Shown here: positions 1-25,820 of the stretch, one piece after another
How the letters are laid out: the number at the start of each line of letters is the position of its first letter
Position numbering within the stretch: the stretch's first letter is position 1
Assembly: GCA_027491435.1 (NCBI GenBank)
Contig: JAOZFG010000033.1
Location: 1-25,820, forward strand
Reading direction: 5' to 3'
DNA: 25,820 nucleotides
DNA from: Thermoproteota archaeon
GTDB lineage: Archaea > Korarchaeota > Korarchaeia > Korarchaeales > Korarchaeaceae
Position numbers and translations under genes: made by a program
The notes under the pieces: model-generated
Told to the model about the DNA's origin: nothing
Databases searched by the model: none
The model's input: only the letters and a program-made list of their open reading frames with translations

Positions 1-86
1 TAACGGCCAGGGAGGCTTCTGTTCATGTCCTGAACTTTACAGATATCACATGCCCAGAGGAGTACCTTGATCAGCCTGATGGCTAA
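1..86 (+). CDS. 3' end of an upstream CDS (partial, ...TAREASVHVLNFTDITCPEEYLDQPDG*)
   Basis: Frame starting at nt 3 is open with host-like codons up to TAA at 84-86. Too short to identify. Confidence 0.45.
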   Translation, partial: TAREASVHVLNFTDITCPEEYLDQPDG

Positions 87-90
87 AGTG

Positions 91-170
91 CTCACGCTGC
101 GGTCAAGCGTGAGGGGGCTGAGTTGACGCACCCTTCTGAGAAACACGAGGGGTCTTTCACGTCGCCCCCT
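91..170. other. Structured intergenic element (two adjacent stem-loops), possible terminator or small RNA
   Basis: Perfect 8-bp hairpin CTCACGCT-N7-AGCGTGAG (91-113). A second interrupted stem AGGGGGC(112-118)/GCCCCCT(164-170) encloses GACG/CGTC and ACCCTTC/GAGGGGT. Confidence 0.3.
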
Positions 171-186
171 GGGCCTGACCTGCTAA

Positions 187-194
187 CTTTATAT
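187..194 (+). promoter_or_regulatory. Archaeal TATA box for a leaderless alaX transcript
   Basis: CTTTATAT lies 23-30 nt upstream of ATG 217, and there is no RBS before the ATG. Confidence 0.6.
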
Positions 195-216
195 CCTGAA
201 AGCTGCTTTAACCCCT

Positions 217-936
217 ATGACTGAACTCCTTTACATGGACGATTCTTACCTCAAAGAGTTTGAGGCTGAGGTGACCCGCATCTCTGGAGAGAAGGTCTTC
301 CTGGACAGGACTGCTTTTTATCCAGGAGGCGGAGGCCTCCCAAATGACGTGGGGTGGCTCCACAAAGTTGACGACCCGGAGGAAAGGTATGAAGTGGTGG
401 AGGTTGGAAAGGAGGGGGGAGAGGTTTACCACCTAGCTAAGGGCCACGACCTCAAGCAGGGCGACAGGGTTAAGGGCCTCCTGGACTGGGAGAAGAGGTA
501 CAGGGTGATGAGGATGCACACGGGCTTGCACGTCCTGATAGCAGTGCTCAACCAGAAGTACGGCGTCCTCGTGACCGGCAACAAGGTGGCCCCCGACAGG
601 AGCAGGGTGGACGTTAACTTGGAGAGGCCGGACAGGGAGATGGTGGCCCAAGCCTTTGAGGAGGCCAACCAGATACTCCAGAGGGGAATTCCGGTCAAGA
701 TATACTACTTGCCCAGGGAGGAGGCCATGAAGATCCCGGGCATAGTGAAGCTGGCCAAGGCCCTGCCCCCGAAGGTGGAGACCCTCAGGATAGTCGAGAT
801 AGAGGGCGTGGACGTGCAAGCGGACGGAGGGCCCCACGTCTCAAACACTAGGGAGGTTGGCAAGCTTATCTTCTTAAAGCTTGAGAACAAGGGGAGGAAC
901 AACAGGAGGATTCACTTCACGCTGGAGGGATCTTAA
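217..936 (+). CDS. alaXM: Alanyl-tRNA editing protein, AlaX-M type (trans-editing deacylase)
   Basis: N-terminal LYMDDSYLKEFEAEV and LDRTAFYPGGGG motifs, HxxxH (MHTGLH), and C-terminal DGGPHVSNTREVG corresponding to the CGGTH motif. 239 aa fits the AlaX-M class. Confidence 0.92.
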   Translation: MTELLYMDDSYLKEFEAEVTRISGEKVFLDRTAFYPGGGGLPNDVGWLHKVDDPEERYEVVEVGKEGGEVYHLAKGHDLKQGDRVKGLLDWEKRYRVMRMHTGLHVLIAVLNQKYGVLVTGNKVAPDRSRVDVNLERPDREMVAQAFEEANQILQRGIPVKIYYLPREEAMKIPGIVKLAKALPPKVETLRIVEIEGVDVQADGGPHVSNTREVGKLIFLKLENKGRNNRRIHFTLEGS

Positions 937-2252
937 TGGACCTTCTAGAGGATCCTGTCAGGAAGGCGATTCAGAGGGGAGCTGATTACGCGGAGACCTT
1001 CCTCCAGAGGAAGAGGAGGGTCTTCGTTAAGGAGGAGAAGGGGGCAGTGAAGAGGGCCGTCTCCACAGAGTACCTGGGCGTTGGGCTGAGGGTCATTGTG
1101 GGAAAGAGGATGGGCTTCGCCCACGCCCTAAACCCTAAGTCCGTGGACGACCTGGTCTCCCTAGCCTTAGACGTGGCGAAGTCCTCGCCCCCAGATGAGG
1201 ACCTAAACGGGCTCCCTTCCCCCAAGCCTGTGAGCTACCTTAGCTTAATGGACCCCAGGATCAGGGATCTAAGCGTAGATGAGGCCGTTGAACTAACGCT
1301 TGCAGCTTCTGAAGCCGCCAGGAAGTTCAACATGATCTACTCAACTTCCTCAGAGCTAGAGGCCTATTACGAGGAGGTGAGCGTCTTCAACAGCGAGGGG
1401 GTAAACGTAAGCGAGCCGAGGACGAGCTACGAGTTGAGCATAAGGGTCTCAGCAAAAGAGGGAGACAGCACCGGGGCAGGCCTGGACTTCTCGGCCTCAA
1501 GGTTCCTCTCAGACCTTAAACCGGAGGAGCTCGGCGAGAGGGCGGCTAAGATAGCCATGAGCTCCATGAGCTACGAGCTGATTGGAGTGGAGGAGCTTCC
1601 CATAATCCTCTCCCCTAAGGCCCAGATAATCATGGTTCCTTTCCTGGTGGGTTCAGCGGCCAACTCTGAGAACATACAGTACAAGAGGAGCTTCCTCTCC
1701 GACAAGGTGGGGGAGATGATAGCCGACGAGAGGGTTTCAGTGGTCGACTACGGCAGGTCTTACCCCAAGGGCTCCTCCAAGAGCTTCGACGGCGAGGGCC
1801 TGCCAACCCAGGACCTAAAAGTGGTTGACCGGGGCGTCTTCGTGACTCCCATCTACAACCATTACACCGCAGGCAAGGATGGGAGGGAGAGCACGGGGAA
1901 CGCCTCCAGGGGGTCTTACGACGAGCTCCCTGGGGTAGGAGCTCACGTGGTTAGGATAGAGGCCCCAGACCTAGAGACGGAAGAGGAGGAGGTGATGGAC
2001 GTCAAGAGGGGGGTCTACGTCTACACAACCTTCGACAGGCCAAATCTGGCCACTGGAGAGTTCAGCGGCCTGGCTGAGACGGCCTTCCTCGTGGAGAACG
2101 GAGAGATCAGGTCGTCCCTGAGACAGACCAACGTGGCCTTCCACCTCCTGGACCTGCTGAGGCCAGAGGCTTTGGGGAAGGACGTTGAGGTGTATGGCCC
2201 CTTCGCTGGAGGCTCCTTGAGAATTAGAGGGAAGGTAGCAGGTCCAAAATGA
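936..2252 (+). CDS. TldD/PmbA family protein, PmbA/TldE-like (non-catalytic) subunit
   Basis: GADYAE start, GVGLRVIVGKRMGFA, FNSEG, SFDGEGLPT, STGNASRG and ATGEFSG motifs. The TldD HExxxH motif is absent. TAATG overlap with alaX. Confidence 0.9.
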   Translation: MDLLEDPVRKAIQRGADYAETFLQRKRRVFVKEEKGAVKRAVSTEYLGVGLRVIVGKRMGFAHALNPKSVDDLVSLALDVAKSSPPDEDLNGLPSPKPVSYLSLMDPRIRDLSVDEAVELTLAASEAARKFNMIYSTSSELEAYYEEVSVFNSEGVNVSEPRTSYELSIRVSAKEGDSTGAGLDFSASRFLSDLKPEELGERAAKIAMSSMSYELIGVEELPIILSPKAQIIMVPFLVGSAANSENIQYKRSFLSDKVGEMIADERVSVVDYGRSYPKGSSKSFDGEGLPTQDLKVVDRGVFVTPIYNHYTAGKDGRESTGNASRGSYDELPGVGAHVVRIEAPDLETEEEEVMDVKRGVYVYTTFDRPNLATGEFSGLAETAFLVENGEIRSSLRQTNVAFHLLDLLRPEALGKDVEVYGPFAGGSLRIRGKVAGPK

Positions 2253-2935
2253 GGGTAGTTTACGAGGTAGAGGGGGAGCTAGCCAGGAGGATAGGGGAGG
2301 AAGCTGAAAGGATACTGAGGGAGCTGGGAAAGGAGGACGCAACGATCTTCGTGGTCAAGGAGTTCAAGGACTACCCCGAGTACGTAGCCATGCACAAGGC
2401 CGATGGGGAGGGCTCCAAGATCTACGTCAGGCTCATAGATGACTTCTCACTGCTGAGAGCGGCCCTTTATCACGAGGCGGCCCACTCAATCCTCCATGGG
2501 GATGTGAAGTACTACAGGTTCGAGATGAGCGAGTGCCTCAACTTCCTATCGGAGTACAACAGGTTGAGGGCCCTCTACCTGGTGGCCGTGGCAGTCAAGG
2601 ATTACGAGGTAGCCCGCTTCCTTATTGAGAGGGGACTTCAGGAGACCCAAAGGCCCCTGGTGGCACTGATGAGCGTTGCAAGCAGGACCGAGCGGGAGGC
2701 CTGGAGGCTGTCCAGGGACGACGAGGAGAGCAGGGCCTTACTGCTTGCAGCCTTCATGAAGACGTTCTTCTACGTCGTACCCCTGGGAGGCCCCGCTTAC
2801 CTAGCCTCCTACTCCTTCCTTGGAGAGCACTGGAATAGGCTCTACAACCTAACTTTGAAGCTCCCCGAAATCTTGGGGAGGGACACTCACGAGAACGTGA
2901 AGAGGGTGTCGTGCCTCCTGAGGTCGATAGTATGA
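2249..2935 (+). CDS. Uncharacterised protein with a zincin-like HExxH motif (putative metallopeptidase)
   Basis: LYHEAAHSILHG followed by a downstream VKDYE helix. ATGA overlaps with both neighbours and host-like codon usage. Confidence 0.75.
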   Translation: MRVVYEVEGELARRIGEEAERILRELGKEDATIFVVKEFKDYPEYVAMHKADGEGSKIYVRLIDDFSLLRAALYHEAAHSILHGDVKYYRFEMSECLNFLSEYNRLRALYLVAVAVKDYEVARFLIERGLQETQRPLVALMSVASRTEREAWRLSRDDEESRALLLAAFMKTFFYVVPLGGPAYLASYSFLGEHWNRLYNLTLKLPEILGRDTHENVKRVSCLLRSIV

Positions 2936-4440
2936 GGCACGTCCTGGTGATAAGCTTCGGCGGGCAATACGCCCACCTCATATCCAGGAGGGTAAGGGAC
3001 CTGGGCACCTACTCAGAGGTGGTGCCCTACTTTAGGGCCGGCAGGGAAAGGGTGCTAGAGGCAGACGCGGTCATACTATCTGGAGGGCCCAGCAGCGTCT
3101 ACCAGGAGGGTGCTCCCACGATACCGGAGGAGCTCCTTAAACTCAGGCCCACCCTTGGGATATGCTACGGCTTCCAGCTCATGGCCAAACTACTGGGCGG
3201 CGAGGTCAAGAGGGGCAAGGGGGAGTACGGGCCCACCAAAGTCAGGGTTCAGGACGGCCCCCTCTTCGAGGGCTGGGGAGAGGAGGAGCTGGTCTGGATG
3301 AGCCACTCTGACTACGTGAGTTCACCACCTCCCGGCTTTAGGGTGACCGCTTGGTCTGAAAACGGGTATGTAGCGGCCTTTCAACACGAATCCCTCCCTC
3401 TCTACGGGGTTCAATTCCACCCGGAGGTGTCTCACACAAGGAAGGGGAGGAAGCTTCTATCCAATTTCCTGAAGCTTTCCAAAGCTCCCAAGAACTGGTC
3501 AAACGAGGAGATGATGAAAGTTGTGATGGAGGAGACTAGGAAGCAGGTTAAGGGTTGTAGGCACGTGCTCGCAGCGGTCAGCGGGGGAGTTGACTCCACG
3601 GTCGCTGCCTTGGTGGTCAAGAGGGTCTCTGAAGTGCCCTTCACCGCCGTCCTGGTTAACCACGGTTTAATGAGGAAGGGAGAGCCTGAGCAGGCTGTGA
3701 ACATGCTTAAGAACCTCGGAATTGACGTTGTTTACGTGGACGCCTCCTCAGAATTTCTGAAGGAGCTCAAAGGGGTCAAAGACTGCGAGGAGAAGAGGAA
3801 GGTCATAGGGAGGAAGTTCATAGAGGTCTTCAGCAGGGCTGTAGAGGGCGTGGACTTCGACTGCCTGGTGCAGGGTACCCTATACCCGGACGTAATAGAG
3901 AGCGGGGCCGAGCCGGGGGCCGACAGGATAAAGTCCCACCACAACGTGGCGGGGCTCCCCGAGAACCTCCAGGCCAGGCTGGTGGAGCCTCTCAGGTTCC
4001 TCTACAAGGATGAGGTCAGGAGGCTGGGCCTCGCCCTGGGGCTGCCCAGGGAGGTGGTGATGAGACACCCCTTCCCCGGGCCTGGTCTGGCGGTCAGGAT
4101 AATGGGCGAAGTTACCCCCGAGAAGCTGGAGGTGGTGAGGGAGGCCTCCCATGTGGTGGAGGAAGAGCTGAAGAGGGCTGGAGTTTACGAGGATGTCTGG
4201 CAGGCCTTCGCCGCCGTGGGAGACGACAAGTGGGTGGGGGTGAAGGGTGACGCGAGGGCCGAGGGCTACTTGGTCACCGTCAGAATAGTGGTGAGCGAGG
4301 ACGCCATGACCGCTGACTGGTACAGGGCAGATCACGAACTGCTAGACAGGATGGCCAAGAGGATAAGCTCAATGGACAAAGTGACTATGGTCACCTACGC
4401 CGTGACTACTAAGCCTCCCAGCACGATAGAGCCCTGCTAG
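2932..4440 (+). CDS. guaA: GMP synthase (glutamine-hydrolysing), fused GATase and ATP-pyrophosphatase domains
   Basis: FGGQYAHLI, ILSGGPSS, LGICYG (catalytic Cys), QFHPEV, SGGVDS PP-loop, QGTLYPDVIES, IKSHHNV, HPFPGPGL, KPPSTIE. Start moved to ATG 2932 (ATGA overlap) from the GTG 2911 in the ORF track. Confidence 0.97.
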   Translation: MRHVLVISFGGQYAHLISRRVRDLGTYSEVVPYFRAGRERVLEADAVILSGGPSSVYQEGAPTIPEELLKLRPTLGICYGFQLMAKLLGGEVKRGKGEYGPTKVRVQDGPLFEGWGEEELVWMSHSDYVSSPPPGFRVTAWSENGYVAAFQHESLPLYGVQFHPEVSHTRKGRKLLSNFLKLSKAPKNWSNEEMMKVVMEETRKQVKGCRHVLAAVSGGVDSTVAALVVKRVSEVPFTAVLVNHGLMRKGEPEQAVNMLKNLGIDVVYVDASSEFLKELKGVKDCEEKRKVIGRKFIEVFSRAVEGVDFDCLVQGTLYPDVIESGAEPGADRIKSHHNVAGLPENLQARLVEPLRFLYKDEVRRLGLALGLPREVVMRHPFPGPGLAVRIMGEVTPEKLEVVREASHVVEEELKRAGVYEDVWQAFAAVGDDKWVGVKGDARAEGYLVTVRIVVSEDAMTADWYRADHELLDRMAKRISSMDKVTMVTYAVTTKPPSTIEPC

Positions 4441-4859
4441 TACTCAACGACTTTTTTCAACTTCTTTGAGGTGTTGACCCACCTCTTCACCTCCTTAAGG
4501 GAGGGGAGCCTCCTCACCAACTTTCTCATCCTATTAACCTCCACTAGCCTCTTATGAAGGTTTTCTGGATTTCTCTGAGCGAGCTCAGCCACAGTATCAA
4601 CGCCCGCCGCCTCAAGGAGGTCGCTGTACTCCTCCCCAATTCCCTTAACCCTGAACAGGTCGGCCTTGTTCACCCACCTCAGGACGACCGACTTGGACAC
4701 CCCAACGGCCTTGGCTATCTCCTCCCTTCCCTTCCTGGTGGCTCCCCTCTTCAGGAGGTCGCCCACCGTGAAGATGCCGATCTCGTGGAGCTTCCTGGAG
4801 TGCTTCTCCCCTATGCCCTCTATGGACTCCACCGGTCTGTTCAACGTGGTCCTTGTCAT
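4437..4859 (-). CDS. DUF4332-like helix-hairpin-helix protein
   Basis: Two HhH motifs (IEGIGEK, VKGIGEEYSDLLEAAGVDTVAELAQRNPENL) and WVNKADLFR. ATG 4859 is preceded by a GGTGA RBS, with a TTTATAAA box near 4893-4900. Confidence 0.85.
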   Translation of the reverse strand: MTRTTLNRPVESIEGIGEKHSRKLHEIGIFTVGDLLKRGATRKGREEIAKAVGVSKSVVLRWVNKADLFRVKGIGEEYSDLLEAAGVDTVAELAQRNPENLHKRLVEVNRMRKLVRRLPSLKEVKRWVNTSKKLKKVVEY

Positions 4860-5002
4860 TTCAATCACCGGCGGGACGATCCTGGCTTCTTTTTTATAAA
4901 AGCTTTTCTTTTAGAGGCTTCTTTTAGTTACGCTGATTGCATTAACTGTTTGGGCTCCGTACCAAATTAGATGGGCTTTACTCATTTCGTAAAGGCATAT
5001 TC

Positions 5003-5021
5003 TTCATTTAATTTAAATGAA
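5003..5021. promoter_or_regulatory. Perfect 9-1-9 palindrome, candidate operator
   Basis: TTCATTTAA-T-TTAAATGAA in the AT-rich divergent intergenic region. Confidence 0.35.
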
Positions 5022-5307
5022 ATTCCGATATAAAGGTTAAATTTTATTTTTATTTAGGTGCTTCCAAGATTATGCTAACTAAAAACGCCGATATGCCGTC
5101 TGACGTAACTCCTCATGGGATTAGGGGCAGGGCAGCAGGGGGCCTCCCAGACCCCTTCATCAAGCTCCTTTGGGTATGCGTCCATCTTCCAGAGATTCAC
5201 GGACTCCAACTTCAAAACGCGGCTATGCCTCCAGGACCTCAAGCTAACTAATCGCATCACATCATTGCATCAAAATAGATGTTATTTTTACGGGTGTCAA
5301 TCTTAAA

Positions 5308-5326
5308 TTGTTGTTATTAACATCAA
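5308..5326. promoter_or_regulatory. Near-perfect 9-1-9 palindrome upstream of the YwiC-like gene, candidate operator
   Basis: TTGTTGTTA-T-TAACATCAA (8 of 9 pairs match), ~70 nt before ATG 5399. Confidence 0.4.
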
Positions 5327-5398
5327 TAACTGATAAATTAAATTGAATTAATGGTCAACGTTTATTATTTACTATTTCAGCAAATATAGGGTGCGTTA

Positions 5399-6043
5399 AT
5401 GTCAGGAATCCCTAAGCAAAGTGGCCTAATATCTGTGTGGTTCGCAACACTGGTGTACGCTTTGGGAAGTGTCGGCGTAAGGCCGGCGCTCATAGCTTCC
5501 CTTCTGGTCCTGATATCTGCTGAACCTGTGCAGAGGGCAATAGCAAGGAGGGACCTTGTCGGCTTAATGTGGGCTGTCCCACCCGTGTTCGCTTACCTCC
5601 TTCTAATTCCGCTTCAACGGGTATTCCTCCTTGTACCTGCATTCTTAGCCCTGCTGGCCGCCATGTTCCCCGCGACCAGAGGGGGGAGGGAGGTGACCCA
5701 CTGGTCAACTGTGCTGGGCAGCTCGATGGTCGCCCTTCACAGCTCAGCCTACCTGCTCAGCGTCGAGCCTGTTAACTGGATGACCCTCTTTCCAGTGGTT
5801 TACACCGCTACAGCAACTTCTCAGGCAGCTCTAAGGGTGCTTGGGGAGAATAAGCGCATTTCTCTGCTGTTTAAGGCCCTGTTGACGTTGCAAACTCTAG
5901 TAGGGGTTTACATAGGGGTTAAGGGCCTCGTTCTATTAGCTGACGTCCTTAGCAGGGTACTCCAACCCAGGCTAAGCGTCAAGGCCCACGGCATCCTGGA
6001 GTTCCTCAGGATGACCCTGGTCTGCTCGATCCTGAGCCTTTAA
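5399..6043 (+). CDS. Multi-pass membrane protein, YwiC-like
   Basis: About 7-8 hydrophobic segments. N-terminal IPKQSGLISVW resembles the YwiC PKQHGAW motif, and the C-terminal KAHGILE resembles the family's KxxGxxE end. Confidence 0.6.
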   Translation: MSGIPKQSGLISVWFATLVYALGSVGVRPALIASLLVLISAEPVQRAIARRDLVGLMWAVPPVFAYLLLIPLQRVFLLVPAFLALLAAMFPATRGGREVTHWSTVLGSSMVALHSSAYLLSVEPVNWMTLFPVVYTATATSQAALRVLGENKRISLLFKALLTLQTLVGVYIGVKGLVLLADVLSRVLQPRLSVKAHGILEFLRMTLVCSILSL

Positions 6044-6067
6044 TAGCTCTCCCTTCCAGATAACTGG

Positions 6068-7702
6068 ATGATCGCCGACCTCTTACTTCACGGCGAGTAC
6101 CTTAACGTATACACGGGCGAGGTGTTAGAGGGCCCCGTGGCCATCAAAGGCGACAGGATACTCTGCGTCGGCGAGAGGGTCCAGGCTAGGGAAGAGGTTC
6201 ACGTGGAGCTCATACTCCCCGGATTTAAGGACGGGCACGTACACATAGAGAGCAGCAAGCTGGCGCCTCAGGAGTTCGCAAGGGCCGTCGTCCCCCACGG
6301 CACCACCTCGGTCTTCGCGGATCCACACGAGATAGTTAACGTGGCCGGGGTTGAGGGCTTCAAGTACATGTTGGAAAGTTCAAGGGAAGTCCCCCTCAGA
6401 GTACACCTAATGGTTCCCTCCTGCGTCCCAGCCTCTCCCTTTGAGGAGTCCCCCCATGAAATCACCCCTGAGGACGTTAAAACGTTGCTGGAGAGTTCCT
6501 ATGGTCTGGGAGAGGTCATGAACTTCCCCGGAGTCATAGAAGGTGATCTTAACCTCATTGAAGGGATAAGGGCCAGCAGGGAGAGGCGCCTGCCCGTGGA
6601 CGGGCACGCACCCAAGCTGAAGGGCCTTGACCTCTGCCTCTACCTCTTCAGGGGGGTTGAGTCGGATCACGAGTCCACCTCGGCTGAAGAGGCCCTGGAG
6701 AAGCTTAGGAAGGGAATGTACGTCATGGTCAGGGAGGGGAGCGCCTCCAGGGACATGGGTATAGTAAAAGGGATCCCTCACACCAGGAGGGTCCTCTTGG
6801 TGACCGACGACAGGTCTGCCTCAAGCCTCCTTAAGGACGGGCACGTGGACCACCTCCTGAGGAGGGCCGTGGAGGAGGGCATGGACCCAGTTAAGGCAGT
6901 TCAAGCGGTGACGATTAACGTGGCCGAGAGGTTCAGGCTCTACGAGCTTGACGGGATAGCCCCAGGCAGGCTGGCTGACCTGACCGTGGTTAAAGACCTC
7001 AGGTCCTTCCAGGTCTCAAGGGTTTACGTGGGAGGAAAGCTAGTGGCCAAGGACGGCAAACCTTTGTTCAAGGCGTCGAAGCCCAGGAGGATAGGGGTGA
7101 TGAAGGTCCCACCTCTCAAGCCTGAGGACTTCCTTATAAGGGCCGAGGGGGAGGTAGTGAGGGCCAGGGTAATAGGCCTTACAGGCTCCCTGATAACCAA
7201 GGAGTTGGTGGAGGAGCTGCCAGTCAGGGAAGGGTTCGTTAGAGGAGAGCACCACCTCGCTGTGGTGGAGAGACATGGGAGAACTGGTCATGTAGGCAAG
7301 GGGTTCGTCAGGGGCTTCTCCTTCACCGGAGCAATAGCTAGCACAGTGGCCCACGATAGCCACAACTTGGTGGTCGCTGGCTCTAACGAGAAGGACATGC
7401 TCTTGGCCGTAGAGGAGCTGGCAAGGGTTGGAGGTGGCCAGACAGTGGTGAAGGACGGCGAGGTATTGGTTACCCTCCCCCTGCCTGTGGGGGGCATAAT
7501 GTCCGACCTGAGCGCCGAGGAGGTGGCGGCCAGAGAGGAGGAGCTAATAAGGGCTTACAGGTCAGTTGGAGGGATTAGGGAGGATCCCTTCATGGAGCTC
7601 TCCTTCCTAGCCCTTTCAGTCATACCTGAGCTCAAACTAACGCCTAAGGGGCTGGTCAAGGTGACTGAATCTGGGATAAGCCTAGTCAGTCCGCTTCTCT
7701 GA
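6068..7702 (+). CDS. ade: Adenine deaminase
   Basis: DGHVHIESS, HGTTSVFADPHEI, PSCVPA, LGEVMNFPGV, DGHAP, SDHES, REGS, VTDD, VVERHG, STVAHDSHN, LALSVIPELKLT. Confidence 0.97.
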   Translation: MIADLLLHGEYLNVYTGEVLEGPVAIKGDRILCVGERVQAREEVHVELILPGFKDGHVHIESSKLAPQEFARAVVPHGTTSVFADPHEIVNVAGVEGFKYMLESSREVPLRVHLMVPSCVPASPFEESPHEITPEDVKTLLESSYGLGEVMNFPGVIEGDLNLIEGIRASRERRLPVDGHAPKLKGLDLCLYLFRGVESDHESTSAEEALEKLRKGMYVMVREGSASRDMGIVKGIPHTRRVLLVTDDRSASSLLKDGHVDHLLRRAVEEGMDPVKAVQAVTINVAERFRLYELDGIAPGRLADLTVVKDLRSFQVSRVYVGGKLVAKDGKPLFKASKPRRIGVMKVPPLKPEDFLIRAEGEVVRARVIGLTGSLITKELVEELPVREGFVRGEHHLAVVERHGRTGHVGKGFVRGFSFTGAIASTVAHDSHNLVVAGSNEKDMLLAVEELARVGGGQTVVKDGEVLVTLPLPVGGIMSDLSAEEVAAREEELIRAYRSVGGIREDPFMELSFLALSVIPELKLTPKGLVKVTESGISLVSPLL

Positions 7703-8717
7703 ATGCGCGGGCCAGCACAGGGTCTGGGATCCTGTAAGCCCCCTCCACCTTCTCCAGGAAGCCCATGTCGACCAGCCTCCTCAAAACCTTAGCTAAGCTC
7801 TTGTCTGGAATCCTGCCGAGCCTGGCCTCCACCCCTCTCTTCACCTCCCCCCACCTAGCCTTACCAAGCAGGGAGACTATCCTCATCACCTCCCCGTACC
7901 TCTCCCCCTGAACCGCGTGGTTGAACTCGGATAGCGCCAGCCTGGAGGCCATCCTGACCACCTCCATAACCAACTTCTCGCTTAACTCCCCCCTCATAAC
8001 TGAGGCGTAGCCGAAGTAAGAGAGCCAGCCAATTATCCCATCGAAGGAGTCCACCGCTAGCTCTAACAACCTTTCTTCAGGGCTTATCGAGTGCTGTGAA
8101 AAACCTTCCCTCAAGAACTCCAGGGAGAGCTCCCTGGTGAGGCGAGGAACCCTGACCTCAGCGTAAGCCCTGCCGAACAGCGGGGCTTCGGGGTCCTCTA
8201 ACCTTAGAAACTTGTGAAGCAAACCTATTTGAGATCCCGAAACGACGAGCCTCACGTTCAAGTGATCGTATATGTAGGCTAGGAGCTTATCAAAACGATG
8301 TCTCGACCTCCTAAGCTCCTGAGCCTCGTCCAGCACGAGGACCTTGCCTTCAATGGTTTTAAGGGCCTCCAATAGAGTTTCGTAGGAGGGCCTCACCCTT
8401 ACCCCCAGCCCAGCTAGCCTGACTTCCTCCACTCGCATCAAGGCGGCCCTAACCTTTCCCCTTGCCTGGGCTATCAGGAGCTTCAGGAAGTCCTTTACGG
8501 ATATCATGCCAGCTGGAAGGAGCCTACAGTCCAGGAAGACGTAATCCTCGCCCATCTCATTTAAACCGGTCAGTATTAGGGAGGTCTTCCCGTACCTCCT
8601 TAGGCCTGTCACCAAGGTGAGCTTGCTGACCCTGACGTACCTCTGGAACTCCCTTAGGGCTTCGTCCATGTCGAAGAAGTCCTCCCTCCTAGTCTTGGGC
8701 TCTTGAGTGAAGTACAT
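7686..8717 (-). CDS. Archaeal ATPase (ATPase_2 / MJ-type STAND-like) with C-terminal winged helix
   Basis: F..EPK..REDFFD start, Walker A GLRRYGKTS, Walker B LVLDEAQ, SGS, PLFGRAY, DGIIGWL, and a C-terminal wHTH ending YRIPDPV. Confidence 0.92.
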   Translation of the reverse strand: MYFTQEPKTRREDFFDMDEALREFQRYVRVSKLTLVTGLRRYGKTSLILTGLNEMGEDYVFLDCRLLPAGMISVKDFLKLLIAQARGKVRAALMRVEEVRLAGLGVRVRPSYETLLEALKTIEGKVLVLDEAQELRRSRHRFDKLLAYIYDHLNVRLVVSGSQIGLLHKFLRLEDPEAPLFGRAYAEVRVPRLTRELSLEFLREGFSQHSISPEERLLELAVDSFDGIIGWLSYFGYASVMRGELSEKLVMEVVRMASRLALSEFNHAVQGERYGEVMRIVSLLGKARWGEVKRGVEARLGRIPDKSLAKVLRRLVDMGFLEKVEGAYRIPDPVLARAFREAD

Positions 8718-8718
8718 A

Positions 8719-8751
8719 TAACCCCGGTTAGTAACTAACCCGGGTTAGTAA
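8719..8751 (-). promoter_or_regulatory. Tandem palindromic operator between the TATA box and start codon of the ATPase gene
   Basis: Perfect 16-bp palindrome ACTAACCCGGGTTAGT (8734-8749) plus an imperfect copy TAACCCCGGTTA (8719-8730), centres 17 bp apart. Minus-strand TTTATT at 8751-8756. Confidence 0.7.
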
Positions 8752-8860
8752 TAAACGAGCTGGGCAACTCTCAACTTTGGTTTATACTACGTTTGTCGTT
8801 GAGGCTCTATCTAGATAGGTAAGAAAGCTTGCGGAATAGGAGAGAATCGATACATGGGAG

Positions 8861-9904
8861 TTAATTTCGTGGTGAGGGGGCTCTGTCCACCTTAGCCCTC
8901 TCCCCCACCAAGTAGCTCTCGGCCACTAGCTCCTTCACCCTTCCAGAGATGATGTAAGCTCTCTCAGCCTCAACTCTGTCAACGATGCTGTCCTTGACCT
9001 CTACCTCCACTCCTTTGACTAACTTCGCCCTTGAACCTTCTAGCTTCACCACCTCCCCCTGAACCTCGTTAACTGAGGCTTTAACCAGGTTGACGACCCT
9101 CCCAGAGACTCTATCGGCCCTGCCATAGATATTCACCACGTCCCCCTCTAAGAGACCCTTTCCTCCGCCCAGAGCCTCTAAGCTTGAAGCCTTCAACGAG
9201 CCGTCCACCCTAAGGTAGTTCACCACGAGCTTTTCAGCCTTCAACGAGCCGATCACCCTCAAGGCGTCCTTCACTTTGAGCGTCTTAGCGTACAGGTTGC
9301 CACTCACCCTCACGATACTGGAGAAGCACTCATCCAGCCTGACGTTCCCTGACACCCTTAAAGTACCTCTAACTAAGCAAGACTTCACGTAGCTCCCGTC
9401 GCCGAGTTCAGCCGACCCATCTACCTTCAGAACGTCCGAGGAGAGTTCCTCGACGGCCAAGCTCCCTTTGACTTCTGCCCTCCTGACCTTGGCCTTCAAA
9501 GCCCTGAGGCTCCCCCTGACGTTAAGGGTATCCGCCTCCAAGGTTATGGACTCCAGGGAACCTCCCACCTCAGCTTGCACGGCTGAGAGGTGTTTTACCT
9601 TGATTGGACCCCTGCTGACCAATCTGTTGGCAGTGAGTACCTCCCCCAAGGCATCTTTAACGATAACCTCCTTGGCAGACACTTCCTTGGCTAGAAGGTG
9701 ATCGCAAACCACCCGATCGGCCTCGAGTCCATCGGCCACCAGCTTCTTACACCTGACAGACCTGGCCTTGAGCCTTCCCTCTACCTTAACATCTCCCTCG
9801 CCAACCACCTCACCCCTGACGATGGCTGTGTGGTTTTCAGGCTCTATCACAGCACCTGGCTTCAAGAGGAGGTCTCCCTCGTACTCCTTAACCTTTAACC
9901 TCAA
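8861..9904 (-). CDS. Beta-helix repeat protein, bactofilin (polymer-forming cytoskeletal)-like
   Basis: V/K/G/A-rich with ~16-17 aa periodic motifs (VxGSL, VxGxL, LKVDGSA). No signal peptide or TM segment. TTG start preceded by a GAGGTG RBS. Confidence 0.7.
   Translation of the reverse strand: MRLKVKEYEGDLLLKPGAVIEPENHTAIVRGEVVGEGDVKVEGRLKARSVRCKKLVADGLEADRVVCDHLLAKEVSAKEVIVKDALGEVLTANRLVSRGPIKVKHLSAVQAEVGGSLESITLEADTLNVRGSLRALKAKVRRAEVKGSLAVEELSSDVLKVDGSAELGDGSYVKSCLVRGTLRVSGNVRLDECFSSIVRVSGNLYAKTLKVKDALRVIGSLKAEKLVVNYLRVDGSLKASSLEALGGGKGLLEGDVVNIYGRADRVSGRVVNLVKASVNEVQGEVVKLEGSRAKLVKGVEVEVKDSIVDRVEAERAYIISGRVKELVAESYLVGERAKVDRAPSPRN
9188..9251. repeat. Intragenic 16-bp direct repeat with 48-bp (16-codon) offset
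   Basis: AGCCTTCAACGAGCCG at 9188-9203 and 9236-9251, encoding GSLKA in successive turns. Confidence 0.75.
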
Positions 9905-9977
9905 ACCGACACCTCTATTACATCTGAAAGCCGCGAATCATATTTTAATTGATGCTTAGGGGGTTAAAGTGAGGCCC

Positions 9978-12900
9978 ATGAGGGGTAAATTGCTGTTGCT
10001 CCTACTACTTGTGATCTCCTCAACTACTTTGCTCGTTACCTCCTGGCCCAAGTTCAGGTACGACGTTCAGAGGACGGGCTACGTGATGGGATCCGGGGAC
10101 ATGCCTGAAGAGGATACGCAGATGCCTAAAACAAAGTGGACCGCTTCATCGCCTACAGGCTCCGGTTTTGCGTCTCAACCGCTGATAGCCGACTGGGGAA
10201 CTTTCACAGCAGTTATAGCCCTGGATGAGAACACTGTTCCTGTAGTTATAAATGGATCCGACGGGAGCGTCAAGCAAAAGCTGATAGCGGCCGGGATAAA
10301 CTCTTACACGGGGGCCCACCCTTCTCTTGGGGATTACAACTCCGATGGGAAGTTGGACGTGTACGCGGCGTCCTACACTAAAGCTTACGTGTTCGACCAC
10401 GACGGCGGCCTGTCTTGGCAAAGCTCTAACTTAGAGGGCAGCGTGAACTCCCCTCCTTTAGTGGACGATTTAGACGGCGATGGGGCTGACGAAATGGTTT
10501 TGGTTACTTACAAAGCTATGGCGTATAGGTTTGATCCACCAGCTGCTGGCGACACGTGGAACGTGAACCTCACCTTTTTAGCTTTGAGCGCAGGGGTCCC
10601 CGAGTCGGAGGCCCCAAAGGCGTTTAAGGCCCCGGTGGCCGGAGCGGCTTACGGGGGCACATACTACCTGCTCTTCCTCTCCTACAACGGGTACCTTCTC
10701 GCCTTAGATCAGAACGGGAATTACCTGTGGCACGCCAAGTTCGGCTCCAGCAACACGGAAATCTCGCCCCTGGTGATCCCCTCCCAGAACAAAGTGGTGG
10801 TAGCCAACTCCGCCGGAGAGGTCGCTATTCTCAGGCTGAGCGATGGAGCCACCCTGGACGAGAAAAGCCTCTCCACCTCCGGCGTGGGGTCAAACATAGG
10901 GTACGCTGAAGTGTCGGGAAGGCCTGTAGCGATAATGGGAGGGGTTGATGGGAAGGTGTTCAAGCTCTTCCTGGACGACTACACCTTCACTTCCATAAGC
11001 ACCAATGGGACGTTCGCCTCAGGTCCTGTCATAGCTGATTTCGACGACGACGGCCATCTAGAGGCGGTCTTCGGTTGTTCTGACGGTAGGCTCATGGCCG
11101 TAGACCTCATCTCCAATAAGGTTGACTGGTTCGTGGACTTAGGGAGTACCACCCCCCTACCAGCGGCCGGAGACGTGGACGGCGACGGCCTGCTTGAACT
11201 GGTAGTCAAGGTGGACGGCGTAGTCAAGGCCTTAGAGGGCTCAGTCTTCAGGCCTTCCAACACGGGAGCCGGCTCAAGGTTATCGGTCATAATAATATCT
11301 CCAACAGACGGCCAGTACCTTAACAAGAGCAACGTCACCATAGCTTACAAGGTGTTCTACACTGGAAGCGAGCTGGTCAACGTCAGGGTGAGGGTTGGAA
11401 AGGGGGGTAACTACAAGCTGTTGAAACACGCTGTAGAGACGGCTAACGTGTTGAGGAGCGTCGTATGGGACGCAACCAACGCTGATGACGGTCCCTACGA
11501 GGTGAGCGTCCTCGCCTCCCTGACCACCTCGGAGGAGTCTTACAAGGTTGAGGGGAAGTCCCTGTTCTACCTGGATAGGGAGCCCCCCAAGGTGGAGGTT
11601 ATTTCCCCTGAGGAAGGTGAAGAAGTTCCGGTAGGCCAGCCCATAAACCTGACCCTGAACGTGACGGATGAGGTTTCTGAGGTCTGCAGGATCACGATAA
11701 AGATGAGGGGCGAGGGAAGGGACTGGGAGCCAGTGACCAAGAGCATGGAAGTTTACGGGGTCGTTCAATTCAACCTCTCCACAAAACAGTTCTACCCCGG
11801 TCAACAGGTAGACTTGGCCATGTGGCTTTACGACCTAGCCGGAAACATGGTAAAGAACGAGACCTGGGTCAAGATAGTCCTGCCTCCGGAGGAGGTAAAC
11901 GTCACCAAAAACAAGACAGAGGAGAAGGTTACAGTAAGGTTCTCATTACCGAACCCCGAGCTTAGGGTGATATCCCCTAGGCCTGGGGAGGGGTCAGACG
12001 ACTTCTTCGAGATAAAGGCCAGCATTAGGAACAACGCCTTCGAGCCGGCCAGGCTTGTGGTGATGTACACTAGAGTCGAGAAGGAGAGGTGGAAGGTCGT
12101 GCTCAACAAGACCACCGACTGGTTCGACCGGGTTGAGTACAGGTGGGACGTCAGGGACCTGTCCCCGGGCTACTACAAGCTCAAGTTCGTACTTCAGGGA
12201 GCAGGAGGTAAAGAGGCTAAAAAGGCCATAAAAGTGGTGGTTAAGCCTGATCTGGCTAAAATAGATGAAAGTCCTCCTTCTTTAAACATCGTCAGTCCAG
12301 TGAACGGGAGCTCGTACTCGAAGGAGGTGCCAGTGATCTGGGAAGCGAGCGACGACCTGGATCAGTCCCTGGACTTTAGGGTATTCGTCAGGTTCCCCAA
12401 CGGCACGATTAAGGAGGTGGCTGAACTTCAAGGGGTGGATAGGTACTTTCTCAAGGCCGAGGGGTACACAGAAGACCTGTACTTCGTGATAGTGGAGGCT
12501 GAAGATGACGCCGGCAACGCCGTGAACAGGACGGCCAGCTTCTTCATAGACAAGACGCCTCCCAAAGTCCAGCTAACAGTTAAACCGCAGACGGCTAAGC
12601 TAGGAGAGGAAATAACTCTGGATGCTAGCAAGAGCTCGGACGACAGGAAGATAGCTTACGTCCTTTGGGATCTGGACGGGGACGGGAAGTTCGAGGCGAA
12701 CACCACGGAACTTAAGTACTCATTTAAGGCGATGAAGCAGGGAAACTTCCAAGCGGTAGTCCAGGTGTTTGACGAGGCGGGCAACTCGGACAAGGCGGCC
12801 ATAAAGTACACGGTGGTGAAGCCTTCCGTTCAACCCCAGCCTAAGCCAGTGCCACCTCCGACTAGACCTGCAGCGGGCGTACAGGCTCCTTCAGCTGAGG

Positions 12901-13019
12901 GAGTTCCAGTGACGGCGGCTATGGGAGCTATCCTAGTGCTCATAATAGCCGTGATAACGGGGCACCTGCTCTACTCCTACAGGGAGAAGGTTAAGGCCTT
13001 GATGAAGAAGCCCTCCTGA
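9978..13019 (+). CDS. Large membrane-anchored surface glycoprotein: signal peptide, FG-GAP/PQQ-like beta-propeller, tandem Ig-like domains, PKD domain, Pro-rich linker, C-terminal TM
   Basis: MRGKLLLLLLL signal; WPKFRYDVQRTG; DxDxDG motifs (GDYNSDGKLD, DDLDGDGADE, ADFDDDGHLE, GDVDGDGLLE); repeated DxxPPxV.IISP...DxAGN units; LDASKSSDD..WDLDGDG PKD; TM AMGAILVLIIAVITG. ATG 9978 preferred over GTG 9969. Confidence 0.88.
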   Translation: MRGKLLLLLLLVISSTTLLVTSWPKFRYDVQRTGYVMGSGDMPEEDTQMPKTKWTASSPTGSGFASQPLIADWGTFTAVIALDENTVPVVINGSDGSVKQKLIAAGINSYTGAHPSLGDYNSDGKLDVYAASYTKAYVFDHDGGLSWQSSNLEGSVNSPPLVDDLDGDGADEMVLVTYKAMAYRFDPPAAGDTWNVNLTFLALSAGVPESEAPKAFKAPVAGAAYGGTYYLLFLSYNGYLLALDQNGNYLWHAKFGSSNTEISPLVIPSQNKVVVANSAGEVAILRLSDGATLDEKSLSTSGVGSNIGYAEVSGRPVAIMGGVDGKVFKLFLDDYTFTSISTNGTFASGPVIADFDDDGHLEAVFGCSDGRLMAVDLISNKVDWFVDLGSTTPLPAAGDVDGDGLLELVVKVDGVVKALEGSVFRPSNTGAGSRLSVIIISPTDGQYLNKSNVTIAYKVFYTGSELVNVRVRVGKGGNYKLLKHAVETANVLRSVVWDATNADDGPYEVSVLASLTTSEESYKVEGKSLFYLDREPPKVEVISPEEGEEVPVGQPINLTLNVTDEVSEVCRITIKMRGEGRDWEPVTKSMEVYGVVQFNLSTKQFYPGQQVDLAMWLYDLAGNMVKNETWVKIVLPPEEVNVTKNKTEEKVTVRFSLPNPELRVISPRPGEGSDDFFEIKASIRNNAFEPARLVVMYTRVEKERWKVVLNKTTDWFDRVEYRWDVRDLSPGYYKLKFVLQGAGGKEAKKAIKVVVKPDLAKIDESPPSLNIVSPVNGSSYSKEVPVIWEASDDLDQSLDFRVFVRFPNGTIKEVAELQGVDRYFLKAEGYTEDLYFVIVEAEDDAGNAVNRTASFFIDKTPPKVQLTVKPQTAKLGEEITLDASKSSDDRKIAYVLWDLDGDGKFEANTTELKYSFKAMKQGNFQAVVQVFDEAGNSDKAAIKYTVVKPSVQPQPKPVPPPTRPAAGVQAPSAEGVPVTAAMGAILVLIIAVITGHLLYSYREKVKALMKKPS

Positions 13020-14859
13020 GGAGGAGGGCTACCAAGGCCACGAGCAGTACGGCCATTAAGGCGAGCGGAAGCAAGTTTATCCCTCCCCTTCCTCTCTCTT
13101 CGCCTCTTTCGACCCCTCTCTCAACGACAGTTTCCCTCTCCACCTTGGTGTGGGTGATCGTGACCCTAACGGTTTGAACCTTACCCTTAACCTCCAACCT
13201 AGCCGTGACCCAATCCGACCAGGTTCCCTCGTCGTCCATAACCCTAAAGGAGATCACGTGGACTCCAGGCCTGAGGTAAGCCTTAACCTCTTGACTTGAC
13301 CCCAGGAACCCGTCCAAGTTAGAGCGCCACTCGTACCTGACTATTCGACCGCCATCAGGGTCCGTCCCGTGGCCCTTCAGGGTTACCTCCTCCCCCTCTT
13401 CAGCGGTTCCGGGGACCTCGTCGATGAAGGCCTTTGGCCTCTCGTTAATCACTTGAACCGTCAGGTAGGCCCAATCGCTTTCGAGCCCCTCCTCATCCCT
13501 GACCCTAACCTTGGCTGTGTAGTTCCCGGGAGCCCTGTAAGAGTGCCTCACCGCAGGGAAGGCCGTCCACCCATAGGTGACGCCGTCACCGAAGTCGTAG
13601 TAGTACTCCAACTCGTCCCCGTCCGGGTCGTAGCTTTTGCTGGCGTCCAGGTATACCTTCTGACCCACCCTGGCCTTGGTGAGGTTTGAGGTGATCGAAG
13701 CTACAGGAGGCCTGTTCTCAGGGGATATAACGACCTTAAAGGGGTCGCTCCAATCGCTCTCAAGCCCGTCGTTGTCCCTGACCTTCACCTTGACGAAGTA
13801 GACGCCAGGCTTGACGTAAACGTGGGAGACCACGCTCTCCCTGGTCCATCCGTAAGTGTTTCCATCCCCGAAGTCGTAGTAGTACTCCACGACCCTGCCG
13901 TCCGGGTCGTAGCTCTTGCTGGCGTCCAGGTATACCTTCTTACCTACCCTCCCGTTCTCCCCCTTTACTATGGCCACGGGCTTCACAGGTACCTCTTCAA
14001 CCCTTATGAAGCAGCTGTTCTCTGAGTACTCAGCGTCATTAGACCAGGCCTTTACCACGAAACGCCTGTATCCGCTTCCCTTAAGCGAGCCAGTGAAGGA
14101 ATACTCCACGTTAGCTCTGGCGTTGAAGCCTGCTATGAGCCTGGTGGTCCCGTTCTCGAACTCCTCCCAGACCTCCACCCTAGCGTCCTTGTTCACTCTC
14201 ACCCTAACTTCGATAGGCTCTCCTGTCCTGTAAGTAGATCCGCATCCCCTGTCAACCCAGACCTCAGCTAGGAAGCTGGAAGGAACTATCTTGTAAACTT
14301 CAACGTCGTCGAAGTAAGAGGCCCCGTTGGACTTCAAGGCGAGGCCTTCTAGGGTGTAGGGCTCAGGCGTCATCTGAAGCCCCACGTATTCACCGTCCAC
14401 GTAGCACCAATACCTGCCCGAGGGGAGGTCTAGGACCACCTCTACCTGGTACCACCTAGCAGCAGAGTAGGAGAAGCTCCCCTTCCCCCCGCAGGTGGCC
14501 GTTCCCGAGTCGAACTTAAGGTAGGCGATCCACTTTACAGTACCATCGTTTTTAGCAAATCCCAGCAGGACTGGACCGCTGGAGGGGTAAACCCTGGCCA
14601 CAACTCCCAGCTTGTCAGCGTCCTCTAGGCCGATCCTCCTGGCGACCGTGGAGGAATCCACTTTAAACGACTTAGGCGGGGAGTAGGCTGTGGAATCGCT
14701 CACCTCGGCAGTTGAGCCTTCCCAGAGCTCCCAACCTGGGGGCGTAACCCCCAAGTCGAAGGAGTCAAAGCTCTCGAAGAAGATGGTCCTCCTGAAACTT
14801 CCTGATAGGCCGAGGGGGGTTAACAGGAGTAATAGTAATAGGCAGACTCTGGCCTTCAT
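12991..14859 (-). CDS. Membrane-anchored surface protein: signal peptide, ConA/lectin-like domain, DUF4384-like Ig domain, three PKD domains, C-terminal TM
   Basis: MKARVCLLLLLLL signal; WYQVEVVLD..YVDG..YFDDVEV (lectin-like); VWVDRGCGSTYRTGE; two LDASKSYDPDG..YYYDFGDG repeats and a third GTDPDGG..YEWRSNLDG unit; TM LLPLALMAVLLVALVALLLRR. TATA at 14882-14890. Overlaps the convergent gene by 29 bp. Confidence 0.88.
   Translation of the reverse strand: MKARVCLLLLLLLTPLGLSGSFRRTIFFESFDSFDLGVTPPGWELWEGSTAEVSDSTAYSPPKSFKVDSSTVARRIGLEDADKLGVVARVYPSSGPVLLGFAKNDGTVKWIAYLKFDSGTATCGGKGSFSYSAARWYQVEVVLDLPSGRYWCYVDGEYVGLQMTPEPYTLEGLALKSNGASYFDDVEVYKIVPSSFLAEVWVDRGCGSTYRTGEPIEVRVRVNKDARVEVWEEFENGTTRLIAGFNARANVEYSFTGSLKGSGYRRFVVKAWSNDAEYSENSCFIRVEEVPVKPVAIVKGENGRVGKKVYLDASKSYDPDGRVVEYYYDFGDGNTYGWTRESVVSHVYVKPGVYFVKVKVRDNDGLESDWSDPFKVVISPENRPPVASITSNLTKARVGQKVYLDASKSYDPDGDELEYYYDFGDGVTYGWTAFPAVRHSYRAPGNYTAKVRVRDEEGLESDWAYLTVQVINERPKAFIDEVPGTAEEGEEVTLKGHGTDPDGGRIVRYEWRSNLDGFLGSSQEVKAYLRPGVHVISFRVMDDEGTWSDWVTARLEVKGKVQTVRVTITHTKVERETVVERGVERGEERGRGGINLLPLALMAVLLVALVALLLRRASSSRP
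13589..13940. repeat. Duplicated PKD-coding segments with 279-bp offset
   Basis: 13589-13610 is identical to 13868-13889 (22/22), and 13619-13661 matches 13898-13940 at 42/43. Confidence 0.85.
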
Positions 14860-15228
14860 CTTGCTATAAGTACCATCTTCGCTTATAAAGGAGACACGAC
14901 AGGAGGGTCTTTATTGGATCTCCTGCCGATGCTGTACGCTCTTGGACGGGAGAGTACACGCTAACTAAAAGCTGTTAAGTCTTAACTGCAAGGAGGATCA
15001 TCATGTGTAGAAATAGTTTAATGTTAACAATTCTGTGGAGGCCTACAGTAAAAACGAGGGCGCTGCTAATAAGGCCTGTTATAGAAGGTCTCTGACGTCC
15101 TATAAAGAAAAGGAACCTTCAACTCCACAGAAGGGGATCTTTTAATGGCCAGCTTACGCCTTACTTTTCGTGCATCAGGCATGTCGCTAGCTTATAGCGT
15201 TAGGTGAGGAAGTAACGAGTCTGACAGG

Positions 15229-15589
15229 ATGAGCTATTATGCGTTAAAAAAGGGGGTAATTGTGGACGAGAGAACAGTGAACGTGACCGTGGGTAGGGAC
15301 TATAGGAGTTACTTGGTCTAGTAGCTATGCGCTCTTGTCGCCGGCAGTAGCGGACTTAGATAAGACATCAGGCTGGAGGTGATAGTGGGCTTGTGGTTAC
15401 AGGGTTTCGGAGGACCTCAACGCCTCTGGGAAAGGCAAGGCCTACCTCCACAAGACCAGCGAGGGCTGGTCCCTCGAGGGGGGATGGAGGCCTTTAACGG
15501 GGTCAGGATAAGGCCTGGGGGTCCTCATGAAGCTTGAAAGTGGAGATCGCCTCAAGATCTGGGGCAAGGAGTCCATAGTGCAGTGCTGA
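15229..15589 (+). pseudogene. Decayed FHA-domain-like gene (stops and frameshifts)
   Basis: Joined frames read MSYYALKKGVIVDERTVNVTVGRDYRSYLV**... / RVSEDLNASGKGKAYLHKTSEGWSLEGG / FNGVRIRPG / VLMKLESGDRLKIWGKESIVQC*. The order GR...VS...W.LE...NG.RI.PG...L..GD.L.I is FHA-like. Confidence 0.5.
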
Positions 15590-15719
15590 AAGCGTCCCCA
15601 GCTAGTCGAAGGGGGAGTTCCAGGTCTGTCCCGTCAGGCCTTTGCTTGAGAACTCTAGAAAAAGGGGCTTCTAAGGCCTGGTAGCGCTAAACCCTCAAAA
15701 TCATCTAGTGAACCATAAA

Positions 15720-16634
15720 TTAATCGCGGCTCAACCTCCAAAGGGCCACGAGTATAACTGCCATGAAGGCCAGCATCCCGACGATGGTTAGGGGATCGGT
15801 TAAACCCTTCTTTTCCTCCCTCTTCATGCTCTGAACCCTGTTCAGTATCTCTTCCAGCTTGTCAGGGATCGGTTCAGCTTTCAGGGGGGATGGGACCTTG
15901 AAGTAGGGTAACCCGTACTCCTTGGCTATCTCTAGGGCCTTCTCCTCTATTTGCTCAGGTTCCCCTTCCATGAGCACGACCACCTGTATCTCACCCCTCT
16001 GAGCGGCTCTCTTGGCCCTAGCTAAGTCCTGAGGGGTCGCCGGCACGCCGGCCTCCTTCAGTATCAGGTACCTAACTTTTATGCCCGTCCACTCCACGGC
16101 GTATTGGACCAGTGGAGTCGTGGCCAGGGCGTTCATGGACAGGTTTAAGGACCTGGCCCTGTTAATTAAAGACTCAACCCTGGACTTCACCTCCCTGTAC
16201 CTGGCTTCGTACTCGTCCCTGCACCCCGGGTTCAACTTGGACATGACTGACTTCACAGACTCCATGAAGAGTATGTAGTTCTGGGGATCATATACGGGCA
16301 TGTGGTAGTTGGGCTTCCCCGTGACCGGATTTTCCCTAATCATTACCAGCGACGGGATTTCCAGGAGCTCGGCCCCCAGCTCCAGCTTCCTGATGGACGT
16401 TTCGAATGGTGTGTGGGCAGTCGATATTATCAGATCAGCCCCCTTCAGGGTTGAGACGTCCTCAGGCCTTAGCTCATAGCTGTGAGGATCCACCCCCCTG
16501 GGAACTAACGAGGTTACCCTGTCCTGACTGCACGCCAGCAGCTTAACGTCCTCAGCGAGGCTGGGAAAGGTCACCACAACATTAACTCCTGTGGAGGATA
16601 GCAGAAGCACCAGAAGCGCCACCGCAGCTCTCAT
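15720..16634 (-). CDS. Metal ABC transporter substrate-binding protein (ZnuA/TroA, cluster A-I) with C-terminal TM anchor
   Basis: VVVTFPSLAEDVKLLA, LVPRGVDPHSYELRPED, ADLII, NYH, LNP..Y..R. Signal peptide MRAAVALLVLLL from ATG 16634, with a TATA box ~20-29 nt upstream. C-terminal hydrophobic helix. Confidence 0.88.
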   Translation of the reverse strand: MRAAVALLVLLLSSTGVNVVVTFPSLAEDVKLLACSQDRVTSLVPRGVDPHSYELRPEDVSTLKGADLIISTAHTPFETSIRKLELGAELLEIPSLVMIRENPVTGKPNYHMPVYDPQNYILFMESVKSVMSKLNPGCRDEYEARYREVKSRVESLINRARSLNLSMNALATTPLVQYAVEWTGIKVRYLILKEAGVPATPQDLARAKRAAQRGEIQVVVLMEGEPEQIEEKALEIAKEYGLPYFKVPSPLKAEPIPDKLEEILNRVQSMKREEKKGLTDPLTIVGMLAFMAVILVALWRLSRD

Positions 16635-16640
16635 CGAGGA

Positions 16641-16684
16641 TATTGTGCACACCTTTATAAAATAATTTGTGGTATTGTGCACAC
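16641..16684 (-). promoter_or_regulatory. Promoter of the metal-binding protein gene flanked by two identical 12-bp sites
   Basis: TATTGTGCACAC at 16641-16652 and 16673-16684 (core palindrome TGTGCACA) bracket the TTTATAAA box at 16654-16661. Confidence 0.65.
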
Positions 16685-17538
16685 TATATCTCGATGGAGA
16701 AGGCGGACCTGGCCACCCACCCCACTAGGAAGGATATGACAGCGACGCCCAGGCTCATGGCTACCATCTCCAGGAACATCCTGCTCATAGGCTGCTCCTT
16801 CACCACAGAGACGAAGAACGAGAAGGCGCCTATTATCAGGATCCCCGCCCCAAGCATTAGGGCCATGGCCGTGAACGGGCTCTCCATCATGAAGTAAGGA
16901 GCCACTAGCAGAAGCACCGTGAGTATGTAAGCCACTCCTGTGTAGATGGCGGCCCTGACGGGGTTCTTCTCCCCCTCAGACCTCCTTGATAGGTACTCAG
17001 AGGAGGCCATGGACAGGCTGGCGGCTATCCCAGTTATCAGGCCTGCAACTCCTATGATTAGGGGGTCCTGAAGGGCAAAAGTAAGGCCTGCCAACGCTCC
17101 GGTGAGCTCCACCAAGGCATCATTCAAACCTAAAACCATTGAGCCGACGTATTCTACCCTCTCCTCCTCTATCAACCTTGCCAGCTCTTCCTCATGCCCT
17201 TCCTCCTCTCTAATTAGTTGCTCAGCGTAGGGGAGCTCCCTCTTGATTAGCTCGTAGCCCTCCTGAGCTATCTCCTCGGTCCTCTCCATAAGCTTGATTG
17301 TGAAGGTGATGCCGAATATCAAGGAGAGCAGGGAGTAAATGAAGATCCTGAACCTGTTAGGCTGGAGATCCTTCTTTGTGTACTCTTTAAGCATGTTGTA
17401 ATGCCTTAATTCGTCCCTGGCTATCTTCTCAAGCACTTCCCTGTTCTTCCCCTTGGCCCTCTTGGCCAGCTTCATGTAAACGTGATACTCGGTTATCTCG
17501 TTCCTCTGAAACTCCTCCACCAACCTGAGTAAATTCAT
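16684..17538 (-). CDS. Rubrerythrin/ferritin-like domain fused to a VIT1/CCC1 transporter (erythrin-VIT1, MbfA-like)
   Basis: ExxH motifs (DELRH, EEGH), then VLGLNDALVELTGALAG and AASLSMASSEYLS, about five TM helices. GGGGG RBS. Confidence 0.92.
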   Translation of the reverse strand: MNLLRLVEEFQRNEITEYHVYMKLAKRAKGKNREVLEKIARDELRHYNMLKEYTKKDLQPNRFRIFIYSLLSLIFGITFTIKLMERTEEIAQEGYELIKRELPYAEQLIREEEGHEEELARLIEEERVEYVGSMVLGLNDALVELTGALAGLTFALQDPLIIGVAGLITGIAASLSMASSEYLSRRSEGEKNPVRAAIYTGVAYILTVLLLVAPYFMMESPFTAMALMLGAGILIIGAFSFFVSVVKEQPMSRMFLEMVAMSLGVAVISFLVGWVARSAFSIEI

Positions 17539-17549
17539 GGTATCCCCCC

Positions 17550-18092
17550 TTACAGATCGCCGCTTCTATATGAGCAGAGCGTTGAGGGCAGGTTGATGGC
17601 CAGGTGGGCTAGCAACGAAGATAGAAGGCCTTCTAACAGGTAACAATATCCTAGGATGAGTCCATACCCTAAAACTATGGGTAGGTAAATCACCTTAACG
17701 GATTTTATGTGCATTACCGTGAACAGCAGGGAGCTAACTAACAGGGCTAAGTGGGCTCCCAAGTAAGGCAGGAGCCCGCCCAGTACCAGGCCCCTAAACA
17801 CCACCTCCTCAAAGAGAGGAGCCACTAACAGAGAAGCCAGCGCCCTCTCTCGAGCGGTTAACCCCCTGAAGAATTTCCTGAACTCCTCTGTCATGACGTC
17901 CCTCCTCAGCAGGCTGGTTGACGAGGCCAAGGCGATTAAAGAGGCAACTAGAGAGGCGAACCCTGGGAAACCCAAGTCGATGAACCATATCGCCGTCAGC
18001 GAGAAGGTCAACGACGTTAATAGCCACTGCCTCACGTTTCTGGCTAGGGACGTGAAGAGCAAGAAGGTAAAAGCCATTATAAGCTTCCACAC
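17550..18092 (-). CDS. CPBP family intramembrane glutamic endopeptidase (Abi/CAAX type II)
   Basis: APLFEEVVFRG (EExxxR), LFTVMH (FxxxH), AHLAIN (HxxxN). Hydrophobic. GTG start overlaps the upstream TAG. Confidence 0.9.
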   Translation of the reverse strand: MWKLIMAFTFLLFTSLARNVRQWLLTSLTFSLTAIWFIDLGFPGFASLVASLIALASSTSLLRRDVMTEEFRKFFRGLTARERALASLLVAPLFEEVVFRGLVLGGLLPYLGAHLALLVSSLLFTVMHIKSVKVIYLPIVLGYGLILGYCYLLEGLLSSLLAHLAINLPSTLCSYRSGDL

Positions 18093-19075
18093 TACCCTCC
18101 CCTTGACCTGTTGAGCAGGTAAATTACTGAGTCCAGGTACTTGTAGTTCACGCCCACTTCCTCCTGTACTAGGGCGAACTCGCCAATGACCTCCTCCTGG
18201 TCAATCCCGTCCAGTAGGTTGGGGCCCGCCTCCTCAACCTTAAGGGACGATGAGATTAATCGGGTGAATCTGGACTCCTCGAAGAGTGAGTCAAACCTTC
18301 CCAGGAGGCCTTTAACCCGGAACCCCACGTCCTTGCCCCTGAACTTAAGGGCAGAAACTACGAAGGTTCTCCTCTTAGCCCCTCTAGTCCTGACCACGTA
18401 GTAGGGAACGGCCCCCTCCACCAGAGGGGGTGAGAGGGCCTCTATCAACTCCTGTCTAGCCTCTTCCTCCCTAGACAAAGCGAACCTCACCGTGCTGAGG
18501 TTATCCCTTGCCCTACCCCCCTTACCCTGTTTGACCAGCTCCAACGCCTTCAAAGGTGCTGCAACCCCTTCAACCCTCATCTTAATCTCCCTAATCTCCT
18601 TGATCTCCTCTTCAAGCCTTTCCGGCTTTAGCCCCTCCAACATCCCCAAGATGCTGTCTAAGCAGTCATCAGAAGGCCTTTCAAGGGATCCCTCCCTGCC
18701 AGCCCTTAACAAGTCGGCCAAAGAGGGGTGTACCAGCCCCGGGACCCTCACTTCCCTCCTCCTAACTCTAGGGGGTTGCACAAGTGGGTTCAAAGCCCAG
18801 CTCTCGAATATTTTGAGCTCCTCCAGGGGGGCTAACCTGAGGGAGTAGAGGAACCTGCACTCAGGATCGTAGAGCAGGGAGAAGCCCTCTCCCCTGTAGG
18901 CCCTCACGTGGAGGTGCCCCTTCCCGACGTACTCTATGAGCTCTTCACCTCCGCTTAGAAAACCTCTCTTCTTCCTCTTCTCCTCAACGTAGGAGAGCAG
19001 AGCTAAAAACTCGGCTCCTTCCCCTGACCTGGGATAGTCCAGCAGAAAAGGAGCCAACATGAAGTGGGCTGTCAA
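18092..19075 (-). CDS. Hypothetical soluble protein with a short central coiled-coil
   Basis: 327-aa ORF with host-like codon usage, 9 bp after the upstream gene and overlapping the downstream one by 1 bp. No recognisable catalytic motif. Confidence 0.75.
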   Translation of the reverse strand: MTAHFMLAPFLLDYPRSGEGAEFLALLSYVEEKRKKRGFLSGGEELIEYVGKGHLHVRAYRGEGFSLLYDPECRFLYSLRLAPLEELKIFESWALNPLVQPPRVRRREVRVPGLVHPSLADLLRAGREGSLERPSDDCLDSILGMLEGLKPERLEEEIKEIREIKMRVEGVAAPLKALELVKQGKGGRARDNLSTVRFALSREEEARQELIEALSPPLVEGAVPYYVVRTRGAKRRTFVVSALKFRGKDVGFRVKGLLGRFDSLFEESRFTRLISSSLKVEEAGPNLLDGIDQEEVIGEFALVQEEVGVNYKYLDSVIYLLNRSRGG

Positions 19076-19084
19076 GCGCTCACC

Positions 19085-20737
19085 TCACGGGTAAACCCTG
19101 GTTACCTGCCACTCCTCCACGACGCCATTCCCTTCCCACTTCACCAGGACGAGCCCCTTCTCAGCCACGTAATCAGGATTCCTGAGCAGCCAGAGGAGCC
19201 CCGCCCTGGTGCCGAACCTAGTTATTCCTCCAACCCACACCCTCATGGAGTCGCAGTCGTAAATTATCACGGCGTAGTCCCTCCTGCCGTATTCAGCTAC
19301 GTAGTCCACACCCCTAAAGGTGAAGCCAGCGTAATGGCCCCCCTTAGAGAAGAACTTGACCCCGTAACTCTCCCAGCTCAGCTCCTTGTTTATCATGGGC
19401 CCACCCAGCGCCACGACGTAGCTGTCCTCCTTCCTTCCGGATCCCTTAAATTCGGAGAGCTGGGGCTTATTCATCTCCTCATCGACTGAGACGGCGTAAT
19501 ACCTGAATAACCGGGGGAACTCGTTGAAGGTGAGGCTGCAGAAGTCGGACGGCTTGTTCATCCCGACTTTAAGCCTTATTAACAGTACGTCTTGGTCGTA
19601 GCTTCCCTCCTTCAGGCCCCTGTCTCTGTACTCGAACTTGAGCTCGTCGAAGGAAAGGCGGGCATCCTTCAACTTCAAGTCAAGGTTTTTGACGCTCACC
19701 CTGAGGTCCAGGGGCTTTATGTAGAAGGGCCTTCCTGAAATCCCTTGACCCTCGCTGACCCCGGCTAGGTAAGCGTACCCTCCCTTCAGGGCAAGGTCGT
19801 GACAGTCGACGCCGCCCCAGGCCACGTACCAGTCAGCCTGACCAGAGCCCTCGAACTGCGCTAGCCAGCACTTACCGTCGACCGACTTGCCCATGACCTT
19901 TAGAAGGCCTGACTTCCTGGCAGCCCTTATTTCGCCGGAGGACTCAAGGTATTTGGCCCACTCTAAGGACCCCAAGCGGGTCAGTTTGATCAGGAGCCCG
20001 TGAACTCCTTTGTAGGAGCCCACCAGATAGACCCCGTCAGCCGGCTCGACGTCCTTCACCTCAAGCTCGTAGTTGGCGCCAACCCTGACGGCCCACATCA
20101 CCTTACCTATGTCTGCGGTTAGCTTAACCAGGTGCAACTTACCGTCCACCGTTCCGGAGACGTAGACGTAGCCCATGGAATAGCGCACGACAGAAGGTGT
20201 GAAGTCCAATAGCTTGGTCCACACGACCCTCTTCTCATTAACCCTGGTCACGAAGCCCTTTCCCTTTATGACTCCGGCCAGGTATATTTGACCGGCGTAG
20301 ACGTGAACGCCCGTCACCTTGGTGCAGTCCCCAACCTTCTTGGCCAGCTCTACTTTGCCATCCCTGCTCACCACCATCATGTAAGGGTAGGAACAGCTCC
20401 CCTCAACGTTACCGAAGAGGTAAACTTTACCCATCGAAACGTACATGTCCACGGGCTCCTCGGAGAACTTTGACCCGAAGATCAGCTGCCAACTCAACCC
20501 CTTATCAACTCTCACCATGAAAGCCTGCCTCTGGAGCTCGTATTTGAAGGCTTCCGTTAACCCGTAAACGTAAAGCTCACCGTCAGGCCCAGACCTCACT
20601 GAGACGGGCTTGTCAAGGCCCAGGTAGCCGAACCTGATGACGTACTCCCTCTCGGGTATAAGGGGCTTTCCCACCAATAAGTAAGGGGTTAGCAACACCA
20701 ATGGTAAGAGTGATATGAGTAGGCGTGAGCACCTCAT
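19085..20737 (-). CDS. Secreted/surface protein: beta-propeller repeats plus an S-layer-like C-terminal domain
   Basis: N-terminal hydrophobic segment; repeats of (V/L)YxxG...L(V/I)KL..G..WA; C-terminal VVALGGPMIN...DYAVI...GGITRFGTRAGLLWL. ATG 20737 fits the TATA spacing better than GTG 20752. Confidence 0.75.
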   Translation of the reverse strand: MRCSRLLISLLPLVLLTPYLLVGKPLIPEREYVIRFGYLGLDKPVSVRSGPDGELYVYGLTEAFKYELQRQAFMVRVDKGLSWQLIFGSKFSEEPVDMYVSMGKVYLFGNVEGSCSYPYMMVVSRDGKVELAKKVGDCTKVTGVHVYAGQIYLAGVIKGKGFVTRVNEKRVVWTKLLDFTPSVVRYSMGYVYVSGTVDGKLHLVKLTADIGKVMWAVRVGANYELEVKDVEPADGVYLVGSYKGVHGLLIKLTRLGSLEWAKYLESSGEIRAARKSGLLKVMGKSVDGKCWLAQFEGSGQADWYVAWGGVDCHDLALKGGYAYLAGVSEGQGISGRPFYIKPLDLRVSVKNLDLKLKDARLSFDELKFEYRDRGLKEGSYDQDVLLIRLKVGMNKPSDFCSLTFNEFPRLFRYYAVSVDEEMNKPQLSEFKGSGRKEDSYVVALGGPMINKELSWESYGVKFFSKGGHYAGFTFRGVDYVAEYGRRDYAVIIYDCDSMRVWVGGITRFGTRAGLLWLLRNPDYVAEKGLVLVKWEGNGVVEEWQVTRVYP

Positions 20738-20758
20738 CCAAATTTCAGGCACCCTCTG

Positions 20759-20773
20759 AATAAAGTCTTTATT
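20759..20773. promoter_or_regulatory. Back-to-back symmetric TATA boxes of a divergent promoter
   Basis: AATAAAG-T-CTTTATT. Each CTTTATT lies 22-28 nt before an ATG (20737 on minus, 20795 on plus). Confidence 0.6.
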
Positions 20774-20794
20774 GTAAATGCTCCCTCTTAAACT

Positions 20795-21574
20795 ATGGAT
20801 TTAGGGATAACCGGCAAGCTGGCTGTGGTGACTGGCGGAAGTAAGGGCCTGGGCAAGGAATGTGCTAGATCCCTACTTAAGGAGGGAGCCAAGGTTCTCA
20901 TAGCTTCCAGGAGTCAGGAGAACCTGAAGGCAGCAGAGGAAGAGCTATCGTCTTTTGGGGAAGTCTACACCTTTAGAGCAGACGTTACCAGGAAGGAGGA
21001 CGTGGAATCCCTGTTTAAAAGGGCGGAAGAGCTAGGAGGGGCTTCAATCTTAGTGGTCAGCTATGGAGGACCGAGAGTAGCTAGGTTTCCAGAGCTCAGG
21101 GATGAGGACTGGTACAACTCCTTTGACCTCCTTTTAATGAGTGCCGTTAGGCTATCGAGGCTGTTTGGTTACAGAATGAAGGAGAGGGGTTGGGGGAGAA
21201 TAGTCTACATAACCTCAGTGGCCATAAAAGAGGTTTACGAGAACATTCCACTATCAACCACAGTCAGGATGGGGTTAGCCGGGCTAGTGAAGGTACTCTC
21301 TAGGGAACTGGCTCCGGAGGTGAATGTGAACGCAGTTCTTCCGGGACACTTCATGACAGAAAGACAGATGGAATTCTTAAGGGCTAAAGCTGAGGAAAAA
21401 GGGGTCAGCCTAGAGGAGGCGGAAAGGGAATCAGCGGAGGAAATCCCGCTGAAGAGGATGGGTAGGCCAGAGGAGCTAGGAGACGTTGTGTCCTTCTTAG
21501 CCAGCGAGAGGGCCAGCTACGTTAATGGGGCTCTAATACCTGTAGACGGAGGACTGCTCAGGTCGACCCTGTGA
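20795..21574 (+). CDS. SDR family oxidoreductase, atypical active-site subgroup
   Basis: MDLGITGKLAVVTGGSKGLG, GWGRIVYITS, LSTTVR in place of YxxxK, VNAVLPG, IPLKRMGRPEE, VDGG. Confidence 0.93.
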   Translation: MDLGITGKLAVVTGGSKGLGKECARSLLKEGAKVLIASRSQENLKAAEEELSSFGEVYTFRADVTRKEDVESLFKRAEELGGASILVVSYGGPRVARFPELRDEDWYNSFDLLLMSAVRLSRLFGYRMKERGWGRIVYITSVAIKEVYENIPLSTTVRMGLAGLVKVLSRELAPEVNVNAVLPGHFMTERQMEFLRAKAEEKGVSLEEAERESAEEIPLKRMGRPEELGDVVSFLASERASYVNGALIPVDGGLLRSTL

Positions 21575-21587
21575 AAACCTAAAGGCT

Positions 21588-21632
21588 TGAGGAATTCGCT
21601 CTTCCTCAGTCCCTCTAGAGGCATATTTTTTT
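21588..21632 (+). terminator. Possible terminator between the two SDR genes
   Basis: TGAGGAA-N7-TTCCTCA hairpin, CCTCTAGAGG palindrome, then a T7 run (21626-21632). Confidence 0.3.
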
Positions 21633-21661
21633 GGATTGGGCGCTCAATGTTAAGGGTTATC

Positions 21662-22411
21662 ATGCCTAGAGTGATCCTAATAACCGGGGGTACCTCGGGA
21701 ATAGGATTTGAAGCAGCCCTCCTCTTCAGGAAAGAAGGGGACAAGGTCTTCGTGATAGGCAGGTCTGAGGAGAAGGGGAGAAGCGCGGAGAAGCGGGGGC
21801 TCACGTATATTAGAGGAGACGTGAGCGACCCCAGCATAACGCAAATAGTTAGGGAGGTGGGGGAGAGGGAAGGCAGGATCGACGTCCTGGTAAACGCAGC
21901 TGGAGTCTACAGGGGAGGCAACCTGGAGTCCTTCAGCCTGGAGGAGTGGAACGAGGTCATTGGGGTGAACCTGACCGGCACCTTCCTGGTCACGAAGGCG
22001 GCCCTGCCCTACATGGGGGAGGGCTCCGTCATAATAAACGTGAGCTCCACGGCGGGGGTGAGCCCCTACCCCAGGGGCACGGCCTACTGCGCCTCCAAGG
22101 CTGGTGTGATAGCCTTCTCAAGGGCTTTGGCCTTGGAGTTAGCTCCAAGAGGTATAAGGGTCAACGTAGTGGCCCCTGGCCTTACAGACACGCCTATGCT
22201 GAGGGGAATAGCTGGCAGCGAGGAGAGGATGAGGGAGTTCGCTCAACTGGTGCCCCTCAAGAGGATAGCCTCCCCTGAAGAGGTGGCCAGGCTAATACAC
22301 TTCCTAGCCTCCGAGGGGGCCAGCTATATAACTGGAGCCGTCTTCGTAATTGACGGCGGTATGACCGCCGGAAGGACGACGACGGCCGGTTCAATAGGGG
22401 CGAGAGAATGA
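21662..22411 (+). CDS. Classical SDR oxidoreductase (FabG-like)
   Basis: ITGGTSGIG, DVLVNAAG, VNLTG, NVSS, YCASK, GIRVNVVAPG, IDGG. Start placed at ATG 21662 (MPRVILITGG) rather than TTG 21587. Confidence 0.95.
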   Translation: MPRVILITGGTSGIGFEAALLFRKEGDKVFVIGRSEEKGRSAEKRGLTYIRGDVSDPSITQIVREVGEREGRIDVLVNAAGVYRGGNLESFSLEEWNEVIGVNLTGTFLVTKAALPYMGEGSVIINVSSTAGVSPYPRGTAYCASKAGVIAFSRALALELAPRGIRVNVVAPGLTDTPMLRGIAGSEERMREFAQLVPLKRIASPEEVARLIHFLASEGASYITGAVFVIDGGMTAGRTTTAGSIGARE

Positions 22412-23112
22412 CGTTCTATCCCTTACCCTTGAGCAAGCTGTACAAGGTGCTAGTCAGGTTGGAGGAGCCGGACCAGAGGTCCGTGGCCAAGCTCCTTGGG
22501 GTGAGCAGGAGGACCGCTGACAAGTACGTGAAGACAGCTTCATGGCTGAAGGAGAAGGTGGGAAGGCCCTCAACCCTTGATAGCCTCCAGGAGTCCCTCA
22601 AAGCGGTGATGTTCAACGACTACAAGGTCAAGGAGGCGGTGAGCCTGCTCTCCCTCAAAATGGTGCCTCTAACCCCTCAAAGCCTCAGGGAGGCGCTGAA
22701 GGCCCTGGGAGTTAAGGTCTCCCTGACGGAGGCTAAGGCCTTCATCGAGTGGCTGAAGCAGATGGACGTCATCAGGGAGAGAAAGGTCCCCTTGATAACT
22801 GAGGACATGGAGTCAAGAGTTCTGGAGCTGGTCAGGGAGAGGGGTAGCCTCACCTACGCCACCCTGGTTAAGAGGTACGGGGAGGGGGTGAGGGACGTCC
22901 TGTTCAAGCTCTGGTCCCAGGGCAAGGTGAGGGTGCCCGTACTGGACAGGTACAAGGAGGAGCTTAAGGGGGCCAAAGACTTGGACAGGTTACCGGCCAT
23001 GAAGGGCAGGATATTCTCCACGTGGCACGACAGGATCTCAGGGGAGACTTACTCGCAGCTGGTGATACCAGGAAGGGCGAAAGTTGAAGCTAGGTGGGAC
23101 TTTGTTTCCTGA
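22408..23112 (+). CDS. Uncharacterised protein with three tandem HTH/winged-helix modules
   Basis: QRSVAKLLGVSRRTADKYVK; LTPQSLREAL..VSLTEAKAFIEWLKQMDVI; RVLELVRERGSLTYATL..VLFKLWSQGKVRV. ATGA overlap with the SDR gene. Confidence 0.8.
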   Translation: MTFYPLPLSKLYKVLVRLEEPDQRSVAKLLGVSRRTADKYVKTASWLKEKVGRPSTLDSLQESLKAVMFNDYKVKEAVSLLSLKMVPLTPQSLREALKALGVKVSLTEAKAFIEWLKQMDVIRERKVPLITEDMESRVLELVRERGSLTYATLVKRYGEGVRDVLFKLWSQGKVRVPVLDRYKEELKGAKDLDRLPAMKGRIFSTWHDRISGETYSQLVIPGRAKVEARWDFVS

Positions 23113-24841
23113 GGAGGAGGTAAGGGAGCTCTCTCACAAGTACTCGAAGAAGCTGGCCCCCTCCCAGATAAGGGAGATCCTCAACTACTGGATGGATAGG
23201 AGGCCCATGAACCTCCCACCCGAGATGCTAAGGGAGGTCTTCGTGGAGCCAGAATTCCTCTTCAAGAAGGCCGAAGACATAATCAACTACTTGAGGGAGA
23301 GGGACTGGAGGGGGGCCATAGTCTCAGTAGTGGGCGAGTACGGGTCAGGAAAGACTCAGCTGGGCCTCATCCTGAAGAGGATGCTCAGGGGAGAGAGAGA
23401 CGTGAGGTCCTACTTCAAGACCTTGGACTCCTTCAGGGACGTCAGGACAATACTCCTGGAGGACGTGACCCTAGACGACGTGGAGCCTCTGGTGCTCATA
23501 GTCGATGAGGTGGACCAGTTGCTCAGCGAGCTCTACAGGGGTAGGAGGGAGAGAATAGAGGAGATGGCTGACATAGTGAGATTCATTACGGAGGGCAGCG
23601 CCTCCCCTCCTTTGGGCTCCGTCGTCCTGCTAATGTCCACCAGGGCCAAGGGGGAGCTCGCCTCCGACAGGTCCCTGGCTAACAGGCTAATAGCTAGGGC
23701 CAGGGAGTTCAGGCTAACTCTAACTGATGAGGAAAGGGAGAAGGCGGCTTTAGAGGCCGTCAAAAAGGTGATGTCCCTCTACATGGCCCTTGAGTCGGCC
23801 TTCGACGTGTACAAGTACTTCGACCTGCTTTACGAGTTCCTGACATCCAGGGCGAGAACCCTAGCTTTGACTTTGGAGATAGGCGGCATAGTCAAGGAGG
23901 TGACCCTAACCCTTAAGGAGATACTGGACAGGATCGACAAGGGGGCCAAGGTTCCTGAGGGGACGGAGCTAGGCAGAACTTTGGAGGAAGCCCTCAAAAA
24001 GTACTTGAAGGAGAGGGCCAGCGCCGTCCCCTTCGAGGTCAGGGTGGGGGAGAGGGTGAAGCACTACCTGGCCAAGTTCTCGGAGGAGAGGGTAAGGGTG
24101 GAGCAGGCCATCTCGGACGGCCAGTACGTGGTGCACACCTACGACCCATCGAGGGGCTTCGTGGGCTCCCCCGTCCTTAGGGTGCTGGTGGAGGTTAAGA
24201 CCGGGACGAGTTGGTTGAGCGATTCTAACGCTAAGAGGCAGATTCAATCCTTCCTGAACGAGGCGCCATTGCTTTTGTTCTGGCTCTCGGACCATCAGAA
24301 CGAGATCCCTCCCTTTGAAGGCCCACTAAGGGTTATAGTCCAGGACCCAAGCCCCTTTAAGGTGTCCATGATACTTAAAGGGGGACGAGAGCTCCTGGAC
24401 TCTTGGGTGGACCTTAAGAGGGACGTAGAGGAGAACGTGGCCCTCCTAACTTTACCCAGGACGGCTAGCAATGACAAGGGAAAGGAAGGGGTTGCCGACC
24501 TCGACGTGGTGGCCTCAACGATAGTCTCGGCTGTCCTGATAGAGCTGAAGAAGGCCAGGTCCTACAAGAAGGTGTCTACGCTTCACGCAGTCATACTAAA
24601 CGCCATGAGGTACGCTTACGAGCAGATGGGCTTAACCCCTCCTCAGCCGAGCTCTACGCTCATCGAATCCTTGTTGAGAGTCTTCGTCAGGGAAGGGCTG
24701 GGCAGGTTCTCGAAAACCGGGAAGACCGTGCAAATAACTAAGGAGAGCAGGTTGAGGATAATGGAGCTAGAGTCTAACCCTGGAAGGAGGAAGAGGGTCG
24801 AGGAGGAGTTAAGGGAGCTCCTGAAGAAGGTGATGGGCTAG
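23102..24841 (+). CDS. P-loop (AAA+-like) ATPase fused to a putative PD-(D/E)xK nuclease domain and a C-terminal winged helix
   Basis: Walker A VVGEYGSGKT (GEYGSGKT at 23333-23356), Walker B LIVDEVD, VVLLMS strand, LANRL Arg-finger-like; then LEEALKKYL...AISDG...VLVEVKTG...RQI; C-terminal helix-turn-helix and wing (LLRVFVREGLGRFSKTGKTVQIT). TTG 23102 follows an AGGTGG RBS (alternative TTG 23084). Confidence 0.82.
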   Translation: MFPEEEVRELSHKYSKKLAPSQIREILNYWMDRRPMNLPPEMLREVFVEPEFLFKKAEDIINYLRERDWRGAIVSVVGEYGSGKTQLGLILKRMLRGERDVRSYFKTLDSFRDVRTILLEDVTLDDVEPLVLIVDEVDQLLSELYRGRRERIEEMADIVRFITEGSASPPLGSVVLLMSTRAKGELASDRSLANRLIARAREFRLTLTDEEREKAALEAVKKVMSLYMALESAFDVYKYFDLLYEFLTSRARTLALTLEIGGIVKEVTLTLKEILDRIDKGAKVPEGTELGRTLEEALKKYLKERASAVPFEVRVGERVKHYLAKFSEERVRVEQAISDGQYVVHTYDPSRGFVGSPVLRVLVEVKTGTSWLSDSNAKRQIQSFLNEAPLLLFWLSDHQNEIPPFEGPLRVIVQDPSPFKVSMILKGGRELLDSWVDLKRDVEENVALLTLPRTASNDKGKEGVADLDVVASTIVSAVLIELKKARSYKKVSTLHAVILNAMRYAYEQMGLTPPQPSSTLIESLLRVFVREGLGRFSKTGKTVQITKESRLRIMELESNPGRRKRVEEELRELLKKVMG

Positions 24842-25174
24842 CTTCGTACTCTCCTAACTTATCTCTCTAGCTATACGTCATTTAGTTAGCTTCATTCATT
24901 AGCGTGGCCTCATAAAATTTCCTAACCTCCCAGTTATTCATATTCAGTAGCGATGTCCCTTAAGCTCGGTAATCTTGAAAAGCCCCATTGTCTTCTCGTC
25001 GGCCCTGCACTTTAGCTCAGGTTAGGTAAGGTGGTCTTACCGAGGCTTTATGAGCCTGTCAACTTATCTGAGGCTCTTGTTTCCTAATTTACTGTGTCAA
25101 AGGACGAAATTAGCAATTACTAAAACTCTCCTAGGTTTGAAAAGCAGTCTCCTGATAAGCTTTCTCTTTCCTTA

Positions 25175-25671
25175 GGCCCTGGAGACCAGACTTGCTGAAG
25201 AAAGAAATAAACTCACTTCCTTACTAGTTAGTGATACTACGGATATCTATTCTACTACCCATTTAGCACAGTATGACCTCCCTGAACACTACCTTCTGAG
25301 AAAAGAGCCTTACCAATCTCTGTTACTCTATTGAGGTAAGACCAATGTCCAACTTAAAACTCCTTCGGAGTGGTGGTATCATACCGTGACAGAGTGAAGG
25401 CGGTTTTCCTCACCACGATGGGTTCTTGGAGGTCCAAGGAAGGTCTACAATTCAGAGAGATCATTGGGGAGGCCTTATAATCAGTTTAAAGTTAGTTGGG
25501 AATCCTCCTCGGGGCCTTATCTATAAGGAGGAAGTTAAAGGTTATAAACCAGCTCTGGAACTAATTCCTCTTCTATTCCCAGACCTGGATGCTGTAATAT
25601 TCACTTATTACACCCGTACAATCGATGAAACTCTCGAAACCTTGCTGAAACATTGTGAAACGATAGTGTGA
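25175..25671 (+). pseudogene. Probable decayed gene of unknown function
   Basis: Protein-like segments in shifting frames: ALETRLAEERNKLTSLL...YLLRKEPY / GVVVSYRDRVKAVFLTTMGSWRSKEGLQFREIIGEAL* / LIYKEEVKGYKPALELIPLLFPDLDAVIFTYY...CETIV*. More AT-rich than flanking genes. Confidence 0.35.
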
Positions 25672-25678
25672 CCAATAA

Positions 25679-25739
25679 TTTTATATAGCCGCGGGTAACC
25701 ACCCACAGCCATTTGCCGCACCGGCGGCAAATGGAGGTG
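25679..25739 (+). promoter_or_regulatory. TATA box, 5'-UTR hairpin and strong RBS
   Basis: TTTTATATA (25679-25687), perfect 11-bp stem CCATTTGCCGC-ACCG-GCGGCAAATGG (25709-25734), GGAGGTG (25733-25739) before ATG 25745. Confidence 0.7.
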
Positions 25740-25744
25740 TTAAC

Positions 25745-25820
25745 ATGAGAAAGGTATTGGTAGTACTGATAGCTGCAGTGCTGCTGGGGGCGGCCGTTCT
25801 GCCTGCTGCCGCCTACCCCA
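25745..25820 (+). CDS. N-terminus of a secreted protein (partial, signal peptide only)
   Basis: MRKVLVVLIAAVLLGAAVLPAAAYP... is a Sec signal peptide with an AxA site and a strong RBS. Runs off the window. Confidence 0.85.
   Translation, partial: MRKVLVVLIAAVLLGAAVLPAAAYP

Follow-up and report, generated by a model that had tools for sequence, protein, structure and literature searches.

Organization of the locus

The window, i.e. the whole stretch of 25,820 nucleotides that was analysed, contains two intact genes on the same strand whose open reading frames (ORFs) overlap:

22408..23112, + strand: gene 1, predicted multi-HTH DNA-binding partner protein, 234 aa, ATG start (ORF, upstream homologues, AF2)
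23084..24841, + strand: gene 2, AAA+/PD-(D/E)xK-like/wHTH fusion, 585 aa, TTG start (ORF, AF2, fold matches)

The ORF list of the window placed both genes exactly where an earlier note on this DNA had described two overlapping genes, and all motifs quoted in that note were present in the gene 2 translation, with their residues conserved in homologues. The database copy of gene 2 has 579 aa and corresponds to an alternative TTG start at 23102, which has AGGTGGG just before it; the overlap of the two genes is therefore 11–29 nt. On its other side, the ATG of gene 1 overlaps the stop codon of an upstream SDR gene (ATGA). A Pfam scan of the ORFs of at least 100 aa revealed no defence genes in the window, and for these ORFs the note was also correct in reporting no PglX, PglZ, PAPS reductase or helicase.

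Domain architecture of gene 2

The AF2 model of gene 2 (pLDDT 89, pTM 0.86) and the alignments define the following features:

23108..23299, + strand: residues 9–72, N-terminal helical domain; W36, R39, R40 and P41 invariant (AF2, alignment)
23309..23722, + strand: residues 76–213, AAA+ alpha/beta core
23333–23356, + strand: Walker A, GEYGSGKT, residues 84–91
about 23492–23509, + strand: Walker B, LIVDEVD, residues 138–144
23684–23686, + strand: candidate arginine finger R201, in NRL (residues 200–202)
23726..23932, + strand: residues 215–283, AAA+ lid helical bundle (AF2, ORC/Cdc6 alignments)
23960..24373, + strand: residues 293–430, predicted PD-(D/E)xK (restriction-endonuclease-like) domain (AF2 topology, conservation)
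24383..24838, + strand: residues 434–585, helical linker and C-terminal winged helix (AF2, structure alignments)

The AAA+ core, the lid, the C-terminal winged helix, both Walker motifs and the candidate arginine finger are all present. The model aligned with Cdc6 (1fnn_B) over its residues 29–578 (309 residues) and with ORC2 (1w5s_A) over residues 28–557, in both cases reaching the winged-helix domain; the Cdc6 alignments cover sequence on either side of the nuclease-like insert. These ORC/Cdc6 structure alignments also cover the three lid helices (215–234, 240–261 and 266–283). The helices of the N-terminal domain (9–23, 26–38, 46–52 and 56–72) gave no family match in Pfam, nor did gene 2 match Cdc6_C (PF09079) in Pfam at E ≤ 1. 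Within the C-terminal region E537, G540, S543, K547, R568 and R569 are invariant.

The fold ranking bears on the idea that the pair is a domesticated remnant of an IS21/Tn7/Mu-type element, in which an IstA-like HTH protein without DDE would accompany an IstB/TnsC/MuB-like AAA+ protein fused to a TnsA-like nuclease. Orc1/Cdc6 scored above TnsC, although some rows fall within the tie range of the tool. Transposase-related matches were all far below cut-off, no DDE domain was found, the pair is not bordered by inverted terminal repeats, and it is single-copy and vertically inherited (see below). We consider such a remnant improbable; the idea concerns the origin of the pair more than what it does now and does not conflict with the explanation preferred here.

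Gene 1 encodes a multi-HTH partner protein

Two domains were distinguished in gene 1:

22408..22776, + strand: residues 1–123, seven-helix, two-lobed HTH domain with a weakly BrxA-like arrangement
22801..23109, + strand: residues 132–234, winged helix with an inserted segment and a three-strand beta tail

The AF2 model of gene 1 had a pLDDT of 87.7 and a pTM of 0.53. Among the 50 fold matches listed, the two-HTH protein BrxA was the only one that matched the helical N-domain. This match and the C-terminal winged helix support the three HTH/wHTH-like modules previously noticed in gene 1. At E ≤ 1 neither Pfam nor PADLOC matched gene 1 to BrxA (DUF1819), and no catalytic domain was found by Pfam or in the AF2 model. 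The beta tail is highly conserved (DLDRLP...GRIF.TWQDRISGE...LVIP.RA...ARW). BrxA-like tripartite HTH/HTH/wHTH proteins serve in DNA recognition, according to the available text of PMC12839542 and PMC9240713, and gene 1, whose two N-terminal HTH lobes would follow a BrxA/SspB-type arrangement, may likewise be the non-catalytic DNA-recognition subunit of the pair. It differs in rate from the recognition subunits that are called ‘rapidly evolving’ in print: its identity to genome G000 is 42–53%, compared with 38–42% for gene 2, so that gene 1 is not the faster-evolving partner.

The nuclease-like domain of gene 2

Between the lid and the C-terminal winged helix, the AF2 model of gene 2 contains a domain with the nuclease-like motifs LEEAL (E301), ISDG (D345), VEVKTG (E370, K372) and RQI (Q386); the pLDDT is approximately 90 across residues 290–400. 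According to AF2/DSSP, a helix (293–310, with E301) is followed by strands 314–321, 324–333 and 346–354 (D345 at its start), strand 359–373 (E370, K372), a helix (381–393, with Q386) and strands 396–401 and 415–420. The order corresponds to alpha-beta-beta-beta-alpha-beta with the catalytic residues on the expected elements, D at the head of the second core strand and ExK on the third, the topology being judged by the order of elements and not by 3-D superposition. Motifs and topology together predict a nuclease fold.

Sequence searches gave no counterpart. Residues 286–465 had no Pfam match at E ≤ 10, and a sequence-profile search of the PDB found no nuclease, its single match being a de novo designed protein (2lvb_A, E 0.58). 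With hhalign, probabilities were 1–5% against DUF234 proteins and 3.6% against Hjc. Fold searches with the whole gene 2 model were filled by AAA+ proteins, with no solved nuclease among the matches listed. The language-model leads for the domain were all PD-(D/E)xK families, with scores of 0.77–0.83, a range that shuffled proteins reach one-third of the time.

In 14 homologues (36–76% identity) the ATPase residues G84, G87, G89, K90, D141, E142 and R201 and the nuclease residues E301, D345, E370, K372 and Q386 are invariant. Among the 57 full-length members of the family, K90 and D141 are retained in 57/57 and E142 in 43/57, while the counts for the nuclease residues are 47 for E301, 49 for D345, 47 for E370 (three further members have D), 29 for K372 (18 further members have T) and 39 for Q386. 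The D/ExK residues, on whose conservation the earlier note had made its proposal depend, are therefore kept in 14/14 close homologues and, at the acidic positions, in most of the 57. A clade of 17 members has T in place of the catalytic lysine, and at least 90% of these keep a lysine at the third position ahead of the conserved Q. This helix lysine is probably compensating, as in a known kind of lysine migration. The acidic E/D/E triad is kept in 45 members and gone in 12, and 11 of the 12 triad-less members also lack the Walker B glutamate. The joint loss argues that the ATPase and nuclease activities work together.

The central domain might instead lack catalytic activity and serve as a structural or DNA-binding insert, which would make the pair an ATP-dependent DNA-binding switch or regulator only. 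In published systems of related design the REase at exactly this position is inactive, as described in the available text of PMC10853773; the loss of the triad in 12/57 members points in the same direction, as do the sequence and profile searches, which matched no active nuclease family significantly. Against this, all five catalytic residues are invariant in the window protein and its 13 closest relatives (36–76% identity), most members keep the triad, and the compensating lysine is conserved in the ExT clade. Conserved triad and compensating lysine form the pattern expected of an active site and not of a scaffold. We therefore regard a silent insert as quite improbable, and on the basis of its sequence the nuclease of gene 2 is predicted to be active.

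Distribution and inheritance of the gene pair

The gene 2 family comprises only 57 of 1.84 billion representatives and is not matched above cut-off by any Pfam, NCBIfam or PADLOC model; the PADLOC search proposed in the earlier note thus yielded no assignment. A gene 1 homologue lies directly upstream of gene 2 in all 15 Korarchaeia loci with upstream DNA. At greater distance, the gene 1 profile matched the upstream ORF of a metagenome locus (hhalign probability 99.4, E 4e-21) and that of a Promethearchaeota locus (probability 68), and these two upstream ORFs matched each other by BLASTP (E 3e-12). In the Asgard sample, nine full and one contig-truncated gene 1 homologues adjoin gene 2 homologues. 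The co-occurrence that the note had suggested checking is thus evident in Korarchaeia as well as at distant Asgard and metagenome loci.

Within Korarchaeum the pair occurs as a single copy in 16 of 20 species; the four species without it are 70, 96, 70 and 83% complete. It is found in one of five genomes of the sister genus and in none of the 18 genomes searched in the rest of the phylum. Members of the gene 2 family were detected in 15/301 Asgard genomes, two of which carry two copies. The pairwise identities of gene 1 and gene 2 are correlated (Spearman 0.84; 8/9 genomes, 28/36 pairs, which are non-independent, leaving out G028, whose gene 1 is cut by the contig end). The divergence of the pair also tracks that of GMP synthase (Spearman 0.79 and 0.88) and yields the same three clades, and the identity of gene 2 to G000 is near that of PmbA/TldD (47–48%). 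Hence, the operon is real and conserved in Korarchaeum and a few Asgard archaea, and in Korarchaeum it is a vertically inherited, nearly universal gene pair.

In other genomes, the pair is flanked by transporters, SDRs and metabolic genes. A HerA (DUF87) gene is convergent to one Asgard locus, and a 778-aa Asgard relative has a NurA gene downstream and is flanked on the other side by an MCM gene of opposite orientation; such HerA/NurA neighbours occur at two of eight Asgard loci with extended flanks. Neither a second nuclease nor HerA/FtsK was found in the scanned ORFs of the window or in any Korarchaeia flanks examined. Searches of viral contigs and of plasmid and phage collections gave no matches to the pair.

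These data could also be explained by a lineage-specific housekeeping factor of replication, repair or recombination, in which an ORC-like protein acting as loader or clamp would, together with a structure-specific nuclease and an accessory subunit that binds DNA, process chromosomal DNA intermediates in Korarchaeum. The single copy in most Korarchaeum species, a divergence that behaves like that of a housekeeping gene, the near-PmbA/TldD identity, flanks free of defence genes in the window and in Korarchaeia, and the HerA, NurA and MCM genes in Asgard archaea are all in line with such a role. Moreover, NucS_C exceeded the cut-off in none of four Korarchaeum genomes, so that a repair niche could be open. 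On the other hand, the family is very small, was not found in the 18 phylum genomes searched outside the two genera and is sparse in the sister genus and in Asgard archaea, whereas Hjc, found in 40/43 phylum genomes, illustrates the distribution of a true core gene. Canonical Orc1/Cdc6 (two copies in each genome) and Hjc are encoded elsewhere in all four genomes checked, one subclade of the family has lost both catalytic sites, and HerA and NurA, present at just two of the eight extended loci, are equally typical of the predicted defence class. A housekeeping factor is possible, if rather doubtful.

Proposed function

The best explanation, to which we assign a probability of roughly 0.55, is that the two genes form a self-contained operon encoding an ATP-controlled DNA nuclease of the Orc/Cdc6-REase-wHTH type. 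We infer that DNA is the substrate: gene 1 and the C-terminal winged helix of gene 2 would bring the ATPase to DNA, binding of ATP would drive neighbouring subunits to assemble via the conserved R201, and this assembly would position or license the nuclease domain, leading to DNA cleavage. The most likely role of this nuclease would be restriction of foreign DNA without a methylase, either type-IV-like or structure-sensing. This role is favoured by the rare and patchy occurrence of the family in Asgard archaea and by its design class, which is predicted to act against mobile elements.

The earlier note had proposed a restriction or antiviral module. The multi-HTH partner, the AAA+/PD-(D/E)xK-like/wHTH fusion, their co-occurrence, the conserved residues and the lack of a PADLOC, Pfam or NCBIfam assignment all bear out the anatomy of that module. 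The antiviral part is less certain: in Korarchaeum the pair behaves as a vertically inherited, core-like pair, has no defence neighbours and matches nothing in the phage, plasmid and viral collections searched. An antiviral role is plausible, and the patchy spread among Asgard archaea (15/301) is nevertheless the pattern that an accessory conflict module would show.

A more speculative and doubtful possibility is that the Korarchaeum pair came from the mobile defence pool and was then fixed as a chromosomal core enzyme of DNA maintenance or genome surveillance. It would then be a stand-alone, methylase-less ‘ORC-nuclease’ aimed by a BrxA-like triple-HTH protein, with an AAA+ switch gating its own nuclease. 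If this were true, the whole Orc/Cdc6-REase class would have in this pair its first prototype with an active nuclease, and the pair would indicate how defence modules can turn into housekeeping genes in archaea near the eukaryotic stem. In any case, fixation and vertical descent in Korarchaeum as opposed to patchy spread in Asgard archaea provide a case for studying the domestication of conflict modules.

The Orc/Cdc6-REase class has been predicted from genomes as a large anti-mobile-element branch related to BREX, Ssp and Dnd. To our knowledge, no member of this class with its multi-wHTH partner has been characterised experimentally. The pair is the simplest version seen, with two genes and one predicted active nuclease. 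Proteins of thermophiles tend to be stable; the thermophilic origin and the confident models therefore make the pair a good candidate for a first biochemical or structural test of nuclease control by an initiator-type AAA+ protein.

Comparison with known systems

Archaeal Orc1/Cdc6 initiators (2qby, 1w5s, 1fnn) have about 400 aa, match Cdc6_C and occur twice per genome. Gene 2 differs from them by a nuclease insert of approximately 140 residues, an extra N-terminal helical domain, an obligatory partner gene and the absence of Cdc6_C.

The logic of the pair is similar to that of McrBC-type type IV restriction, which combines a DNA-binding module, an AAA+ NTPase and a PD-(D/E)xK nuclease without a cognate methylase. 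McrBC belongs to a different AAA+ clade, divides its domains differently between two proteins and gave no sequence or structural match in any search.

Archaeal ATPase_2 (PF01637) proteins with DUF234 (PF03008), which we take to be COG1672-like, likewise fuse a P-loop ATPase to a wHTH and a PD-(D/E)xK-type domain. Their motif series G..FE / D / E.KW resembles the G..E / D / E.K..W of gene 2, and three copies are present in the same genome. In these proteins, however, the order is ATPase, wHTH and terminal nuclease-like domain, and they are multi-copy without a partner gene. Gene 2 had no PF03008 match, PF01637 appeared below threshold in just 4/38 members, and hhalign of the gene 2 domain against an alignment of 17 ATPase_2–DUF234 proteins gave a probability of 1.2%.

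BrxA/BrxC of BREX and SspB/SspC of Ssp, like the pair, consist of a multi-HTH DNA-binding protein and an ATPase of the ORC/Cdc6 clade, and some BrxA variants carry a third wHTH (available text of PMC12839542). The pair could accordingly be a degenerate or minimal BREX or Ssp system (BrxA with a BrxC-like ATPase, or SspB with SspC) that has lost its modification genes. This we find scarcely credible. The pair comes without methyltransferase or PT-modification genes, and no PglZ, PglX, BrxB, BrxL or PAPS-reductase-like gene was found in the scanned ORFs of the window or the related flanks examined. The resemblance of the gene 1 N-domain to BrxA is weak, and the BrxA model remained unmatched as stated above; BrxC_BrxD gave sub-threshold matches only (7/38 members of the gene 2 family), and PADLOC matched SspC at the P-loop level only (E 1.8e-4, 36 residues). 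Finally, BrxC has 1200–1300 residues, includes a coiled coil and lacks a nuclease, as far as described in the available text of PMC12839542, and is twice as long as gene 2, whose 585 residues include the predicted nuclease.

The closest parallel is a design described in silico (PMC10853773, NAR 2024), so that the earlier note's description of the pair as undescribed applies to the unannotated family and not to the architecture, which is already in print from comparative genomics. In the available text of that study, an inserted REase domain separates the AAA+ core of an Orc/CDC6 ATPase from its C-terminal wHTH. In a subset of the systems this ATPase is coupled to a DndG/SspB/FokI-like protein with two to four wHTH domains, and the systems are considered to act against selfish elements. 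Judged from the published description, the pair resembles these Orc/CDC6 ‘HerA/FtsK capture’ systems in domain order, and its operonic multi-(w)HTH partner may be of the DndG/SspB/FokI/BrxA type. In the published systems the inserted REase is inactive, a second active REase and a HerA/FtsK pump are core parts, and the neighbourhoods are mobile. In the present pair the insert retains its catalytic residues, neither core part was found in the scanned ORFs of the window or the Korarchaeia loci examined, and inheritance in Korarchaeum is vertical. Judged from its sequence, the pair is a minimal variant of this design with a predicted active nuclease.

Organization of the gene pair

The pair lies on a contig that makes up the entire window and belongs to a 1.64-Mb genome of 99% completeness. 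Two overlapping genes had been claimed here by the earlier note, and both open reading frames are present at exactly the positions it gave. The features of the contig that matter for the following are:

22408-23112, same strand as gene 2: gene 1, ORF of 234 aa
23084-24841, same strand as gene 1: gene 2, ORF of 585 aa
24842-25425: ORF-poor low-GC stretch (~46% versus ~56% elsewhere), directly after gene 2 and near the contig end
4500-6000: second low-GC patch (47-48%)
4437-4868, minus strand: DUF4332/HhH protein, in the second low-GC patch
5399-6043: 214-aa ORF without any Pfam match, in the second low-GC patch
7686-8717, minus strand: ATPase_2 protein (PF01637, E 7e-11), 343 aa, with a C-terminal MCM_C-type winged helix
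9969-14859: two large convergent genes (1016 aa and 622 aa) for surface proteins with beta-propeller, FG-GAP, PKD and Big domains

In the database, gene 2 is recorded at 579 aa, which fits a TTG start at 23102 preceded by AGGTGGG; the 585-aa translation contains all motifs that had been quoted for it. Two SDR genes lie upstream, and the ATG of gene 1 overlaps the stop codon of the second. The remaining scanned ORFs of the window encode an AlaX-like protein, PmbA/TldD, GMP synthase, adenine deaminase, the ATPase_2 protein, surface proteins, ZnuA, VIT1, a CAAX protease and the two SDRs. The 343-aa ATPase_2 protein is another Orc/STAND-like archaeal ATPase on the contig; its sequence is not related to that of gene 2. 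Neither tRNAs nor Rfam families were detected in the window, and the ORF-poor tail at 24842-25425 holds no trace of the MFS gene found after the pair in several Korarchaeum genomes.

Predicted structures of the two proteins

The AlphaFold2 (AF2) model of gene 2 (pLDDT 89, pTM 0.86) comprises the following elements, given by residue:

9-72: N-terminal helical domain
79-213: AAA+ core
215-283: lid helices
293-310: helix with E301
314-321 and 324-333: two strands
346-354: strand with D345 just ahead
359-373: strand with E370 and K372
381-393: helix with Q386
396-401 and 415-420: two strands
434-585: helices and winged helix

Foldseek returned 239 PDB matches for this model at E<=0.001, with ORC4, ORC1, Cdc6, Lon and RuvB at the top. 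Ranking against 48,161 chains with VIA-align gave scores of 14.8 for Sulfolobus solfataricus Cdc6/Orc1 (rmsd 3.2, 215 aligned), 14.2 for Aeropyrum pernix ORC2, 13.4 for NSF-D2, 13.2 for Hda, 13.1 for TnsC, 12.9 for Avs5, 12.4 for BrxC and 12.3 for MuB. By the same method, Pyrobaculum aerophilum Cdc6 aligned across residues 29-578, which argues that gene 2, as modelled, is an Orc/Cdc6-type module (core, lid and winged helix) carrying an insert between lid and winged helix. A role of gene 2 as canonical replication initiator was rejected; two canonical Orc1/Cdc6 copies, as well as Hjc, are encoded elsewhere in all four genomes checked (G000, the window's own, and G014, G020 and G031).

The scores for TnsC and MuB bear on an origin of the pair as a domesticated IS21/Tn7-type module. 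No terminal or other meaningful repeats were found around the pair; we regard this origin as improbable. An active IS element was considered and rejected. Searches of viral contigs, plasmids and phages returned nothing that matched the pair.

In the AF2 model, the order of elements and the placement of conserved residues in the insert match the alpha-beta-beta-beta-alpha-beta core of restriction endonucleases. In language-model look-ups with the window's domain and with a 43%-identical homologue, the named nearest clusters were all PD-(D/E)xK families (PDDEXK_3, Mrr_cat_2, Mrr_cat, MunI, NERD, PDDEXK_11), at scores of 0.77-0.83 that make them leads only. Residues 286-465 gave no Pfam match at E<=10, the PDB sequence profile of the domain returned nothing relevant, and the whole-model fold searches were saturated with AAA+ proteins. 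Profile comparison by hhalign with ATPase_2+DUF234 proteins (17 sequences; probability 1.2-4.7%) and with Hjc (26 sequences; 3.6%) was insignificant; these low-scoring alignments still pair equivalent elements, namely the G..E helix and the ExK strand, helix and next strand. A restriction-endonuclease fold of the insert is best described as likely, yet short of demonstrated.

The gene 1 model (pLDDT 87.7, pTM 0.53) gave no Foldseek match at E<=0.001; its pTM would be consistent with two domains joined by a flexible linker at residues 125-131. Prediction of a complex of both proteins scored 0.00 in both runs, which gives no verdict either way.

Family size and conservation of the predicted active sites

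Neither protein nor any sub-domain matched Pfam, NCBIfam or PADLOC above cut-off, an outcome that the earlier note, for PADLOC, would count in favour of novelty. Pfam searches on 38 family members gave generic AAA-type matches only, and searching PDB sequences with profiles of both proteins and of the nuclease domain yielded only P-loop-level RadA matches, SidC noise and one designed protein. The gene 2 family is tiny: when 1.84 billion cluster representatives were searched with a profile, only 57 proteins came up at E<=0.001. Among longer fused forms (1209-3450 aa searched), a single 2043-aa protein showed a P-loop match at 12% coverage. At two loci (L049, L050), a 458-aa ORF weakly resembles the C-terminal part of P0022, at 24-25%.

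In 14 gene 2 homologues of 36-76% identity, Walker A residues G84, G87, G89 and K90, Walker B residues D141 and E142, R201 and the nuclease series E301, D345, E370, K372 and Q386 are all invariant. Conservation was then counted in a 57-row alignment of family sequences of >=500 aa, 14 from this first set and 43 from the profile search; it excludes fragments and the 1184-aa P0061.

Residues kept in the 57-row alignment
K90: 57/57
D141: 57/57
E142: 43/57
E301: 47/57
D345: 49/57
E370: 47/57, plus 3 with D
K372: 29/57, plus 18 with T
Q386: 39/57

These are the unbiased counts; a 38-row alignment, in which D339 is invariant, had near-duplicates and degenerate rows removed. The suggested catalytic D/ExK residues are thus conserved in most of the family. 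Migration of the active-site lysine is known in the PD-(D/E)xK superfamily, and the E-x-T clade (17 members) looks like such a case, to judge from a lysine that at least 90% keep three positions ahead of the conserved Q.

The E/D/E triad is absent in 12 of the 57 proteins, and since 11 of these also lack the Walker B glutamate, ATPase and nuclease activities appear to have been lost together. The subclade without both sites (P0029, P0034, P0041, P0043, P0046-48, P0052, P0053, P0055, P0057) is Asgard-type, ~555-590 aa long, and retains the upstream gene 1 at five loci (L114, L115, L117, L118, L122); it is likely to be an inactivated derivative, judging by these residues. That the insert of gene 2 itself is nuclease-like and silent would have a parallel in this subclade; given the invariant series in the 14 closer homologues, we consider it quite improbable.

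Distribution and inheritance

Gene 2 was found in 18 of 43 phylum genomes, namely G000, 16 of the 20 other species of the genus and one of five from the sister genus, and was absent from the remaining 18 (0/18). Completeness is 70, 96, 70 and 83% for the four genus members in which it was not found. The proposed partnership of the two genes holds elsewhere: gene 1 lies directly upstream of gene 2 in 15 of 15 phylum loci (own included) that have the gene 2 5' end and upstream DNA, the other six being contig-end fragments or a paralogue, and the pairing extends to distant Asgard and metagenome loci. A metagenome homologue sharing ~19% identity with gene 2 is preceded by a 244-aa ORF that the profile of gene 1 recognizes (hhalign: probability 99.4, E 4e-21). 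The corresponding 246-aa ORF of a Promethearchaeota homologue reaches a probability of 68 and is tied to the 244-aa ORF by BLASTP (E 3e-12). Of 301 sampled Asgard genomes, 15 contain a gene 2 match (E<=1e-12), two of them in two copies, and the gene 1 HMM identified nine full-length neighbours plus one cut by a contig end. Gene 1 is absent, with upstream DNA present, at two Asgard loci encoding 650-670-aa relatives with a different, ATPase_2-like ATPase.

One Korarchaeum genome has a second gene-2-like copy, strongly diverged (27% identity), at locus L021 (G017:C33:1-3856; 809-2500, minus strand). An in-frame TAG splits it into ORFs of 181 and 373 aa; it adjoins an ABC-transporter ATPase, and gene 1 is missing upstream. 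The N-terminal piece matches BrxC_BrxD weakly (E 1.5e-3).

Inheritance was compared by pairwise identities in nine Korarchaeum-genus genomes. Gene 2 identities follow those of GMP synthase (Spearman 0.79, nine genomes), as do those of gene 1 (0.88; eight genomes, 28 of 36 pairs, G028 being left out because a contig end truncates gene 1), and gene 1 follows gene 2 (0.84, same 28 pairs); p-values mean little here, because genome pairs are not independent. All three genes resolve the same three clades.

Identity between G000 and other genus members
GuaA: 60-64%
PmbA/TldD: 47-48%
adenine deaminase: 44-70%
gene 1: 42-53%
gene 2: 38-42%

The flanks vary by clade (MFS transporter, ArsR-type regulator, radical-SAM enzyme, SDR), and no defence genes were found among the Korarchaeum-genus flanks examined. 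By comparison, Hjc, in 40 of 43 phylum genomes, shows the pattern of a true core gene, and the ATPase_2+DUF234 family is multi-copy and patchy, occurring in 24 of 43, with three members of 450-480 aa in G000 on contigs C7, C26 and C40, outside the window. The NucS/EndoMS C-terminal domain exceeded the Pfam cut-off in none of G000, G014, G020 and G031, with one sub-threshold match in G000.

Extended flanks were examined for eight loci, seven from Asgard (L047, L123-L128) and one from a metagenome (L048). In one, the pair is immediately followed by a convergent gene for HerA (DUF87) of 570 aa, and one adjoins an SMC_N/AAA_23 ATPase. The Asgard locus L124 (G311:C132:2000-10931) encodes an ATPase_2-like relative of 778 aa that fits the family profile in its nuclease region and is followed by NurA; on its other side lies an intein-bearing MCM gene (1373 aa) on the opposite strand. 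The other loci are flanked by amidohydrolases or large proteins without Pfam match.

Discussion

We read the pair, with a probability of roughly 55%, as a minimal, self-contained, member-like variant of the Orc/Cdc6-REase-wHTH design. The triple-HTH subunit encoded by gene 1 would recognize DNA, the AAA+ module would assemble on DNA with ATP via the conserved R201, and the built-in nuclease, its active site intact, would cut. The coupled loss of ATPase and nuclease residues in one subclade, together with a partner strictly retained even there, fits parts that work together as one machine.

Two patterns bear on function. The Asgard pattern, with presence in 5% of genomes, occasional duplicates and sporadic HerA, NurA and SMC neighbours, together with the published context, points to defence. 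In Korarchaeum, where the pair is near-universal, single-copy and vertically inherited and has ordinary neighbours and an ordinary rate, the pattern speaks for a function that is fixed and possibly domesticated. A housekeeping DNA-transaction factor would suit this second pattern and sits less easily with the first; we hold it possible, if rather unlikely. Of the earlier note's reading, both genes and their motifs are real; the interpretation as an antiviral or restriction module is supported in part, and its function is still one that we infer.

The concept of Orc/Cdc6+REase effectors reportedly goes back to Zhang et al. 2016. No description of the present family was found by full-text literature search; the supplementary tables of PMC10853773 and PMC12839542 may list members. 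'Undescribed', as the pair had been called, thus applies to the family and not to the Orc/Cdc6-REase-wHTH design, which is in print in sections of PMC10853773. Those sections describe mobile neighbourhoods with an active REase and a HerA/FtsK pump, a subset of which has a rapidly evolving protein of 2-4 wHTHs related to DndG, SspB and FokI, all such systems being inferred to act against selfish elements. In parts of PMC12839542, BrxA appears as a bi- or tripartite HTH/wHTH recognition component, with BrxC assigned to the ORC/Cdc6 ATPases; a search of that paper's main text by term showed that neither Korarchaeota nor Asgard nor two-gene systems are mentioned. BrxA is all-helical, has two HTH motifs and binds dsDNA, with SspB as next structural relative (PMC9240713, in part). 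Membership of the pair in BREX or Ssp was considered and rejected. A reduced BREX or Ssp system would share this layout of HTH protein and ATPase; given that PADLOC matched nothing above cut-off, we think it most improbable.

The pair is the simplest version, and a probably catalytically active one, of a computationally predicted class, and it offers a good entry point for experiments on that class because of its thermophile origin and confident models. Compared with the published Orc/Cdc6-REase-wHTH design, it is minimal and self-contained, with a built-in nuclease whose active site is predicted to be intact.
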